A stretch of DNA of 64,000 nucleotides from an uncultured archaeon (GTDB lineage: Archaea > Thermoproteota > Nitrososphaeria > Nitrososphaerales > Gagatemarchaeaceae), in contig CAWCYD010000003.1 in NCBI GenBank assembly GCA_963799775.1, forward strand, positions 1,408,001 to 1,472,000, written 5' to 3'. Positions 1-64,000 of this stretch are shown here, one piece after another. The position numbers and the translations under genes were made by a program. How positions within the stretch are numbered: the stretch's first letter is position 1; every line of letters begins with the position of its first letter. The notes below the pieces were generated by a model, which ran no database searches, was not told where the DNA came from, and saw only the letters and a program-made list of their open reading frames with translations.

Positions 1-95
1 ACAACAATAAGGACAACCAGTGGCACGACAATCTTTGACCATGGCTTGCGCCCTTTACTTGTCTCTGGAAGCAAAACGCTCGCTGAAAAATCCAT
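1..95 (-). CDS. N-terminal part of a putative membrane/secreted protein, running off the left edge
   Basis: ATG at 95 reads MDFSASVLLPETSKGRKPWSKIVVPLVVLIV (basic residues then a hydrophobic stretch); same strand as and just downstream of the 159..1408 gene. Confidence 0.45.
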   Translation of the reverse strand, partial: MDFSASVLLPETSKGRKPWSKIVVPLVVLIV

Positions 96-158
96 GGCGC
101 TATCAGAAAAGTCGTAGCCTCGCCCTAGAAATGTATCATCGCTGATGTCCGCTTAGAG

Positions 159-1408
159 TTAACAGCTGTACTCGACAGCGAAGAAGCCGGTGCAACTGCT
201 ACTGTTGTAATATTCTGTGAAAGTGCCATAGCTGTAACCCATCGGCTCGCTCATCGAAGATGTTGCTGTGTTCTGGTAACCACCATTGACCATTTCAGTA
301 CCGTGCCCCCAATCACTAAGATAATTAGGGTACTGGTCGAACTTGGTTCCAGTTCCAGTTCCCATTTCGAGGTCCGTAAAAGTAACCGTCGAGAATTTTG
401 CCAGTATATAGGTACCTTCTGTCCCTGCAGGCTCCTCGACCACGGTATCCGCATAGTGCGGGACAGCAGCTAAGCTATAATCATCAGTGCAGGCTTGATT
501 ATTGTACTCGTTGATGACGTCCACGAAGTAGTCGCTTCCTGACATGCTAAATTGGGCATTAGATCCGGTCTGTGCGTAGATGTGATTCCCCGCGCTCACC
601 GTTATCCCACAGTAATTGATACTCGGTTGCTGGCCAGCACCGTTATCACCGCCGTAGAAGTACTCGGTAAGGGCTGTATCTTGTGTTGTACCTGTGCTAG
701 AAGTATAGTTCCCTTGAATCCCTCCCCGAACCAGTACATTGGTCCCTCGCCAAAGATAGTCTGTGCCAAAGTATGTGCCATTTTGTAACCCGGTCCATTC
801 GTCAACCAGGCACTCGGTAACATTATCCTGTACCTTTGACCAGTAGCAGCCGCTCGAAATCGAAGAAAGTGTAGGAGTGCTCCAATATGCCGCTGAGTAA
901 GTCACTGTTACGCTAGAAGGGGTAGAGGCATTGGCCACATAAAATCCTCCTTGATAATCTACATCGCTTACAGGTATGCCCGAGGCGGATGCATACCCGT
1001 GCCTTATGACATTGTATACCACTCCCGACGTGGGATTCACCGTCATTGTTAGAATGTATACATCTTGTCCATCCTTTTGAAGCAAGAAGTTCGCGGCGGC
1101 ATCGTGCCAAGTGACGGTGCAGTTTGTAGGATTAAGGTTCCAGTCGTTGTCGAAGCCCATAAATGTAGAGTTGTAGCCGGAGACCGCGTTCTGGTATTGG
1201 GGTGACTGAGCCGCAAAAGTCTGCACTGCTGCGAAACTGACGATGTTATTCTCGGATCCCATCTCAGACGCAAGCTTCAGCGGTGTGCATACGGCAAATG
1301 TGTCCGCCATAGCTGTTCCGGCAGTTAACAGCATCGCGATGGGAGAAATCACCAACAGAAAGAGAAGCGGGATGCTGGCAGGCGGATGAAGGAACCGATG
1401 ACTTTCAT
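159..1408 (-). CDS. Secreted G1 (glutamic/eqolisin, Peptidase_A4)-like peptidase
   Basis: Signal peptide ending TAMA; G1-like motifs WTGL, TVSAGNHI, ADTVVEEP, LAKFSTVTFTD. ORF track starts at 1355; ATG at 1408 joins with a 1-nt indel in an A run. Confidence 0.6.
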
Positions 1409-1896
1409 GGATAACTCTTGCTGGAGACTCTTCTATTAAAAGTTAGTGTTTACACTGTAATACAGTACAATAATTCATGCGGAGTCGAAATATATTTCCT
1501 TCTAATCGTCTTCGACGATCGTCGTCACGCGAAATGATCCTTCAGCATAAACTCGGAATCAGGTGGTCGACCTACCTGCGGAGCTTTCTCTCGGGAGCTT
1601 ACGAGTTAGAGTCGCATGGACGACTCACCGTACACATCACAGGCACGTTCATAACAGGCTGAGCAGCCAGCAGCCAAGGAGACACTTTTGAATAACATCG
1701 GCCAAAGCCATGAAAAAAGATACCCCTCCAATGGGTGTATCCTGTTGTAGGCCTGTTTTCTTCAGAATAGCTCAATTTATCCCCTTTCCCTCCCCCCTTC
1801 ACGCGAGCCCATAGCAGTAATACGTGTACACACCCGGGCATCCGCTCCGTATTGGGGAGAAGCACGCCGCAATCGGGTGTTAAGGACACTCGAGCG

Positions 1897-2733
1897 TTAG
1901 CATTGGACGGAGCTTGAATAACTGAATGATTGGTCCCAGTAAGTGGCAATACCGGAGCTGTATTCGCTCCAGCAGCCGTAATACATGTTAGAACTTTCAG
2001 CCGTTCCCACGTAGCTCGGAGAGCCCCAATAGTTGGTGAGGTCGTTTGAACTTCCAGCATACATGGTGCCGCTTCCGGAACTGAAGTCGGCAGTAAGGTT
2101 GTTCATCCCGCACCAACACGGATTAGATCGGAGCCAGTACCAGTCGCCATATGTCTCAGGATAGAACGAGCCGCTCGTACCTCCAGCGCCGCTTCCGCCT
2201 CCGTTGACCGACCACGTTATCTCGTCGACATAGCCGCTTGAGTCTGTCCATTCGTCGATATTGTATGGAGCTCCGCTTGTGAGAGCGCCGGTAACCTGGG
2301 TCCCGGAACCAGAGTCGTCCTTCTCAGCTACAAGGGCGCCAGTGTTCGTGTTGGCTACGTAGAAATAGTATATGATTGCCGGCGGGGAAACCTGGAAGTC
2401 TTCAGCGATCGAGAATTGCAGCCAGTCTGCGTTTGTCTGGTACGAATTGGATTCGGACACGTCTGGATTATATTGTAAGGTGAATGTATCATACCCAGTT
2501 TCGCCCGAGCTTCCTACAGTCCCAGCCATGTTTGAGGACAAATCCGAGCTAATGTAAGCATCGCCACTTGTTATGATGCAATCATTCGTCGATGAGCAGT
2601 CAAACTCACCGTCGCCATTCCCATAATAGAACCCATCTGAAGCTGGCCATGCCATCGCTTTGGCTACAAAGGCTGATGAAACGAGCAGCAGCCCAATAGC
2701 GCACGCGCCGACCAAGACAAGACTATGCCGCAA
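1897..2733 (-). CDS. Secreted thermopsin-like (peptidase A5-like) protein
   Basis: TTG start at 2733 overlaps the upstream stop; signal peptide ending AKAMA; motifs FTLQYN, WLQF, GTAESSN resemble thermopsin SLQLN / YWxQN / TAE motifs. Confidence 0.45.
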   Translation of the reverse strand: MRHSLVLVGACAIGLLLVSSAFVAKAMAWPASDGFYYGNGDGEFDCSSTNDCIITSGDAYISSDLSSNMAGTVGSSGETGYDTFTLQYNPDVSESNSYQTNADWLQFSIAEDFQVSPPAIIYYFYVANTNTGALVAEKDDSGSGTQVTGALTSGAPYNIDEWTDSSGYVDEITWSVNGGGSGAGGTSGSFYPETYGDWYWLRSNPCWCGMNNLTADFSSGSGTMYAGSSNDLTNYWGSPSYVGTAESSNMYYGCWSEYSSGIATYWDQSFSYSSSVQC

Positions 2734-3550
2734 CTTTGATCCCCTGGCCCTGGATGTACAGTTGAACCGGCACCTGGGTGGCATTCGCCAACAGATTGCT
2801 CGGAAGCGAAGTGGATATGGCGGCAGCTCCCGTTGTTTCGTAGGACTTGAGCGTCCCGATAGGAGCAACCTGGACCCAGATTGGAGAGTTCGTGTATGCG
2901 GTGAAAGTTATCACAGAACCCGCGGCAAGAGAATTACCCAATTGTACCGCGACACCCGGGGTTTCGTTATCGGCGGTAAAGTTGGCCATCAGTTGATTCC
3001 CTGATATCACGGATGGTTCGCCGATCATTGTTGCCGCTTGGGCGTGGCTGTTTCCCAAGCGCTGGGTCATATGGGCCACAAGATTGCCATTCACATACAG
3101 CCCCATGTAGAGAGTGGTATTCGCACTCACGTCGTAGGGAAGGACATTGATGTTGACCGATAGTTCACCGGTGATACCTTGCGTTGTATTATGACTAGAG
3201 GAGACAAGCACGTTCGCAGGCATCTGCCATCCCTGAAAGCCCGCCGATGACAAAGTCATGCCAGGGGTGTTTCCGAAAAAGTAGAAGTCGCTTGGAGGAG
3301 GCAGAGCGAAGCCAGTGGATAAACTGCTACCGTTACTGGGAATACCATTAGGCGTACCTATCTCGGTTCCTCCAGACTGGCTGGCAGTCGAAGTAGCTGC
3401 GCTGGCATTCGTATTAGTTGCGATCCCATCTCCCTTGGACCCAGAGTACAGAAGATACGAGGAGGATCCAATCGCTGCAGCGGCGACCAAGAGAATTGAA
3501 AGTAGCGCGGACCTCGCTACTCCGGGTCTAGATGCCGCTACTAGCTTCAA
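2723..3550 (-). CDS. Membrane-anchored/secreted hypothetical protein
   Basis: N-terminal hydrophobic helix, Ser/Thr-rich linker, beta-rich body; TATA-like TTATATA upstream near 3575-3581. Confidence 0.7.
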   Translation of the reverse strand: MKLVAASRPGVARSALLSILLVAAAAIGSSSYLLYSGSKGDGIATNTNASAATSTASQSGGTEIGTPNGIPSNGSSLSTGFALPPPSDFYFFGNTPGMTLSSAGFQGWQMPANVLVSSSHNTTQGITGELSVNINVLPYDVSANTTLYMGLYVNGNLVAHMTQRLGNSHAQAATMIGEPSVISGNQLMANFTADNETPGVAVQLGNSLAAGSVITFTAYTNSPIWVQVAPIGTLKSYETTGAAAISTSLPSNLLANATQVPVQLYIQGQGIKVAA

Positions 3551-3699
3551 TCACCCATGCTTAGCTCATAATAGTATATAATGTCAGGAGAATGTGACAT
3601 CCGGGATTTATTATCACGGTAGATTGTTACAGAAATGCGTTCCAGGCTTGGAGTCTTGAATCCAATGCCTTCTTCCGATGAGGGGTTAAGCCACTCTTC

Positions 3700-3999
3700 T
3701 TACTCTTCAATGGTAGACTTCTCTTCGTCTAGAAGGTCCTGGTATTTCTTTAGCCATCTCCTTCCTTTTGCAGTTATTGCGAATGTCTTCCGCCCTTCGC
3801 TTGAGGTAACGAGACGTATGTACCTGCCAGCCGCCAGCCTCGCCAAGTAGACTCCTTCAGCATCTCTATTCAGGTTGCAAGAAACCATTAGTCTGTGGGC
3901 CGTTGCGTTCCCCTTAACCAAGCATTGTAAAACGTCAGCTTGGATTTCTCTCCATACTCGCTTCTTGCGCTTCCCGGCCACCAACGCAATAATTGCCAA
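3700..3999 (-). CDS. Winged-helix regulator (HTH_45-like)
   Basis: ADVLQCL..ATAHRLMVSCNLN...FAITAKGRRWL pattern; paralogous to 17305..17595 and 24356..24640. Confidence 0.75.
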   Translation of the reverse strand: MAIIALVAGKRKKRVWREIQADVLQCLVKGNATAHRLMVSCNLNRDAEGVYLARLAAGRYIRLVTSSEGRKTFAITAKGRRWLKKYQDLLDEEKSTIEE

Positions 4000-4129
4000 A
4001 TACGTGAATCAAGGCGGCGATGTTTAAGGTTATTCCGTACGTTCACCCCAGCAACGCGACGGGTAGTCCGAGAAGCTACCTTCTTTTCGTCAAGAAGGCC
4101 CGATTTCTCTTCGTTTTCTCTCCCCCCTC

Positions 4130-4343
4130 TGGCGAGCCCATAGCAAGCAACACCCCTGCGAATCGAGCGAAGCGAGAATGAGCGGCCCCGCCCCGAAGCG
4201 GGGCGAAGGCGAAGTCCGAGCGGAGCGGCGAAGAGGGGGAAGCGAAGCGAGCGCAGCGAGCGGTGCCGAAGGCATCGCGGGGGGTGAATTCGCCGCGGGG
4301 CGAAGGACGAGCCTGAAGGGAGTTGCTTGCTATGGGCGAGCCA
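4130..4343 (+). other. Highly structured non-coding element (candidate single-strand origin or transfer origin)
   Basis: Perfect 16-bp inverted repeat GCCCATAGCAAGCAAC (4136-4151) / GTTGCTTGCTATGGGC (4322-4337), extended by tandem GA pairs; interior has about eight CGAAG copies plus GC-GGA-GC and GC-GCA-GC mini-hairpins. Confidence 0.7.
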
Positions 4344-4359
4344 TGAGCTGGCGCCCACG

Positions 4360-6252
4360 TCAGCGTTGAGGCGTCCCTGCCGGTCCTTTGAGGAACTCCG
4401 CGAGCGTTGTCACCGTAACCCTGGGACTCTTCAGAGAGCTGTATCTGCCGCTCGCCGCCAAGTCCGAGTTTGGAACGACGACGAAGAAGGGTTTGGTAGA
4501 ACTGAGTCTTGAGATGCGCTCCTCAAGGTCGCTCGTCCTCGTCTTCAGCCCCGTCTCGATCTCGAAGTACGCGCTCTCCGTCTCGACATCGGGCAGGCTC
4601 TGCCCCGGGTCTGCAATGCTGAGAACCTGGTCGCTGTTCTCCCGCAGCCTATCGACGAGCTGCCTTACCATGTACTTGTGAAGGTTGCTGACCTTCTCGT
4701 CCCCGCCCTTTGGGAAGTACAGGACGACCGTTCCTCCAGGTTCCGTGCCGTCGTACTTCATCCGCTGAAGCTCATCAGCGTTGACCAGCCTCTCTAGGGC
4801 GTCTCTGACCTTCAGTTTCGCGGAGTCCTTGTCCACTCTCCCGTCCTTGCTGAGCTGGCTTGCAAGGGCAGACACCCAGACGACGCCTTCCTTGGCCAGC
4901 GCTTGCTTGACCGCTTTATCGTAGTCCAGGGCCTCGGCTTCCTGGGGGAGCGTTACCGCTAGAAGTTCGCACAAAGCGGTGGGTCGGGTCTCCTTCTCGC
5001 TTTCCGGAACGAATGTGTAGACCTCGATCTCTTTGTGAATAATCTTGGATTTTGCGTCCACGCAGTGGTGCTTCAAGAGCCCAGACACAGTCCAGGAGAG
5101 CATGGGGTCGATTGTCCTCAGCGCCTCAAGGTCTGACTTGGACGAGGTGTTGAAGACGAACTGGGTGGCGAACTGGTTCCTGATCCTGTCCTCGATGTCG
5201 GTGTAGTTCTGGGTAGAGGTCCAGAGGGCTCCTCGCGTCCTTATCTCCCTCGCCATCTCGACGAGGACCGAGTGGTACTTCTCGAAAGTGCCCCGGGTAA
5301 GGCGGTGCGCCTCGTCCACGTATAGGATAATCTTCTTCGCTCCCGTCGTCTGCCCTTGCATCTCGTTCCATATCCCTCTGAGGAGCAACTCCGCGTAGAA
5401 TGTCTTCGCGGGGTCCGATAATCTGGAGAAGTCGAGCACGACGTCCATGCCCATGCGGATGGCCTGGTTGATCGCGTCGGGCCTAGTCCCACCATCTTCA
5501 AGCCGAACAGATTTGGCCTGCGCCTGGATGAAGAAGAGCGCCGAGAGCTGCACCCTGTCCTTGGTCTCGCCTATCCTGCGTTCGGCGTTTCGGCTGAAGT
5601 CCTTCCAGGACGTGCATCCGTAAGCGAGTTCTTGGACGAGGGAAGGGATCTGGCTCGCCGTCACCCCGATGGTGCTGACCGGAAAGGCAATCGCGAAGGC
5701 GCTCACGAAGGCCTCGATGTCCGTGAACGGGTTGGGGACAAGCTCGCTTACGTCGGCGACAGGATACCCGATCTTGAGGTGCGTGTCGTTCACCTTGAAC
5801 GAGAAGACGACCTTCTGCTGCCCCTCGAACTTTCGGAGGAGGAGCCTGACCAAGCTGCTCTTCCCAGCCCCTGAGGCCCCGCTCGTGAAGACGTTCGCGT
5901 TCTCCTTGCCCTCGATCCTCTTGACCTCGTTTATCCACTTGAACCTGAATTCCTCGTTCCGGTATGGCTCCGACTGGGACTTTTCGCCGGAGTTCCTGTG
6001 GACGAGCCTGAGTATTCCGACGTGCCCTGGAGTCGGCTTCTGCTCCTCATGGTGAAGGGGGTTCCAATAAAGCAGGCCCGACGTTGACTGGTATCCTATC
6101 TCGTCTCTGTCTACCCCGTACTTGGCCTCAAGCCCCTTCCAGCGCTTCTCCTGTTCTTGCGCTCTCCTCGCCTCCTCGTCCTGTTCACGTTGCCATCTCC
6201 GCTGCTCCTCCTGCTCCTCTTCCCTCCTCTTCTTTGACTTCCAGAGGTTCAA
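4360..6252 (-). CDS. HerA/FtsK/VirB4-superfamily ATPase with a C-terminal PD-(D/E)XK-like domain
   Basis: Walker A GASGAGKS, Walker B LYVDEAH, STQ and RNQF motifs; C-terminal LH...PDVE...FEIETG; likely TTG start overlapping the upstream stop. Confidence 0.8.
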   Translation of the reverse strand: MNLWKSKKRREEEQEEQRRWQREQDEEARRAQEQEKRWKGLEAKYGVDRDEIGYQSTSGLLYWNPLHHEEQKPTPGHVGILRLVHRNSGEKSQSEPYRNEEFRFKWINEVKRIEGKENANVFTSGASGAGKSSLVRLLLRKFEGQQKVVFSFKVNDTHLKIGYPVADVSELVPNPFTDIEAFVSAFAIAFPVSTIGVTASQIPSLVQELAYGCTSWKDFSRNAERRIGETKDRVQLSALFFIQAQAKSVRLEDGGTRPDAINQAIRMGMDVVLDFSRLSDPAKTFYAELLLRGIWNEMQGQTTGAKKIILYVDEAHRLTRGTFEKYHSVLVEMAREIRTRGALWTSTQNYTDIEDRIRNQFATQFVFNTSSKSDLEALRTIDPMLSWTVSGLLKHHCVDAKSKIIHKEIEVYTFVPESEKETRPTALCELLAVTLPQEAEALDYDKAVKQALAKEGVVWVSALASQLSKDGRVDKDSAKLKVRDALERLVNADELQRMKYDGTEPGGTVVLYFPKGGDEKVSNLHKYMVRQLVDRLRENSDQVLSIADPGQSLPDVETESAYFEIETGLKTRTSDLEERISRLSSTKPFFVVVPNSDLAASGRYSSLKSPRVTVTTLAEFLKGPAGTPQR

Positions 6253-6431
6253 TTCGTAGACTCCTCTCTGAGAATCGTGAGCCACGTCGCGAGCTTCGGG
6301 GGGTAGTCCCTGGCCTCCAGCGAATCAGGCTCTGACAGCAGCACCTTGCGCAGAATCGAATCACTCGGCAGAATTTTCTCTGCCAGCCTTTTGAGCGGTT
6401 GGAGGTCCAGTACCACGACTTTCTGCTGCAT
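6249..6431 (-). CDS. Small (60 aa) hypothetical protein coupled to the ATPase
   Basis: ATG at 6431, MQQKVVVLDLQPLKRLAEKILPSDSILRKVLLSEPD...WLTIL; its stop overlaps the ATPase start. Confidence 0.65.
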   Translation of the reverse strand: MQQKVVVLDLQPLKRLAEKILPSDSILRKVLLSEPDSLEARDYPPKLATWLTILREESTN

Positions 6432-6525
6432 GGTATGTAGTATGGTGGGCCGCGATGATAGACGCAGAGAATGAATCTGAAAGCGCAGATTCTGAGCCCT
6501 TTGATTCCTTACAATTTCTTCAGAA

Positions 6526-7059
6526 TCAGTTGGGCTTTTGAAGCATAATTGAGAGAACTTCTCTCCTTCGCTGCCTGGCCATCCAAACAAACACGGAGAG
6601 GAAGAACGCCTCGATTGCCCCAGCTGAGACCGTGAGGACAAGGACCGTGAAGAGGTACGACGGGTACTGTGCGTAGGCAGGATATAGCGAAATGCCGATA
6701 ACCGCTCCGACAATCAGGCTTATCCCGACCATGATACCCATCTCGACCAGCCCCACGGCATTGAAGAAGTTCCCCAGAGCCCTCCTGCCTTTTTGAGTCA
6801 GCGCGTAGGAGTTGGCGTCCCTATCAGGCAGATTGTCTCCAAGCAATCTGATGTAACCATAGTTGAGAAGGGCGGGATACGCATAATTCGTGATCGTGTT
6901 CTCGGGGATTCCTAACTCCTTTCCCAGCTTCTCGGCGGACGATTCCCTGTTTCCTCTCTTCGAGTTATCGAGGTAGGCCAGGACCTTGATCCAATTCAGA
7001 GTGAGGTCTCCCATCCTCTCAACGCGAAACCGTCTCTTCAGAGATTCGAGTGCCATCAC
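6526..7059 (-). CDS. Membrane-tethered winged-helix regulator
   Basis: HTH (AEKLGKELGIPENTI), wing YALTQKG, two C-terminal TM helices. Confidence 0.7.
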   Translation of the reverse strand: MMALESLKRRFRVERMGDLTLNWIKVLAYLDNSKRGNRESSAEKLGKELGIPENTITNYAYPALLNYGYIRLLGDNLPDRDANSYALTQKGRRALGNFFNAVGLVEMGIMVGISLIVGAVIGISLYPAYAQYPSYLFTVLVLTVSAGAIEAFFLSVFVWMARQRRREVLSIMLQKPN

Positions 7060-7143
7060 AAGCCAGTCTCCTCTTGTTGAATCAAGCCCTGGACCAGCTG
7101 TAGACTCGCTGACGAGGGCAAGGAGGAGGAACGCGTTGAAAAC

Positions 7144-7551
7144 CTAGAACCACGGGCCAAAGACCCACGTAGGGATTACGAAGTCTATCACGAGAAGGCC
7201 GAAGAGGATCACTATCATCGACTCGATGATGCCGGTCTGCTCAATCGACTTGGACGCCTCGTACTCCCGCTTTATCTCGCGCGCAGACACTTCGCGCTCG
7301 ACGTAGTATTGGAAGACCTCCCGAGGGTCGTCGTATTTGTCGGGGCCTAAAGCATCGTAAAGGGTCCTCTTCTCGGCGTCTGACAAGACGAGATAGGCCT
7401 GAGAGACTTCCTGGAACTTCTCCTCTGCATCCGGAGACTTGTTCCTGTCGGGGTGATACCTGACGGCCAGCCTCCTGTAGGCTTCCTTGATTGTTTCTCT
7501 CGATGCCGTCCTCGCAACACCAAGGACATCGTACAAGTCGTGCCTTTGCAT
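7144..7551 (-). CDS. J-domain (DnaJ-like) protein with C-terminal TM region
   Basis: DLYDVLGV...[15 protein letters not shown]...[17 protein letters not shown]; HPD motif intact. Confidence 0.9.
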
Positions 7552-7561
7552 GCTTTCGCCC

Positions 7562-8839
7562 TCAGAACGGCACCTTCACTATCGCCCCGCCGTCAGGGAG
7601 CGACGCCACGTACTCGTATCCCTGCCCTATGTAGGAACTGACCTCCTGCACCGGGATTACCTTCTGCCTGGAGCCGTTGCCCGTCATCATGCCGACCAGC
7701 CTCTGCCTCACAGTGTTCTGCAGCTCCTCGTCGGTCATCTCTTCGAGGTTCATCCTCTCGACCTCCTCCTTCTTGAATCCCGCGACAACGAGAAACTGCT
7801 CCCGCAGCGCCTTCTTGATCTGCTCCTGGCTCGAAGAATCGGCTTTGGTGCTAGAAAGAAGGGACTCGCATCTCTTGTAGGCAGCACGCATCTCCTCTAT
7901 CATGTCCGGCGGTAGTCTGCCCTTGTTGGTCGAATACCTTGCTTCGATATCGCCTTTGTGCCCCATGAAGAACTGGCGCCACGGATGGGAGATGGATCCC
8001 TTCGACTCTGCGATGTCGAAGGCCGTGCCGCAGTAGGATCTCAGCACGTACGGCCTCCAGGTGAACCCTGCCTCCTTCATAGCGAGCTTGACCTCCCACG
8101 AGAGCTTCGTCGTCCGCAGGAAAGCGAGCTTGCTCCCCTCCCTCACATGGGTGATTACGGGGGTTTCTGCGTCCAGCTTCTCCCCACTCCTCATCCTTGC
8201 CTCGAAGTATTCCTTGAGGTACTGGCATCCTTCCTCAGGCAGGAACGAGAAGTACTGGTGCCGGGCCTTGCTGAGCGTCTTCCTCACCATCACGATGGTA
8301 GGAACCTTGGTGAACTCCACGGTACGCTTCTTGATTTCGAGCTCACGCAAATCGCCGAGCCTCAAGCCGTCAGTGCCCAAGTAATTAGCGAGGCTCTCTG
8401 GTCTCAACCCCGAAAACGCCATGAACGCGGCAATCGTCCTCGCCCTCGGGTCGCAGTGCCTGAATATCTGGGCGAGCTGCTCCTTCGTCGGCACGACCTC
8501 GTCAACGTAATCCGAGGTGGGGAGCTTGATCTTCTTGGTTATCTCGAAGCCGTGGTGCCCCAGCCAAGACTTTATCGTCGTTAGGTTGTTCCTGGCCTGG
8601 GCGGGCTTCTCCCCCTTTGCAAGCGACCTGTCGACATAGTCCATGATGAAGTCGTCGAAGCCGTCAGGCGAGGCGCGCTTCTTCTCGATTATCTCCCTCG
8701 GGCCGAGCTCCGTCACAATGCAGAACCTACCCAACCGCCTGAGTCTCTCTTCCGCTGTGATGATGCTTCCCCTTGCGAGGTTGTCATACCATCTCTTGAC
8801 GTCCGGTTCATTCAGCAGGTGCTTGTGCCTCGGTTTCAT
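7562..8839 (-). CDS. Tyrosine recombinase/integrase
   Basis: SGLRP (catalytic R), YVLRSY, FMGH, ARY (catalytic Y); starts 47 nt from the tRNA-Gly 3' end. Confidence 0.92.
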
Positions 8840-8885
8840 GCCCCAGCGAGGTAGGGCAACGAATGAATTTAAACTTAGTTAAAGG

Positions 8886-8977
8886 TGCGGTCGCCGGGAT
8901 TTGAACCCGGGCTACCAGCTTGGCAAGCCTACACGCCCATTGAGGCTTGATGTCCTACCAGGCTAGACAACGACCGC
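8886..8977 (-). tRNA. tRNA-Gly(GCC) with a 19-nt intron at position 29/30 (8929-8947)
   Basis: Acceptor GCGGTCG/CGACCGC, T arm CCGGG-TTCAAAT-CCCGG; splicing restores TCAGC-TTGCCAA-GCTGG; strict BHB G-ACAT-CA^A-GCCT...GGGC-GTGT-AG^G-C. Confidence 0.93.
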
Positions 8978-9022
8978 GCAGTCGCGCTTCATGAGTGAAC
9001 CCGATAAAAGCTTGACGAGTGG

Positions 9023-9437
9023 TCAGGCGACCTTTGTGCCCGGGGGCATCTCTTTGTCGGGGCGAAGAAGGGCCAGGTCGCTCTCGGTGAAAGACGCGAG
9101 CATCATGCATTCGGAGACGACGCCCGCGATGGGCTTGGGCTCGAGGTTCATCACGGCGACCACCTGCTTTCCTACAAGCTGCTCCTTCGTGTAGTAGGCC
9201 TTGATCCCTCCCGCGCACTGCTTGATTCCCTCGGGACCGAAATCGATTGTGAGCTTGTAGATGGGCTTCCTCGCCGTGGGTATGTCCTCGACCGTCAATA
9301 TCTTTCCAACCCTGAATTCGAGCTGGGCGAAACCCTGGAACGGGGACCTTTGGTGCCTTTGGAGGCCCTGCTACTGGAGTCTCGGCCGGTTGTGCTCCCG
9401 GCGCTGGAGTTGGGGCCGGTGCGGGTGCATTGGACAT
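9023..9437 (-). CDS. tRNA-binding OB-fold protein (Trbp111/CsaA-like); frameshift near 9335
   Basis: FRVGKILTVEDIP..RKPIYKLTIDFG...QCAGGI...NLEPKPIAGVVSECMML; Pro/Ala-rich N-terminus in another frame. Confidence 0.85.
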
Positions 9438-9555
9438 GCAAAGACCCTTTTGCCGTTCTGCAAATAAAGCATTGGGCCCCCCTCAGATTGCATGACGCTT
9501 TCCTAACAAACCCTCGCTAGTCATATATTCACCAGGGAAACGACGTTTGAAAGGA

Positions 9556-9726
9556 ATGCCTGGAAAGAAGCATCTTCGCGGCGTAGGTCCCAAGGAGCAG
9601 AGGGAGTACGAGCACATCAAGGAGAGCGCGGAAAAGTCGGGCCGCTATGGCTCAAGGGCGGCGGAGGTCGCTGCTCGGACAGTGATGAAGCAGCACAAGC
9701 AAAAGGGCCACGCGACCGGCAAGTAG
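9556..9726 (+). CDS. Small basic protein (ChaB-like / 'plasmid stabilization'-type stress family)
   Basis: 56 aa MPGKKHLRGVGPKEQREYEHIKESAEKSGRYGSRAAEVAARTVMKQH; below the ORF track cut-off. Confidence 0.75.
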   Translation: MPGKKHLRGVGPKEQREYEHIKESAEKSGRYGSRAAEVAARTVMKQHKQKGHATGK

Positions 9727-9773
9727 CCGCTCAAATCAGATAACGAGCGCGGTCCGACCCATCGGATTTTCTT

Positions 9774-10838
9774 TTAGGCTATCCCGATGGAGGTGAGGTC
9801 AGGCTTCTCGCCCCTTAGGGCCGGAATGACCCGGCGGCCATAGAAGTCGATCGCTCGCGACTGGTCCTCTACCGGGGCGTGGACCACGACGTGCGTGGCC
9901 CCCAGGCGCCCCAGCTCCTTGATGGCGTCGGCGTGGTCTCTTGGGTCTGAGCTCACCGTCCACGTCCTAAGAACCTCTTCGAGCTTGACCTCCTTCTCCG
10001 CGCGCCGCTGGATAGAGGCCGGGCTCACGTTGTCGTGGTATCCCTTCTCCCAGGCCTTCGGGATGAAGCGCCACTTTTGAGCGGCCTTCTTCGCTTCATC
10101 CGTCTCGCCGGGGATGGCCCAGTGCTCGACGACTATTGGCATCGAGGAGGCGTCCTTCCCTTCCGCACGCGCTCCTTCCTCGAAGGCGGCCTTGAGCTTC
10201 GGCTCCCTCAGGCTCTCCGCCCCCGTTATCATCCCGTCTCCGTATAGGCCTGCCAGACGCGCGGACTTTGGTCCGCCCGCTGCGATGTAGAGGGGAATCG
10301 GAGCAGGAGGAGGGTCGTAGAGCTTCCCCTCGACGCTCCAATGCTCGCTGTCTATCTTGACGTCGTCGCCCGTCCATAGGGCGCGGATTATCTTGACAGC
10401 CTCCACGAGGCGCGATGCGCGTTCCTCGTAAGGTGCCCAGCCACCTCCGGCGGCCCCTTCGTTGAGCTTCTCGCCTGTGCCTACCCCTAGGAAGAGCCGA
10501 CCCGGGGCCAGAGATGCGAGGCTGGCCCAGACCTGGGCGACGACCGCCGGTCGATAGCGAAACGTCGGGCAGGTCACTCCGGTGCCCATCATCACCGCTG
10601 AGGTTCTCTGCGTCAGGGCTGCGAGCGTAGGCCATGCGGCTGCGGCATGACTCTCGTTGGGCTGCCAGGGCTGGAAGTGGTCGCTGGTCCAGACGCCGTC
10701 GAACCCGGCGCCCTCAGCTTCGACGCCGAACTGGACGAGCGAGGGAGGCGGGAACTGTTCGCATGCGAGGACGTAGTAGACTTTGGGGATGCCCATGTTC
10801 GACCGAGAGCGCTTCCCAGCCTTCGACTTCATCTGCAT
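9774..10838 (-). CDS. F420-dependent LLM-class oxidoreductase (G6PDH-like family)
   Basis: EQFPP, AGFDGVWTSDHFQPW, GTGVTCPTFRY, LGVGTGEKLNE; may start at ATG 10796. Confidence 0.9.
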   Translation of the reverse strand: MQMKSKAGKRSRSNMGIPKVYYVLACEQFPPPSLVQFGVEAEGAGFDGVWTSDHFQPWQPNESHAAAAWPTLAALTQRTSAVMMGTGVTCPTFRYRPAVVAQVWASLASLAPGRLFLGVGTGEKLNEGAAGGGWAPYEERASRLVEAVKIIRALWTGDDVKIDSEHWSVEGKLYDPPPAPIPLYIAAGGPKSARLAGLYGDGMITGAESLREPKLKAAFEEGARAEGKDASSMPIVVEHWAIPGETDEAKKAAQKWRFIPKAWEKGYHDNVSPASIQRRAEKEVKLEEVLRTWTVSSDPRDHADAIKELGRLGATHVVVHAPVEDQSRAIDFYGRRVIPALRGEKPDLTSIGIA

Positions 10839-10928
10839 CCGCTCATCTGGGAGACTCCGCTCTTAAGAACGCGTGGTCAGATTCATCTGAATCAAATCTG
10901 CTGAGTAGGCCCTGGAGTTCCCGCGGAG

Positions 10929-13199
10929 TCACAGACCTAGTCGCAGAAGCTTGTCGGGCGTTATCGGAAGCTCCCTGACCCTGATCCCTGTCGCGTTGTA
11001 GACGGCGTTCGCGATCGCCGCGGCGGCCCCCGTGATCCCGATCTCGCCAATCCCCCTTGCTCCCAGGGAGTTGAAGCGCGTGTCAGGCTTGTCGAGGAAC
11101 TTCACCTCGATGTGGGGCACGTCGCCGTTCACCGGGACCAGGTAGTCGGCGAGGTTCGAGTTCACCACCCTGCCGTGATGGGGGTCGTAGTGCGTTTCTT
11201 CCGTCAGCGCCATCCCAATGCCCCAGACGATGCCTCCGATGAACTGGCTCCGGCCGGTGATCGGGTTAAGGACCTTGCCCGTGTCGAAGACGCCGAGGAA
11301 ACGCGAGACCCTGACCTCCCCAAGGTCTTTGTCGACCCTCACTTCCGCGAATTGCGCCCCGAACGAGTGGAAAGAGAACTTGTCCTCCTCCTCGCCCGGG
11401 CTGGACCTCGCCTCCCCTTGGACGGAGGGGAGGTTGTGCCGCAACATGACGTGCGAGAGGGACCCCTGGCGACCTTGAGCCCTTTGCTACGAGGCTGCCG
11501 TCCTTCATTCGGATGTCTCCGAGCGGGACTCCGCGCATCTCCGCCGACTTGCCCGTCCTCGAGAGCTTCGCCAGCTTGTGGATGGCGTCTTGACAGGCCT
11601 CCTTCACAGCGGGCATGACGCTCGCGGTCGTGGTCGACCCTGCGGACCTTGGGGCGGGCGGGAGGTCGGAGTCGCCAAGCCCTACTCTCACTTTCCCGAT
11701 TGGCACACCTAGAGTCTCAGCCGCGACCTGGGCGGCGATGGTGTACGTCCCGGTGCCCAGGCCCTGGGACGCCGTAGAGACCACAACGCTACCGTCGGGG
11801 AAGACGGAGACCCGGGCGGAGGCCGAGAAGCGACCTGCGTGATAGACCGCGGTGGCCATCCCCATCCCGACGAGGCTGTTGCCATCCTGCACGGAGCGCG
11901 GCGTGGCTTTCCTCTCGCGCCAGCGGAAGGCCTTCGCCCCTATCTCGTAGCATTCGTCGAGGTGTTTTCCCGACCAGGGCTTCCTCTTCTGAGGGCTCCC
12001 CTCCGGGCGTAATTGACCATCCTGAGCTCTATGGGGTCCATCTCGAGCTCGCATGCCAGCTCGTCCATCGCAGACTCGAGCGCGAGGGTCCCGCTCGCCT
12101 CGCCTGGACCCCTCATGTAGGTCGGGGGGGCGATGTGGACGGGTACTGCCTTGTGCGAGATCCACATGTTGGGGGAAGCGTAGAGCATCGCGGTGACTGC
12201 CCCGGCGGGTTCGAAGAACTCCCCCACGAAGGTGGTCTGGCTTACGACGTCGTGCCCGGTCGCGACCAGTCTTCCGTCCTTCCTCGCGAGGAGCGAGAGC
12301 CTCTGCAGCGTGGATGCCCTGTGGCCCGTGGAGGAGAACAGGTACACTTCCGGCTGAGCATCAGCTTCACAGGCCTGCCGACGACCTTGGACGCCATCGC
12401 GGCGAGTATCGGATGGTGCCCCAAGCTGCCCTTGGAGCCGAAGCCGCCGCCGATGTAGTGCGAGACGACCCTGACGTTCTCCTTACCTATCCCGAAGACC
12501 TGGGAGAGGGTGTCCCTCGCGCTGACGACGGCCTGAGAGGAGTCGTAGACCGTGAGGTTCCTTCCCTGCCATGTGGCGGTCGACGCCGAGGTCTCCATGG
12601 GGTTGTGGTGCTCCACCGGGATGACGTAGGTTCATCTCGATGGAGACAGTGTCGGGCGACTTTGAGCCGAAGGCCTTTGCGCCCTTGCCTCTGGTTGTCT
12701 GCATCGGGACGTCAGTGTGGTTGTGACGGAGAGGAGACGAGGCTCTGAGGATGTCCTCGACCATGTCGAGAGACGGCTCCTTCTCCTCGTACTCTACTCG
12801 AAGGAGCGAGGCGGCGTAGGCTGCCTGCTCGAGCGTCTCCGCCACCACGACAGCGACGTGCTGACCCGCGTACTGGATGACGTTGTCCTGGAGAGGGAGC
12901 TTGGTCTCTATCGTGAGCGCGTAGGGGCTCTTCTCAGGGTTGTGCAGGCGAGGGCGGTTCTCGTGCGTGATTATCGAGAGGACGCCGTCCGCTCTGCCGG
13001 CCTCATCCTGGTCGATCTTCTTGATCTTTCCGTTGGCTATCGTGCTCTGCACGACGCACGCGTAGGCCACGTTCTCCAGGTCGATCTCCGCGGAGTAGTG
13101 CGCCCTGCCGGTGACCTTGGCTGGGCCGTCGATGCGCGGGATGGGCGCGCCTACAGGAGATCTGGCTTCGCCACGCCGCTCGACAAGGACTGTGCCCAC
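10929..13199 (-). CDS. Xanthine dehydrogenase-family molybdopterin subunit (PaoC/YagR-like); several frameshifts
   Basis: Collinear fragments RIDGPAKVTG, HHNPME, GGGFGSKG, MRGPGE, GLGTGTYT, ARGIGEIGITG in different frames. Confidence 0.9.
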
Positions 13200-13204
13200 G
13201 GCTT

Positions 13205-14218
13205 TCAGCTCCCCGACCCCGTCTTGCCACCCTGCGACGACGTGACGAGCAAGGCCCGCACCATGGCCCTCTTGCAAAGTTCGACCTTGAAGCCGTTGTC
13301 TTCATGGGGCCGGGCGTCCCTGAGAGCTATCTCTGCGGCGCCCCGAAACTGCGGCTCGGTAGCAGGCCCTCCGATGAGCGACTCTTCCGCCTCTCTTGCT
13401 CTCCAAGGGACGGTCCCGACGCCCCCGAGCGCGATCTTCGCCGCCCGGATGACCCCTTCGCGCACGTCCAGAGCCGATGCCACCGAGACGAGAGCGAAGT
13501 CGAACGAGGCTCTGTCCCTCACCTTGAGGTAGTGGGAGCTCGGAGGTGAGGGCGCCCTCATCTCTACCCCCGTGATGAGTTCGGATGGGAGAAGAGCGTT
13601 CTCGATGTGCGGGGTCTGGCCCGGAAGCTTGTAGAAGTCACCTATGGGGATGGACCGCTCCGCCCCGTCGACCGTCCTCGTCAACACGGTCGCGTCGAGG
13701 GCGGCCAGTGCGACGCAAAGGTCAGAAGGATGGGTCGCGATGCAGCTCTCGCTCGTCCCCAGGACCGCGTGGGCCCTGTTGAGACTCCCCATCGCGGAGC
13801 AACCCGAACCGGGAGACCGCTTGTTGCAGGCGAAGGAGGTGTCCCGGAAGTAGTAGCAGCGCGTGCGCTGGAGGAGGTTCCCGCCGATCGTGGCCATGTT
13901 CCTAAGCTGGTGCGAGGCGCCGGACTTGAGCGCCTGCGAGACGAGGGGGTAGCGTTCCTTGACCAGGGAGTCCTCGGCCACCACGCTGTTTCGCGCCATC
14001 GCCCCTATCCTCAGGCCCGAGTCCTGCCCGGGGATCGGCTCTATGCGATCCAGGGCGAGACGGCTGATGTCGATGAGGAGGGCAGGTTCCTCCACTCCGA
14101 GCTTCATCAGGTCGATCATCGACGTCCCTCCGGCGACGAAAGAGGCCCCAGCCTGGGTGTGGGCCGCATCCAGGGCCTGCTCTTCGCTCTCTGCACGGAG
14201 GTAGCGGAAGGGTTTCAT
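13205..14218 (-). CDS. Xanthine dehydrogenase-family FAD subunit (PaoB/YagS-like)
   Basis: AGGTSMIDLMK, QLRNMATIGGNLLQRTRCYYF with the CNKR..GSGC Fe-S insert, KVRDRASFDFAL. Confidence 0.93.
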   Translation of the reverse strand: MKPFRYLRAESEEQALDAAHTQAGASFVAGGTSMIDLMKLGVEEPALLIDISRLALDRIEPIPGQDSGLRIGAMARNSVVAEDSLVKERYPLVSQALKSGASHQLRNMATIGGNLLQRTRCYYFRDTSFACNKRSPGSGCSAMGSLNRAHAVLGTSESCIATHPSDLCVALAALDATVLTRTVDGAERSIPIGDFYKLPGQTPHIENALLPSELITGVEMRAPSPPSSHYLKVRDRASFDFALVSVASALDVREGVIRAAKIALGGVGTVPWRAREAEESLIGGPATEPQFRGAAEIALRDARPHEDNGFKVELCKRAMVRALLVTSSQGGKTGSGS

Positions 14219-14766
14219 CGGCCCCGAGACCTCCGCTTATCCGAGTCTTCGCGTACCTCCGCGACGTCCATTATTGCGTCCACTATGTTCGGGTAGGCGC
14301 CGCAGCGACAGATGTTCCCGCTCATCATCTCCCTCACTTGGGCCTCCGTCACTCCCTTGCGCTCCCAAAGGAGCCCCACGGCGGACATTATCTGCCCTGG
14401 CGTGCAGTAGCCGCACTGGAACGCGTCATGCTCGATGAACGCCTCCTGCATTCGGCTGAGCGTGCCTCCCTTCTCTAGGCCCTCTATCGTCGTGATCGAC
14501 CTTCCCTCGCACATCACGGCGAGCATCATGCATGAATCGACCGGGATGCCGTCGACCAGTACCGTGCAGGAGCCGCATTGTCCGTGGTCACAACCTTTCT
14601 TCGTCCCCGTCAGCTTCAGCTTCTCGCGGAGGGCGTCCAGGAGCGTCAGCCTCTCGTCAATGAGCATGTCATGGACGGTCGCGTTCACGTTCAGCTTCAG
14701 AGGAACACCCTTGTGGTGCGCGTCGCCGGCCTGCTTCCTGCTCAACGCGGGTCTATCGGGAGCCAT
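14215..14766 (-). CDS. Xanthine dehydrogenase-family 2Fe-2S subunit (PaoA/YagT-like)
   Basis: GTKKGCDHGQCGSCTV, QCGYCTPGQ, GNICRCGAY. Confidence 0.93.
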   Translation of the reverse strand: MAPDRPALSRKQAGDAHHKGVPLKLNVNATVHDMLIDERLTLLDALREKLKLTGTKKGCDHGQCGSCTVLVDGIPVDSCMMLAVMCEGRSITTIEGLEKGGTLSRMQEAFIEHDAFQCGYCTPGQIMSAVGLLWERKGVTEAQVREMMSGNICRCGAYPNIVDAIMDVAEVREDSDKRRSRGR

Positions 14767-14986
14767 CGATAAAAAACTGCCAGCGTCGTTACTATTAGTG
14801 GGCTCATAGCCTACCGCGTGGATTCCTAAGAAGCGGTCTCGCCTCGGAGTCCTACAGGCCCTTGCACGCAGTGATACGTGAACTGCGCGATGCGGGGGGA
14901 CCGCCAGAAAGTGACGTCACGACAGCATCGCCGTACATGTGGGATCAGACCGGAATGCGACCACCCTTTGGTGGCCGCGCGTCTCG

Positions 14987-15154
14987 CTAGAGCGATTCGC
15001 CGAATAGCAACGCCAGGAGGAAGAGGGCCACGAAGACGACGATGAGTATCTCCGCGATCTCCATGGAAAGTCCGGCGAGTCCTCTCGCGCCGAAGATGTA
15101 TGCCACGAAGGCGATTATCAAGAACAGGACTGCGAGCCCGATTAGGTCGACCAT
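14987..15154 (-). CDS. UPF0391/DUF1328 small membrane protein
   Basis: 55 aa MVDLIGLAVLFLIIAFVAYIFGARGLAGLSMEIAEILIVVF; not in the ORF track. Confidence 0.8.
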   Translation of the reverse strand: MVDLIGLAVLFLIIAFVAYIFGARGLAGLSMEIAEILIVVFVALFLLALLFGESL

Positions 15155-15279
15155 TCTGTTTTCACCACGTTACACAGGCTTCTACCTTTATCTTGAGATA
15201 CGCAGGCGTCTCCATAAGATAGTTAGCAAAGAAAACCACCGGATTGGTGGTCCCAAGTTGGCCCCCGACCACCTAAATA

Positions 15280-15992
15280 ATGAGGTCGGCTTTTGACACC
15301 GCGCGCAGCAGGTTGGAAGAGGGAGAAGAAAGCAGGAGCGCTTCAGGTCCGCCGCCTCGCATCAAGCTAAGGATAGAATCGCTCTCGGACCTTGTCTTCG
15401 GGCTCGCCCTCTCGATTGGGGCGCTCATCCTCGCGGGGAGCTTGCCGTCGAATGGGAGCGTCCTGGCAATCAGGGTCATCGAGTTCGGGTTCGGCTTTCT
15501 CATAGTGATTATGACGTGGCTCGGATATTCGAGGATCATGGCCGTCCTTCCTGTCGAGGTGCCTTTTGCACTGGTTGCGAACATCCTACTCCTCTTTCTG
15601 GTCGTTCTCGAGCCATACCTTCTCTACGTGCTTTTTTCGGCGCAGACCGACGCTCTGGCAAGCACGTTCTCTATCGCATATGGCCTCGACGTCGGCGGGT
15701 TGTTCTTCATGCAGGCCCTGCTGGCGTATCTGGTGCTCAAAGAGGCCGGGTCGGGCGAGCATGGGCAGGCCAGCCTGCATCCCGTGGTGCTGAAGAGGTT
15801 CAAGAGGATAGCGAGGGCCGACGCGGTGATAGCGATCGTCTTCGTCGTCTCCACGCTCCCGATTTTTTGGATCGACACGCCGATAGATACCTCCGATTCT
15901 AGATGTGGTACTCTTCCTTCATCATCTTGTTCGCCGCTATACCGGTTCGAAGGCGTGACGAGGGAGCAGCGCCTAGAGCGCCAAAGCAATGA
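15280..15992 (+). CDS. TMEM175-family (DUF1211) potassium channel; C-terminus interrupted by a frameshift and an in-frame TAG
   Basis: RIESLSDLVFGLALSI signature and multiple TM helices; last helix continues in another frame as YLRF*MWYSSFIILF. Confidence 0.8.
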
Positions 15993-16022
15993 CATCGGCT
16001 ACACAATTTCCATATACCGTAT

Positions 16023-16589
16023 ATGGCCTACATCACGGGGTCGATGGGTTTGCGGGGCCGCTTGCACGCTGGAGACGACGTCCCGAACGAGGTCAACGTC
16101 GTGATAGAGATTCCAAGGGGGAGCGACGTAAAGTACGAGATGGACGAGAAGACGGGGTTCGTGTTCGTCGACAGGTTCCTCTACACCTCGACGCACTATC
16201 CGTTCAACTACGGGTTCATCCCGCGGACCCTGAGCCAGGACGGGGCACCGCTCGACGTCCTCGTGATAACCGAGGGCCCCGTCTACCCGATGTCCGTCAT
16301 CCGCTCGAGGCCGATCGGGGTGTTGCTCATGGAGGACGAGGGCGGACCGGACGCGAAGCTGGTCGCTGTCCCGGCGAAGCACATCGACCCGACATACTCT
16401 GACGTCGAGCACATCATGCAGATACCCGCGTTCACGCGGAAGCAGATCGAGCACTTCTTCAGCCACTACAAGGAAGGCGAGCCAGACAAGTTCGTCAAGG
16501 TGGACAAGTGGGAGGACCAGAAGGCGGCGAAGGCCCTGATCAGGGCGGCGGTGAAGCGGGCCGAACGAGCGGAGTCGAGAAGGCGCTAG
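16023..16589 (+). CDS. ppa: Family I inorganic pyrophosphatase
   Basis: IEIPRGSDVKYE, DRFL, YPFNYGFIP, PLDVLV, MEDEGGPDAK, HFFSHYK. Confidence 0.92.
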   Translation: MAYITGSMGLRGRLHAGDDVPNEVNVVIEIPRGSDVKYEMDEKTGFVFVDRFLYTSTHYPFNYGFIPRTLSQDGAPLDVLVITEGPVYPMSVIRSRPIGVLLMEDEGGPDAKLVAVPAKHIDPTYSDVEHIMQIPAFTRKQIEHFFSHYKEGEPDKFVKVDKWEDQKAAKALIRAAVKRAERAESRRR

Positions 16590-16630
16590 ACCCGTGACTT
16601 ATTTAGCCCCCAAATTTTAGACGCCCCTGC

Positions 16631-16720
16631 GGGCCGGTCGTCTAGTTTGGTAGGATAGCCCCTTGGCAAAGAAATCCAAACTGGGGCAGGTCGGGGGTCC
16701 GAGTCCCCCCCGGTCCACCA
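16631..16720 (+). tRNA. tRNA-Ala(GGC) with a 13-nt intron at position 37/38 (16669-16681); CCA encoded
   Basis: Acceptor GGGCCGG/CCGGTCC with G3.U70; anticodon arm GCCCC-TTGGCA^...^T-GGGGC; TTGG/CCAA central helix; T loop reads TCCGAGT. Confidence 0.93.
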
Positions 16721-16786
16721 CTTTTCGTTAACTATCGAGTTTTAATTCGTCAGGATGCTCTTATGTGAAGCGCTAAGGAAACGCCG

Positions 16787-17152
16787 ATGATCAACTGGGC
16801 CTACGTCGCGGGCTTCTTTGATGGTGAAGGCAGTTTGCACATGGACCGATACGAGTCGACAGTCCAACTTCGAATCGATAATACCTTCCGGAGAGCGATT
16901 GTAGAAATAAAGTCGTTCGTCAAGTGCGGAACCATCTCTAACCGGGGAAGAGCGAAGCCCTATCACAAAGATCGCATTAGATTGACAGTGTCAAATCACT
17001 CGGATGTCCTAAGGATTCTCGAAGGAATGCTCCCATACCTGATTGTTAAGAGGGAACGGGCGGAGGCCATGATTGGATACATCAGGGGAAGGAAATGGAG
17101 AACCTTTCCGACGGAGATGACATCAATCATAACCCCGGTCCACATCAAATAA
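16787..17152 (+). CDS. Single-motif LAGLIDADG homing endonuclease-like protein (free-standing)
   Basis: WAYVAGFFDGEGS motif, CGTI, ILEGMLPYLIVKRERA C-terminal pattern. Confidence 0.88.
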   Translation: MINWAYVAGFFDGEGSLHMDRYESTVQLRIDNTFRRAIVEIKSFVKCGTISNRGRAKPYHKDRIRLTVSNHSDVLRILEGMLPYLIVKRERAEAMIGYIRGRKWRTFPTEMTSIITPVHIK

Positions 17153-17304
17153 GCTTATTTTCACCTCTATTTGGCAATCAAAGCTTGAAATATGGCGCCA
17201 TGACCACCGCCAGCGCAGCGCGAGCCCAAGAAAAATCAGGAGGAAAGACACGATCAGAAGGCCGTTGTCAGGCGGCCTGGACGCTTCGTGCTATGGCGCC
17301 GTGC

Positions 17305-17595
17305 TTAACCGAGGAGGCTTGGCAAGACCTTGTCTGAGCTCTTGCTGCCGTCCAGCGAGACTATCCCGCTTATCTCGTCGTAGACTCTCAGGAAATGAAG
17401 GCCCTGCTCGGTGAGCTTGTATTGTGCGCTTTCTGCTTCGAAGCTGATCAGTTTCCTTTCCGTCAGGAACTGGATGTATTCCTGGACCTGGGCATATGAG
17501 AGAAACGCGCTGTACATCAACCTCGTCTTCGACGCGCCATTCATCGCCGCTTGCAGAATCATTGAGATTATGTCGGTCCTGCTTCTGTACTTCAT
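17305..17595 (-). CDS. Winged-helix regulator (HTH_45 family)
   Basis: MKYRSRTDII...GASKTRLMYSAFLSYAQ...YKLTEQG. Confidence 0.9.
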   Translation of the reverse strand: MKYRSRTDIISMILQAAMNGASKTRLMYSAFLSYAQVQEYIQFLTERKLISFEAESAQYKLTEQGLHFLRVYDEISGIVSLDGSKSSDKVLPSLLG

Positions 17596-17692
17596 GCAGC
17601 CATGTTATGCTATCGTTCTCTATATTAAGTCTGTGGAACAATCTTCAGGCACCGTCTCATGAGTCGTTGGTCCGAGTCCATCGACTTTGAAG

Positions 17693-17968
17693 CTAACCTA
17701 CTTCGACGAGTTCCTTGACTCTCTTCACCTTGGCCACAGCGTATGACCAAAGCACCCCGTTTTCCTTCATTCCCTTCATGTCGATGAGCTTGTCCGACCT
17801 GAAGGTCACCCTCCTGCCCCCTTCATCGCGAAGTGCCACTTCGTATCCCCGCAAGATATTGCTGAACGTCTCCCACGCCTTCACATCGGCGGCGTATTCG
17901 TACCCCTCTAGTTCCTCTTCTACGAATGGAGAGCCTTCGCGATCGGGATACACATTATCCTGTGACAA
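17693..17968 (-). CDS. Hypothetical protein
   Basis: 91-aa ORF with TTTATA box upstream near 18001-18006. Confidence 0.6.
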   Translation of the reverse strand: MSQDNVYPDREGSPFVEEELEGYEYAADVKAWETFSNILRGYEVALRDEGGRRVTFRSDKLIDMKGMKENGVLWSYAVAKVKRVKELVEVG

Positions 17969-18162
17969 GAGGGATACAGCCTTGTTGGTTCGATGCGCTC
18001 TATAAAACAGATTTCGACAATGTTATGTTCTCTTTCTTGAGTCTCTCCTGGCAACATTCAGGCTTATCCGGCCGCCACGGCGGGCGCGAAAATCAAGGAC
18101 CCGCCCGATTTTATTCACGCTCACCTAGGTTCCTCAGAGAATGAGGTTGAGAATCTTAGGCT

Positions 18163-18486
18163 TCATCGGTCAGCGGGAAATCGATCGTTGGCTTCGGGGA
18201 GTTCCGTCGACGCCTTCCCGACGTTAGTTGTGACCACTGCGTTTCGCCCCTTGTTTGTGAGGAAGTAGTGCACGACGAATCCGTCTCCCTTGCCCTCGAT
18301 GAGGCCCTCTGACACGAGCTGGTTCACCGCGCCGATAAAATGCCCCCACGGATACTTTGGATTGGTACGATACAAGTCGCGCAGCGTCATTGGGAGGGCG
18401 TCCCCACCAAATGCAGAGAGAACGTACTTCAGAACTTCGTCTTGTGGATAGCCGTCAGGTTCCATGAAAGCTCCCCCGGAGGTCAT
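18163..18486 (-). CDS. Winged-helix hypothetical protein
   Basis: AVNQLVSEGLI...YFLTNKG wing motif. Confidence 0.6.
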   Translation of the reverse strand: MTSGGAFMEPDGYPQDEVLKYVLSAFGGDALPMTLRDLYRTNPKYPWGHFIGAVNQLVSEGLIEGKGDGFVVHYFLTNKGRNAVVTTNVGKASTELPEANDRFPADR

Positions 18487-18640
18487 AGAAAGTCCTCCTA
18501 CACCTTTTCATGTGTAATACGACGTGACTATATACGCCTTCTTCGCTCCCTAAAATGGCTCCTCCAACCATATTATGCGAGCATTTGGGGGAAATGTTTA
18601 ATTTATCCAAGCTCTATGGGACTGGTAAGACTGAGAACGT

Positions 18641-19120
18641 ATGAGCGGCAGGCATGGAAAGTTAACTCAAGTCGATAGGAAGCTGTTGAAGATACTGCTG
18701 AATCCAGATGGGCATCCCTCATCAGCGCAAATCTCTAAGAAGCTAGGCATACCTGCGACGACGGTCCAAAGGAGGCGCAAGAGGCTGGAGAAGGACTTTC
18801 TGACTCTGACTTACTCTTTCAACCTGGAGAGGTTTGGGTGGCGCAAGGTCGAGTTCCTTCTCGCGACTGAGCGCGGCAAGACTACCCAGGTAGCACACGA
18901 GCTTCTGAAGCGAGATGATGTCGTCTATGTCGGCAGAAGCATTGGGCAACAGACGATCGACCTGAGGGTGGAGACGGTATTGAAAGGTAACTCTGAGATC
19001 CTCCAGATGCAGGAAATCCTGAAGGCGATGGACGGCGTTAGGGAGGTCGTCTGGACGGAGATCGTCGAGGTGATCGGAAGGAAGTCTTCCATACCATCCC
19101 GAATCATCGACGAGCTCTGA
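18641..19120 (+). CDS. Lrp/AsnC family regulator
   Basis: DRKLLKILL..SAQISKKLGIPATTVQRRRKRLE; C-terminal RAM-like domain. Confidence 0.88.
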   Translation: MSGRHGKLTQVDRKLLKILLNPDGHPSSAQISKKLGIPATTVQRRRKRLEKDFLTLTYSFNLERFGWRKVEFLLATERGKTTQVAHELLKRDDVVYVGRSIGQQTIDLRVETVLKGNSEILQMQEILKAMDGVREVVWTEIVEVIGRKSSIPSRIIDEL

Positions 19121-19370
19121 TTTCTCGAGACACCTGTGCGACGCAGTGTGACGCTATTTCCTCTTCCGCAGCGGCCCCCGGCAAACACGGTCCAACAAGT
19201 GCAGCATGGGATGAAGGTGCAACGGGTCTTTGGGCATCTAAGGCCGAAGACTCAGACGAATAATCGGCTGACTCCCCCCGGTCCACAACCTTCGAGCCCA
19301 TTTGCGACTAGGATATGCGTCGCATTCTGTTGATGATAGTTTCTGACTGCATAAGGCTTAAAGCCAGATA

Positions 19371-19667
19371 ATGCAAAATTTGCAACCCAGTGAAGGGCCT
19401 CGCTTGGCAACCTTAGACCGGGTGATGTATCCGAGGCCGGTAAGATGGCTCAAAGGGGCCTTCTATTTTGGCGCCTTGGTAATCGGCCTTTCCGCAATTC
19501 CGTTTGAGTTTTACCTTGCCACTTCGCCATCCACAACGCCACAGTTCCTGATAAACGACATGGTAGTGGTTGCGGCCGCGCTGTTGCTTCTGATGACGTT
19601 AAGCTCCTTCACAGAGCCGATCTATGATAGGCTGTGGGCGCGCCGTTTAAACAGGGAGCCGGGCTGA
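19371..19667 (+). CDS. Two-TM hypothetical membrane protein
   Basis: Two hydrophobic helices; starts soon after the second att-like repeat. Confidence 0.55.
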   Translation: MQNLQPSEGPRLATLDRVMYPRPVRWLKGAFYFGALVIGLSAIPFEFYLATSPSTTPQFLINDMVVVAAALLLLMTLSSFTEPIYDRLWARRLNREPG

Positions 19668-19929
19668 TTCGAGGCTCGTACGAATAATCGTCCGAGCGGC
19701 TACGATTCCCCTCTTGTTCTTCGTGGACTCGGCTGCCGCCGAAGACAAGTAGCGCGAATTCGTAATGGCCAAGAAGTCAGACCTTGAGAGGATCTTGGCT
19801 CTCCTCTGCCGCTTGGAGCCCGAATATGGTTCTCGGCCTTCTTAGTTTCTCTACTTCCTCCGCTTCCATCCTCGCAGCTCAGAACGCTTTACTATCCCGA
19901 CCACGTTTTTCCAATTGGTGAGATGAGCA

Positions 19930-20253
19930 ATAGCTAGAGCCCCGAAATCGGTCAAGTTTGGAGAAGCGCTCCAGGCTCACCTCGACAGCCTTCCGCAGAA
20001 CGACGCAGAGCGGAAGTGGCTTGATGACACGAAGTCGGTCCTTCGGGAAAACATGTTCGCTGGCGAGAGCATCCGAAAGAACCTAATTCCCCAGCACTAC
20101 ATCAGAAAGTTCGGGGTCAACAACCTGTTCCGCTACCATCTTCCAAAGGGCTTCAGGGCGGTTTACACTCTCGTTCGGGAAGATGACGAGATTTCCGCGG
20201 TTGTGCTCGAAGTCCTGGATCACAAGAGCTACGAAGAGAGATTCGGCTATTGA
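19930..20253 (+). CDS. RelE/ParE-like toxin
   Basis: Open frame from ATA at 19930 (GGTGA upstream); NLFRYHLPKGFRAVYTL...VLEVLDHKSYEERFGY. Confidence 0.7.
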   Translation: MARAPKSVKFGEALQAHLDSLPQNDAERKWLDDTKSVLRENMFAGESIRKNLIPQHYIRKFGVNNLFRYHLPKGFRAVYTLVREDDEISAVVLEVLDHKSYEERFGY

Positions 20254-20257
20254 ACTG

Positions 20258-20554
20258 TTAGGCCGGGACGCTCGCTGCGAGCAGCTTCCTGAGCTTCGGG
20301 TTGTTGACCCCCGTGTAGAAAATCCGTCCCTCGTCGTTGATGGCGATGGTGCCGTGACTCTCGAGGTACTGGAGCGCCCTCTGGAAGGTCTGATACTGGA
20401 CCTTCTTCGGGAGGGAGTTCCAGAGCTCCGTCCTCGTTGGATAATCCTCATGGTCGAGTATTGACTTTTCTATCATCATCACCGTCGATATCTTCGGCTC
20501 GTGCAACACTCTCTTAATCGAGATGCCGCTGTGGCGTGCGGACTGAAGCGTCAT
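20258..20554 (-). CDS. Small winged-helix protein (candidate antitoxin or regulator)
   Basis: HEPKISTVMMIEKSI...RTELWNSLPKKVQYQTF...YLESHGTI; TTATATA box upstream. Confidence 0.75.
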   Translation of the reverse strand: MTLQSARHSGISIKRVLHEPKISTVMMIEKSILDHEDYPTRTELWNSLPKKVQYQTFQRALQYLESHGTIAINDEGRIFYTGVNNPKLRKLLAASVPA

Positions 20555-20689
20555 ACCTGTGTAACTGCGACCCGGCTGTCTATATAAGTTTATACAAGTC
20601 AAATGATGCTCCCCAATTCTGGAGATAGGCGCGTAAATACGACTCGTTCTTTGTATACTCAATGATTATGGACGAGGAACGCGAAGGGT

Positions 20690-20761
20690 TCCGGACTCAC
20701 TCAGAGGTTGGCCAGGGACTCGCCCCTTGTAAGGGGCGGAACCCCCCCCCCCCCGGTCCAC
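20690..20761 (+). pseudogene. Degenerate tRNA-Ala-like remnant
   Basis: GCCCC-TTGTAA-GGGGC matches the tRNA-Ala anticodon stem and is followed by a C run and GGTCCAC. Confidence 0.45.
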
Positions 20762-20931
20762 ATAATTATTCATGTAGAACCTGGCCCGGCTAGCTCATGA
20801 CGCTCACCAACAATAAGAAATCGGTGAGAAATGGGAAAATGAGAGGCCTCAGCCTGATACCCTGCCACACCACGACGTTGAGAAGTCGAGCACTGCTCAA
20901 GGCGGGCCTAGGCCCCGAGCACAAGCCGATC

Positions 20932-21450
20932 TCACATCTGCTCGATGATTCCTGGCGGTATTGATTTCTTGGAGCCGACAATTTCGACGATTTCGCTCCA
21001 TATCACGTCTCTCACTTTTGGCATGGCTTTTACCAGTTCGAGGAGTCCGAGCAGCTCCGAATTGTCCTTGATTATCACCTCTGCCCTCAAGTCGATCGTG
21101 TGCTCTCCGATGGACCTGCCGACAGATACCACCTCGTCACGTTTCAGCAGCTCGTGCGCAATTGGGAGAGTCGCCCCCCCTCCCGTGTAGATCAAAAGGT
21201 CAACGCGCCTGAAACCCAGGTTTTTGAGATCGAGCGAGTACGCGAGATCGAGATAGTTCTTTTCCAGGTACCGGCGCCTTCGCTGGATGGTGCTCCGAGG
21301 AATGCCAAGCTTCTGCTCCAACTCCCGTGAAGTGACCGAGCCCTTGGGTTCAAGGAGGATCTTCAGTATCTTCCTGTCCAAATCAGAGAAAATGTGCTGA
21401 AGCGCCACGCCTTTGCCCTCCATCAGCCCGCTTCCCTCATCCCTCTTCAC
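20932..21450 (-). CDS. Lrp/AsnC family regulator, paralog of 18641..19120
   Basis: LDRKILKILL...LGIPRSTIQRRRRYLE...VGRSIGEHTIDLRAE. Confidence 0.88.
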   Translation of the reverse strand: MKRDEGSGLMEGKGVALQHIFSDLDRKILKILLEPKGSVTSRELEQKLGIPRSTIQRRRRYLEKNYLDLAYSLDLKNLGFRRVDLLIYTGGGATLPIAHELLKRDEVVSVGRSIGEHTIDLRAEVIIKDNSELLGLLELVKAMPKVRDVIWSEIVEIVGSKKSIPPGIIEQM

Positions 21451-21733
21451 AACAGGATGGCTCTTGGACCGCGCCAGCTAGGGGCGTGATCGAAGGAGTT
21501 CGTTCTGCTTGCGTTGAATAGTCCCTTGCATGCTATCTCTTCGAGAATCTGCGAGTTCTCTGCAAGACTTAGTCCAGCAACGAGCTGGAGGTGCCTAATG
21601 CCCTTGGGAATGGCCTTGATGTCGTTCAGGATATTTGCTCGAATCGAATCGAGTGAGCTGCAACGCAATTCCACCTTCTTGTCTCTTGGAGGCTCCTGCG
21701 AATAATTAAATCGTGTGTAAACAGTGCAGCTAA

Positions 21734-22624
21734 TTGCAATACAGCTATAACGTCCAATCCGTGAATCTCGCCTCGTTGCCTGACCAAAGCCGGCGTCTGA
21801 CGGAGTCCGTGAGCTTTAGACTCGACGAGGGCGACCTCGCTCAATTGAGAGATATGGCGAGGCTGAGGAAAATGAGTCTCAACTCTCTGGTCTCGCAGGT
21901 ATTCGATAGGTACCTCAAGCTTTGGGTCTATAACGCGTCGTACGGATTCATTCCTGTAAACGAAGAGATCCTCCGGCAAGGTCTCTCCAAGATGAACGAC
22001 AGGGAAATCGAAAAGACCGCGCACAGCAACGCCGTGAGAACCCACGTCGAGATGATCAGGTACATCCATGGTGAGCTCACCCCTGAGGCAGTCGTAGACT
22101 ACCTTGACATCTTTGGCCAGAGATTCCGCACATACAAACACTTCACCAAGGGATCGCGGCACACGGTCACAATATTTCACGGCGTCAGTCTTCAATTCTC
22201 GAAGCTCTACTACACAATCCTAAAGGAAATACTTCGAAGTGCGAACTTCAAGATAATTGAAAGCAAGGAGGACGTCAGGGAGACAGGTTTCTCAATTACA
22301 TTTGAGCCGAGGACACTGACTTCTTCATACCTCCGTCTCGCCTCAAACACCATGAAAGAGGATGACGAGGGACAACCAATTCCTTCTTTCAACGACAAAC
22401 AACTCCCTGATGGCGCGATAGACTGCTTCCGTCGAGCTTCACAGCTTGTCGAAGACATCGCGGCTTTCGCGACCGCTCAGCTAATCCGCGTCATCCCCTC
22501 TACGGGGAAGAGCCCTGCGAGGACGCCGGAGTACGGGGCGATCCCGCATTTGTCGCATTGCGGCTGCAGCGCGCCCTCGTTCGCGCTTCCCATGCAGCAG
22601 GGCGTCTTGATGTTGCCCCTGTAG
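21734..22624 (+). CDS. Ribbon-helix-helix protein with a C-terminal domain of thaumarchaeal type
   Basis: ESVSFRLDE...MSLNSLVSQVFDRY; the frame runs on into the convergent gene. Confidence 0.7.
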   Translation: MQYSYNVQSVNLASLPDQSRRLTESVSFRLDEGDLAQLRDMARLRKMSLNSLVSQVFDRYLKLWVYNASYGFIPVNEEILRQGLSKMNDREIEKTAHSNAVRTHVEMIRYIHGELTPEAVVDYLDIFGQRFRTYKHFTKGSRHTVTIFHGVSLQFSKLYYTILKEILRSANFKIIESKEDVRETGFSITFEPRTLTSSYLRLASNTMKEDDEGQPIPSFNDKQLPDGAIDCFRRASQLVEDIAAFATAQLIRVIPSTGKSPARTPEYGAIPHLSHCGCSAPSFALPMQQGVLMLPL

Positions 22625-23643
22625 TCCAAAGGAAGGATCATCCAGTTGGGGCACATTGAGCCCCAGTTTCCGCGCATGAGCTCGAACTGCTCCTTCGAGT
22701 TCACCACGAAGTGCTTGTTCTCCTTGCTGCTGAACTCCATGATGCTGTTGATGGTCCTGTCCCTCTCCTCTCCGAAGGGCAGCCATAGCGGGTCGTTCTC
22801 TATGAACGGCGTGTGGAACTGGATGCTTAGCCTCCCCACGATGTCATCCCACTCGCGAAGGACGTCGATCACGGTCTTGTAGTTCAGGGTGTTCAACGTC
22901 ATGTTGGCGTCTACCCTCCCGCCGGTGCTTACGAAGTTCTTGATGTTGGTTTTCATCTTGGCATAGGTGTTCGGGCCGCGGATGCGGTTGTGGGTCTCCT
23001 CGGTCCCGTCGACTGACACGAAGAAGAGCCCGTTGATGTGTATCATCGGGTGCGTCCCGTTGGTGACCACGCTCATCCTGTTCCTCATCTCCTCCGAGAA
23101 GACCTGGACGACATCCTTCCTCAGCATCGGCTCGCCGCCGACGACCGTGACGTTCGCTATCTTCATCTTCTTGAAGGAGTTTTGGATGACGGTCCTCCAC
23201 TGCTCGGGGGTCAGCTCACCTGCCGTCGGCTGCCTGTTGGTCCACCAGTAGCAGTGGACGCACTTGAGGTTGCAGACGTTGATTATGTCGGCGGAGCCGA
23301 AGAGTGGGGTCTTGGTCCCAGCTCTCATCTTCCTCCACCAGTGGAAGAGGTCGCCGCCCTTGTTGTCCTTGAAGAAGCCGTTGACTGACCTGACGTAGTC
23401 CGCTGGCGTCGGGTTCGAAGCGAGCCCGGGGAGCAGCTTTACCAGGCTCGGGAGGTTGACCGCGTCCTTGTAGGCCGCCTTCACTTTCTGCGTCGTGGAC
23501 TTTTTCTCCAGCTTCAGGTCGATGTAGGCCTCGTTCTGCTTGAGCCTCCCCGCAGAGATCTTCTCGACGAACCTTTCCGCGAACTCCTCCTCAGACCAAC
23601 CGAAGTACTCCCGCGAAAAAATGTCGGGAGACTGCAATGCCAT
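22477..23643 (-). CDS. Radical SAM protein with a Cys-rich C-terminus
   Basis: CNLKCVHC, GGEP, VTNGT, SVDG, HNRIRG; C-terminal C..PCC..CDKC. Confidence 0.9.
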   Translation of the reverse strand: MALQSPDIFSREYFGWSEEEFAERFVEKISAGRLKQNEAYIDLKLEKKSTTQKVKAAYKDAVNLPSLVKLLPGLASNPTPADYVRSVNGFFKDNKGGDLFHWWRKMRAGTKTPLFGSADIINVCNLKCVHCYWWTNRQPTAGELTPEQWRTVIQNSFKKMKIANVTVVGGEPMLRKDVVQVFSEEMRNRMSVVTNGTHPMIHINGLFFVSVDGTEETHNRIRGPNTYAKMKTNIKNFVSTGGRVDANMTLNTLNYKTVIDVLREWDDIVGRLSIQFHTPFIENDPLWLPFGEERDRTINSIMEFSSKENKHFVVNSKEQFELMRGNWGSMCPNWMILPLDYRGNIKTPCCMGSANEGALQPQCDKCGIAPYSGVLAGLFPVEGMTRIS

Positions 23644-23688
23644 GATGCGCTGAAACCTCCTTGCTCGCTTGTCGAGAGCCGAGTCGGA

Positions 23689-23865
23689 CTAATAGTCTTT
23701 TCCGGACTTTCTCTGGGCCTTTCCGAGGCTCTCTCTAGCCTTTCCCTCGACCTGTTCGATCTTTCCCTTGGCTTGCTCTTTCTTGTTGCCCCTCAGCTTG
23801 CCCACCCCTTCACGGACCTTCCCCTTGATCTGCTTGCCCTTGCCTTCCATCTCGTTCTTGTTCAT
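23689..23865 (-). CDS. CsbD family stress protein
   Basis: MNKNEMEGKGKQIKGKVREGVGKL...KGKIEQVEGKA. Confidence 0.88.
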   Translation of the reverse strand: MNKNEMEGKGKQIKGKVREGVGKLRGNKKEQAKGKIEQVEGKARESLGKAQRKSGKDY

Positions 23866-24103
23866 GATGGCTAGCCACGCGACAGCGCGTAATAAGTTGC
23901 AGGAGAGCATCCACTGGAACTTTCATCCAGAGCTTATTCGGGAACCGAAGAGGCACAGCGTCAGCCGACCCGTGTACAGGATGTAGCAATTATCATGAAC
24001 ACCGGAAAGATTGTCCCCGTCGAGGGAAGGGCCGCGTACCTTCAATCTGTTAACGCAGTAATCTATTGCAAGCCCTAGCCCATGTCAGAGCGTAGATTTT
24101 CCG

Positions 24104-24340
24104 TCATTTCTCGTCGCTCATCATCCCGTCTTCCCTGTCTTCGATCTCTTCGGACTCGTGCTCTTCAGACTCCTCTTCGGTCTCGAGTTCCATCTCCTTT
24201 GACTCAGCTTGGTCCTCAGCCTCGACATCGGGTTCCGCTGCTGCCTCGCGCTCTTGCACGACTGCCTCGGTCTCTTGCTCAGCTTCCTTTGTGTCCTTGC
24301 TGCTCAGCCAAATCACTGTCCAGCCCACGTTCGCATGCAA
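24104..24340 (-). CDS. Small highly acidic disordered protein
   Basis: Glu-rich ORF directly downstream of an HTH_45 gene; start uncertain. Confidence 0.5.
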   Translation of the reverse strand: MHANVGWTVIWLSSKDTKEAEQETEAVVQEREAAAEPDVEAEDQAESKEMELETEEESEEHESEEIEDREDGMMSDEK

Positions 24341-24355
24341 GTCGTCCGGATCGGT

Positions 24356-24640
24356 TCACTTTGAGACCAAAGCATCCGGGATCTCTTCGTCGAGCGGTAC
24401 GAGCTTGCTGAGCTCCTCGTAGATGTGTAGGAAGCGGACTCCCTTCTCGGTCAGCGCGTAGATGTGCGTCTCCTCGTCCCTCGTTATCAGCGAGTTGGCC
24501 GTCAAGAAGCCGAGGTACTCGTTGATCTGTGCGAAGGAGAGGAACGAGCCGTACATCAGCCTCGTCTTCGTCGCGTTGCCCGCACGTGCGACGTGGAGGA
24601 TGTTGGATGCGATCGCAAACCTAGACCGGTATTTCATCAT
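24356..24640 (-). CDS. Winged-helix regulator (HTH_45 family)
   Basis: MKYRSR...ATKTRLMYGSFLSFAQ...YALTEKG. Confidence 0.9.
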   Translation of the reverse strand: MMKYRSRFAIASNILHVARAGNATKTRLMYGSFLSFAQINEYLGFLTANSLITRDEETHIYALTEKGVRFLHIYEELSKLVPLDEEIPDALVSK

Positions 24641-25154
24641 TATAGGACGCCCTGCCCGGTTGCTGCCCGTGGATTCTCGAAGAACTGGAGACCCTTGCTG
24701 GTCAATGAGGGCCTGTCGACTACCTCTTGCGCTGACGCGTTCTTCCGCCCGAGACGAATCATTTCGTCGGATCCCTTGTTCTGGTTAACCGTGCCCTCCT
24801 CTGTTTTCATAGGAGTACTAGTGAGGGGGCTGCTATATACGACGAGCCTTCGAAACCGGCGGAAAAAAACCAAGAATGTTCAAATTGTGTTGTCGAGGAA
24901 ACGAATCAACCCCAATTCCAGTCCAATTCTGAGCCAGATGCATTTCTTGCGATAATCGCGCGGTTCGTCCTGCGTTGATGCAACAAAAAACGTTTCAAAG
25001 CTTGCCGATGATCCTAGCGGGAACCGACTTCTTGCCCACAAGGTCGTATTTTGTATTTTATGTTACCAATTGTTATCCCCATCGCACCAAGCCGGTCACT
25101 TCGACTAGAGTAATCCATCCGAGTCCAATAGATGGATGCTGCAGTAACAAACCG

Positions 25155-25331
25155 ATGCACTTGAGTAAGAACAAAGAGGAGAGAGACCGAATGGTCAGGT
25201 TCATTCTTGACAACGCGATTGCCGACGATGTCCCTGGACACAGTCTCGTGCTGACCCCTAAAGGTCACGCGCTTCTGACCATGCTAACGAACTTGAAAGC
25301 TGGAATCGACAACAAGGCCAAGGCGACGTAG
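25155..25331 (+). CDS. Short winged-helix-like protein or remnant
   Basis: LVLTPKGHALLTML wing motif. Confidence 0.4.
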   Translation: MHLSKNKEERDRMVRFILDNAIADDVPGHSLVLTPKGHALLTMLTNLKAGIDNKAKAT

Positions 25332-25332
25332 T

Positions 25333-25581
25333 TTGTTCCCTGGAAAAGGAACAACGTTCGGCGATGAGACAATTGATCCTAGGCCGGCTTCGAGCTGCAG
25401 TTATTGCGAAAAACCTGTCCTGCCAACGGACCACCTAGACGCCATGGGATACACGTTCCACACGAAGTGCGCTTCTGTCCTCGCTACCCTGATGCGGGAA
25501 ATAGACGCACTACAGGTCTACGAGAAGCGTCAGTTGGATTTCCAAGAGGAAGTAGAAAGTTACACACACGAGAAGCAATAG
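25333..25581 (+). CDS. Small Zn-finger protein
   Basis: CSYC...FHTKC (resembles half a LIM finger). Confidence 0.55.
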   Translation: MFPGKGTTFGDETIDPRPASSCSYCEKPVLPTDHLDAMGYTFHTKCASVLATLMREIDALQVYEKRQLDFQEEVESYTHEKQ

Positions 25582-25944
25582 CCCGAGCCAGGGAAGACTG
25601 ACACGAGGTCGAGCCTTTTCCTGATGGGCATTGACCTTCCTTAGGGTCGGGGTTAGGTTTGCGCGCCTTCGGCTGCAATCTCCCCGCCACCTATCTCAAG
25701 CTACGGAAGACAGCTTGAAATGCGGAACGCGAGGAAGAAATTCAGAGATGACTCTTTGTTAGCCCTCCACGGGGATTCGACGCCCATGGTTTGAGTTCTT
25801 GGACGCCAAGGGTCACGTCTTAGTGATTCGTAACCATGCTGCGGCATGAGAATCGCGCTCGGAGAAGCGCCAATTCAAACAGACGAAGAAGAGGCTCGCC
25901 GAACCCCTGGACCTAACCCCGGGCGATATCTTCTGCTCGAAGCC

Positions 25945-26106
25945 CTACTTGCCTGTGACCGGGTTTCTGCCTTGATACAGTCTGTAGGCGACCACAACAA
26001 CGGCGATGATAACTAGAAGGTTGATCAGTTCTCCCCCGATCCCTCCTATCACCCCGAGGAGCCACAGGAGCACAAGAACCAGGGCTACGGTCCAGAAGAG
26101 ATCCAT
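25945..26106 (-). CDS. lmo0937-like small membrane protein
   Basis: 53 aa MDLFWTVALVLVLLWLLG...GELINLLVIIAVVVVAYRL; not in the ORF track. Confidence 0.78.
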   Translation of the reverse strand: MDLFWTVALVLVLLWLLGVIGGIGGELINLLVIIAVVVVAYRLYQGRNPVTGK

Positions 26107-26119
26107 CCGCGTTCGACTC

Positions 26120-26248
26120 CTAGATGTGGAAGTTGAGGGTTATGAATCCGAAGAATGCGAGGGCCGCGACAACGATGACTGCAAAAATGATCATGTCTCC
26201 GCCGTCTGCCTTTCTCTTCGTTCTGAGGAACTTCATGCTTATTGACAT
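26120..26248 (-). CDS. Small single-TM peptide
   Basis: MSISMKFLRTKRKADGGDMIIFAVIVVAALAFFGFITLNFHI; upstream motif shared with the 27189 gene. Confidence 0.5.
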   Translation of the reverse strand: MSISMKFLRTKRKADGGDMIIFAVIVVAALAFFGFITLNFHI

Positions 26249-26324
26249 GCTATCGTTGCACGACGCCTGAATATGTGCGTGACGATGCATCGCACCAGTG
26301 GTTGGATTCATAGAAAGCAACGGC

Positions 26325-26744
26325 TTACTCCCCCAGCCTTCCTCTCTCCGTCCTGCCGTATCTCTCGGCCTTGCGAATCGTCCTGACCATGTCGCCGCTC
26401 TTTCTCTTGCCTGGGACGTAAGTACGCGGCCTAGCGGAGCCCCTCGAGGGAAAGCCTCTCGCCGTTGCATCGACCACGTACGGGGATGTGCTCTCGCCGA
26501 GGCTCTTTAGATGAGAAGCGCAGACTGCGACCTTTCTTGGCTCTCCACCCGACCTGGGCGTGATCGTAACCATGTCGCGGGCCGTCTCGTTGGGCCTGCC
26601 TTGCTCTTTGCAGAGGACGCAGTGCCTTTCGTTCACTCCGCCTTCGCTGCGGACTGGGTGCGGCTTCTCATCCAGTTCTTGCTTAAGCAAGCCGAGTGGC
26701 CCGCCGGAGAGATCCGCCTGCCTGCGGCGAGATTTGGTGTCCAA
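26325..26744 (-). CDS. Hypothetical Zn-binding protein
   Basis: CVLC...VCASH. Confidence 0.5.
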   Translation of the reverse strand: MDTKSRRRQADLSGGPLGLLKQELDEKPHPVRSEGGVNERHCVLCKEQGRPNETARDMVTITPRSGGEPRKVAVCASHLKSLGESTSPYVVDATARGFPSRGSARPRTYVPGKRKSGDMVRTIRKAERYGRTERGRLGE

Positions 26745-26766
26745 GTGCTAAGCGCCAAACCGAGGG

Positions 26767-27189
26767 CTACTTTGCCTTCGAGTCGCTCGCTGGGACGGTG
26801 ACTGCCGCTGCGACAGCCGCGGGAGCGGCTGCAGTTTGAGGACCCTGACTGGAAACCGAGTTTTGCCTTATTATCCCATATGCCTTCTCCGCCTCCGAGT
26901 TGGGCAGGTCGCCCAGCGATAGAGGTTCTCCTCCGAGCCGGAGCGTCATCTTGATCTTGGAACGCAAGACCCCCTTCTCCAGGACCGCGTTCGAGATGTC
27001 CTTGTAGTTGAAGTCGGTGTAGTCCTTCTTCAGGCCTAGCGCATGTGGATGCCGCAGGATGATGCGCTCATTGGTCACGACCACGGAGTCTACGTTGATC
27101 TTTGGGTGGTAGATCTTCTGCTTTATGTAGAGCTCGACTCGCTCGTTGGATCCGAGTATCCGTTTTAGGTCGTCGGGGGTGTCTTCCAT
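26767..27189 (-). CDS. Bacterial PH-domain protein
   Basis: ILGSNERV...SVVVTNERII...YTDFNYKDISN; ATG at 27189. Confidence 0.8.
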   Translation of the reverse strand: MEDTPDDLKRILGSNERVELYIKQKIYHPKINVDSVVVTNERIILRHPHALGLKKDYTDFNYKDISNAVLEKGVLRSKIKMTLRLGGEPLSLGDLPNSEAEKAYGIIRQNSVSSQGPQTAAAPAAVAAAVTVPASDSKAK

Positions 27190-27481
27190 TGCTATCGTTG
27201 TTTCATCTTGTCCGTGGCTGATATGCTGCGCGATGCATTGCACTAGAGGATGATTGGACCGGCTCCAAATCCTCGCCGGGCATCCCTCAGGGCGTAGCAA
27301 GGTCGAACGGCGCGGAAGCTACCCTCCAAGAAACGGGGTCTTGAATGTGGGCTAGTCCGCCGTCGCCTGGGAGACAGGGTTCTTCGGCGACAAATGAGAC
27401 GCTTCTGGAGCGGTCTTCTGGCGGGATTCACAGAAGCGTTCAATCTCAAGTGATTAGAGCGCCCAGCAGCATAGTGGTTCG

Positions 27482-28144
27482 TTGTCAGGGTCGATTGTCT
27501 CGAACAAAACCCCCGACTCGCCGCCGAGCGGCCTGAGGCTGAAGATAATCAGCCTGGACAAGAAGTACGGGGTCTTCAAGCTGGCAAAGTTCGCCATCGC
27601 AGCGGGCACCGGGTTCCTACTTGCAGAAGGGATATTGACGTTCGGCGTCTTCCTACTCTATGGGAAGTTGAGCGCCCCGAGCGATGCCTACTCCTCGCCG
27701 AGGTTCTTGGCGCTCGATGTCACGGCGCTCGCGTTGGGGGTCGCTCTCTCCTTCTTCCTAAACGAGCATTATACGGTCCGCGCTCAGCGGACGCGCAACG
27801 GCGTTGGGTGGAGCAGCCCCCCTATCAGATTGCTAAAGTTCGAGGGGGTGAACGCGATGGGGAATTTGACCATAATAGCGGTCCAGTTCGCCCTCTTGTT
27901 GACGCTAGCCATCACGCCGGTGATCGGCAATGCAGTGGGCGCGATTGTCTCTTATCCCGTCACGTATCTAATCTCGATGCGGTTTGTCTGGAAACCTTCT
28001 GCACGCGCTCATGGGGTCGAGAATCGCGCGAATCACCGAAACCAACCGCCGAAGAGTGTCGACCCTCTGCCTCCCACCATCGCGATGATCCTCCTCATTT
28101 CGCTCTATGCGATCACTCGAGCCCTGCTGGGAAGGAAGAGCTAG
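27482..28144 (+). CDS. GtrA family membrane protein
   Basis: KFAIAAGTGF...SFFLNEHYT...LLKF...YLISMRFVW. Confidence 0.8.
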   Translation: MSGSIVSNKTPDSPPSGLRLKIISLDKKYGVFKLAKFAIAAGTGFLLAEGILTFGVFLLYGKLSAPSDAYSSPRFLALDVTALALGVALSFFLNEHYTVRAQRTRNGVGWSSPPIRLLKFEGVNAMGNLTIIAVQFALLLTLAITPVIGNAVGAIVSYPVTYLISMRFVWKPSARAHGVENRANHRNQPPKSVDPLPPTIAMILLISLYAITRALLGRKS

Positions 28145-28178
28145 CCGCTTTATCGCTGCATGCACCTAGCATTCAGTC

Positions 28179-28742
28179 TCAGGCGATAAGGGCGCGCACT
28201 GCGCCAAAAGACCTGGGATCTTGGTCGCCTAGCTTACCTTCTCGCCCACTGCAGCCAGAATCTTGCTCGCTGCTTCCTCCGGTGAGTGTCCCTCGAGAGT
28301 CTATCACAAGGGCGTCCTTGGGCGGCTCGAACGAGCGGGCGAGCTTCATGAAGTCCTCGCGGCGGACCATCGGGTTCCTCTGGGAGTACCTGTGGAATGC
28401 CAGCACGGGGTCGCACCAGGCCCAGACGACGAGCCAGCCGTCCGTGAGGCTCTCCAACTTGGAGATCGCCTCGCGCCTCAGCTCCTCCGTGGGGAACGTG
28501 GCGACGAGGACCACGTCGTATCGATTCCTGAGCGCTTCCGCAGCCATTGATATCGCGGCCCGGTAGACGAACCTGGACTCGGCCGACTGGTATTGCGGCT
28601 TTGCGATCATCCCCCTCACCACGTCTGTCTCGATGTGGACGCACCTCTCCAGCTTGGCCCCGATCGCCAAGGCTATGGTCGTCTTGCCGCTGCCAGCGAT
28701 CCCGCTGAAGAGGATCAAGTGTCCATGACGAGGGGCAGGCAT
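28179..28742 (-). CDS. P-loop kinase (AAA_33-like); probable C-terminal frameshift
   Basis: SGIAGSGKTT, ETDVVR, FEPP. Confidence 0.8.
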   Translation of the reverse strand: MPAPRHGHLILFSGIAGSGKTTIALAIGAKLERCVHIETDVVRGMIAKPQYQSAESRFVYRAAISMAAEALRNRYDVVLVATFPTEELRREAISKLESLTDGWLVVWAWCDPVLAFHRYSQRNPMVRREDFMKLARSFEPPKDALVIDSRGTLTGGSSEQDSGCSGREGKLGDQDPRSFGAVRALIA

Positions 28743-28883
28743 CTGCCCAGAGGCTTCATCTTGCAGCCGAAAAACCCTTGTGTGGGACGGTAGAGGCGGC
28801 CTCGCCGCGTTTACTGGAGAATTCTTCTCGAACGCTGTCTTGTGTTCGATATAAGCCAGGTCGAGAGATGGATTCGAGCGCAG

Positions 28884-29135
28884 ATGAAGTTAAGCACTGA
28901 GCAAAGGGAAGAGCTGTCAAGCTCTTCGTATGCATGCCCGATCGACAAGAAGCTGCCCATAAACGACGCAGCCCACGTTCGAAACGCCATGGCGCGGTTC
29001 GACCAGGTCATCACGGCCAAATGCCACCCCGAGGAAGCGAGGAGGCGGATCTTGGCCGCCGCCAAGAAATATGGCGTGGACGTCAGGGAATTCAGGGACG
29101 TCAAGCACTTCAAGAGCACAAAGAGAGGAGCCTAA
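28884..29135 (+). CDS. DUF6582-like small protein
   Basis: KLPINDAAHVRNAMARFDQV...RILAAAKKYGV. Confidence 0.75.
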   Translation: MKLSTEQREELSSSSYACPIDKKLPINDAAHVRNAMARFDQVITAKCHPEEARRRILAAAKKYGVDVREFRDVKHFKSTKRGA

Positions 29136-29256
29136 GGGCGGCCACGGAAAGCGAGGGCGGAGCTCGCCGAGGGCGCAGGCTGGACCCGGGAAGGTCAAGC
29201 TGCCGTCGTAGGCCGGCACAAGAGTCAATACTCGACCGTGGCAAGGGGTTGGTACT

Positions 29257-30099
29257 TTGGGCACCCCCATTACGACGGTGGACGCGTTCACTGACGTCCG
29301 ATACTCGGGAAATCCCGCCGGTGTCTGCATCCTCCCCAAAGGCGAGCATGGGGCTGACTGGATGCAAAAGGTCGCGCGCGAGATGAACCTCCCCGAGACA
29401 GCTTACTTGGTCAAGAGAAAGGGAGAAGGCTCGGGCAACGGCGTCGCCAGCTATGACCTGCGTTGGTTCTCACCATTGGTCGAGATCGATCTCTGCGGGC
29501 ACGCGACCTTGGCGAGCGCCCACGTCCTGTATGAGGACGGGCAGGTCAAGGAGGACGCGGGGATACACTTTCACACGCGCAGCGGGGTCTTGAAGGCCGA
29601 GAAGGCGTCCAGGGGCAAGGAGGGATGGATCGAGCTCGACTTCCCTGCGTTGCCTGAGAAGCGCTTCAATGGGCCCACCGAGAAGCTGGCGAAGGCGCTC
29701 GGGGCGAACCCCAGGCACGTGGGAGCGTATGGCTCCGACTACTTGGTCGAGCTGCAGAGCGAGAAGGAGGTCAGAGGGCTCTCGCCAGACTTTGGCCTTC
29801 TCAAGGAGCTCCCCGCCCGCGGGGTCGCCGTGACCGCGCCTCCAGGCGCCTCCACGAAGGCCAAGGGCTTTGATTTTGTGTCGAGGTTCTTCGCCCCAGC
29901 CGTCGGGATAGACGAAGACCCGGTCACGGGCTCGGCACACTGCGCCCTGGGCCCCTTCTGGGGGAGGCGCCTCGGGAAGGAGAAGGTGACAGGATACCAA
30001 GCATCAGCTCGCGGAGGGACCGTTAGGGTGAGGATGCGAGGGGATAGAGTAATTCTCGGAGGGAAGGCCGTCACTGTGATGCGTGGGGAACTGCAGTAG
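29257..30099 (+). CDS. PhzF family isomerase
   Basis: VDAFT..GNPAGV, EMNLPETAY, EIDLCGHATLA, EDPVTGSAH. Confidence 0.93.
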   Translation: MGTPITTVDAFTDVRYSGNPAGVCILPKGEHGADWMQKVAREMNLPETAYLVKRKGEGSGNGVASYDLRWFSPLVEIDLCGHATLASAHVLYEDGQVKEDAGIHFHTRSGVLKAEKASRGKEGWIELDFPALPEKRFNGPTEKLAKALGANPRHVGAYGSDYLVELQSEKEVRGLSPDFGLLKELPARGVAVTAPPGASTKAKGFDFVSRFFAPAVGIDEDPVTGSAHCALGPFWGRRLGKEKVTGYQASARGGTVRVRMRGDRVILGGKAVTVMRGELQ

Positions 30100-30108
30100 C
30101 CTAGGTTC

Positions 30109-30733
30109 CTACGCCGTGTTGCAGTCTACAGAAAGTTCTCCGTTGTAGCCAGCAGTTGGAGGGGCCACTGTGATCACGACAACAAAACTCTCCAATGCCC
30201 CATGAGTCCCGTTATCAGTTCCAGACATTGGGATAGTGGGAGTGCTTCCGATTACAGAGAAGCCAGGCGTGCTAATTGTAAGATTTGTAATCTTGGTTGG
30301 GCAATCGGCCCCGGATGCTGTGCAGGTATTGAAGACCACAGTGATGAGCAGCGTGAACGTTGAGTAGGGGTCACCCACATATTGTTGCGAACCTGAAAAG
30401 GCCCCATCATTCACCACTGTCTGGTTCGTGATGAGATGTGCAAGATTTTGTGCATACACCTCAGTGTCCATGTCCGAAATGATGACTTGGGGTCCGGTAA
30501 TCGTTGAGGATGATTCTGAAATTAACTGAGTTGAGTTAAAGCTGGAACTCGAACTAATTGACGCGGTCGCGGATGAGGTCGTTTGGGTGCTTGAGATGCT
30601 GCTTGACTTGGCCCCCAAGAAGGTTCCCGCTCGACAAGACTATGCCTATCCCAACTATTGCAATGATGACGACGCCTACGACAGCGCCGAGAGCGTTGCT
30701 TATTCCGTGTCTGGACGTCGGTCTATGCTGCAT
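30109..30733 (-). CDS. Surface protein with a class III (pilin-like) signal peptide; frameshift in a G run near 30615
   Basis: MQHRPTSRHG|ISNALGAVVGVVIIAIVG then a Ser/Thr-rich linker and beta domain. Confidence 0.6.
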
Positions 30734-30833
30734 TCAGACCGCCACATCAAGGGATTCCGTAAGATAAAAGTCTCCAGTTAGAATAATGCGAACCCAAGGG
30801 ATAAGTAATCAAGAGCGGATTTCCTGAACTAAG

Positions 30834-32015
30834 ATGTTCAGACGGCAGCCAGGTGTTTCCCAAGGGATAATCGCCCTGGTTGTGATAGTTGTCATTGCTG
30901 CAGCCGCAGCTAGTTATGTGCTACTTCGTCCCAACGGAGGAGGCGGAACACCGTTCACGAACTCTACGAATTCAACGAATTCAACGACCACGGCTAGCTC
31001 TGTCGCGTCGACATCGGCTCCCCCTCAGGAATTGGTGACGGCGGCACAAAACGAATGTCAAGCTGCAGGTTCCAATTGCCTGACGATAATGACAACTCAA
31101 GCCGCTTCTAATTGGGACGATTGCTACGGGCCCGCGTTCTATTCTGAATATCCTTGGGCAACGAATAAGGTGACCTATACGAGTGAGTCTACTGCTGCAG
31201 AGACCATACAACTGATATCGAACTATCAGGCCCATTCCATCCAGGTTGATGTCGCGACAGGCACTCTTGCAGGCCTTGCCCCCGCCCTTTCAGCTGGTGT
31301 GATGATCAATTATACCAGCCCCATGGTGAAGACCATGAACTACACCGCGGATGCATACGGGACTAATTGGATCACGACGAACCTCGCCATTGTACACATG
31401 ATCTACAATCCATCCGTTTTGACTGCCAACAACATGCCCGTTCCAAAGACTTGGGCCGACTTGGCGAATCCTGCTTACAAGAATCAGATAGCCTTCCAAA
31501 CAGCGACAGCTCTAGGAATCAGTACAGCTGAATTCTACTACCTCTCGACGCAGATGAGCAACTCGAGCTGGACTACCCTCATGCAGGGCATCGCAGCGAA
31601 CAACCCAATAATAACGCAGACGGCCGTGAACGCAGAGCAAGACGTCATCAGCGGCCAGGTCGCGGTAGGGATAGCTACTTTTGATGACTATGTCGGAGAT
31701 GTGAAAGAAGGAATCGGCCCGAGCGTCTTGGCGTTTGCCGATATCGAGCCCATAGTCTACACGCCAGGCGTTGTTACCATCACCAGTGGCGCCCCGCACC
31801 CTAACATGGCGAAATTATTCGAAGCCTGGTACATTTCGAACTCCGGTCAAGAAGCCGTTCTCTGCACCAATCATGACCCCTACACTCCTGTCACAGGCGG
31901 GCTGCTCAACTACCTTCCATCCGATTACAGACTCGTAAACGCCTACGCCAACACAGCGCTTCTAGCTGATACGGGCTCTTGGAGCTCATTGTTCAAGAAC
32001 ATATTTGGCGCCTGA
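30834..32015 (+). CDS. ABC-type extracellular solute-binding protein (Fe3+/thiamine/polyamine-like class)
   Basis: Class III-like signal peptide; YNP...PKTWADLANPAYK, APHPNMAKLF..W..S..GQ. Confidence 0.85.
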   Translation: MFRRQPGVSQGIIALVVIVVIAAAAASYVLLRPNGGGGTPFTNSTNSTNSTTTASSVASTSAPPQELVTAAQNECQAAGSNCLTIMTTQAASNWDDCYGPAFYSEYPWATNKVTYTSESTAAETIQLISNYQAHSIQVDVATGTLAGLAPALSAGVMINYTSPMVKTMNYTADAYGTNWITTNLAIVHMIYNPSVLTANNMPVPKTWADLANPAYKNQIAFQTATALGISTAEFYYLSTQMSNSSWTTLMQGIAANNPIITQTAVNAEQDVISGQVAVGIATFDDYVGDVKEGIGPSVLAFADIEPIVYTPGVVTITSGAPHPNMAKLFEAWYISNSGQEAVLCTNHDPYTPVTGGLLNYLPSDYRLVNAYANTALLADTGSWSSLFKNIFGA

Positions 32016-32475
32016 GATACTCCCGAATAGAGTCGCTATCACAATAGCCTGACATCCAGCGAGCCAATCGCCGCTGCTCTCCCACTGGGGTCTAGATAAT
32101 CGCCCTGAGCACAGAGACGGGATTTGCAAGAGCGCCGTTCCAAGTTGCGAATTGTGCAATATCGGCTATCGTGATCTCACCGACTAAGTATCCAACCGAC
32201 CGCCGTGTCGTGCGGACTCTCCAGCATCCTTCGGTCAACGATGAAGAATGTGTCGCTGCACCCCTCGAATCCTCCCTTGGGGCGCTTATGGTTTCCTTTC
32301 GCTTGCCGCCGCCACGCGTCGCCTCTGAGCTCACTACGTCTGACTGCTCGGGTTCCGTATTGAGGTTTGCACCACAAGTCATTATTAGCTTACGAGCCTC
32401 CAAGTGAGGAAGCATACCTCATGGTGACTCGGAATCCATCGAGGCTGACTCACCAAAGAAGGTCGTAGAAAGGAA

Positions 32476-32970
32476 ATGAGCGCCAGCGGGTCGGGCTTGA
32501 TGCTTGGAGATGTCTTCGGGCTCATAGCAATCGCCCTGATCGGAGCCACGGCTGTCTTGATGCTCCTGAGGCGGGCGATCCTGAAGAGGTTCAAGAACCT
32601 GGACATGTTGCGGAGGATCCACATCGCCGTCGCAGGATTGGCTGGCCTGTTTCTCGTACTCCATGTGGCATACTTCATAACGTATCCTCTCACCCTCGAG
32701 ATCTCGCTTGGATATCTCTCCGCGGGTCTGGCCTTTGTCGTCTGGTTGACCGGGACGGCCTTCCTCGAGAGATTTCGTGACTCGCTCTACTTCCATGGGA
32801 CGTTGTCCTTGAGTGCGATCTCACTGATGGTGATCCATTCATCTGCAGCGGGGCTCAACGTCCCCTTCGCCCTTGCCGAGGCGGTACTCGCAGGCACGAC
32901 CGGGGTCGCGATCTTCAAGGCGTCACAATACGTCGGAAAGATGAAGGGCACGGGCGGGCTCAAGGGATGA
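32476..32970 (+). CDS. Di-heme cytochrome b-like membrane protein (ferric reductase-like TM domain)
   Basis: Two TM helices each with H-x13-H (HIAVAGLAGLFLVLH; HGTLSLSAISLMVIH). Confidence 0.7.
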   Translation: MSASGSGLMLGDVFGLIAIALIGATAVLMLLRRAILKRFKNLDMLRRIHIAVAGLAGLFLVLHVAYFITYPLTLEISLGYLSAGLAFVVWLTGTAFLERFRDSLYFHGTLSLSAISLMVIHSSAAGLNVPFALAEAVLAGTTGVAIFKASQYVGKMKGTGGLKG

Positions 32971-33956
32971 GCCAGAAAGAGTCCTCCGCGGACTGGCTCG
33001 AGCAGGGCCTCCACGCGAGAATCCCTGTACTCTACCAGAAGGGGGCTGGCAAGGGATACAGGACCAAGACCGAGGCCCTAAGCGGGCTCCGCAGACTGCA
33101 GAGGTACGTCGGGTACATGATGCTCCTGTCCGCAGCAGTCGGCGTCTACCTTCTCGCGAGTGACCACTCCCTCTGGATCCTCGCGGTCTCGCACGCAGTG
33201 GGACTGGTAATCGTCGTGATCCTTGACGTCACTCTCGGTCTCTTGAACTACGCGGGGTCCAAGCGCGTCTACGTGGCGAGCCTTGCGGCCGCCCTGCTCG
33301 GGATCGTCCTCCAGCTGGGCGACATAGCCACGGCTCCGCAGTATGGGATGTCGATGTCGTATTTCGCGTCGTATCTCTTCGGCCTCGCGGCGTTTGACAT
33401 CCTCCTCGCGCTCCAAGCGCTGATCTTGGTGGTAGGGATAATGGGAAGGGCGAACGTCGAGTTCCTGGCACAACGGAGGAGGGTAGGCAGAGAGCTCAAC
33501 TATTCGCGAAGGTCCTTCCTGACTACCATAGTCGGCTTCGCCGCCCTCGTGGGGTTCGGGGTAGTCCTCGGGTCGGTCAAGATCCCTTCGACCTCCTCTT
33601 CACAGGCCGTCGGGGGCGTGCAAGCTGGACCCACGACGGCGATAACGAACACGAGCAACCTGCAGGTCAACTCGCCTGTCTACTTTGAGTATCCCTCCGG
33701 ATACCCGAACGTCCTCTTCAAGAAGAGCGACGGGACTTTGGTCGCGTACAGCATGCTTTGCACGCACGTCTGCTGCGAGGTCACGTACGAGGCCTCGTCG
33801 AACATCTTCTACTGCCCATGCCACGGCTCGGAGTTCGATTCCAACGGCCAGGTCATCGTGGGTCCGGCAGGGACGCCGCTCCCTTCGATCAGCCTGAACG
33901 TCGACAGCTCTGGGAACATCTTTCCCACCGGGACTGTTGGGTATACCCCTTGCTGA
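32967..33956 (+). CDS. Polytopic membrane Rieske 2Fe-2S protein
   Basis: About four TMs, internal SRRSFL plus TM, CTHVCC and CPCHGS. Confidence 0.88.
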   Translation: MSQKESSADWLEQGLHARIPVLYQKGAGKGYRTKTEALSGLRRLQRYVGYMMLLSAAVGVYLLASDHSLWILAVSHAVGLVIVVILDVTLGLLNYAGSKRVYVASLAAALLGIVLQLGDIATAPQYGMSMSYFASYLFGLAAFDILLALQALILVVGIMGRANVEFLAQRRRVGRELNYSRRSFLTTIVGFAALVGFGVVLGSVKIPSTSSSQAVGGVQAGPTTAITNTSNLQVNSPVYFEYPSGYPNVLFKKSDGTLVAYSMLCTHVCCEVTYEASSNIFYCPCHGSEFDSNGQVIVGPAGTPLPSISLNVDSSGNIFPTGTVGYTPC

Positions 33957-34099
33957 CATCGATCCCAAAGGCAATCAAACAGTCCAGCAAGTTCATGCTG
34001 TTGTGGAGAGGTTTAACCGACAATTGGGGAGAGAGCTTTCGTCTTTGGGATCGCGTGCCGATGCCAGGAGCACCTTTCTCGCCAGTGGTCGAGTGACAA

Positions 34100-34664
34100 C
34101 CCTCCCTTCACACCTCAATCGAATCAATCCCCAATCGACTCGATTGACCCCACTCAGCGCAAGATCCTGGAGTTCATCACCCTGCACCCAGGGGTCCATC
34201 TGCGGGAGATCTGTAGGTCGCTCGGCCTGGCGATGGGCGACGTCCAATACCACGTGCAGAGGCTTCAGAGGGATGGTAGGGTCACGGCGGCGCGCCGAGG
34301 ACTCTACAAGTTCTTCTATCCTGCAAACCTCTTCGGGCAACGGCAGCGAGATGTGCTCAGCATGATAAGCCTGGAAAGACCCCGCGAGATTCTTCTCAAC
34401 ATCATCGAGCACCCGGGGTGCACGCAGGAGACGCTTGCCCTGGCGACAGGTGTGTCGCAGCCGACTGTCTCATGGCACCTGAAGAGGCTGGTCGAGCTTG
34501 GAATAGTGGAGAGGAGGCAGGAGGGGAGAGTTGTGAGCTACACCGTTCCTGGAGGGCCTGAGATAGCGAGCTTCATTCGGACCTATCACCCGACGATCTG
34601 GGAGAGCTGGTCGAGCAGGCTCGCCGACATCTTCGTCGCCTACTCTGGTGAGGAGGCGAAGTGA
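34100..34664 (+). CDS. Double winged-helix (ArsR-like) regulator; start uncertain
   Basis: QRKILEFITLHPGVHLREI...YHVQRL; HPGCTQETLA...VSWHLKRL. Confidence 0.8.
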
Positions 34665-34997
34665 ATGATGCTGGACGCGAGTTGGATGCATTCCCTGTTC
34701 TTCTCTCCTCTGGTAGACGTCGACGAAGGGTTTGAGACCGTTGAGGTGCTGGAGTTCGCCATCGCCGCGTTCGCGCTAGTCCTGTTGGCGCTCACGCTAT
34801 CCGCATACAGGAAGACTCACGTCAGAAGGCTCATCTTCGTGTCGGTCGCGTTTGGGCTCTTCGCTGTGGAGGTGGCGATAAGACAGGTGGACAGCTTCGT
34901 ATTCGAGGTTGGGTATCAGACGGACCAGATCTTGGTCGCGTTGATGGAGTTTGTCATCCTGTTACTGTTTTTCCTCGCGGTCGTCGTACGAGAATAG
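34665..34997 (+). CDS. Three-TM membrane protein, candidate sensor partner of the regulator
   Basis: LTLSAYRKT..RRLIFVSVAFGLFAV...LLFFLA; similar to the N-terminus of 48990..49733. Confidence 0.75.
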   Translation: MMLDASWMHSLFFSPLVDVDEGFETVEVLEFAIAAFALVLLALTLSAYRKTHVRRLIFVSVAFGLFAVEVAIRQVDSFVFEVGYQTDQILVALMEFVILLLFFLAVVVRE

Positions 34998-35081
34998 CAG
35001 GCATCCTGTTAGACAGTTGCACCAGACGCGTTATAAGGCGACCAGGGGTCGTCGAATCAGTCAGGAGGCAAGGTTGCGAGA

Positions 35082-35441
35082 ATGAAAAGCAAGCTTTCCT
35101 ATTACTCGGTGATGCTGCTCGTGGGTCTGGCTGTCGTCACAGTCCTCATCTTCGTCATTAACCCTTTCAACAGCCAGCCCGCAGGAGCGAACGCGGCGAC
35201 GCAGAATTCCACATCGGCGGGGTCGAGCAGTAGCGTGACGACAAGTCCCGGCGCATCAGCAACCTCGATTGGCCCTGGCTCGCTCATCCAAGGCGGGAGC
35301 GGATTGGGGAATGGTACGCAGCACTCGGGAGGTTCGTTCGACGGTGACCATCATCATGACGGTGGTCTCTACGGGTCGGGTGGCTCCGGTGGGGGGACCA
35401 TCACGACAACTACGAGTACCATCTACTCTCAAGACGAGTGA
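35082..35441 (+). CDS. Membrane-anchored low-complexity protein with a DGDHHHDG motif
   Basis: N-terminal TM, Ser/Gly/Thr-rich tail. Confidence 0.65.
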   Translation: MKSKLSYYSVMLLVGLAVVTVLIFVINPFNSQPAGANAATQNSTSAGSSSSVTTSPGASATSIGPGSLIQGGSGLGNGTQHSGGSFDGDHHHDGGLYGSGGSGGGTITTTTSTIYSQDE

Positions 35442-35496
35442 TGCCTGCGCCCGCGCTGGGAGCGACCGCAATCTGTTGGTTGGATGGTGCTGAATC

Positions 35497-36051
35497 GTGA
35501 ATAGGCGTGAGTTCATCAGGACATCAATCGCGACGACGGTCCTCGTCGCTGTCGGCGCCACTGGGGTCTTCGAGATAGCCAACAAAGCGCTGACGAACCA
35601 GAACGGAGGGCACCAAGCGCAACAGCTGCAATTGCCGCCCGCTGCCTCATCAAGCAACCAGTCGTCTTCGGCGGCGCAATCGTCGCCGTCTTCGTCACCC
35701 ACGCAATCGACGTCCCAATCGTCGCCAGTCGCTACGCCTGCTGGCTACATCCTTGTGGCGCCGCTGTCGAGCCTCAGCGGGAAGAGCTACGCCTACTTCA
35801 CGCACCCAACCCATGGAGAATCGATGCTCCTCAGCTTGAACGGGCAGTGGAAGGCCTTCAGCGCAACGTGCACGCACAGGCCGTGCACGGTCGAATACGC
35901 GAACTCCGAGATCTATTGCCCTTGCCACGGGGCGACATTCAGCGCGAGCGATGGGAGCGTGACGCGTGGGCCAGCGCAGGTCTCACTCGGGGAATATGGA
36001 GTCGTCGTCCAAGGCGGCGACGTCTTTGTCTCGGACTCTGTGATCAACTGA
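35497..36051 (+). CDS. Tat-exported Rieske 2Fe-2S protein
   Basis: NRREFI Tat motif; CTHRPC and CPCHGA. Confidence 0.9.
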   Translation: MNRREFIRTSIATTVLVAVGATGVFEIANKALTNQNGGHQAQQLQLPPAASSSNQSSSAAQSSPSSSPTQSTSQSSPVATPAGYILVAPLSSLSGKSYAYFTHPTHGESMLLSLNGQWKAFSATCTHRPCTVEYANSEIYCPCHGATFSASDGSVTRGPAQVSLGEYGVVVQGGDVFVSDSVIN

Positions 36052-36153
36052 CGTCGGCGAGGTCTGAACGCTGAGTCAACCCTGGTCATTCCCAAGATTG
36101 AGAAACGTCGCGGACCGTTATATACGGCACGAGTCCACCGCTCGCCTAGATTC

Positions 36154-37116
36154 ATGCGAACCGGAAAGAGAGGAAGAACAGGCCTCACGACAGTTGAGGG
36201 TGGACTAATTGCGCTCGTGTTGATATTCGGGACGATGTCCCTAGCCTATCTGAGCGCGGTCAGAACAGACTCGGCAGAGTTGAACACTTTGCAGTCGGAG
36301 ATTGCTACTCAGACCACATCGCAGACCCAGACGAGCGGCGGCCAGACATCGGTCAACGCCACCAACCTTCCGGTGATGAATCAGCCGAACACAATAAGAC
36401 AGATCCGAGAGACTTGGTATCTATCTCCCGCTGCCGCACAGGACAGGTTCGACCCGGCCAGCATAGTCGTCAACCAAGGCGACACGATTGACCTGACTCT
36501 GATTGACAACGACACGGTAGCCCATGATTTCGTGATCGGCCCGCCTTACAACATCGTCATCAACGCGACTGTGCCAGGGTTGGTCAACGACATCACGCAC
36601 CAGAACTTCACCACGGCGGCGAAGAACAACTCTCCGGGCGTGGTCGTCAAGGGCACGCCGGGATCGGTCTCGGCGACCTATAGCTTTGTGGCGAAGTATG
36701 CAGGGATTTTCGAGTTCGTTTGCACCTACCATGCTGAGATTGGGATGATAGGGTACCTGACCGTTCTCCCTGACTCGGCTTACACAGGTAAGACGACCTC
36801 GCCTGGGCAGCCGGGCGGCTCGTCCCCCACCATCACACAGGTGAGCATCCTTTCAGGCTCAGGGGCGAATGCCTCCCTCCCGCAAACATACTCTCCGGCC
36901 CCTGTGACTGTGGTGATAGGCGTCAATAACACTGTGACTTGGACAAACGACGATAGCGCCCCGCACACGGTCACAGCCAACGACGGGAGTTTCGATTCTG
37001 GCAACATGGCCCCGACGGCCACATTCACCTACACGTTCACCACACCCGGAACATACACTTACCACTGCATCTACCATCCCTGGATGGTAGCCACCATCGT
37101 CGTGAAGTCTGGCTAG
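36154..37116 (+). CDS. Membrane-anchored tandem cupredoxin (two type-1 Cu sites)
   Basis: AHDF...CTYHAEIGM and PHTVT...CIYHPWM. Confidence 0.88.
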   Translation: MRTGKRGRTGLTTVEGGLIALVLIFGTMSLAYLSAVRTDSAELNTLQSEIATQTTSQTQTSGGQTSVNATNLPVMNQPNTIRQIRETWYLSPAAAQDRFDPASIVVNQGDTIDLTLIDNDTVAHDFVIGPPYNIVINATVPGLVNDITHQNFTTAAKNNSPGVVVKGTPGSVSATYSFVAKYAGIFEFVCTYHAEIGMIGYLTVLPDSAYTGKTTSPGQPGGSSPTITQVSILSGSGANASLPQTYSPAPVTVVIGVNNTVTWTNDDSAPHTVTANDGSFDSGNMAPTATFTYTFTTPGTYTYHCIYHPWMVATIVVKSG

Positions 37117-37232
37117 TCCAGGCTGACGTCACCGCCGGCTCGACGCCCAGTGGGTTGGGTCGGCGGTGCAAAATCTCCTCATTCGGGCCGTTGGCAAAAG
37201 AATAACCTCGTGGGAGTAGGAGGAAGGAGACG

Positions 37233-38716
37233 ATGCGAGCGAAGTATCTGCTGGTGGGCGTCCTCGCCATCCTGCTCGCGGTGGGGGGTCTCTTGGTCTT
37301 TCTTCAGCCGTCGCAACCCTCAGGTTGCCCAGCGTTCCTCTCCAACAGCGTGCTTAGGACCCAGCTTACCCCCAAGAACTTCGGAGCCATCACCACCTTC
37401 TATCTCCCGGAGCCGCAGAGATGGCCTAACGCCGTCTCGGTGGCGCCGGACGGGTCGGTATGGTTTGGGGAGCAGGCCGTCCCCGCTCTGGCGCATTTCT
37501 ACGCGACTAATGGGACGCTCGTGGAATACACTCTCCCGGGCGCGTATCCCGTGAACTCAGCCCCGGGGTTCAGCTGCGCCGACAAGACGGACATCTGGGG
37601 AGTCGCTTCATGGGATGGGAGGGTCTGGGCCTCGGACTCTGCCCAGAACAGGCTCGTCGGCCTCAGCCCAGAGAACGCCACGTTCAGGGTCGTCTCGCTT
37701 GAAAAGAGCGATTCCGGTCCATACACGCTCACGCCGGGGCCGGGGAACACTCTCTGGTTCACGCAGATCGGGTCGGGCCAGATCGGGACTCTCTTCGGGA
37801 ACGGGACCGTCGCGGAGAACTCCGTGCACGTCCCGGAATATCTGAACGACACCCCGACCCCAGTGGAGGTGCAGGGAGTGCCGGCCCAGATAGCCTTCGC
37901 CAACAGCTCGGTGGGCTACTACGTCGACGCCTCCCCACTCATCAATGGCTCGCCCCTGTTCGAGTTCAATCCTCAGCACTTCTCCCCGCAACGAATCGGG
38001 GCCGCCAATCTGACCCTCTCCGACCCTGACAGCCTCTCGCTCGGGGACGGAGGGATATGGCTGGCGCAGCACGCGGATTCGAGCCTCGCCTTCTATGACA
38101 CGAGTGGTCACGCATGGGCTGTGTATCCGACGTCGACAGTCCCCTACATCGGGACGACGCTCCCGTATTTCGTCGAGACGAACGGGTCGTCGGTCTGGTT
38201 CAACGAGCATTATGGCAACAGGATCGCGGTGCTCGATCCTTCGACGCGGTCTCTGACGGAGTACAGCGTCTCCGACCCTCAAGCGAGCAACATGTCCCAG
38301 TTGGCCAACGTCCTGACTTTCGCGGCAGGCGGGGGAGGGCGTGGTTCACCGAGACGACTGGAAACGCAATCGGCTTTGTGGATGCTGCATACCAACCCTC
38401 GTTCGCCATATCCGAGAACGACTCGAGCCTCTCCCTCAAGCCCGGACAGAGCACCTCGCTCCAGGTCGAGCTCTCGGAGAACTCCTCAACCCCGCTCTCC
38501 ATCGGGCTCGCGTCTACAGGGCCTGGGGCCGCGAGGGCAGGGGGCATCACCCTCAATTCAAGTCAGAGGTCGTTGCCATCTTTCGGAGGCAGCAGCTTGG
38601 TGGTGACTGTCGATATCAGCGCCAACGCTTCGCCAGGGAGCTACACATTGATGGTGACTGCGGGCGACGGGTTGGTCTGGCGCTCGGTCTACGTCGATCT
38701 CACCGTGACTGTCTGA
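37233..38716 (+). CDS. Secreted Vgb-like beta-propeller with a C-terminal Ig-like domain; frameshift near 38335
   Basis: Repeats VAPDGSVWFGE, PGNTLWFTQ, VWFNEH.GNRIAVLDP, AWFTE..GNAIG. Confidence 0.82.
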
Positions 38717-38820
38717 ACCCTGCACCGGCCCGTCTCGTTGGTTCTCATGTCTGAGAATCGCCTAGGGGCTTAATACATCAGCGCGCTCGCGCTGACCATT
38801 CACCTAGGACTAGAAAATTG

Positions 38821-39051
38821 ATGGCGGAGACAACCAGAACCGAGTGGATTCAGCTGCCCGTCGATAATGTGTCCTACGACGTGAGGATCGATTGGTATGG
38901 CAAGTCGGGTTACGTGACCCCTCACCGCAGCGGGATCCCACTCGGCCTTCCGATGCCATGTAGGAGCGTGGAGCACGCGAAGTCACTCTCGAAGGAAAGG
39001 GTCCGCGACTTCCTCAGGACCGCCACGGATGTCTACTACAACCCCCGATGA
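38821..39051 (+). CDS. Hypothetical protein
   Basis: Short ORF with a TTAATA box upstream. Confidence 0.5.
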   Translation: MAETTRTEWIQLPVDNVSYDVRIDWYGKSGYVTPHRSGIPLGLPMPCRSVEHAKSLSKERVRDFLRTATDVYYNPR

Positions 39052-39095
39052 ATAGCCATTTGAAGCAGCGTGTTTCTCTGGCTCACGACGCTTGA

Positions 39096-39347
39096 ATGGC
39101 CGTCTGCGAGAACTGCAGGAAGAGAGAAGCCACCCTCGCATGCCTCCTCTGCCGAAGGAGCCTCTGCAACCAGTGCTTCGACGCGCACATCCTCCCGTTG
39201 ACCGATGACATGGACGAGGGGTTTGCGGGGGCCACTGAGGAAGAGGTTGTCAATGACCAGCCGGTGGTGTGCGAGGTCTGCGGGCAGAGGGTCGAGTCGA
39301 AGGACAAGGACGACCACCTCTTCGAGGCGCACGGAATCACGATCTAG
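39096..39347 (+). CDS. Small Zn-finger protein (B-box-like plus C2H2)
   Basis: CENC..CLLC..LCNQC...H; CEVC...H..H. Confidence 0.7.
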   Translation: MAVCENCRKREATLACLLCRRSLCNQCFDAHILPLTDDMDEGFAGATEEEVVNDQPVVCEVCGQRVESKDKDDHLFEAHGITI

Positions 39348-39450
39348 AGAGGCAGGGCCGCGCTGGGCTCAGAGCTTGACGGCTTCCATCACGAGGTTAG
39401 GGGCACTTCGAGGAACCCAGGGCGCTTTCAGTTGAATTGTCTGGCGCGTG

Positions 39451-39936
39451 TTACCTTCGGGCCGATTCCTTGTTCGTGAGCCTCCGGACTTCACCTCGCT
39501 CGTAGGGGAAGACGACCCAGCTCTCGACGACGCCGAGAGAGAAATCTGGGCGGACGGAGCTCCAGGGCTTCGTGAACAAGGCGGCTGTCTTGACTGATTC
39601 TGGGTCTTTCGTCACCAGGTACTCCGTGACGGTGCTCATCGTGTCGCCCTCGTCGACGATGTCATCGACGAGCAAGACCTTCTCGTCCTTGATGTCCTGT
39701 GTGACGGTGGTCAATATCTTGGGTCGCGTCCTCTTCCCGATCCCGTCGTAGGACTTCACGTTGATGAAGTCGACCCTGGCGCCGAGCCTGTCCGAGACGA
39801 CCATCGCGACAGGGAGCCCGCCCCTCGCAATCCCGATCACCAGGTCGAACTCGATGTGGCGCGCGGCCACCTTCTTGGCGAGCTTCTCGAGCAAGGCCCC
39901 GTACTCCGCCCACCCGAGGTAGCGAAGCTTGGGCAA
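39451..39936 (-). CDS. Purine phosphoribosyltransferase
   Basis: GIARGG, VLLVDDIVDEGDT, WVVFPYE. Confidence 0.9.
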   Translation of the reverse strand: MPKLRYLGWAEYGALLEKLAKKVAARHIEFDLVIGIARGGLPVAMVVSDRLGARVDFINVKSYDGIGKRTRPKILTTVTQDIKDEKVLLVDDIVDEGDTMSTVTEYLVTKDPESVKTAALFTKPWSSVRPDFSLGVVESWVVFPYERGEVRRLTNKESARR

Positions 39937-40029
39937 CGGAAGTCCGCGAGTCAGGGTGGCGCTAAAAAGTCTTCAAGCGGACTCCGGCCGAATCGGTTCC
40001 CAATCGTTTAATATCCAAAACCGCCCGTC

Positions 40030-40616
40030 AACACTCACGAAGAAGAAGGGCCGCCTGCTGATCTTCTGCGGCATCCCCGGTAGCGGCAAGACCACCATCG
40101 CTCGCCTCGTGGCCAAGAGACTGGGAGCGGCGGTCCACGTCCAGACCGACACGATAAGGTTCATGATAGCGGCGCCCGTATACAACTGGCCGGAGGCCCG
40201 GTTCGTCTACGAGTCAATGTTCTTGGTGGGTCGTGGGGGCCTGAAACGGGGATATGATGTCATACTGGACGGTGACCTTCCTCAAAGAGGACTACAGGAC
40301 GGAGGCGACGCACAAGCTCTCCCGCCACTACTCAGTGGCGGTCGTCGTCTGCGTCGTCTGCAAAGAGGACGTCGCCCGTGCCCGGAACGCGATGCGGAAC
40401 GCCGTCGTCCCAGAGGAGTCCTTCAAGAGGTTGAGCGCGTCATTCGAGATGCCCAAGAAGGGATTAGTCGTCCACTCCGATGAGATGTCCCAGGAGAGCG
40501 CCGCGGAGAACATCCTGGAGAGGCTGGAGAAGATCCGGGCCTGGAGGGCGAACGCCCCGGGGACTCCCATTGCGCAGGCCTCGACGACGCGATCGACGTG
40601 GCCGCGGAGTGCGTGA
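40030..40616 (+). CDS. P-loop kinase (AAA_33-like); frameshift near 40272, start uncertain
   Basis: CGIPGSGKTT, QTDTIR, DVILDG; paralog of 28179..28742. Confidence 0.8.
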
Positions 40617-40723
40617 GGCGCCTCTCCACGAGGCGGAGACGAGGGCCTCGAGGGTGACGCTACGCCGCATGGCTTCGGCAGGAGCAGAGCGCCTAAATAA
40701 TCAGCATCGCTCGATTCGAACCG

Positions 40724-41362
40724 ATGCCCTACATCGCAGCCGTCGAAAGGCCCGCGCTAGACAAGAAGGTGGAAGCTCTCGCTGAAGAGCTCAGCAGCAC
40801 GCTGGCGCGCGGAGAGAACAAGGAGACGGAGGTCTCTGTCATCTACAAGCAGGCCTTCGTCGCCATCGGACGGGGACTGCTCCAGCTGGAGAGGGGCAAG
40901 TCGGTGAGGGCTCCAGGCCACTCGAAGAACCTGGTTATCGAGATATTCGGGAAGCCGGAGACCCAGGGCAGGGGCGCTTGGCTCGGCCGGCTCAACTACT
41001 CGGTGACGCGCCTGATCCAGGAGGTCTCCAAGAGCATGGTCGAGAAGGGGGTCTGGAAGGAAGAGTTTCGGTATTGGCTCTACGCCGTCACTGTCGGGGC
41101 GTTGACACGGGCGGCGATGGAGATCCACGACTCGGAGGGGGAGGGCTGGCCCATCGACGGGGTGGTCGGCGTTCTGATAGACGTCAAGGACGAGTACAAG
41201 CGGCGGGTCAACTCGGCGTATGAGACGGTCCAGATCAAAAAGGCCGGGGACTGCTACACCACCCCGTACAGGACCGAGCTCTCCGAGGTGAAGGACGGCG
41301 CGGGGAAGGTCGTGGGCTACACCGAAGTCATGAATGAACCTTCGAAGCAAGCGCTGACGTAG
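40724..41362 (+). CDS. Alpha-helical protein resembling the DUF6899 family
   Basis: MPYI...R, GRLNYSVTRL, GVL.DVKDEYKRRV..AYE...K.GD. Confidence 0.6.
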   Translation: MPYIAAVERPALDKKVEALAEELSSTLARGENKETEVSVIYKQAFVAIGRGLLQLERGKSVRAPGHSKNLVIEIFGKPETQGRGAWLGRLNYSVTRLIQEVSKSMVEKGVWKEEFRYWLYAVTVGALTRAAMEIHDSEGEGWPIDGVVGVLIDVKDEYKRRVNSAYETVQIKKAGDCYTTPYRTELSEVKDGAGKVVGYTEVMNEPSKQALT

Positions 41363-41368
41363 AGATTC

Positions 41369-42654
41369 TCAGCGAAGACGGGAGAGTCTTGAGACGACGA
41401 GCGGGATCATGAGCTCTCTCGGCGAGAGGCCCCCGTGATGGCCGCGCAGGTCGAACCTGTCTCCCCTGGCATACCTATACCACACGAGGTTGCTGTCCTT
41501 GGGAAGGACCATCAGGTTCCCGGTCCTCTCCATGAAGCGAGGGGTGGGCTTGTTCAAGCCGAAGACTCCCGCCTTCATGGCGTCGCTCGTCTGGAGCGTG
41601 ACCGCCTTGGGCCCGAGATGGCGCTCGAGATTGGACTCCACGCTTTCCAAGCTTCGCTCCTTGACGGAGAGGTAGACGTCGCGGGCGCTGCCCCATGGAG
41701 GGATCCTCCTTCCGGCCGGGCTGCGCTCTAGGGCCCTCATCAAAGGCCTCATCCCGTTGAGGTAGGTGGTCGACTCGGGGTCGACGGCAAGCTGTCCATG
41801 GTCGGCCGTGAGCAGGAGCAGGGTCTCGGAAGCGGCCCTCGGCGAGAGCCTTTCAACAAGCTCCGTCTGGAGGACATGGCTCAGGAGGGATATCTCGGAG
41901 ACCGACTCCTCGGAGCCAGGCCCGTAGACGTGGCCTATCGTGTCAACCCTCTCCCAGTACACGTGGAAGTATGTGCGCCGCTTCGCGGCCTCGATCCGTC
42001 TCCGAAGCGATGCCATCAGGTCGGACGAGGTGATGAAGGGGACGACCTCGCTCCCCGCAAGGGAGAGCTTGGAGTAGGCGGTTCTTGCGATCCCGGAGCT
42101 GACGAAGCTGACGCAGTCGACTCCGTTCTTGCGCAGGGCCCTCCGGATGCCCGTCCCTGTGAACAGCCTGCGGGGGTCGAGCTTCCCGACCAGTCTGTCC
42201 CTCCCCTTGTCACCGACCTCGGAGAAGGGCAATGTCGCGATGACCCGGTCGATCTCCTTCATGTAGACGAACCACTCTGGCAGCCCGTGCTCCTGCGGCG
42301 TGAGCCCCGTCGAGAGCGAGGTCAGCGCGGCCGCCGTGGTGGAAGGGAAGACGGATGTGATCGGGGCGAGGCTTCCTCGGTCCGCGGCGCGCTGGAAGAA
42401 GGCCATGTCGTCTAGCTGATCTTTGACGTCGTAGTAACCTAGGCCGTCCGCTATGAAGAGGACGATCTTCTCCGGTTCTCCTCGACGGCGAACTCCTTCC
42501 GCGGGATCGTCGGCCTCTTGGTCGGTACCCCGAACAGCGAGAGGATGGTGGAGGGGACGTTCGCGAGGTTGTAGTCCTCGTAGGATGGCCGCAGGAACTC
42601 GTCGAAGACCTTACGAGAGAGGAGCTTCTGTTCGACTTCTTGCCCTGGAGGCAA
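41369..42654 (-). CDS. Alkaline phosphatase-superfamily nucleotide pyrophosphatase/phosphodiesterase; frameshift near 42475
   Basis: FIADGLG, SVFPSTTAAA, DTIGH, TADHG, GHHGG. Confidence 0.88.
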
Positions 42655-42665
42655 ACCTGCTCACT

Positions 42666-43398
42666 CTAGGGCGGGATCAAACGAGGCTTTGAGACGGCCT
42701 CGAATATCGCAAGGGCTCCTTTCGCTGCAAACGGCTCGAGCTCCTTAGCGGGCATGAGCGTGCCCTGCGATTTTATCACGAGGCTGTTGCTGAGCATGAG
42801 TAGGGCGGCCGTCTTGAAGCCTCTCATCAGGCCTAGAGTGAAGAGCGTAGCGCACTCCATCTCCACCGCGATGACGCCCCTGTGGACCCAACGCTCGAGG
42901 GATGCGAGTGGCCTGGGTGTAGAAGGAGTCGCTCGAGAAAACGAGCCCTTCGCGCGACCTGAGCTTCGCCTTCTTGCAAGCCTGAATCAGCCTGTAGGTC
43001 AGGTCGATGTCTGGGACCGCGGGAAGGAAGCCGTCGTCGACGTAGGCTTGCAGCGAGCCTCTGGGGTACGCGGCTCCAGTCGCAATCACGAAATCGCCTG
43101 TCCCAAGGCCCTTGACGAGCGCGCCCGCCGTCCCGAACCTGATTATCGTCTTCGCGCCTAACATGTGCAGCTCCTCGAAGACTATCGAGGCGGAAGGCCC
43201 TCCAATCCCATGCGCGGCGACGGTCAATCGCGTCTTGCCGTAGTAGCCCGTGTAGGTCGTGAAACCCCTGTTCGAGTTGACCAGCTTCGCGTCCTTCAGC
43301 AGCCTTGACAGCTGCTCGACCCTCTCGGGGTCGCCTGAGGTTATTGCTATCTCGGCGATGTCCCCTGGTCCTGCGAGGATGTGGGCCGGGAGATGCAC
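42666..43398 (-). CDS. Purine/uridine nucleoside phosphorylase (DeoD-type); frameshift near 42905
   Basis: GDPER, HGIGGPS, IRFGTAG, SSDSFY, EMECATL. Confidence 0.9.
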
Positions 43399-43560
43399 GC
43401 CGAGCGTGCCAGCGGTCGTGTAATAAATCGTGAAAGTCAACTTGTTTGCTGGAGGGGTCAGCCAAGGCTCAACTCCCTCGAGCGTCCTGGAGGGGCTCCC
43501 GATGGAGGAAGCGGTGGCCGTCGGATTCATAAGCTGAAAAGACCAAAGGAGGTCCCGAAG

Positions 43561-44430
43561 ATGGCGGCCACCAAGCAATCCAGGCCCCAGCGAGCGTCCG
43601 CGAAAGCGAAAGGGACCCCGGAGAAGAAGGGCCGGGAGATCAAGGTCGTCCTCTTCGACTACGGCGGGACGCTCTTCAAGTCCACAAGGCCGTGGCATCT
43701 GGTGAGGGCAGAGGGCCTGGCATCGGCGCACCGCCACCTGACCAAGAACGGCTTGACGATGAGCGTCGAGAAGTTCTCCGAGTTCGGCGACTCGGTATTC
43801 AAAAAGTACCAGGAGCTCGAGACGAAGGAGGACAGGGACATCTCAGACCTGATCAAGTACCAGGAGATAGTAGACGGGCTGCTCCCTCACCTTCCAAGAG
43901 GAACGAGGGCCAGACTTGCGCTGGAGGCGAACAGGGCCTTCTGGGAGACGGCGACCAAGCACTACCTCATACGGAAGGGCGCCCGCCGTGCGCTAGCGAA
44001 GCTAAAGTCCAAGGGGCTTCGGATGGGGGTCGTCTCGAACCACCACGACTACGAGTCTCTGATAAGCCACCTCGAGGCCTCGGGGATAAGGGGCCACTTC
44101 GAGGTCATCCTCGCCTCGGAGAAGGAGGGGGTCAGGAAGCCGAACAAGGCGATCTTTGTAAAGTCGCTGAAGGCGATGCGGGTCGAGAGCGAGCACGCGA
44201 TATTCGTGGGAGACTCTCCGAAGCACGACATAATGGGAGCCCGCGGGGCGGGGATCACCGCCATCCTGATAGACGACGGCGAGCACGGGGACAGGCGGGC
44301 CGCTCTCACGGCGCACAAGGAATCAGGGGAGAGGCCCGACTTTGTGATTGACGACCTGCTCGCACTTCAAGAGATCGTGGACCGGCTCAGAGGGAATTCC
44401 GAAGAGAAAGAGGCGACCGAACGGCAGTAA
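43561..44430 (+). CDS. HAD-superfamily hydrolase
   Basis: FDYGGTL, VVSN, KP, FVGDS..HDI.GA. Confidence 0.88.
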   Translation: MAATKQSRPQRASAKAKGTPEKKGREIKVVLFDYGGTLFKSTRPWHLVRAEGLASAHRHLTKNGLTMSVEKFSEFGDSVFKKYQELETKEDRDISDLIKYQEIVDGLLPHLPRGTRARLALEANRAFWETATKHYLIRKGARRALAKLKSKGLRMGVVSNHHDYESLISHLEASGIRGHFEVILASEKEGVRKPNKAIFVKSLKAMRVESEHAIFVGDSPKHDIMGARGAGITAILIDDGEHGDRRAALTAHKESGERPDFVIDDLLALQEIVDRLRGNSEEKEATERQ

Positions 44431-44556
44431 CTTGTGCCCATTTTCGGGCACATCTCAGACTTGAATTGCTCTTGTCTAAGATTGTTTCTGCCGTTCGTTC
44501 GGTGTATGAGCACGGCGGAGCTCTATTAGACTATGCGAAGATGGTTACCTAGCGAT

Positions 44557-45065
44557 TCAGAGATGGTCGCCGTATGAGCTCGTCGATTGCAGTCGCTGGC
44601 TGAGCTTGTTGCCCAGGGCCCACTTGAAGAAGAACGCCGTGGCCAGGTTGCCCAGCAACATGACCGCAACCACCGCGGCCCCCACCAGCAGCGGCATCCC
44701 CGAGGTGGCGGGGAGGAAGACCTCGATGATGTTCTTGATGCCGTTGTAGATGGGTATCGACTCGAGCGAGAAGCTCCCGAATATCGCGAAGACGACCGCG
44801 TACTGCACTCCCGAGAAGGTCCAGACCACAGCGGTCAGGATGGAAGTGAACTGGACGGGGGTGAACGGGAGCATCAGGAAGGCGAGCATCCCGCAAAAGA
44901 AGGTCCAATGCCTGGAGACGACCCGAGGCGGCTTGATCGCGACAATCGACCGCGACGACGCCATAGGAATCTACCTGTGAAGTGTTCTGACTCGATATAA
45001 GGCATGTGAAGGCAAACTTCCTGTCTCCAGGCCGAGAACCCATTCCTCAGGAGTCCTAGGGTCAC
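44557..45065 (-). CDS. Hypothetical membrane protein; probable frameshift near 44965
   Basis: Three to four hydrophobic segments. Confidence 0.5.
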
Positions 45066-45108
45066 GTCTGCCTGAATTCATATCAAAAATCGGGAGACGA
45101 ATCTGCTC

Positions 45109-45270
45109 ATGAGACTTGAGGCGAGGGGTCGGTCTGCTCTCTCAACTTCGTTTGGGGCGGCCATCGTGATAGCGGTCATCATCATAGTAGGGCTGGCCGT
45201 GTACGCCACACAGTCGGGGAATGGTGCGAGCGGCACTACGTCGTCGCACAGCAGGATCGAGGTCAGTCGT
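45109..45270 (+). pseudogene. Truncated gene with a class III signal peptide
   Basis: MRLEARGRSA|LSTSFGAAIVIAVIIIVGLAVY then a Ser/Thr linker running into the antisense of the response regulator. Confidence 0.4.
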
Positions 45271-45779
45271 CAGAGAGATCTCGGCGGAGACGCCCAGCCT
45301 CCGTGCGTTGCGCCCTCTATGGCTCGGGCGAGCTCCGCTGAAGAGAACGGTTTTTGGAGGAAGCCGAGCCCTGCGGCGACTGCTTCGTCCCTTGCCGTGT
45401 CGTCCGCAGTGACGATGATCACCCTAGTCTCTGGCCCCAGACGGAGTATCTCTTGAGCCGCTTGGATCCCGTTCATCACGGGCATCCTATAGTCCATGAG
45501 CACTAGCTCCGGCCTGACCCCGCCTTCGCGGAAGGCCTTCACTATCTCTTCGCCATCGTGCGCCTGAAACTCGACGCGATGGCCCATGCTTACCACGAGG
45601 AGCGAGAGCAACGAGAGGAGCTCATCGTCATCCTCGACAATCGCTATCTCGCGTCCGTGATGTTGGGTCTCAGAGACCGTCCTTGCCTCGTTCCTCGGTC
45701 CGTCTCTGCGGGCTTCCGACGGGCCGCCGTCCCGTCCCCTGCGGACGGGATCCCTCGTCGGGGACCCGAGCACTGTCAT
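45270..45779 (-). CDS. Single-domain response regulator
   Basis: IVEDD, LMDYRMPVMNG, VTA, QKPF; ATG overlaps the kinase stop. Confidence 0.9.
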   Translation of the reverse strand: MTVLGSPTRDPVRRGRDGGPSEARRDGPRNEARTVSETQHHGREIAIVEDDDELLSLLSLLVVSMGHRVEFQAHDGEEIVKAFREGGVRPELVLMDYRMPVMNGIQAAQEILRLGPETRVIIVTADDTARDEAVAAGLGFLQKPFSSAELARAIEGATHGGWASPPRSL

Positions 45780-48096
45780 CAACCTTGAGGAAGCCATAGC
45801 TCTATCCTAGCCCCCTGTTTGTAGTCGCCTTCCACTCTGTCCGACATCTTCACCCGTCCGGCGTAGCGCTCCACCGCAAGCGCATAGACGATCGAGAGAC
45901 CGAGGCCTGTCCCGCTCGCTCCCTTCAGGTATCGTGTGAAGAGTTTGCCCTTGATAGTGTCAGGGACCCGCTTCCGTGGTCTGAAATCGATACCTTCCAG
46001 AATCGACCTGGCCTGTCCTCGAGCGACGCCGCCTCCACGCTCACTTCGAGCGGGACCTTCTTGCCCTCAGTGTGATTTATCGAGTTGGAGAGCACGTTCG
46101 TGAACACCTCCTCGAGCATCTCGTCGGCGACGACCCGCGCGTCCTTCTTCAGCACGAGCGAGGGCGCTATCGACTTTTCCGGATGGGCTGCGGTCATGAG
46201 CGCCATCGAATTCCTGATCGCCTCGCTCAGGTCGACTGATGCGAGATGGAGTTCCTCCTGCGACATTATCCTCCCTAGCTTCTTCGCCTTGTCCGTCAGC
46301 TTGCCCGAGCCTTCGGTCGCCTTTAGGATGGAGTCGATCAAGCCGTTCGCATCGCCGAGGGCCTTGAGGTCGGCGTCGAGCTCCGTCCTTGCGCGCTCGG
46401 CTCCGGCCTCGGCGTCGCTGGAAGCAGGGCGCGAACTCTCTATCGCCGAGAGCGCGTCCTCGACCCGGCTCACCTTCCCATCCAGGCTGCTCTTGAGAAG
46501 CTCGGCGCTCAGCTTTGAGATCTGGTTGTAGTTCCTGATGTCGTGCGCCAGGATGTCCTGCAAGAGCTCGGCGGTCCTTCTGCTCTTCTTCTCCCTGTGG
46601 AGCGCGTTCTCCAAAAGCGACTTGAGCTCTACCTCCTCCCACATTCGCTCGAAGAATCGAATGTTGGCCAAGACGGTGGAGTTCCGAGTGGAGAACGTCG
46701 CGTCGCCGATCGCGCTCTCGAACTCCGCCTGCGTCTGGTCCTTCTCTTCGACAACAAGGGAGGCCACCCTGTCGATGACCAAGATGGTGACCGTGTTCGG
46801 AATCACGGCCTCCGAGATGTTCCTGAATCTCAGGGGGGAACCGTCTATCGACGAGAGATCCTCCATCGCCGAGAGGGCCTTCGCCACCGATGGGTCCACC
46901 GGGGTGAGCACCCGGGCCCGGGCCCCATGGCTCAGCGCCTTCTCTATCGCGGCTATCGCGCCTATCTTCTCCAGTCTGTGGAAGGCGTTCGTCGTCGGAA
47001 GAAGAAGCAGGATCTCGCTCCTCGAATGGTCGATCTGCTCGAGGAACACCTCACGCACCCTAGACCTGTCCCTGAACACGCGCAACCTTGGAGGCTCGAT
47101 TCCGCTCTCGACCTGGGCTATAGCGTCTTCCAGCGGAACCGCGTTCTCCCAGAACATGTCGAAGACGGCAGCGACCCACTCCACCATCTGGACGTCGGTC
47201 GAGATCAGTCCGGACAAGGCCACCTCCACCGAGTCGGAGCCCGGGTTCTCGGGGTATTGCTCGATGAGTCCCATCCCTCTCCTGTCGTAGATTCCAATGG
47301 CGAGCTTGAAGCGTTCTCGAGAGGCGGGCCTTCGGACCTCCACGTCCTTCTTGTGCAGACGCCTCACGAGCTCGATTTCATCTCTGGAAAACCTCGCCAA
47401 GATCCTCGCCGTCGCGCTGACCGCCTGGGCTTTCGCAGCTACCCGCTCGAAGAACTCCATGTTCCGCTTCAACCCGTCTTCGGTGGGAACGAAGATGAGA
47501 GCCTCGTCCTTCATCTCTTTAACGAACTTGTTCGCGGACTCGAAGATCTCCCGGCTGCTGAAAGTGAGCCTAGTCTCTCCGGGTTGCATCTGTTTCTGCA
47601 GTTGCTTGAACCTGATTCTGGCCGGTATGCCCTTCTCCCAGAGGACGTCGAACATGAACTGGCTCTCGTCGACGATTTCAGGGATGTTGCTGTGGATGAT
47701 CTCAGGGATCTCGGAGCTCCTGGGACGAGACGAAGAGCTCCGGATGTAGTCGCCGTCGGTCACAGAGAAGTTCCCCCGGACGCTGTCAAGGTGCCTGATC
47801 TCGATTGGAAGGGACGTCAGATTTCGACAGAGGCCCGAGTTGCGCCCAGTGATCTCTGTGATCAGCCTGAGCCTCACACCCCGTGCGATGGCTGCTCGTG
47901 CAAGCTCGGGATACTCCCCTTGCCCGAACCGGGCCAGCGCGTCTGGCTCGACCAGCGAGGAGATGTGCTCCGTCGCTCTCTCGATCGAGTCCCTGACCAG
48001 GGCCCTCACTTCGTCTTGCCCACGGACGATCTCCGTGAGGCTGGCGCCGCCTGCTTGCTGCCTGCGAAGTTGCCCTCGATGACCTGCGCGTGGCAA
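45779..48096 (-). CDS. Cytoplasmic histidine kinase with repeated TrmB/PLD-like input domains; frameshift near 45968
   Basis: HDIRNYNQ H box, NVLSNS, DHG.G, GTGLGLSIV; repeated R.IT...F..LW units. Confidence 0.9.
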
Positions 48097-48377
48097 ACGC
48101 TTACGGTCCCCAGTCGCCCATTTGGCCTAATAAGGCCCTATAGAAGATTCTTCTGATTTTGCAATAAGTGTTCTTGGAAGGCGGGGCAGCCCTCAAGTCC
48201 CACGCCTCCGGAGAGGGCGAGAACACGCCCCTGTTTGTTGCGGCTACCATCGCGCAAATCACCGGTTGGGCCTTCATGCTCAAGTGGTTGCTCAACAAAT
48301 GACGGCTCTGACGGGGCACGCGCTCCTTCCCGAAAAGATTCATTAGCAGACCAAAGGTTCATCCGGCTGCCGGCGCA

Positions 48378-48918
48378 TTGATCCCAAAGCAACTCTTCCT
48401 CACAAAGGGCGTCGGCACACACAAGGAAAAGCTCCAGTCCTTCGAGCTCGCGCTGAGGGACGCGGGGATCCAGCACTGCAACCTCGTCCAGGTCTCGAGC
48501 ATCGTCCCCGTGGGCTGCAAGGTCATCCCGAAGGAGAAAGGGCGGGTGATGCTCACGCCAGGCGAGGTGACCTTCGTGATGCTAGCGAGGAACTCGACGC
48601 GCGAGCCGAACCGGCTGGTCGCGGCAGCGGTCGGGTTGGCCATCCCCTCGACGAAGACCTACGGCTATATCTCGGAACACCACGCCTTCGGACAGACGGA
48701 GGACACGGCCGGAGACTACGCCGATGGACCTGGCAGCGACCATGCTCGCCACCACGATGGGCATCCAGTTCAACCCGACGACGGCTCGGCGGGAGAGAGA
48801 GCAGCTCTTCAAGTCGAGCGGTATGATAATCAGGACGTCGCACGTGGCTCAATCCGCCGAGGGCGACAAGAACGGGCTTTGGACTTCGGTCGTCGCGGCC
48901 GCGGTGCTCATCCCGTAG
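48378..48918 (+). CDS. pdaD: Pyruvoyl-dependent arginine decarboxylase; frameshift near 48724
   Basis: [39 protein letters not shown]. Confidence 0.9.
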
Positions 48919-48989
48919 AGTTCTTGTGGCTCAAACGCCGAACTCTCGCCAGGCTTAAATTGCTCAGCGGGGCCTGAAGGCCTCGCCCC

Positions 48990-49733
48990 TTGCTGCCTCT
49001 AGCCGCCTACTACGACGACTTTGTCCAGGTGGCCCTGACGGGGATCTCCGCAGCGATCCTCGTCGTCTCGGTCAACGCCTACCGGAGACGGCGCGAGGGG
49101 AGATACCTGCTCCTCATGCTCGCGTTCGCGTTCCTCTTCGTGGCCTCGCTGGGCACGACGGCCCTCTCCGTCTTTGCCGGGGCGAGGCCTGCGACCTTTC
49201 AGATGGTCGAGCTCTACGTCATCCCGTCCGTCGAGCTGCTGATGGGGGTGAGCTTCCTCGTCGCCCTCCTGTGGTCATCCGGGAAGAGGAGGAGGGCGGA
49301 GACGGCTTTCGCGGCCACCGTGGTCGCGGTGGTCCTCGTCGCCTCGATGGCCTACGTCTCAGGGCCGAGCTCGACTACGCTGGCGCCGCTTCCAGTCGGA
49401 TGCGCGAGGCCAGCCTCAGGTTTCCTCATCGTCGGGAGTTCGCTCGGCTACAACGACAGCATCCTGCACGGCGCTCCTACCAAGCCCTGGCCCATCCTCG
49501 ACGTCAACAAAGGGTCGGAGGTGACGATAACCGTCTGCAACGCGTACACGGCCCCGCTCGGCTTCCAGGTGGCGCACTACTTTGACGACAAGGTCGAGTC
49601 CATCAACCCTGGCCAGTCGATCACTGTGAGCTTCCTTGCAGACGAGACCGGGACTTTCCTCATCTACTGCTCCATCTTCTCTCCGATCCACACTTACCTC
49701 CAAGGCGGGCAGGTGAACGTCGTCCCCGCATGA
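48990..49733 (+). CDS. Membrane protein with an N-terminal sensor-like TM domain and a C-terminal cupredoxin-fold domain
   Basis: AYRRR...LLLMLAF TM domain; PGQS..VSF.ADETGTF.IYCSIFSPIH. Confidence 0.75.
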   Translation: MLPLAAYYDDFVQVALTGISAAILVVSVNAYRRRREGRYLLLMLAFAFLFVASLGTTALSVFAGARPATFQMVELYVIPSVELLMGVSFLVALLWSSGKRRRAETAFAATVVAVVLVASMAYVSGPSSTTLAPLPVGCARPASGFLIVGSSLGYNDSILHGAPTKPWPILDVNKGSEVTITVCNAYTAPLGFQVAHYFDDKVESINPGQSITVSFLADETGTFLIYCSIFSPIHTYLQGGQVNVVPA

Positions 49734-49749
49734 CGGAGACGAGACGGGC

Positions 49750-50263
49750 TTGAACCTGCAGAACCCCAACAGGGAGAGGGCGAAGATGATGGTCTCGCTC
49801 TCGCCCGGGATCCACCTTCGGAGGCTCCAGAAGCTGCTCGGGACGTCATTCAGCACGACACGATATCACGTGGAGAGCCTCCTCCGTGAGGGGGAGATCG
49901 TCTCCTCGAAGGAGGGGCGATACCAGAGGCTCTACCCCGTGGGGACGGCCGACGCGTCGAGGGCGACGTTCGCGGTCCTCCAGAGCAAGACGGCGAGGAA
50001 GGTCCATGGGAGCGCTCGCGGGCGCCCAGGGAGAGCTGAGGAACGGGAGCCTGTGCAAGGTCGTCAAGATGCCCAGGAGCACGGTCAGCGAGCACACCTC
50101 GCTGCTGAGCAGGGCGGGGCTCGTGACGCGCAGGATCAGCCCGGAGGGGTACGCCACCTATGGGATAGGGGACAGGCAGCAGACGTTGGAGCTCCTCGCC
50201 GTGTTCGAGAGGAACCTCCTCGAGATAGCGACCGACAGGTTCACGGACCTCTGGGACATCTAG
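49750..50263 (+). CDS. Double winged-helix regulator; frameshift near 50005
   Basis: PGIHLRRLQ..TRYHV; MPRSTVSEH..L; paralog of 34100..34664. Confidence 0.8.
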
Positions 50264-50499
50264 GAAGGAGGCGGTCCCTTGGCGAGGAGCTCTGCGACCT
50301 CCTTGACCCACTGGCCCGTCTCCTTGGTCTCCCTGATCTTCCGCAGGTAGTCGCTCCACGCCATCTGGCCATAGGCCTCGCTCCACTTCTTGTAGCCCGA
50401 CTCGAGGTTGCGCTTCGCCGAGAGGTGGTAGGTGCAGAGGTCGGACGCGGGGGCTCGCTCCCTCTTGCAGAGGACGCAGGTGGACATGCGAGGGGTCAT
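50260..50499 (-). CDS. Small conserved Zn-binding protein
   Basis: CVLC...CTYH...YKKWSEAYG..W..YL...TGQWV. Confidence 0.7.
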   Translation of the reverse strand: MTPRMSTCVLCKRERAPASDLCTYHLSAKRNLESGYKKWSEAYGQMAWSDYLRKIRETKETGQWVKEVAELLAKGPPPS

Positions 50500-51591
50500 C
50501 AGATCTCTATGAGATCCTTGGAGGCGCTCGTCAGCGGCCTGCAAGAGGTCTTCGTGACCACGACGTCGTCCTCTATCCTCACCCCGCCCTCTCCCGGGAG
50601 GTAGACCCCCGGCTCGACTGTCATCACCATGTTCCTCGCGAGCTTGGTCGTGCTCTTCAGTCCGAGGCCCGGCCCGTCGTGCACCTCCAGGCCAAGCGAG
50701 TGACCGAGCCCGTGGGTGAACCTTCCCTTGAACTCGCTCTTGTCGATGACCCTGGCAGCCACCATGTGGACGTCGCGGCCGCTGGCCCCCTCCCTGATGG
50801 CCCCGATCGCCTTGGTCTGGGCTTCGAGTACCTTGGAGTAGGCCCTTCTCTGCCTCTCTTTCGCGCGTCCGAAGAAGTATGTCCTTGTGATGTCTGAGCA
50901 GTAGAGGTGGAACCTGGCGCCGACGTCGACCAGGATGTTGTCTCCGATGTGCAGGCGCCTCTCGCCCGGAGTGTAATGCGGGAAGGCAGAGCTCTCGCCG
51001 AAGGCGACGATGCTCTCGAATGACGGCGAGTCGGCCCCTTTCTCCACGATGTCGTGGTCTATCTGGGCCTCCAGCGCCCTCTCTGTCATCCCCTCCTCCA
51101 CGAGTTCGGGGCACCTCGTCCACGACGTCCGAGATCATCCGCGAGGCCTCCGAGATTGCCCGGAGCTCGTCGGGGTCCTTGATCATCCTAGACTTCAGGA
51201 GCGCATCGGAGACGTCTACCAGCTCCTTGCCTCGGAGAAGCTCGCTGAGAGATTGGAAGTCCTTGTGCGTGACGCCGCCGAAGTTGACGCCGACCCGTCT
51301 CGTCCCCTTCAGGATCGAGGAGACCATCCGTCGGCGCTCCAGGCGGTCTTCGACCCTCTCGACGTGGACGACAAAGTCCTCCCTCTGCCGGGCCGCCTGC
51401 TCCTCGAGCGGGTTGGTCAGGACCTCGACGCGGGAGTCCGGGAAGAGGAAGAGGAGGTTGCGCTCGAAGAGGCCGCTCCTGTATCCGGAGACGTAGAAGA
51501 AGTTCGGGTCCGGGTGGTCCCCGTTCGCTATCACGACCGCGTCGAGCTCTCCCCGCGCGTTCGCGAATATCCGGCGCAGGCGGTTCTCCAA
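50499..51591 (-). CDS. Xaa-Pro aminopeptidase (M24); frameshift near 51110
   Basis: DVGA, YCSDITRT, HGLGHSLGLEVHD, TVEPGVY, GVRIEDD. Confidence 0.92.
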
Positions 51592-51599
51592 CTTTTTCC

Positions 51600-52364
51600 C
51601 TACTTCAGGTCTTCCATCTGGCTCCCTTCCCTCAGGAGGGACAAGAGGAGCTCGAGGTAGTCCACCAGCTTGTCGTGGAATGTCTCCTCGTCCCATTTGG
51701 TGTCTGCGTCTGTCAGGAACTCTTTGATCTCCTCGTACCTCTCCAGCGCCTTCCTCCCCATCTGCTCGCAGAGCTTCCTCTCCTTGGTCGCGATCTCCTT
51801 GGCGGAGGGGTCGCCCGTCTTGACGAGGTGGTGCCTCTCCATCGAGGCGACGGCGAAGGCGTTCCTCGCCAGCGCAGCGGCGTCGGCGAGTGGGTATCCA
51901 GACGGCGACTCTGTGAGCCAGCCCGAGAAGAAGCCCCTCGCCCTGATGCTCTCCGACTCCTCCATGGCCGCGAAGACGATGTCGTCGACCAGGACGTTCT
52001 GGAGGTGGTTGAAGCCCTCGACCAAGTATCCCGTCTCCCTCTCGTTGAGGCCCTCCCTCTTGCTGAACTCCGTGATTATCGCGTTAGTGACCTTGAACTT
52101 GTGCGAGGGCGAGCGCCTCTCGGTGTGGTAGATGTGGGCCAGTTCGTGGAAGAGGAGGCCGCCGAGCATGTCCGAGTGGAGGGCCCATTCCGCTATCACG
52201 ATGTGCTGGATGCCCTCCTCCTCGCTCGCGTACCCCATGATGTCCAGCTTGGGGTCGACGAGGAGGCGGACCTTCGAGCGGATCGGGTAGCCCGCCTTTG
52301 CCACCCGCGTCATGGCCCAGTCGAGCTCCTCCTGGAGCGAGCGGTCGCCTTTAGAGAGGGACAA
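51600..52364 (-). CDS. Zincin-like HExxH protein (DUF5781-like)
   Basis: VDPKL.IMGY, LFHELAHIY...PSH. Confidence 0.7.
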   Translation of the reverse strand: MSLSKGDRSLQEELDWAMTRVAKAGYPIRSKVRLLVDPKLDIMGYASEEEGIQHIVIAEWALHSDMLGGLLFHELAHIYHTERRSPSHKFKVTNAIITEFSKREGLNERETGYLVEGFNHLQNVLVDDIVFAAMEESESIRARGFFSGWLTESPSGYPLADAAALARNAFAVASMERHHLVKTGDPSAKEIATKERKLCEQMGRKALERYEEIKEFLTDADTKWDEETFHDKLVDYLELLLSLLREGSQMEDLK

Positions 52365-52388
52365 TCTGGGTGCGGTCCCTGGTGCGCT

Positions 52389-52785
52389 TTACTTTAGAGG
52401 GACGTAGAGACTCGAGCGGCTAGCGCCTATTCCAGGCGTGCCGTGGACTACTTTCTTGTTTGTGATCGCATATTCTCCGAGGTAGTGGCCGATCATCTCT
52501 GGCTTGACCAGGATGGGGAGGAACTCCTTGCCCGTGTAGACGCCGATCGTCGCGCCGATCATGACGGGGAGGACTATCATGTCCCTGGCGTGCGTCTTGA
52601 TTTGGCCCTCCAGATGTCCTTCCTTCTGGGCGCGGACGTCCTCGAGGACACTTCCTCTTGTCGTCGGAGATGCCCCTGTTCAGGGAGCGCCTAGCTCTCG
52701 ACGGGAGCAGCTCGAGGATGGCCTCGGTGCTCATCCCGTTGAGCTGCTCGACCGTGTATCCTCTGTAGTGGAACTCTTTCGGCAT
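52389..52785 (-). CDS. rps19: 30S ribosomal protein S19; frameshift near 52650
   Basis: [17 protein letters not shown]; [32 protein letters not shown]. Confidence 0.95.
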
Positions 52786-52805
52786 GGGTCTCTTGGGTCT
52801 CCCCT

Positions 52806-53570
52806 CTACCTCTCCTTAACCTCGACGGTGGTCCTCGCCAGCCTCTTCCTGCCCGTCTTCCTGGGTGCGATGAGGCCCACCTTCCTGCCTGGGGGTGCGT
52901 TCCTCGAGGTGCTGGTCGACTTGCCGGGGTGCTGGTGCCTGCCCCCTCCGAACGGGTGGTAGACGACCGCCATGGCGATGCCTCTCATCCTCGGGTAGGG
53001 TCGCCCTTCCGCGCGCATCGCGTGGTGCCTGGGGCCTGCCCTGAGGAAGGGCTTCTCCTTCCTTCCGCCTCCGGCGATCTCGCCTATCGTCGCCCTGCAC
53101 TCCTCGTTAATCAGCATGCTCTTGCCGCTCGGGAGCCTGACTATCGCCTTGCCCTCCCCCTTTGAGAAGAGGACGGCGGAGCCGCCCGCGGCCCTGACGA
53201 GCCTCCCGCCGTCGCCTGCGGCGAGCTCGATGTTGGAGATCCTCGTGCCTTCTGGGATCTTCTTCAGAGGTAGGATGTTCCCGTTGGCGACCGCAGCGTC
53301 AGGCCCGAGATGGATCTCGGCCCCCACCGACATGCCTGAGACCGCCGGGATGTAGGAGACGGGCCCGTGCTCCCCGCCCGATTGGAGCTGTGCGAGGGGC
53401 GCGCTCCTCCCCTTCTCGTCCAGGAGCGCCTTGATCGTGAGGCTTCCGCCGTTCTTTGACCCCTGGGGGCTGATCATGGGGTAGCGGACCGGTGCGATCT
53501 TCCCCCTCGGGGAGACGCGCCACTGGATGCCGCCCTTGCCGCGTCTTCGCTGAAGGATTCTCTTTCCCAT
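52806..53570 (-). CDS. rpl2: 50S ribosomal protein L2
   Basis: MGKRILQRRRGKG, HPFGGGRHQHPG, PPGRKVGLIAPR. Confidence 0.97.
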   Translation of the reverse strand: MGKRILQRRRGKGGIQWRVSPRGKIAPVRYPMISPQGSKNGGSLTIKALLDEKGRSAPLAQLQSGGEHGPVSYIPAVSGMSVGAEIHLGPDAAVANGNILPLKKIPEGTRISNIELAAGDGGRLVRAAGGSAVLFSKGEGKAIVRLPSGKSMLINEECRATIGEIAGGGRKEKPFLRAGPRHHAMRAEGRPYPRMRGIAMAVVYHPFGGGRHQHPGKSTSTSRNAPPGRKVGLIAPRKTGRKRLARTTVEVKER

Positions 53571-53572
53571 TT

Positions 53573-53845
53573 CTATTCTACACCAATCCGAGCTTCGTCG
53601 CCAGTTCGGTGGCCGAGTTCTCTGGGACGAGGCGGACGAAGGCCTTCTTCCCGCCGATCCACCTCAGGGTGTTGACGTCTCTGACCTTGACGTCGTAGAG
53701 CGCCTCGACGGCGCTTGCGATCTGCGACTTGGACGCCTTGTCCTCGACTACGAAGCAGATCTTGTTCTCGCGGGCTATCTGGTCGAAGGTCCATCTCGGT
53801 GATGAAGGGCCTGACTATGAGCTTCTGTGCGTCCTCAAGCCTCAA
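53573..53845 (-). CDS. rpl23: 50S ribosomal protein L23; frameshift near 53792
   Basis: RPFITE; ENKICFVV..KASKSQI...VNT...KKAFVRL. Confidence 0.93.
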   Translation of the reverse strand: MRLEDAQKLIVRPFITEMDLRPDSPREQDLLRSRGQGVQVADRKRRRGALRRQGQRRQHPEVDRREEGLRPPRPRELGHRTGDEARIGVE

Positions 53846-54644
53846 CCTTCATTCCCTCCTTTGATCTTGCGCCGAGCAGCCCCAAGGCCGAGCTCGTCCA
53901 TATCGTGAGCCTTCCCGCGACCCCGCCGGGCGCCAGCGGGAGCACGCTGAGGCTGCCCACGTTGACTACCTCTACGCCGGGGATGGAAGACGCTGCCCTT
54001 CCCACGCCTCTGTCGTTGCTCACGACGATGAGAGGCCCGAGCTTCTTCCTCGTGGTCCTTCCGCGCATCCTCGGCGTGCCGGAGCGCCTCTTGACGCCCC
54101 CGTAGATGCGCTTGAGCTCTTCGGACAGGCCCAGGTCCGTGAGGAAGCCTTCCACCGCGGAAGTCTTCTCCAGCGCCTCGAGTTCGTCTGAGACGACTAT
54201 CGGGAACTTGGCCTTGCCGACCTTGTGCCCTCTCCACGAGACGGCGCTAGAGTCACCTGTGAACGCGATTGCTGTGTTGAGGGCGAGCTTCCTCTCCTTG
54301 ACGTTGATCTTCCTGTAAATCACCTTCTCGGACTTCGGCGGGTGCGGGAGCCTGCCCTTCACTGTGCTCGCGACGCCTCCTCCCTGGCCTGCCCTGATGT
54401 TCCCCGCGCCCTTTACCCTCGGGATCCTCGAGACGCCCCTGCCCGTCGGGGGGTTGCCCGTCTCTGCGCTGGTCCTCTCGCCTGCCATCGGGTCTCGGCC
54501 GTAGGGCTGGAGCCCGTGCGAGTGGATTATCCACCAGGCCCTCTGGACGATGTCTGGCCTGAGCGGCGTCGAGAAGACGCTGGGGAGCTCCACCGAGTCG
54601 CCCGGTTTGCCGTCCATGCCGATTACCTTCACAGAGTCAGCCAA
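53835..54644 (-). CDS. rpl4: 50S ribosomal protein L4
   Basis: LPSVF..PLRPD, GRGVSRIPR, KINVKER, LAPGG..GRLTIWT. Confidence 0.96.
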   Translation of the reverse strand: MADSVKVIGMDGKPGDSVELPSVFSTPLRPDIVQRAWWIIHSHGLQPYGRDPMAGERTSAETGNPPTGRGVSRIPRVKGAGNIRAGQGGGVASTVKGRLPHPPKSEKVIYRKINVKERKLALNTAIAFTGDSSAVSWRGHKVGKAKFPIVVSDELEALEKTSAVEGFLTDLGLSEELKRIYGGVKRRSGTPRMRGRTTRKKLGPLIVVSNDRGVGRAASSIPGVEVVNVGSLSVLPLAPGGVAGRLTIWTSSALGLLGARSKEGMKVEA

Positions 54645-54651
54645 GTGGTCT

Positions 54652-55656
54652 CTACTTCCTCGCGACTATCTTCGTGCTGACCTCTAAGACCTGGACCGGC
54701 GCCAAGTTCGCCTTGGGGTGCGGCCTCATCGGCTGCCTCACGACCACGACGCGCCTGTTGGTCCCGGGGACGCTACCGCGCACGAGCGCGTAGTCCGTCT
54801 TCAGGTCGCCAAAGTGCTCGAACCCGCCCTTCGGGGTGATCGGGGCGTCCTTTGCGTTTGATATGGTGAGGATCCTCTTGCCAGACTCGGTCCTCTGGTG
54901 GAAGCCGTGCTGCCCCGCCCTCGCGACCGTGTACATGACCGCCGCCGGGTGCCATGGGCCAATGACTCCCACCGCCCTCACGCTCTTCCTGGACTTGTGC
55001 TGCTTCCTCTTGATCCCCATCCTCGTGACAGGCCCTTCGTAGCCGTGGCCCTTTGTCACGCCGATGACGTCGACGTAGGAGCCTGCCTTGAATACCTCTG
55101 AGAACTTTACCGGCTTGCCCAGCGCCTTGCCTGCGTAGTCAAGCTGCGCTGCGATGTCGCCCCCTCCTACGCCCACCTCGAAGACTATGGGCTCCTTCTG
55201 CGAGAGGCCCGCGTCCCTCGGCGTCATCGAGACGACCGCCGCGATCCGCGTGATGCTCGAGAGCTTGGGCTTCCATGCCTCGATGAACTTCTCCGGCTCG
55301 ACGCCGGACTTCTTCACGACACCCTTTGGCACCGTCTTCGCGTAGACCTCGCCCACCGCCCTCTCTGCGCCGTTCTCCCTCGTGTAGAGCCTGAGTCCGA
55401 CGACCGCGGAGTCGGGGACTGCGAGGACGCTCGTGGGGTTGAACCTGGGCTTGCCGAAGTTCGGGGTCTTCGCCCTGTCGTCCATTGTTATCGTGTGGAT
55501 TGTGCTTACCTTGACGGCGGGCAACCCGAGCAGGTTCGGGGTTGCGCTCCTCATCTTGGGCCAGTTGTGGACCGTCGGGAAGAAGTCTCCGACCCTTCCT
55601 CTAGGGATGTATGCGAGACTTCCTCTGCGCGGTGCTGAGTGTTTCCTATGGCCCAT
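54652..55656 (-). CDS. rpl3: 50S ribosomal protein L3
   Basis: MGHRKHSAPRRGSLAY, TKGHG..GPV, GQHGFHQRTE, GSVPG. Confidence 0.97.
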   Translation of the reverse strand: MGHRKHSAPRRGSLAYIPRGRVGDFFPTVHNWPKMRSATPNLLGLPAVKVSTIHTITMDDRAKTPNFGKPRFNPTSVLAVPDSAVVGLRLYTRENGAERAVGEVYAKTVPKGVVKKSGVEPEKFIEAWKPKLSSITRIAAVVSMTPRDAGLSQKEPIVFEVGVGGGDIAAQLDYAGKALGKPVKFSEVFKAGSYVDVIGVTKGHGYEGPVTRMGIKRKQHKSRKSVRAVGVIGPWHPAAVMYTVARAGQHGFHQRTESGKRILTISNAKDAPITPKGGFEHFGDLKTDYALVRGSVPGTNRRVVVVRQPMRPHPKANLAPVQVLEVSTKIVARK

Positions 55657-55730
55657 CCTAAGCTCACTTTGGAGTTTACCCGGATTTTTCTTTAGTCTTT
55701 AAGCTTTCGCGCTTTGGAAACTGCTGCGTT

Positions 55731-56714
55731 TCACTGATGGCCGCGAGCGCTCGAGCCGTGGCCAGAGGCCGCGTGGGTCCGCGCCTTCTCCACCTCGAGC
55801 TCGAACTGGAGGGCAGTCATCAGGACTGATGTGCCCTTCTTCCTGGAGAGGGTCCTGACAAGGTCCCTCTCGGTGATGAGGCCGATGCGGCCTGTGGGGA
55901 CGTCCTCCACCACGAGTCCTCCGACGCCGAAGATCATCATCTTCGACGCGGCGACGCGGATGTCGTCGTCCTGGCTCACAGTGATCACGTCTCTTGTCAT
56001 GAACTCGGCTATCGGGACGTCGAACTTTGTGGGCACGCTCCAGGCGGTGCTCCCCGGCTCGGCGGGCGGTCCCTTCGGTGCGAACTTCGATACGTGCCCC
56101 AGCGCGTCCTTGTTGGACAGGATCCCCTTTGGGAGCGGGTTGACGCCGGTCTGTGACGGCGCGACCACTGGCAGCCGCCTGACCCTGTGCTCAGACATGA
56201 GGCGGACGGCCTCCGAGAGGTAAGCGTCAGGCCCGATCGTCACGACGTTCGTGTTCATTATCTCGGAGACAGGGACGCCAATCTCTTCGGAGCTGGTGCC
56301 CATCAGGCCCACCAGGTCTCTGAGCGTGATTATGCCCCTCACGACCCCCTGCTCGTCGATCACGGGCATTCCGCCGAGGTTGTGGAACGTGATCTTCTTC
56401 GTTATCTCGGCGAGGCCGTCTCCCGGCTCGACGCAGATGCTGTTGAAGACCATAATCCTCTCGACGGGGATCTGGAGGGACTCGATGACCTCAGCTGTCG
56501 TGACCTCTGGCCTGGAGAAGACGAGGTTGAGCGAGTCGATGATGTCCTGGGCGGAGATCATCCCCATGATCTTCCCCTTGTCGTCGACGACGGGGAGGTG
56601 CCTGAAGTTCCTCCTGTGCATTATCATCGACGCGGTCAGGACGCTCTGCCTCGGGGTGACCTTGATCGTCTGGCGGGTGAATAGCCACCAGAGGTCTTCC
56701 GTCTTGCTCGGCAT
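55731..56714 (-). CDS. Four-CBS-domain protein
   Basis: FRHLPVVD, GMPVID, VRRLPVV, GLITERD. Confidence 0.9.
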   Translation of the reverse strand: MPSKTEDLWWLFTRQTIKVTPRQSVLTASMIMHRRNFRHLPVVDDKGKIMGMISAQDIIDSLNLVFSRPEVTTAEVIESLQIPVERIMVFNSICVEPGDGLAEITKKITFHNLGGMPVIDEQGVVRGIITLRDLVGLMGTSSEEIGVPVSEIMNTNVVTIGPDAYLSEAVRLMSEHRVRRLPVVAPSQTGVNPLPKGILSNKDALGHVSKFAPKGPPAEPGSTAWSVPTKFDVPIAEFMTRDVITVSQDDDIRVAASKMMIFGVGGLVVEDVPTGRIGLITERDLVRTLSRKKGTSVLMTALQFELEVEKARTHAASGHGSSARGHQ

Positions 56715-56755
56715 TGTCTCGTCCTCTATCTCTCTTGTATGCGCTGCATCCGCTG

Positions 56756-58921
56756 CTATTCTTCGACCGGGACTTCTTGGGGCGGGAGCGGGGTGGCGAC
56801 CTTCGCCTCGCCGGCGCGGAGTACCGTGAACTTGGAACTGAGGACTGTCTCGAGGAGGGAGTTGGGCAGGTTGAAGGCCCCGAAGAAGGCATCCAGCCTC
56901 CCCTTTAGGACCGCGAGGTCGGAGTCGTTCAGCTGCCTGTACTCGGAGATCAGGGGCTTTGTGTACTTGCTCGTGAAGAAGAGGAAGCGGACCCTCGCAA
57001 GGACGCTCGGAGGGAGCAGCGCCGCGAGATGCTTCTCGCTCGGGTAGTCGAGCTTCGAGATGCTCGCGAGGACCTCCTCGGAGATCTGGCCGTCGCGGGC
57101 CAGCGACCTGAGGAAGGCCATGATGTCCTCGGAGTGCGGTGGGAGGCCCATCTGTGTCGCGTGGACCTCTCCCCTGACGTAGATGGTCCCGCCGACGAGG
57201 CCCGTCGCGACGAACTTGCCCACCGGGTTATCGGAGTCCGCGAGGTTGAGTATCGCTATCACGCCGCCAGCCATGTACTCGCCGAGGTAGTCGTCTGCAG
57301 TCTCTCCGACGATTAGGGAGGGCTTCGCCTGCTTGTACTCGCGCATCTGGATCCCGGCCCTGTTCCCGATCGAGCCGCGGATCATCACGTGCCCGCCCTG
57401 AAGCGTCTGGCATGCCACGTCCCTGGCGCTCCCGTGCACGACCACCGACCCGGCGTGCATGGTGTCGGCCAGGTCGTCGGCGACGTTCCCGTGGATCTCG
57501 TAGGAGACCCCGTCGTTGAGGTTTGCGAGGCAGTTGCCCGGGTAGCCGTTGATCTCGACCTTGAAGTGGGAGCGCGTGCCGTCGGGCTGCTTCGTTGAGA
57601 GTCCTATCCCGATGTATCTCTGCCCTCCCAGGTTGTCCAGCCTCACGAGCGTCTTGCCGGTGCGGTAGGAGCGCTTCAGGAACTCGTTGATGTCGGAGAA
57701 GCCGACCCCCTTTGCGTCCAGGACAGCCTGGGCCTCAACGGGCGAGGGTGCGTGAGAGGCGTGGGTGGCGGCAGCCGAGGTGGAGACGGATGAGGAATAG
57801 ATCTTCTTCTTGGTCCCTGTCTCCAGGAGCCCCTCGTTGACGGAGGCCAGGAAGAATGACCCTGGCTCGGGCGCCCAGACGACGGCGTCCTTCGACAGGT
57901 TCCTGATCTGGACCTCCTCGCTGGCGACGTAGAAGCGCTCGTCGTCCTCGCCTATGAGCAGAGGACGGAACTTGGACCTGTCGGTCAGCGCGAGGATGTA
58001 GGTGTCCTTCCCGTCGGAGAAGCCAGCGACGACGGCGAACGGGCCGTCGAGCCTCGCGCCCCGGTATCTGGTGAGCAGCCTGCGCACCTCTGGGAGGAGG
58101 CGGGCGTCGAACGGGTTGGTCATCAGCGTGGCGGCCTGGTGTATCGAGAGGCCCTCCACGCGGACCAGGTGGTCGAGGAGGCGGGCGATCACCTCGCTGT
58201 CGGTCCCCACATGGCTGCGGAGGCCCCACGAGTTGAGCTGCTCCAGGTTGGCACCGAAAGAGCTGATGTCCCCGTTGTGGGCGATCGCGCAGTCCATCGA
58301 GGCGAATGGGTGAGACCAGATCGGGTAGCGGCCGGGGGAGTTGGTCGGTTGTCTCGTGTGAGCGATCCACGCGTCTGCCCTCATCGCCTCGACGTCGAGG
58401 CTGTATTCCTTGGCAACGTCCATCGGGTATCCGACGTCCTTGAAGACGTCGAGGTAACTCCCGTAGGAGAAGATCCTCCCGTCGATCTTTCCGCTCGAGA
58501 GGAGCACGCCGTTTATCCCGTCGATCGTCCTCTCAAGGTTGCGCCTGTCCGACGTGTCCACGTTCGCCTCCCAGACCCCGAACCTCGGCTTGTTGTCCAG
58601 CCTGGGAGGCTCGAGCACCTGGACGTCCCTCGGGGAGCTGATCGACGCCGTCAGCCTGTCCGTGAGGTCGTCGGCGACCTCCTTGTTCCTGACGAAGGCC
58701 TTCAGCCTGTGCGTGTTGGGGTCTGCTGTTAGCGAGGAATCGAAGAGGGCGAACCCTGCGCCGAGGTCGCTGCCCCTGTAGCTGATGCAGCTGATCCCTG
58801 CCAGCGTCGTCAGGTTCGAGACCTTGGGTGCGTCCTTCTTCCGGATGACCCCGAAGATCCCGCAGCCGTCCTTGTAGACCGGTTGCCCGTATCTCGTGTC
58901 GTAGGTCGGGTATTCGCTCAT
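56756..58921 (-). CDS. Glutamate synthase subunit: class II amidotransferase fused to a GXGXG domain
   Basis: GCGIFG, HTRQPTNS, HNGDISS, TDSE; GQRYIG, GNRAGIQMREY, GEYMAGG. Confidence 0.88.
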   Translation of the reverse strand: MSEYPTYDTRYGQPVYKDGCGIFGVIRKKDAPKVSNLTTLAGISCISYRGSDLGAGFALFDSSLTADPNTHRLKAFVRNKEVADDLTDRLTASISSPRDVQVLEPPRLDNKPRFGVWEANVDTSDRRNLERTIDGINGVLLSSGKIDGRIFSYGSYLDVFKDVGYPMDVAKEYSLDVEAMRADAWIAHTRQPTNSPGRYPIWSHPFASMDCAIAHNGDISSFGANLEQLNSWGLRSHVGTDSEVIARLLDHLVRVEGLSIHQAATLMTNPFDARLLPEVRRLLTRYRGARLDGPFAVVAGFSDGKDTYILALTDRSKFRPLLIGEDDERFYVASEEVQIRNLSKDAVVWAPEPGSFFLASVNEGLLETGTKKKIYSSSVSTSAAATHASHAPSPVEAQAVLDAKGVGFSDINEFLKRSYRTGKTLVRLDNLGGQRYIGIGLSTKQPDGTRSHFKVEINGYPGNCLANLNDGVSYEIHGNVADDLADTMHAGSVVVHGSARDVACQTLQGGHVMIRGSIGNRAGIQMREYKQAKPSLIVGETADDYLGEYMAGGVIAILNLADSDNPVGKFVATGLVGGTIYVRGEVHATQMGLPPHSEDIMAFLRSLARDGQISEEVLASISKLDYPSEKHLAALLPPSVLARVRFLFFTSKYTKPLISEYRQLNDSDLAVLKGRLDAFFGAFNLPNSLLETVLSSKFTVLRAGEAKVATPLPPQEVPVEE

Positions 58922-58931
58922 CTTGTTGATC

Positions 58932-61219
58932 TCACGCTGCTCCGGCTGGCTTGATCCCCAGCTCCTTCCTGATCGAGGGGTCCAGCCCGACCGTCCTGAG
59001 GATCTCCCTGTTGCCCACGAGCGACGAGGCGACGCTGCTCATGCCTGCAGCGCCCGCGAGCAGCTTGATGTCGCGCTCGAAGGCTATCACCAGGTTCTCG
59101 AGGTGCTCTGTGAGCTTCTGGATCTCGACGACGACCTCCTTGTCCTCCTCGAAACCGACGGCGACGAGCGCTGCCGTCCCCAGGCCGACGCAATCGGCTC
59201 CCATCGCGATCAGCTTGAATATGTCCTCGGACCCGCGGACCATGTTCCCCTCTGCGAGGATGTCGAACTTCCACCTCGAGTCTGTCTCGATGAGGAGGCG
59301 GTCGAGCCTCGAGACGGATAGCTCGAGCTGGAGGTCGCTGTCCTCTTCGTCCTCGTCGACGATGAACCCCTGGAACCCGCTGAGGTTGACCAGGTTGGAG
59401 CGGACCCATTCCAGCGCCTTGGTGGAGGAGGCGATCCTCACGTAGACCGCGTCGGTGCGCCCAGCGGTCCCGTTGGAGGGCCTGGCGGAGTTCTTCATGT
59501 GCACGGAGCGGACCTTGTGGTGGGGCCCGTCCGTCGGGGAGATCGTCCTGTCGGCGTGCTTGCTCCCGACCAGCCTCTCGGTCATGTCGTCGTAGAGAAG
59601 GCCCATCGACTCTGCGGTGCGTGCGAAGGCCCCCTGACGTCGTCGGGACCCCCTCGGGCAGGTGGGTGAAGAAGAACGGGGCGGCCAGCCTGACACGGCC
59701 CTGGGCCAAGTATGAGACTATCTCGATCTCTTCCCTGTATGGGTCGATGCTGGGTCTCGTGACCTGGGCGCCGTCTGTTATCACCCAGTCTGTGAGGCGG
59801 ACGGGCACGTCGATGAAGGGAGGGCCAGATTGAGCCCATGCTCGAGATCTGCGCCTCGCCGGGCGACTTGCCCGTCGTGCCTGCCAGCTCCCAGAGGGCG
59901 GTGGACCTGGCCGCGTCCCAGAGATTCGACTCCCTTGGGGGCGTCCTCGGTGCGTGCGCGCTCGGGTGGGTCGAGACGACGCCGGCGCCCTCCATGTTCT
60001 CGACCCCGAGGATCTCGAGCGTCTCCGGATTGAGCGTCCCCTTGTGGTAGAGGAGCTCCCTGTGGGACCGGAGCTCGTCGAGCCTCGAGACGCCCATGAG
60101 CTCCATGATCAGCTTCATCTCCTCGGTCCAGCCCTTCACCATGTTGGAGAGCCAGGTGACCGACTGGTCGAAGGAGAGCGTCCTCGCCGGCGTGTCGGCG
60201 ATCTTGTTCGTGAGTATCGCGGGGCAGAACCCGAGGTGGCACTTGTGCACCATCAGGCAGCCGAGGGCGAGGAGAGCGCCCGTGCCGACGCTCGTGATGT
60301 CGGCTCCGAGCGCGATGAGCTTCAGCGAGTCCTCGGGGGTGCTCACCCTCCCTGCAGAGATTATCGTGAACCCGTCGCGGAGGCCCTCGCGCCTCAGCAT
60401 CGTGTCGACGGAGGCAGTGGCGAGCTCGATCGGGACGCCGACGTTGTTCTTGACGACCGACGGGGCCGCCCCTGTCCCGGCGCCCGCGCCGTCGATGATT
60501 ATGCCGGCCGCGCCCATCCTCGCCACCCCCGATGCGATGTAGGGGATGTAGTTGGTCGCGCCCACCTTTACGAAGACCGGCCTCTTGGTGGCCTCCTTGA
60601 GGCCGAGGATCCTCTGGCCGAGGTCCTCTATCGAGTAGATATCGTGATGGGGCGCGGGAGAGATCGCGTCCGTCCCCAGCGGGATCCTCCTCGTCTCGGA
60701 GATCGGGGTCGTCACCTTCACTCCCGGGAGGTGGCCGCCTATACCCGGCTTTGCGCCCTGTCCTATCTTGATCACTACCGCCTGGCCCTTTGAGAGCGAG
60801 TTCATGTCGACGCCGAACCTCGCGGAGGCCCACTGGACGGTTATCCTGCTGCACTCGGCGACCTCCTTCAGGAGGCCTCCCTCGCCCGTGCCCGCCATTA
60901 TCCCCGTGAGGTCCGCCGCCTTTGCGATCGAGGCGTTGGGGACGCCCGAGAGGGCGCCGAAGGACATGTCTCCCAGATACATCGGGGAGGAGAGCTTCAA
61001 CGGGTAACCGGCCGCGAACGGGATGGAGGTGTCGGCCGCGCCGACCTTGCCTCTGGAAGTGTTACGCTTCAGGAAGATCTGGTCGAGGGCGCGCCCCGTC
61101 CGCTCGCTCTCTGGGAGCCAGAGCTCGTCGGTGGCGTGCCCGGTCTCCGCCAGCTGCCTGATGTGGAGTATCTTCCACCTCGTCCAGAACTCTCTGGACT
61201 TTGAGGCCGGAAGGGGCAT
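58932..61219 (-). CDS. Glutamate synthase FMN-binding subunit with a degenerate second FMN-like domain; frameshifts near 59820 and 59635
   Basis: DMSFGALS, TGEGG, KIGQGAKPGIGGHLPG, PAPHHDIYSIEDL, CLMVHKCHLGFCP; C-terminal DIFKLIAMGAD. Confidence 0.88.
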
Positions 61220-61382
61220 GTAGCTCTTGAGTTCGATTGTCTTTCTTTGCGCGAGGCTAGAGATTGCTCCTACCACCTGATACCTATAAAATGGAACGAG
61301 TGCGTAAATCTGAATAAAAACATTGCCTAGACTGCGGAAAAAACGCCCGTTTTCCGCAAATCTTGTGGTGCCTGGTTTTGGG

Positions 61383-62226
61383 TCACGAGAAGGGCGGCAT
61401 CTCGGGGGAGGAGAAGAGTTCCACCAGGTAGAGCGTCGAGAAGAGCGCCTCCTCGGTGCGGACAGAGACGACGCGCTGCCCGGAGTAGAGGTTGACGACG
61501 TAGCTCGACCTGTCACGCAAGTCCTTCCCGAGCAGCTCGAAGAGGCCTCGGGATGGCGAGCCGAAGAGCAGCATGGCCCCCTGCGCGTTGTGGAGGTCGA
61601 TCCTCATCCGCTTGGCGACCTGGCCCAGCGGGTCTCCCTTGCGGGACGTCGCTATCTTGAGCGGGAACCTGTTCTCCTGGAGCGGGCTGCCCGGGGAGGA
61701 TTCGACAGTGTATCCCCAGTACTCGGGGACCTCGTGACGGCTGACGGGGGCCGCCTCGACCCTGGACTGGCTGGCCGACAGGATCCTGACGGTGATGCGC
61801 CTGTTCGGCGGCTCCTTCCTCCTGAGGAAGGCCGGGATCTCGAGCCCGATGTCCACCGTCTGTCCGTCGGCGAGGACGACACCCTCCCTGAACTCGCCGG
61901 GTCGGAGCTTCTCCGCGGGGATCTTGGGCTTGTGGGAAGGGATGCGGAGCGGAGGAAGGAGGCCTGCGAACCTGAGGTCTTCGCTCAGCGGGAAGAGCCG
62001 CCTCCTGAGGTACTGGGGGGTCTCCAGGTACTCGATGGACCTTCTTGATGAAGGCAGACTCCCCCCTTCCTCGTGGGTCGCGGAAGACCCTGACCTCGTC
62101 GACGCCGAAGATGGAGCAGTATCTGGCGATCTGCCCGAGCTTCGATGTCTTGTCGCGGATGGAGTCGTGCTCCTCGAGCACCGTGTCCGGGAAGGCCACG
62201 CAGATCCTCTTCCCGGCGAGCGTCAT
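61383..62226 (-). CDS. SPOUT-class RNA methyltransferase (COG2106-like); frameshift near 62040
   Basis: KLGQIARYCSIFGVD, YLETPQYLR, YWGY, ATSRKG, FGSP.RGL, VRTEEA. Confidence 0.88.
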
Positions 62227-62256
62227 AGGTGATGGGCTGCTAGGGCTATCTTTTAT

Positions 62257-62736
62257 GTGGTTGATGCGCCTAGCGCTTTGGCTATGGGAGCCCCCGCGTC
62301 GTCCCCAGAGGACCAGAAGGCCAAGATAGAGTACGAGCTGCGCGGGAAGACGCTCAAGGTCTACCTCTACGTCCTGAAGTTGGGCAAGCCTGTGGGGGTG
62401 AGGGAGGTGCAGAGGGAGCTCGGGTTCTCCAGCCCTAGCGTCGCGTTCCACCACATCGAGAAGCTCACGAGGCTCGGGATAGTCGAGCAGGACGGCCTGG
62501 GTAACTACGTCCTGTCCAAGAAGGTCGACCCGGGGATCCTCCAGGCCTTCGTCAACGTCGGGAAGTTCAACCTCCCCAGGCTCGGGTTCTACGCCGTCTT
62601 CTTCACCAGTGTGGCGGTTGCCTACGTAGTCGAGGACTACAACTATCTGGACCTCTACGCTCTGGTCGGGACGGTGGGGGCGGCAGCAGCGTTCTGGTTC
62701 GAGGCCGTCAGGATATGGAGGAGGAAACCGTTCTAG
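62257..62736 (+). CDS. Membrane-tethered winged-helix regulator
   Basis: LRGKTLKVYLY...GVREVQRELGFSSPSVA.HH..KL; PRLGFY plus two TMs. Confidence 0.85.
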   Translation: MVDAPSALAMGAPASSPEDQKAKIEYELRGKTLKVYLYVLKLGKPVGVREVQRELGFSSPSVAFHHIEKLTRLGIVEQDGLGNYVLSKKVDPGILQAFVNVGKFNLPRLGFYAVFFTSVAVAYVVEDYNYLDLYALVGTVGAAAAFWFEAVRIWRRKPF

Positions 62737-62777
62737 ATGTTGGGATTAAGTATCTCCGGGAGTGTGAGACCAGTCAG

Positions 62778-63266
62778 ATGACGCGCGGGATGGGCGGAAA
62801 GGGGTTTTTCGCGGGCGCCATTGGTGGGCTGGCCCTGGCGGTTCTCCTGGTGGGAGCCGTCACCCTGCTCCCCCAGACGAGCATCGCCTCGCGTGCTCCA
62901 GTGGCCAACTCGTTCGCGACGTCGACCACGTCCTCATGCTCTTCGTGCCTTGCGGAAGGAAATCCGTCGCAGACGAGCTCGCTATCCAGCGCGGCCCTCC
63001 CCTCCATCGCGTCGCAGGCTGCCCCGGGAGGCGCGGCCGCCATCTACGCCTCTTCGACGGCAAGCCAGACATCGAGCTCGATCACACCCGGCACGACGAC
63101 CACCAGTTCGCTTCAGGCGCAGCAGAGGCCAGCGTCTTTGCTTGGGGCGCTTCCTGGAGAGGGGGTCACCAACCTGATTGGGACCATCTCGCCGCTAATC
63201 GTCGGGTTGCTGGTCGCTGCGCTGGTCTATGCGGCCTACGTCAGGCGCCAGGACTGGTCATCCTAG
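62778..63266 (+). CDS. Two-TM protein with a Ser/Thr-rich external loop
   Basis: N- and C-terminal TMs, CSSC motif in the loop. Confidence 0.7.
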   Translation: MTRGMGGKGFFAGAIGGLALAVLLVGAVTLLPQTSIASRAPVANSFATSTTSSCSSCLAEGNPSQTSSLSSAALPSIASQAAPGGAAAIYASSTASQTSSSITPGTTTTSSLQAQQRPASLLGALPGEGVTNLIGTISPLIVGLLVAALVYAAYVRRQDWSS

Positions 63267-64000
63267 GAAACGACCGTCTGCGACTGCTCTCTTAGGAAGG
63301 TCAGCAGATAGCTGGGGCCGCCGATCCCCTTGCCCGTCGAGCCGCTCGCCTTCCAGCCGACGAATGACTGCGGGCCTGGCCAAGCGCCCGTCGTCGCGCC
63401 GCCGCTCCTGTTGGCGTAGACCACGCCGAACTGGATCTTGTCCATGAACTCCTTGACCTCCTTCTTGTCCTCGCTGAATATCCCCGCCGTCAGGCCGTAG
63501 TCGGTGTCGTTGGCCTCGCGGAGCGCCTCGTCGAGGGTCTTGAACTCGGCGACGGCGAGGAGCGGGACGAAGAGCTCCTTCTTGAAGAGCTCGTGGTCGA
63601 TCGGGAGGCCGGTCACGACGGTGGGCTGGACGTAGTAGCCGCGCTTGAAGGCGCCGCTCTTAATCACGTCTCCCCCGAAGACGACCTTGCCTCCGTCGCT
63701 CTTGGCCTGCTTCACCGCTCTGGTGAACGTCTCCACCGCTGCGGGGTTGATGATAGGCCCCATGAACGCGCTCTTCTCCCTGGGGTCGCTGACCGCGAGC
63801 TTGGAGAGCCTCTCCTTCAGCATCCCGAGGAACTCGTCCTTCACCTCTCTCTGGACGTAGACCCTCGAGTTGGCGCTGCACTTTTGTCCGCTGTAGCCGT
63901 ATGCCGCCCTCACGACTCCCTCGACCGCCTTCTTCAGGTCGGCCTTGGCCGTGATTATCGCGGGGTTCTTGCTGCCCAGCTCGAGGAGGACGGGCTTCAC
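63263..64000 (-). CDS. Aldehyde dehydrogenase (P5C dehydrogenase-like), C-terminal part
   Basis: ELGSKNP, GQKCSA, ELFVP, YGLTAG, TTGAW...F.GWK.SG. Confidence 0.92.
   Translation of the reverse strand: MKPVLLELGSKNPAIITAKADLKKAVEGVVRAAYGYSGQKCSANSRVYVQREVKDEFLGMLKERLSKLAVSDPREKSAFMGPIINPAAVETFTRAVKQAKSDGGKVVFGGDVIKSGAFKRGYYVQPTVVTGLPIDHELFKKELFVPLLAVAEFKTLDEALREANDTDYGLTAGIFSEDKKEVKEFMDKIQFGVVYANRSGGATTGAWPGPQSFVGWKASGSTGKGIGGPSYLLTFLREQSQTVVS

Follow-up and report, generated by a model that had tools for sequence, protein, structure and literature searches.

A conserved folded non-coding element of small tyrosine-integrase islands at tRNA genes in soil archaea, a candidate single-stranded DNA signal or structured RNA

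Introduction

The single-strand origins (sso) of rolling-circle plasmids are strand-specific, folded and orientation-dependent. At integron attC sites and at the folded attP of CTX phage, a tyrosine recombinase works on an imperfect inverted repeat of which one particular strand, the template for the adjacent genes, takes up the fold; the R-box of attC has the consensus RYYYAAC/GTTRRRY. In ColE1-type replicons the origin is primed via a transcript R-loop. To our knowledge, neither transfer of single-stranded DNA (ssDNA) nor rolling-circle replication has been described for the archaeal group considered here.

The mini-hairpins GCGNAGC and CCGAAGG are reported at the G4-type primase origin, at the RepB' ssiA and in the single-strand promoters of phage N4, and the RNA form r(GCGAAAGC) is given a melting temperature of 39 C, far under that of the DNA form (PMC13037366). 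On F-type plasmids, the early genes of the leading region are read from the transferred single strand via Frpo, a single-stranded DNA promoter (PMC11541004). The same loop logic was applied in the opposite direction to the STAXI motif, a repeated bacterial pseudoknot whose UUCG loops were taken to favor RNA (PMC2864571). Small integrase-bearing islands at tRNA genes, arranged in tandem arrays and without recognisable replication or virion genes, are described as cryptic integrated elements of Thaumarchaeota (PMC6563490).

Here we analyze a 64,000-nt stretch of archaeal DNA (the window), in which an earlier note had described a folded 214-base sequence downstream of an ATPase gene and read it as an ssDNA signal. 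The observation is confirmed, with structure beyond chance, and the element is the conserved non-coding core of small tyrosine-integrase islands at tRNA genes in one family of Nitrososphaerota-labelled soil archaea. The islands share the features of the Thaumarchaeota elements listed above; the main text of that study, its supplementary tables aside, uses "non-coding" or "noncoding" 0 times and mentions no conserved non-coding structure (PMC6563490).

Results

A folded non-coding element with covarying helices

The element and the sequence that always precedes it occupy the following positions.
4130..4343, + strand: structured element, short type (helices in the sequence, inverted repeat, covariation)
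4060..4129, + strand: conserved pyrimidine-rich leader (alignment of 26 leaders)

The short type consists of a closing stem with tandem G.A pairs (P1), a 5' hairpin (P2), an invariant hairpin (P3) and a long purine-looped arm with distal hairpins (P4), and every helix listed in the earlier note was found where that note had placed it. The closing inverted repeat (4130-4155 / 4318-4343; 26 nt, 162 nt spacing) is 88% complementary. Folding energies were compared with those of 200 dinucleotide-preserving shuffles. The + strand reached -113.1 kcal/mol under RNA parameters (shuffles -87.5 +/- 4.3, z -6.0, 0/200 as good) and -57.5 kcal/mol under DNA parameters (shuffles -45.2 +/- 3.4, z -3.7, 0/200), while the - strand reached -100.6 kcal/mol under RNA parameters (z -5.2). 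In this comparison of DNA with RNA parameters, which the earlier note had proposed, the larger z under RNA parameters counts for an RNA and against ssDNA. The composition is 65-67% purine, and unpaired positions are nearly all purines. The stretch is a real, strand-specific, folded non-coding element; because close copies differ by 1-2 nt in length (214, 215 and 216 nt), a conserved reading frame is excluded.

Related elements of 215-260 nt are present on soil metagenome contigs and, within one archaeal family, in 24 of 97 genomes, as found with a covariance model of 112 positions of the 5' half, which under-samples fragments holding only the 3' part. A loose sequence-pattern scan of genome contigs returned 119 stretches, five of them with the element; a pattern scan of viral contigs gave 0 matches, and no similar DNA was found in phage and plasmid collections. 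Rfam 15 at gathering thresholds gave 0 matches in the whole window and 0 in five further loci with copies, STAXI included, and at E up to 10 only sub-threshold, chance-level matches were obtained for 3900-4600.

Standard pairs filled 97.5% of the 809 pair cells in 15 copies, compared with 91.7% after shuffling and 29-37% with slid partners. Both sides changed at 12 pairs in these copies, and the covariation score was reached by 0/500 shuffles. When 27 copies from three genera were compared, compensatory changes were seen at 17 of the 50 predicted pairs. In 24 of the 27 (alignment read by eye), both arms retain the 2x2 GA/GA loop at the P1 base; the flanking stem positions covary, and on the - strand the loop would read as a TC/TC mismatch. 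The earlier note had proposed a test for covariation preserving both GA pairs and GNA loops; the pairing and the GA/GA positions were preserved, but GNA loop identity was lost in the sister genus. G.U pairs occupy 13 of the 809 cells, and the 27-copy table holds 26 G.U versus 18 A.C cells by our own tally (one loop-closing and one doubtful pair excluded), an excess that is a weak strand signal.

The outer closing stem is the most sequence-conserved part, being invariant in 14 same-genus copies whose interiors are ~70% identical, and it is block-swapped in the sister genus (CCCATAGCA/TGCTATGGG to CCTGCACCA/TGGTGCAGG). The variable boxes of P1 read AAGCAAC/GTTGCTT, ATGCAAC/GTTGCAT or AGCCGAC/GTCGGCT. 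One strand has >10 GCGAA/GCGAG words, and there is also a conserved GGGGGGAGGG run. As a separate observation, the C-run of the leader could pair with the central G-run in every copy, and both runs are invariant.

With terminal inverted repeats of 22-26 nt and several copies per genome, the element could be taken for a selfish repeat (a MITE-like palindrome), or else for a chance or coding feature, and we regard this group of explanations as very improbable. This 2.47 Mb genome has only 3 full copies, each at the same fixed place and in the same orientation inside an island; they are 68-70% identical yet keep their pairing, and no target-site duplications were found at the ends of the copies inspected.

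Small integrase islands at tRNA genes

The islands measure 3.6-7.3 kb and carry 16-bp att direct repeats, a 425-aa tyrosine integrase, an optional ATPase and secreted-protein cargo; in the smallest (3.6 kb), the integrase is accompanied by two secreted proteins only. Every island gene lies on the strand opposite to the element, and the + strand is the template strand for all of them. The element is part of mobile DNA, a context absent from the earlier note. The window lies within a tandem array of decayed islands, with these features around the element.
1720..1817, + strand: solo fragment made up of the leader and, through GCGAGCCCATAGCAG, the initial 15 nt of P1
1897-2868 and 2723-3550, - strand: cargo ORFs without a family match
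3700-3999, - strand: cargo, winged-helix protein
4360..6285, - strand: HerA/VirB4/DndH-like ATPase, 641 aa, an optional island module
6249..7059, - strand: two small overlapping ORFs (154 and 177 aa) between the ATPase and DnaJ-domain genes, weak TIGR02230 match only
7144..7551, - strand: DnaJ-domain protein, 93% identical to the copy in the second island of the genome
7562..8839, - strand: tyrosine integrase, 425 aa (phrog_1 integrase, E 1.9e-11; homologues named 'site-specific integrase')
8884..8977, - strand: tRNA gene, the integration target, abutting the integrase gene

The integrase is of the tyrosine type expected of a tRNA-targeting island; its catalytic residues were read by eye, Pfam gave no match at E 0.001, and phmmer against solved structures gave none. 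The 13-mer of the 3' end of the tRNA gene recurs as two repeats ~16-17 kb leftward, and because of this repeat the left border of the window's own island is ambiguous. In the two other islands of the genome, a 16-bp core (GTGGGCCGGAAGGGAT) with inverted arms is present at both ends, one copy lying within a tRNA gene, and att sites at both ends were likewise found in three relative or metagenome loci (islands of 4.3, 5.0 and 7.3 kb). Direct att repeats that include a tRNA 3' end are a property of these islands, and integration via such ordinary duplex sites counts against an ssDNA role of the element.

The arrangement recalls attC and the folded attP of CTX phage, with which the element shares a conserved unpaired spacer and a variable interior. 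It is 2-4 times longer than these sites, and unlike them the islands recombine at a duplex 16-bp core at the tRNA 3' end; the AGCCGAC/GTCGGCT box of P1 lacks the AAC/GTT of the R-box, and the recombination site is elsewhere. The 3' junction of the element, GAGCCTGAAGGG, is similar to the att core GGGCCGGAAGGG, and one truncated copy is joined to an att site exactly there.

Solo fragments retain the leader and break near CCCATAGC, and the one at 1720..1817 was left behind by an older island of the tandem array. In two copies the arms of P1 do not match each other. For these junctions, an integron-like exchange of cassettes at P1 was considered and rejected: one hybrid copy is also mismatched in P4, which points to a central crossover between paralogues or an assembly chimera, and tandem integration followed by deletion also explains the junctions. 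A guide RNA of the omega-RNA or bridge-RNA type was likewise rejected, as no TnpB, IscB or IS110 gene is present and two islands of the genome have the same att core yet different P1 boxes (ATGCAAC and AGCCGAC).

The polar words, the conserved run and the likeness of the 3' junction to the att core are also what a duplex-DNA site would offer. FtsK-type translocases are guided by polar words, and the optional ATPase is of the FtsK/HerA class; the GCGAR and G-run words and the inverted repeats would then be bound by the integrase, as accessory sites, or by the winged-helix tail of the ATPase. We consider this improbable. A duplex site does not require the covariation that keeps 17 nested pairs intact, and the arms of P1 consistently differ at the GA/GA positions and are therefore not symmetric binding sites.

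Loop chemistry and strand polarity

Mini-hairpin words were defined as xCGNAGx' with a complementary outer pair, and the window copy was scored against 2000 dinucleotide shuffles. It holds 5 such C-GNA-G words (shuffles 1.09 +/- 1.0; 6/2000 reach 5). Counts in 15 copies of the same genus come to 57 for the + strand and 2 for the - strand, and the density of the words in the elements is 15.9 per kb, compared with 1.74 per kb per strand over the whole genome. Composition accounts for part of the enrichment: a long-type copy reaches only 3 words against 1.07 expected (164/2000 shuffles reach 3). When hairpins with 3-bp stems were scanned, GNRA made up 3/61 and 0/27 of the candidate tetraloops and UNCG 0, and C-GAA-G was seen 17 and 6 times.

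The hairpin loops are thus of the DNA-stabilising rather than the RNA-stabilising kind, as the earlier note had claimed. Its statement that nearly all loops are GNA holds for the window copy and its genus, but not for the sister genus, where the equivalent hairpins have AAG, AGG, GTA, AAC, TTA, TCA, GTCA, GCCA or 7-nt loops and loop shortness alone is retained. The strand specificity of the G.A contacts stood as well: GA/GA becomes TC/TC on the - strand, and the words are nearly confined to the + strand. Because tandem G.A pairs are conserved and loops are purine-only, the alignments show an element that would act as a folded single strand of + polarity, as ssDNA or as RNA. The tandem GA steps do not form kink-turns (L7Ae-type), which are defined by a three-nucleotide bulge followed by tandem G.A / A.G pairs; by inspection they lie in symmetric 2x2 or 3x2 GAA/GA loops with no conserved 3-nt-bulge geometry.

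This polarity bears on a message-borne role of the - strand, in which the element would stabilise or terminate the integrase or ATPase message from its 3' UTR or give the cargo operon a structured 5' UTR. In favor of such a role, the - strand carries all genes and folds well (z -5.2), and the element is placed between a gene's stop codon and the cargo operon. Against it, GA/GA would turn into UC/UC in such a transcript, the loops into pyrimidine triloops, which are not known to be stable, and the sister-genus wobble pairs into A.C mismatches, and only 2 mini-hairpin words would be present against 57. We hold this role to be improbable, slightly more so than a duplex site.

Transcription signals around the element

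The cargo block (1897..3999, - strand) is downstream of the leader on the opposite strand, and the leader may hold the promoter or 5' UTR of these genes because it sits upstream of them. The element itself may be a structured non-coding RNA gene of the island, a reading to which we give serious but incomplete credence. It would run rightward from the leader, divergent from the cargo operon and convergent with the integrase or ATPase gene, its fold forming a stable protein-binding or sensing domain; without a terminator, antisense read-through into the 3' end of the neighbor would damp expression, or the RNA would act in trans.

Strong covariation over a multi-helix fold favors an RNA gene, and so do the absence of ssDNA enzymes from the islands and the tolerance of wobble pairs on the + strand (in the sister genus, TGGTGCGGG and TGGTGTGGG opposite CCTGCACCA). 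Most conserved, covarying intergenic structures prove to be RNAs, which also counts against ssDNA, and purine-rich internal loops (GAA/GA, GA/GAA, GGA/GGA) are found in protein-binding RNA rods as well. In the genus of the window, P1 is preceded at ~36 nt by a weak (A/G)ATAGC box similar to the GGATAA/GCTTAAAT boxes that this genome's tRNA genes carry at about -30, and some copies have a TTCTTTTC run directly after P1; both are consistent with transcription.

Against an RNA gene, the upstream region in the sister genus yielded no conserved TATA-like box, whereas such a box stands near -30 of tRNA genes in this genome, and the CAATTC box, itself conserved, is ~10 nt nearer P1 in the sister genus. 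Oligo-T runs of >=4 after P1 were read by eye in about 5/27 copies, and most copies lack a terminator. The convergent neighbor is either the integrase or the ATPase, therefore no constant antisense target exists. GNRA and UNCG loops are almost absent and 3-nt loops closed by C-G dominate, G.U pairs are rare, a closing stem that is the most sequence-conserved part is unusual among RNAs, and there is no Rfam relative.

The ATPase and the gene neighborhood

The C-terminus of the ATPase has a winged-helix-like region and a conserved D566/E575/E577/K581 (D..ExE..K) tail, a putative nuclease. Its predicted model (mean pLDDT 85) has a HerA-type fold, the top Foldseek matches being HerA, the DndH C-domain and VirB4 (E about 5e-11 to 1e-10), and the Walker A and B motifs (GASGAGKS and VDEAHR) are invariant or nearly so among homologues. 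The gene is convergent with the element, its stop codon 16 nt from P1. The ATPase gene that the earlier note had placed beside the element adjoins it in about half of the copies only; many lack an ATPase, and it is the integrase with which the element is associated. Of 18 full-length copies from the same genus or from metagenomes, 15 have as their next 3' gene either the integrase or an ATPase with the integrase behind it. The 3' neighbor is always convergent, with its stop codon within ~20 nt of P1 in the copies read.

The earlier note had recognised no HUH Rep or relaxase in the window, and none was found among its island ORFs. More broadly, searches of Pfam, PADLOC, NCBIfam and PHROGs found no Rep/HUH, relaxase, primase or ssDNA-binding gene in any island examined, so the islands show none of the enzymes that mark a replicon with an ssDNA stage; several island ORFs have no match at all, which leaves room for a novel enzyme. 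The public sequencing runs listed for the locus were DNA only (three low-share runs from one study, available as contigs, depth ~1-10). No ssDNA or circular form was seen in them, which is counted against an ssDNA signal, and their sole joint, from 4341 to 4535, skips 193 nt of the 3' end of the ATPase gene and looks like a relative's shorter gene.

Discussion

We tentatively read the element as a cis-acting ssDNA processing, priming or transfer signal, a mechanism preferred only marginally to that of an RNA gene; that the nucleic acid of the folded strand is DNA is inferred. Once the island has been excised and is unwound, nicked or transferred, its + strand would fold into a rod with hairpins, made of G-C pairs, sheared tandem G.A pairs and C-GNA-G or other 3-4 nt loops. 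The sequence-conserved closing stem would be recognised by a DNA-processing protein, possibly the adjacent HerA/VirB4-like ATPase with its putative nuclease tail, acting in cis or supplied by a sibling island or helper, or else a host primase. Translocation, packaging or complementary-strand priming would then start. In a variant of this mechanism, a G-rich transcript would form an R-loop, and the displaced, folded + strand would be a primed origin as in ColE1-type replicons.

Several lines may be counted for the ssDNA signal. The retained GA/GA and purine-rich unpaired positions show its + polarity, and the enrichment of C-GNA-G and the scarcity of GNRA and UNCG loops point to DNA, as do, by analogy, the loop parallels in the literature and the rarity of G.U pairs. 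The conserved outer stem resembles protein-recognised DNA hairpins. The few T-runs, the TATA-like box absent from the sister genus, and the neighborhood of an integrase and a translocase-type ATPase are consistent with this reading, and the position of all genes opposite the folded strand fits it by analogy with Frpo. Counted against it are the absent Rep, relaxase and primase, the lost GNA identity, the compositional share of the enrichment and the tolerance of G.U, together with the lack of any ssDNA transfer or rolling-circle replication known from this archaeal group.

The strand-specific fold and DNA-type mini-hairpins of a single-strand signal are present, more weakly in the sister genus. 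Like the G4-type primase origin, the ssiA of RSF1010 and the sso, the element is strand-specific, non-coding, extensively folded and orientation-dependent, and has GCGNAGC / CCGAAGG mini-hairpins (PMC13037366). Those initiation signals belong to replicons that encode a Rep or primase and whose ssDNA stage is proven, whereas no such gene or stage was seen in the islands; the present element is larger, multi-branched and archaeal, and its GNA loops are not kept across genera. Both it and Frpo fold on the template strand, upstream of neighboring genes in the direction of transcription (PMC11541004). Frpo mimics a bacterial -35/-10 duplex, whereas no TATA-like duplex was found in P1, and no conjugation apparatus or relaxase was identified in the islands. 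With STAXI the element shares the setting of a conserved structure by integrase or DNA-handling genes in mobile DNA, for which RNA versus DNA is argued from the loops (PMC2864571).

It is possible, though doubtful, that the element is the first cis-acting ssDNA signal known from an archaeal integrative element, namely an origin (215-260 nt) at which processing, transfer or priming starts and which consists of sheared G.A pairs and mini-hairpins. If so, integrase-only islands would pass through an ssDNA stage without an HUH relaxase or Rep, served in trans by a HerA/VirB4-type ATPase-nuclease or a helper.

Small archaeal integrative elements persist and spread although they lack genes for replication, virions or conjugation, and this family of islands is a compact and tractable case in which to ask how, with one integrase, an optional ATPase with a putative nuclease, variable secreted cargo and one large folded element. 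An ssDNA signal would mean an unrecognised ssDNA step in archaeal gene transfer or replication; an RNA would represent a new class of large structured RNA with an unusual G.A-rich architecture in a little-studied archaeal lineage. Either way, the covariation model allows these islands to be found and counted.

The fold of the element

Features of the window
4060-4129 (+), leader
4130-4343 (+), the element, a 214-nt folded structure
4360-6285 (-), HerA/VirB4-like ATPase gene
7144-7551 (-), DnaJ-domain gene
7562-8839 (-), tyrosine integrase gene (425 aa) beside the tRNA gene
8884-8977, tRNA gene adjoining the integrase gene

Re-reading the sequence at 4130-4343 bore out the earlier note, which had described a long closing stem enclosing hairpins with GNA triloops and tandem GA mismatches. 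The inverted repeat of the closing stem (P1) has 26-nt arms that are 88% complementary and 162 nt apart. The + strand folds to -113.1 kcal/mol with RNA parameters (shuffles -87.5 +/- 4.3, z -6.0) and to -57.5 kcal/mol with DNA parameters (shuffles -45.2 +/- 3.4, z -3.7), with 0/200 shuffles as good in either case; for the - strand the RNA value is -100.6 kcal/mol (z -5.2). The architecture is unusual: its G-C and sheared G.A pairs are stacked, its loops consist of purines only, and it has three UGAA linkers. The tip of the long arm (P4) carries either of two sets of distal hairpins, which define a short and a long type.

Consensus fold of the element
P1, closing stem; a 2x2 GA/GA loop lies close to the base
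P2, 5' hairpin, GC-GA-(GC or AC)-loop-(GC or GT)-GA-GC
P3, nearly invariant hairpin
P4, long arm broken by GAA/GA, GA/GAA and GGA/GGA purine loops

Mini-hairpin words were defined as C-GNA-G plus one further complementary pair; the window copy has 5, where dinucleotide shuffles average 1.09 (5 or more in 6/2000). The 15 same-genus copies hold 57 on the + strand and 2 on the - strand, and the density in element copies is 15.9 per kb, compared with a genomic background of 1.74 per kb on each strand. The excess is weak in a long-type copy (3 vs 1.07; 3 or more in 164/2000 shuffles), so the signal is partly one of composition.

Distribution of the element

The window's genome (2.47 Mb, three contigs) has three full copies, mutually just 68-70% identical, and several fragments retaining the 5' end only. 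By blastn the element was found in 8/22 other genomes of the genus and 0/18 beyond it. A covariance model covering 112 positions at the 5' end detected it in 24/97 genomes of the archaeal family, the window's own included (8/22, 14/55 and 1/6 in three genera, 0/13 in seven others), and outside the family gave one weak match (E 6.5e-4) in an even sample of 126 genomes of the order. A pattern scan of metagenome contigs yielded 14 loci, seven with full-length copies (two of these duplicates) and the rest truncated or ended by the contig edge. The island hosts are labelled by their sources as Nitrososphaerota, Nitrososphaerales or 'archaeon' metagenome-assembled genomes. No matching family was found in Rfam, no similar DNA in phage and plasmid collections, and no match in a pattern scan of viral contigs.

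Covariation and the strand that folds

Across 15 same-genus and metagenome copies, standard pairs fill 97.5% of 809 pair cells, compared with 91.7% in shuffled controls and 29-37% when partners were slid. Both sides change at 12/54 pairs, and the observed covariation score was reached by 0/500 shuffles. After 13 copies from two further genera were added, compensatory changes were seen in 17/50 predicted pairs, seven P1 positions among them, and in the wider alignment the P1 block CCCATAGCA/TGCTATGGG is swapped for CCTGCACCA/TGGTGCAGG. Two copies (L013, row G004b, and L008, row G008) have P1 arms of unlike types; one is mismatched in P4 too, which indicates either that paralogous elements have crossed over or that the assembly is chimeric.

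The wobble pairs weakly support the + strand, with 13 G.T vs 5 A.C cells in the 15-copy set and 26 vs 18 in a 27-copy table from which the loop-closing pair (17 vs 3) and one doubtful pair were omitted. Conservation of the non-Watson-Crick positions is the stronger argument. In the alignment GA stands opposite GA at the P1 base in 24/27 copies, the GA/GA module is also present within P2 and the distal hairpins, and the unpaired bases are nearly all purine (purine content 65-67%). The G.A contacts are strand-specific, as had been claimed, the same positions being pyrimidine-pyrimidine mismatches on the - strand. Because the P1 arms are kept different at exactly the two GA positions, a symmetric duplex binding site is not expected. 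From the GA/GA conservation, the purine loops and the arm asymmetry we infer that the element works in folded, single-stranded form with + polarity. Every gene of the islands is on the - strand, which makes the folded strand its template.

A DNA or an RNA strand

A cis-acting single-stranded DNA signal is our tentative preference and a non-coding RNA a serious contender, effectively a tie, with the remainder shared by a duplex site, a role in - strand mRNA, and a selfish or chance feature. The DNA reading is supported by the hairpin loops, which are short, closed by C-G and frequently GNA. A naive scan of hairpins with 3-bp stems, which also counts local hairpins outside the consensus fold, gave GNRA in 3/61 and 0/27 candidate tetraloops, no UNCG, and 17 and 6 C-GAA-G. 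In a review, GCGNAGC/CCGAAGG mini-hairpins are placed at the G4-type primase origin, ssiA and the phage N4 single-strand promoters, and the RNA version is described as melting much lower, at 39 C for r(GCGAAAGC) (PMC13037366); where Weinberg et al. discuss STAXI, the loop argument is applied in reverse (PMC2864571).

The chief point for a non-coding RNA is that no gene or observation indicates a single-stranded DNA stage. Prior experience with conserved covarying structures also favours it, as do the RNA z-score, which exceeds the DNA one, wobble pairs in the sister-genus P1, a weak (A/G)ATAGC box that the window's genus has at about -36, and, in some copies, a TTCTTTTC run past P1. The GNA loops that the earlier note had emphasized are indeed frequent in the hairpins, but their identity is lost across genera, which again favours RNA. 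Against this, G.U pairs are scarce, the outer P1 is the most conserved sequence of the element, and a T-run past P1 is missing from most copies; no TATA-like box lies upstream in the sister genus, whereas tRNA genes of the window's genome have one near -30.

By analogy, the element would in its working be most like single-strand initiation signals, Frpo, attC-type folded sites or a STAXI-type integrase-associated motif, but it does not match the defining features of any of them.

Genes of the islands

The element is carried by small mobile islands at tRNA genes. The integrase matches phrog_1 (E 1.9e-11), and its homologues (2899 with E <= 1e-5 among 8000 scored candidates) are annotated 'site-specific integrase' by their sources. 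Apart from the element and its leader, the smallest island of the window's genome (~3.6 kb) has only the integrase and two further proteins, which bear signal or anchor sequences and stretches rich in Ser/Thr. A DnaJ-domain gene, small ORFs and a 641-aa ATPase are present in addition in the window's island and in a second one of the genome. The predicted structure of the ATPase (mean pLDDT 85) best matches HerA, the DndH C-domain and VirB4 (E ~5e-11 to 1e-10), with profile matches to AAA_22, mad8/HerA, partial VirB4/TraC and a PHROG 'terminase large subunit' family. D566, E575, E577 and K581 in its tail are invariant or almost so, and the tail fits the putative nuclease named in the earlier note. 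That note had recognised no HUH Rep or relaxase, and none matched in any island ORF scanned; nor did a primase, polymerase or capsid family. Many of the ORFs had no match of any kind.

The element had been placed directly beside the ATPase gene. This holds for some copies, but gene order indicates that its constant partner is the integrase. In 15/18 full-length same-genus and metagenome copies the integrase gene follows on the 3' side of the element, either directly or after the ATPase gene, and the adjoining gene is on the opposite strand every time; two of the others are one sequence twice (another gene, then an integrase fragment) and the third has a flank of just 288 nt. In the sister genera the integrase stop codon lies 7-12 nt past the element in 8/13 copies.

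The DnaJ-domain genes of the two islands (the second at L023 12183-12653 (-)) are 93% identical, while their integrases are 56% and their ATPases about 38-49% identical; this gene appears to be a mosaic module, exchanged recently. The second ATPase (L023 9109-11025 (-)) is broken into two ORFs (513 and 124 aa) and is probably a frameshifted pseudogene. DNA contigs from two sequencing runs join 4341 to 4535, omitting 193 nt of the ATPase 3' end, probably from a relative whose gene end is shorter.

Decay of the element

In truncated copies it is the 3' part that is gone, with the leader and the 5' part retained; copies or solo fragments of this kind number at least 16. Just one 3'-only fragment was found, in two loci; these are under-sampled, since the search model spans the 5' half only. 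Breakpoints of the solo fragments fall within 5 nt past CCCATAGC in 4/6. We read the pattern as deletion within tandem arrays plus selection for the leader, which precedes cargo genes; a hot spot at the hairpin base is possible.

One solo leader fragment, distant from the three islands (contig 3, 96206 (-)), breaks after GCGAGCCCA and precedes a cargo gene start homologous to that beside window 1720-1817. In two genomes (L177 and L178, 1501-1715) the element interior is inverted relative to the leader, with the leader in reverse complement on the other side, the arrangement that recombination of one P1 arm with the other would be expected to produce; 170 nt away is a piece of the 3' end of another copy. 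Neither the truncations nor the inversion bear on the choice between DNA and RNA.

Islands and their att sites

Among the three loci of the window's genome, similarity runs far past the element, to a 40-nt motif at one end and a tRNA gene at the other. A 16-bp att core (GTGGGCCGGAAGGGAT), flanked by inverted arms GGATTCTCTTAA / TTAAGAGAATCC, is directly repeated at both island ends and in one island is the 3' end of the tRNA gene. Loci from relatives and metagenomes contain islands bounded in the same way, with lengths of 4.3, 5.0 and 7.3 kb.

Positions of the att-side motif GCAATTAATTATTTAAG on contig 3 of the window's genome (absent from the window)
1342056, 1392187, 1394720, 1404441, 1406888 (+)
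51453 (-)

This motif is strongly TATA-like on both strands, and in an excised circle would face the integrase gene over the att core, ~77 nt upstream of its start codon; expression of the integrase from a GCAATTAATTATTTAAG promoter might therefore be confined to the circular form. At L150 6881-6920 a truncated element copy is joined straight to an att motif at the common letters GAAGGGATGC. The 3' junction of the element, GAGCCTGAAGGG, is similar to the att core GGGCCGGAAGGG and may thus serve as a secondary site for recombination.

A 13-nt repeat of the window's tRNA 3' end has two copies 16-17 kb leftward, and the stretch from there to the window is a tandem array of decayed islands. It contains four copies of the other att motif, four solo fragments (the leader plus the first 7-19 nt of P1, including window 1720-1817), and repeated paralogues of two secreted-protein families. 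Contig 3 positions 1393001-1408000 (L021) and window 1-1355 hold a tandem array of secreted-protein paralogues amid att and leader remnants, one family of ~270-290 aa and the other, which is Peptidase_A4-like, of ~390 aa; a PIN/MazE-type toxin-antitoxin pair lies at L021 6740-7427.

In the literature covered, supplementary tables aside, the sections consulted (including those of PMC6563490, PMC13037366, PMC2864571, PMC11541004 and PMC11213015) describe no relative of the element, and related islands may be listed in the supplements. Tandem arrays at re-used att sites are described for Thaumarchaeota in PMC6563490, as is a large class of 'cryptic integrated elements', which are small and sit at tRNA genes. 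The islands add new members to this known kind.

Follow-up and report, generated by a model that had tools for sequence, protein, structure and literature searches.

A probable decayed tandem array of integrase-bearing elements at an archaeal tRNA-Ala gene

The tRNA-Ala locus described here is probably a decayed tandem array of integrase-bearing elements at an integration hotspot. In the window (the whole 64,000-nucleotide stretch of archaeal DNA that was analysed) the 3' end of a tRNA-Ala(GGC) gene recurs three times downstream. Three of the four segments appear to trace to larger tyrosine-integrase elements, and only the 0.41 kb LAGLIDADG unit looks intrinsically small. The row of repeats is a known kind of genomic scar and not a new gene-capture system.

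The tRNA target and its repeats

16023-16589, + strand: inorganic-pyrophosphatase-like gene (name from sequence reading), conserved left neighbour of tRNA-Ala
16631-16720, + strand: tRNA-Ala(GGC) with a 13-nt intron and encoded CCA (ARAGORN -i; alleles compared with relatives)
17133-17144, + strand: r1, tRNA 3'-end relic CCCCGGTCCACA
17669-17679, + strand: GGTCCGAGTCC, a fourth and truncated core relic, from the tRNA's T-loop part

The tRNA was detected neither by default ARAGORN nor by Rfam. ARAGORN with intron search identified it as tRNA-Ala(GGC), with the 13-nt intron in the anticodon loop, G3:U70 pairing, and CCA encoded in the gene; positions 16705-16720 form the integration target core. 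GC content drops here from ~0.64 to ~0.52. The pyrophosphatase-like gene has a match in 18 of 31 related genomes (66-81% amino acid identity) and adjoins tRNA-Ala(GGC) in G006, G008, G016, G017, G018, and G034, anchoring the locus in relatives. The relatives compared include no strain above 95% identity to this genome.

The tRNA 3'-end 11-mer CCCCGGTCCAC has exact copies at 16708, 17133, 19276, and 20751, all on the + strand, which bears out the original prediction of three directly oriented recurrences. The C-runs begin at 16705 (tRNA, 7 long), 17133 (r1, 4), 19274 (r2, 6), and 20742 (r3, 13). The three distal cores share their 12th base (CCACA); the tRNA itself reads CCACCA. The segments between cores measure 412, 2129, and 1454 bp, in agreement with the predicted ~0.43, 2.1, and 1.5 kb. 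Checked against background, the four exact copies compare with 0.06 expected, and 0 of 100 shuffles reach four. Allowing one mismatch costs the test its power: the sites found are again these four, but 2.26 are expected and 17 of 100 shuffles get to four. The whole 2.47 Mb genome holds five exact copies, four of them at this locus. Gene-content differences between genomes coincide with the cores, and the proposal that successive insertions at the tRNA 3' end left the repeats behind as attachment-site cores is supported.

The comparison with other tRNAs that had been suggested shows the pattern there too: tail repeats occur at 8 of the 30 tRNAs of this genome, one tRNA-Arg having seven. Counting tail repeats of at least 12 nt within 20 kb of the 30 tRNAs, 18 lie downstream on the same strand vs 2, 2, and 4 in three control directions. 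In the tRNA-Arg(TCG) array, with its seven repeats, the last five are spaced at 676-1064 bp. A segment of 830 bp found at two tRNA-Arg arrays with 91.6% identity was considered as a mobile module and rejected, since it belongs natively to the right side of tRNA-Arg cores and is conserved there in 8 of 23 genus genomes.

The integrase family

7577-8833: nearest integrase, part of a separate tRNA-Met element

G017 carries a 12.6 kb element at tRNA-Ala, made up of a 473-aa integrase gene next to the tRNA, ~11 kb of cargo, and at the far end a 22-bp core repeat whose left flank matches the r2 flank. An intact integrase also directly follows tRNA-Ala in G006 and the MAG L037. The family is a tyrosine recombinase of pNOB8 type with the catalytic pattern R..YxxR..H..Y (invariant residues R159, K214, Y310xxR313, H340, and Y348); the YxxR signature is given as defining this type in the relevant part of PMC8371274. 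An AF2 model (pLDDT 72) matches archaeal XerA 4a8e at 2.7e-07 as well as IntI and phage integrases, and the integrase paralog in the window matches the phrog_1 integrase at 1.9e-11.

The family is present in 21 of 23 genus genomes, often truncated: among the 75 matches listed, 13 end by model position 241 of 434. Only one of ten core-bounded segments at tRNA-Ala (G000, G017, G018, G031, and G034) has an intact integrase. The G017 array contains one intact integrase gene, one truncated at ~residue 236, and one 44-aa stub. This genome has three full-length family integrases beside other tRNAs and two more matches on C2, one of them frameshifted.

Searches with Pfam and integrase tblastn found no recombinase in the three window segments, as originally stated, and no integrase remnant was found inside them. 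Nor was an integrase found at a tRNA-Ala(GGC)-type core in this genome, which is only 81.7% complete, so the cognate integrase could sit in the missing part. IMG/VR yielded no free form of the P2 arm, the P3 arm, or the integrase family. The proposed integron-like accretion site is mostly not supported: no integrase gene adjoins tRNA-Ala, the one at 7577-8833 belonging to the tRNA-Met element, and there is therefore no integron-like platform.

Segment contents and end arms

16787-17152, + strand: single-motif LAGLIDADG homing-endonuclease gene, segment 1 (Pfam LAGLIDADG_1, phrog_5046, PADLOC HEase)
17305-17595, - strand: HTH_45 winged-helix gene, segment 2
17693-18486, - strand: pair of small ORFs (91 aa and 107 aa), segment 2
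18641-19120, + strand: Lrp/AsnC-type HTH regulator, segment 2
19219-19287, + strand: P2 arm and r2, probably what remains of the right end (attR) of an integrase-bearing element of G017 type
19371-19667, + strand: 98-aa ORF with two hydrophobic stretches, segment 3
20053-20253, + strand, and 20258-20554/20662, - strand: convergent pair of a 66-aa ORF and a 98-134-aa ORF, both common to G018
20617-20762, + strand: P3 arm and r3, apparent degenerate intron-less tRNA-Ala copy ending C13-GGTCCACA
20763-20843, + strand: left arm and first 11 codons (VRNGKMRGLSL) of a tyrosine integrase gene, remainder deleted
20932-21450, - strand: second Lrp/AsnC-type paralog, opening a continuing low-GC island

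The predicted gene content stood in part. The LAGLIDADG gene (LAGLIDADG_1 7e-05, 24.1 bits against a cut-off of 23.1; phrog_5046 4e-13; PADLOC HEase 1.8e-05), the HTH_45 gene (Pfam 9.2e-20), and the Lrp/AsnC regulator (HTH_24 2.7e-08; HTH_AsnC-type 3.2e-07) were recovered, but the "RelE-like toxin" and "wHTH" of segment 3 had no match in Pfam, NCBIfam, PHROG, or PADLOC. For this putative toxin/wHTH pair, RelE/ParE-type clusters are a language-model lead only (0.92). Family searches gave no significant match for the 91-aa and 107-aa ORFs and no match for the hydrophobic 98-aa ORF.

Several segment 2 genes have counterparts in G017. HTH_45, a multi-copy family in this genome, has a 67% (amino acid) homolog there on the other side of the tRNA, the 107-aa ORF a 52% homolog, and the Lrp/AsnC regulator a 77% homolog; the regulator also has six paralog matches in this genome, including 20932-21450. 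The segment 2 genes in G017 sit upstream of the tRNA, bounded by a 5' tRNA fragment, an arrangement left unexplained by a simple history of 3'-end integration. P2 arm and r2 match the attR of the 12.6 kb G017 element at 90.8% identity (65 nt aligned) and G018 at 85% (68 nt). The core identity is 22 bp in the G017 element; r2 differs by two mismatches and has one C fewer. Both r1 and r2 are degraded compared with the 22-26 bp identity of intact elements, and the ~50 nt after r1 (AAGCTTATTTT...) resemble left arms of relatives' elements. The relic GGTCCGAGTCC is a deletion end-point within a former att site and divides segment 2.

In segment 3, the region of the convergent pair is 87.9% identical to G018 over 776 nt vs 80% for a flanking housekeeping gene, and its two ORFs share 80% and 76% amino acid identity. 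The left 550 bp of the segment has no counterpart in G018, and the 98-aa hydrophobic ORF is missing there. In G018 the segment 3 homolog is preceded by the remains of a G006-type integrase gene, namely its left arm and start codon, the rest being deleted.

P3 arm and r3 appear to form a right end conserved across a family of elements. The arm is 94.5% identical to G031 and G034 over 73 nt and occurs in 7 of 97 family genomes; the tRNA-Ala-like left flank of r3 is kept in 5 of 23 genus genomes. Aligned co-linearly with the tRNA body, the G018 copy scores 32 vs 16.1 +/- 3.2 for shuffles, and the window copy reaches p~0.03. Identity of 94.5% across species, compared with ~80% in the housekeeping flank, suggests recent spread or constraint, and the element ends may therefore still be active. 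Beyond r3, 20763-20843 matches the G017 attL and integrase start (blastn 76% over 100 nt) and was also aligned with L037. The low-GC island extends past 20761, and synteny with G008 returns only near 39.4 kb. The relic GGTCCGAGTCC, the integrase start stub after r3, and the island past 20761 had been overlooked in the original prediction.

Insertion, decay, and alternative readings

Under the preferred reading of a decayed array, integrative elements of one family, found in this Nitrososphaerales-type archaeal genus and encoding a pNOB8-type tyrosine integrase, would recombine with the tRNA-Ala(GGC) 3' end. Every insertion would restore the tRNA and place a core copy C(n)GGTCCAC(A) at the far end, so repeated insertions would give a head-to-tail array. 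The elements would then decay by internal deletion, the integrase being the first to go, and leave small regulator or addiction-type genes and end arms. P2 arm and r2 would be the relic right end of a G017-type element, and P3 arm and r3 that of another element type, the arm itself being an old tRNA-Ala copy that lacks the intron. After r3 come the left arm and the opening codons of an integrase gene that is otherwise deleted, and the half core at 17669 would be where a deletion ended inside an att site. Segment 1, with its LAGLIDADG homing-endonuclease gene, would be a separate insertion into the tRNA core, small by nature. Several points count against this reading: three genomes have the LAGLIDADG unit in its small form, no integrase remnant was found within segments 1 to 3, the left 550 bp of segment 3 is unmatched in G018, the segment 2 genes sit upstream of the tRNA in G017, and the P3 arm is unusually similar across species. 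Repeats, arm homology, integrase stubs, intact counterparts in relatives, and the spread of the pattern over the genome are shown; we infer the order of insertion and decay events. The array is presumably immobile in this genome now, since no cognate integrase was found.

The capture of tiny cassettes by a trans-acting recombinase, as first proposed, gives way to eroded large islands, which three of the four segments appear to be. For segments 2 and 3 the erosion evidence consists of homologous arms and genes in other species. The r2 flank corresponds to the right end of the 12.6 kb G017 element, segment 3 lies in G018 behind the remains of a G006-type integrase gene, and the 11 codons after r3 belong to a G017/L037-type integrase. 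Stages of decay are visible across the genomes, from the intact, truncated, and stub genes of G017 to the 11-codon stub of the window and the arm with start codon of G018.

An active accretion platform, an archaeal counterpart of bacterial CIMEs close to the first proposal, is an unlikely alternative. Here integrase-less mini-elements with functional arms would be excised and re-inserted at the tRNA core in trans by an integrase from a resident paralog or an incoming element. The arms are far better conserved than the cargo (the P3 arm at 94.5% in four genomes with different adjoining genes), left arms after different cores have common motifs, and arm types are combined differently from genome to genome. 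The distribution of the P3 arm, the 87.9% identity of segment 3 between G000 and G018, the family integrases elsewhere in this genome, and the sub-kilobase spacings at tRNA-Arg(TCG) point the same way, and CIME accretion is described as established in bacteria in the part of PMC5704250 concerned. However, the stubs show that at least two array members formerly carried an integrase, the r1 and r2 cores are degraded, no resident integrase was found at a tRNA-Ala(GGC)-type core, and no free form of the arms or integrase family was found in IMG/VR. The best two-locus module, the 830-bp tRNA-Arg segment, proved to be a native neighbour.

Rather improbable, and confined to segment 1, is that the LAGLIDADG gene is a free-standing homing element targeting the tRNA-Ala(GGC) 3' end or flank. 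It would spread by double-strand-break repair and carry along a replacement tRNA end including CCA; r1 would be the displaced original tRNA end and no integrase product. The altered C-terminal tail of the gene reads through r1. Homologs lie directly 3' of tRNA-Ala(GGC) in G015 and G251 (56% and 55% amino acid identity), and the motif residues are intact in all three copies. G000 and G251, which belongs to another genus, have the same order of tRNA with CCACCA, LAGLIDADG gene, and ...GGTCCACA relic, and then the flank found next to the tRNA where the gene is absent; in G015 the tRNA and the gene are present but no distal repeat is clear. The distribution is sporadic (2 of 23 genus genomes, and one close homolog, G251, among 74 further family genomes searched), and small LAGLIDADG genes lie between tRNA genes at 6 of 80 metagenome loci. 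A contig from run X3 joins 16718 to 17165, the tRNA straight to the segment 2 arm, as in a relative without segment 1, but this is a single contig at depth 2.7 from a diverged organism, and cleavage is putative. Homing does not normally make a direct repeat of its target. The short left flank also resembles integrase-type elements (CCAC..TTTTCGT vs CCACATAATTATTCGT), so segment 1 may be one more eroded element.

That the repeats are chance or low-complexity C-run matches biologically unrelated to the tRNA is refuted, despite a short (11-12 nt), C-rich core and a one-mismatch count not significantly different from shuffles, by the exact counts, by genome-wide rarity (copies co-oriented and <=4.1 kb from the tRNA, with only one more in the genome), and by the homology of the r2 and r3 flanks with the att flanks that other genomes have at this tRNA.

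Comparison with known systems

Integrons likewise have co-oriented small units between recombination sites and a tyrosine recombinase family in their origin. The tRNA-Ala array differs in that it has no integrase gene or promoter at its head, its sites are copies of the tRNA end with element-specific arms vs attC hairpins, and its units are multi-gene remnants vs promoter-less single ORFs. Phage T4 has a homing endonuclease gene within its tRNA cluster. Free-standing homing-endonuclease genes resemble segment 1 as small, sporadic LAGLIDADG genes beside a tRNA, with the metagenomic homologs being distant, but segment 1 is bracketed by the tRNA 3'-end repeat and lies within an integrase-type att array.

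Archaeal tRNA-gene arrays (thaumarchaeal "cryptic integrated elements", pNOB8-type) share the tRNA 3'-end target, here intron-containing, and the short direct repeats. In the portions of the survey dealing with them, thaumarchaeal att sites are described as short, with a median length of 17 bp and a minimum of 8, and 57% of them fall within tRNA genes (PMC6563490). Tyrosine-recombinase elements are described there and in PMC8371274 as building arrays through re-use of the site, with integrase loss reported after integration; the likeness extends to an R..YxxR..Y integrase that stays intact on integration and is later lost. By the survey's account, elements were detected via their integrases and range from 2.6 to 140 kb (PMC6563490), whereas the window members are all integrase-less and 0.4-2.1 kb, and a single tRNA of this genome has up to seven cores.

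CIMEs and the tandem accretion of ICEs and IMEs in Streptococcus and other bacteria are alike, as far as the account in PMC5704250 goes, in the loss of integration genes with attL and attR kept, in tandem arrangement with newer arrivals at the tRNA 3' end, and in a model of integration, decay, and accretion. Unlike these, the present array has an archaeal host and no conjugation genes in view (relic mobilization being putative), and its cores are shorter, several of them visibly degraded. By analogy, the tRNA-Ala array appears comparable to bacterial CIME accretion.

Repeats of the tRNA-Ala(GGC) 3' end

The source genome (G000) comprises 2.47 Mb in three contigs, with a GC content of 58.8%; the window spans C3:1408001-1472000. 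Neither default ARAGORN nor Rfam (at gathering and E-value thresholds) detected a tRNA at the reported place, and intron-aware ARAGORN was needed to find tRNA-Ala(GGC). The tRNA 3' end (r0), CCCCGGTCCAC, has three further exact copies in the window:

16631-16720, + strand: tRNA-Ala(GGC), found by ARAGORN with intron search; 13-nt intron, G3:U70 pair, CCA encoded
17133, + strand: r1, end of segment 1
19276, + strand: r2, end of segment 2
20751, + strand: r3, end of segment 3

The original prediction that the tRNA end recurs three times in direct orientation was confirmed by exact counts of its 11-mer, which is present four times against 0.06 expected, and none of 100 shuffles reached four. The 1-mismatch search returned the same four sites against 2.26 expected and is hence uninformative as a test. 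Exact copies number five genome-wide. The distal cores r1-r3 have CCACA in common, while the tRNA itself reads CCACCA, and the C-run is 7 long in the tRNA and 4, 6, and 13 in r1, r2, and r3. The length of this run is unstable at 19274 and 20742: relatives have 7 C where r3 has 13, and one additional C at 19273 appears in a contig from one soil sequencing run (X1). GC content falls from ~0.64 to ~0.52 at tRNA-Ala and is still low past r3. The inserted DNA is thus bounded by direct repeats co-oriented with the tRNA, with flanks homologous to attachment-site flanks in relatives. Neither the remainder of the genome nor the DNA past r3 yielded any further flanks of this kind.

Segments 2 and 3 as probable remnants of integrase-bearing elements

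The locus is probably best explained as a decayed tandem array of pNOB8-type integrase elements with a small LAGLIDADG insertion. No recombinase or integrase gene lies within segments 1-3 of the window, yet integrases are present in relatives, so the window holds remnants and not complete members. Relatives were found through the pyrophosphatase-like gene upstream of tRNA-Ala, which was matched in 18 of 31 related genomes; the locus was fetched from eight of them, and arrays from more. An intact integrase sits at the same tRNA in genomes G017 and G006 and in the MAG L037.

In G017 the tRNA is followed by 67 nt, an intact 473-aa gene, ~11 kb of other genes, and the tRNA end repeated over 22 bp. 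On its left, this distal repeat has 65 nt with 90.8% identity to the left flank of r2 (the P2 arm), and because of this r2 with its arm is taken as the right end of a G017-type element. The r2 core in the window has decayed relative to G017 (two mismatches, one C fewer). The 473-aa protein had no Pfam or NCBIfam matches but is a tyrosine recombinase by its sequence and predicted structure. It is 33-36% identical to three full-length G000 paralogs, one of which matches the phrog_1 integrase (1.9e-11). The residues R, K, YxxR, H, and Y are kept in five aligned members, with R159, Y310xxR313, H340, and Y348 invariant, and Foldseek on the predicted model (pLDDT 72) returned archaeal XerA, integron integrase, and phage integrases (top hit 2.7e-07). 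The YxxR motif is described as the signature of pNOB8-type integrases (PMC8371274). The family shows the tyrosine-recombinase fold and the R..YxxR..Y pattern of that type, and the gene is unsplit by integration, being intact while integrated in G017.

Traces of such genes are found after segment 3 in the window and before its counterpart in genome G018. Directly after r3, window positions 20763-20843 align, in both G017 and L037, to the left arm, the leader, and 11 codons (VRNGKMRGLSL) at the start of the integrase gene, and homology ends after the 11th codon. An integrase-bearing element formerly began at r3 and then lost its integrase. G018 has the segment-3 genes as well, 87.9% identical in nucleotides along 776 nt and terminated by an r3-type core. 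In front of them stand a degenerate r2-like core and then a 44-nt stretch that shares 90.9% identity with the left arm of the G006 intact-integrase element and includes its ATG, beyond which homology ends. This arm and start codon in front of the segment-3 genes indicate that segment 3 is also what remains of an integrase-bearing element.

Stages of this erosion are visible in the genus. In the G017 array, an intact integrase gene is accompanied by a second one cut off near residue 236 and by a third reduced to a 44-aa stub. The family is present in 21 of 23 genus genomes, and among the matches listed in the genus, 13 of 75 end by position 241 of the 434-position model. Only one of the 10 core-bounded segments at this tRNA in G000, G017, G018, G031, and G034 has an intact integrase. 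Elsewhere in G000, at C2:214895-216194, a family gene is read in two different frames, one matching model positions 2-318 and the other 316-434, and is probably frameshifted; in its C-terminal part it is the resident copy nearest to the tRNA-Ala-type integrase.

The P3 arm

The left flank of r3 (the P3 arm) is conserved over ~130 nt in G000, G018, G031, and G034 (94.5% over 73 nt), while the genes adjoining it vary between genomes. Of 97 family genomes, 7 contain a single copy of a 21-mer from this region, five of them among the 23 genus genomes. The arm is co-linear with the part of the mature tRNA-Ala that runs from the D-loop to the anticodon arm (alignment score of the G018 copy 32, against 16.1 +/- 3.2 for shuffles; window copy p ~0.03), and this similarity marks it as a degenerate tRNA-Ala copy without an intron and with most of the T-arm gone. 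A structured RNA was considered and rejected, as the fold is no better than that of shuffles (z 0.55), and in Rfam no family was found, the sole match being a chance miRNA (E 9.2). TATA-like boxes (TAAATA and GTATA[CT]) lie upstream of the arm at window 20630-20665 and are kept in G018, G031, G034, and G004. The spacing of this putative promoter is similar to that of the real tRNA promoter.

The LAGLIDADG unit of segment 1

Segment 1 contains a LAGLIDADG gene (Pfam 24.1 bits against a cut-off of 23.1; phrog_5046 4e-13). Close homologs were found in only two other genomes searched, G015 among the 23 genus genomes (56% amino acid identity) and G251, the sole close one in other genera of a 301-genome order sample (55%). 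The G-F/L-FDGEG motif of the LAGLIDADG domain, with its acidic residue, is invariant in the three homologs. In both G015 and G251 the gene directly follows a tRNA-Ala(GGC) ending in CCACCA. In G251 the gene is succeeded by ...TCGGTCCACA and then by a flank like the post-tRNA flank of genomes without the LAGLIDADG gene. The last 11 residues of the window ORF are non-homologous and run through r1. In one low-depth soil-run contig (X3, from a diverged organism), 16718 and 17165 are linked by 21 diverged letters, which matches a relative whose tRNA passes directly into the segment-2 arm. From these comparisons, segment 1 appears to be a small insertion in its own right, moved either by an integrase or by homing, both of which are possible.

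The tRNA-Ala end at locus L004 (genome G016) reads GGTCCACCA and then immediately CGGTCCACA, so that the two kinds of end adjoin with nothing between. This double end may be the footprint of a lost LAGLIDADG unit or a pre-insertion state. Lateral replacement of the whole tRNA together with the LAGLIDADG gene was considered, since G000 and G015 have the same tRNA allele type, and was rejected. The link between allele and gene is not strict, because the MAG L037 has the same type of intron in the anticodon loop without a LAGLIDADG gene.

A metagenome scan with the LAGLIDADG alignment found distant homologs only (<=38% identity), none with tRNA-Ala in front. Six of the 80 metagenome loci (L077, L078, L081, L082, L096, L104) have a small distant LAGLIDADG gene just upstream of tRNA-His(GTG), and in two of the six it lies between tRNA-Arg(TCT) and tRNA-His.

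Gene content and its alignment to the repeats

The gene content assigned earlier to the segments was upheld for the LAGLIDADG, HTH_45, and Lrp/AsnC-type regulator genes. The proposed RelE-like toxin of segment 3 and its wHTH partner had no profile matches in four libraries, and their sole support is a language-model lead. Family searches of the segment-3 proteins and of the two small segment-2 ORFs were all negative. The HTH_45 and Lrp/AsnC-like genes, seen at 17305-17595, 24356-24640, 18641-19120, and 20932-21450 in the window and also on other contigs, are members of multi-copy families; tblastn returned at least 7 and at least 6 matches, respectively. Downstream of tRNA-Arg(TCT) at C3:1684367, more copies occur at a distance of 3-6 kb. 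Their distribution suggests that both are typical cargo or regulators of these elements.

Changes in gene content between genomes align to the repeats, as anticipated. G017 has a 12.6 kb element between the tRNA and a P2-type core, G018 has segment 3 between r2-like and r3-type cores, and the X3 joint corresponds to a relative without segment 1. The P3 arm and core of G004 lead directly into the flank found after the tRNA in G008, the classic picture of an occupied site and its other state.

Insertions are also seen on the 5' side of the tRNA. G017 has the block from HTH_45 to Lrp of segment 2 on the upstream side of the tRNA, with order and orientation unchanged, between a 26-nt tRNA 5' fragment and the intact tRNA gene. 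5' fragments of tRNA-Ala are present in G018 and G016 as well. At L021 (G017), L020 (G018), and L004 (G016) a fragment of 24-26 nt directly follows the pyrophosphatase-like gene, 0.87-4.3 kb from the intact tRNA. The fragments imply that elements also enter on the 5' side and that modules move between element backbones. In a survey of thaumarchaeal elements, 5'-side insertions into tRNA genes are described as rare (PMC6563490). Within segment 2, an 11-nt T-loop fragment (17669-17679) splits the segment and looks like a half core left by deletion. A simple 3'-end account leaves the G017 upstream block, the 5' fragments, and this half core unexplained.

Further upstream, a gene matching window 9026-9358 lies directly before the pyrophosphatase-like gene in G006, G008, and G018. 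In the window the two are separated by ~6.7 kb of high-GC DNA (9358-16023), which includes a putative 2Fe-2S/molybdopterin-dehydrogenase-like cluster (named from ORFs only).

Other tRNA genes and mobility

A check for the same pattern at other tRNAs of the genome had been proposed, and the pattern was found there: 8 of 30 carry at least one repeat. Counting matches of >=12 nt from the last 28 nt of each tRNA within 20 kb, 18 repeats fall in the same-strand downstream direction, and the three control directions yield 2, 2, and 4. Intact integrases adjoin the tRNA-Met of the window, tRNA-Arg(CCT), and the tRNA at C3:1349006. The tRNA-Met(CAT) lies at 8884-8977 (- strand) and the intact same-family integrase at 7577-8833 (- strand); copies of the 13-nt core lie on the downstream side at distances of 16.3 and 17.3 kb, in DNA that precedes the window, with a 919-bp PIN-domain segment between the two copies.

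The array at tRNA-Arg(TCG) (L063, C3:1228500-1239798, outside the window) has seven co-oriented 3'-end repeats of 11-20 nt at 2214, 6978, 7837, 8691, 9755, 10431, and 11187 nt downstream, the final segments being only 676-1064 bp. This array contains no integrase, and its cargo includes a DCC1-like oxidoreductase and a nucleotidyltransferase pair. A 235-aa gene of no assigned family occurs twice in G000 (C3:46182-46886 in locus L064 and C3:1231927-1232631 in L063). The two copies are 91.6% identical in nucleotides over 830 bp and start exactly at a tRNA-Arg core. The 830-bp module was rejected as proof of cassette mobility and is weak evidence for it, because tRNA-Arg cores usually have this gene on their right, as in 8 of 23 genus genomes. 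In G031 it directly follows the intact tRNA-Arg. In relatives the gene comes after cores that belong to various tRNA-Arg isoacceptors, a hint that tRNA-Arg loci recombine with one another.

That the remnants are still actively mobilized in trans is unlikely. No excision junction was found in the covered parts of contigs from three soil runs (one study) other than the X3 joint 16718-17165. In the free elements of IMG/VR the P3 pattern had no matches and the integrase-family profile found no relatives; the sole P2-pattern match is due to chance, having neither a core nor related genes.

Less likely still is a broader version, in which tRNA 3' ends of these soil archaea are standing accretion sites, with a pool of pNOB8-type integrases acting in trans to shuffle integrase-less modules that have conserved arms. 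The modules would then include regulators, addiction-type pairs, the LAGLIDADG unit, and an intron-less tRNA-like arm with its own conserved TATA-like box. Within this version, the LAGLIDADG unit in particular would represent a new kind of minimal mobile element, one that targets a tRNA end by homing and supplies the replacement for it. If true, the broader version would be an archaeal analogue of CIME or integron-like gene accretion, missed by integrase-based surveys. The original proposal of integron-like accretion survives as far as successive site-specific insertions are concerned. Trans capture of tiny cassettes is mostly not supported, in view of the integrase stubs and the larger elements of relatives.

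The locus gives a clear multi-genome picture of integrative elements piling up and eroding at one archaeal tRNA gene, with intact, truncated, and stub-only integrases visible side by side in relatives. Integrase-based archaeal surveys miss many short remnants, and more than a quarter of the tRNAs in this genome carry them. Annotators should treat the repeats, together with the pseudo-tRNA arm and the small orphan genes that they enclose, as mobile-element debris and not as a new capture system.

Comparison with known systems

The array differs from an integron in being headed by no integrase or promoter: the intI/attI/promoter head is absent, and the nearest integrase (that of the tRNA-Met element) belongs with a different core. 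The segments end in copies of the tRNA end with P2 or P3 arms.

Several traits of the locus agree with what has been described for archaea. Thaumarchaeal attachment sites are reported as short (median 17 bp, down to 8), 57% of integrations are in tRNA genes, intron-containing ones included, and tyrosine-recombinase elements build arrays through site re-use; the surveyed elements are integrase-defined and range from 2.6 to 140 kb (PMC6563490). Tandem integration and integrase loss after integration are both described in archaea (PMC8371274). What is new here is only a matter of degree and detail, namely the very short remnants, the many cores per tRNA, the pseudo-tRNA arm, and the LAGLIDADG mini-unit, and the supplements of the cited papers may already list such sites.

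The locus is also comparable to CIMEs (cis-mobilizable elements). As in these, segments 2 and 3 keep cores and arms without a recombinase. No functional element adjoins the array in G000. In a three-step model described for bacteria, an element integrates, decays to a CIME in which attL and attR persist, and is then joined by a newcomer through accretion (PMC5704250). The window fits this model of integration, decay, and accretion.
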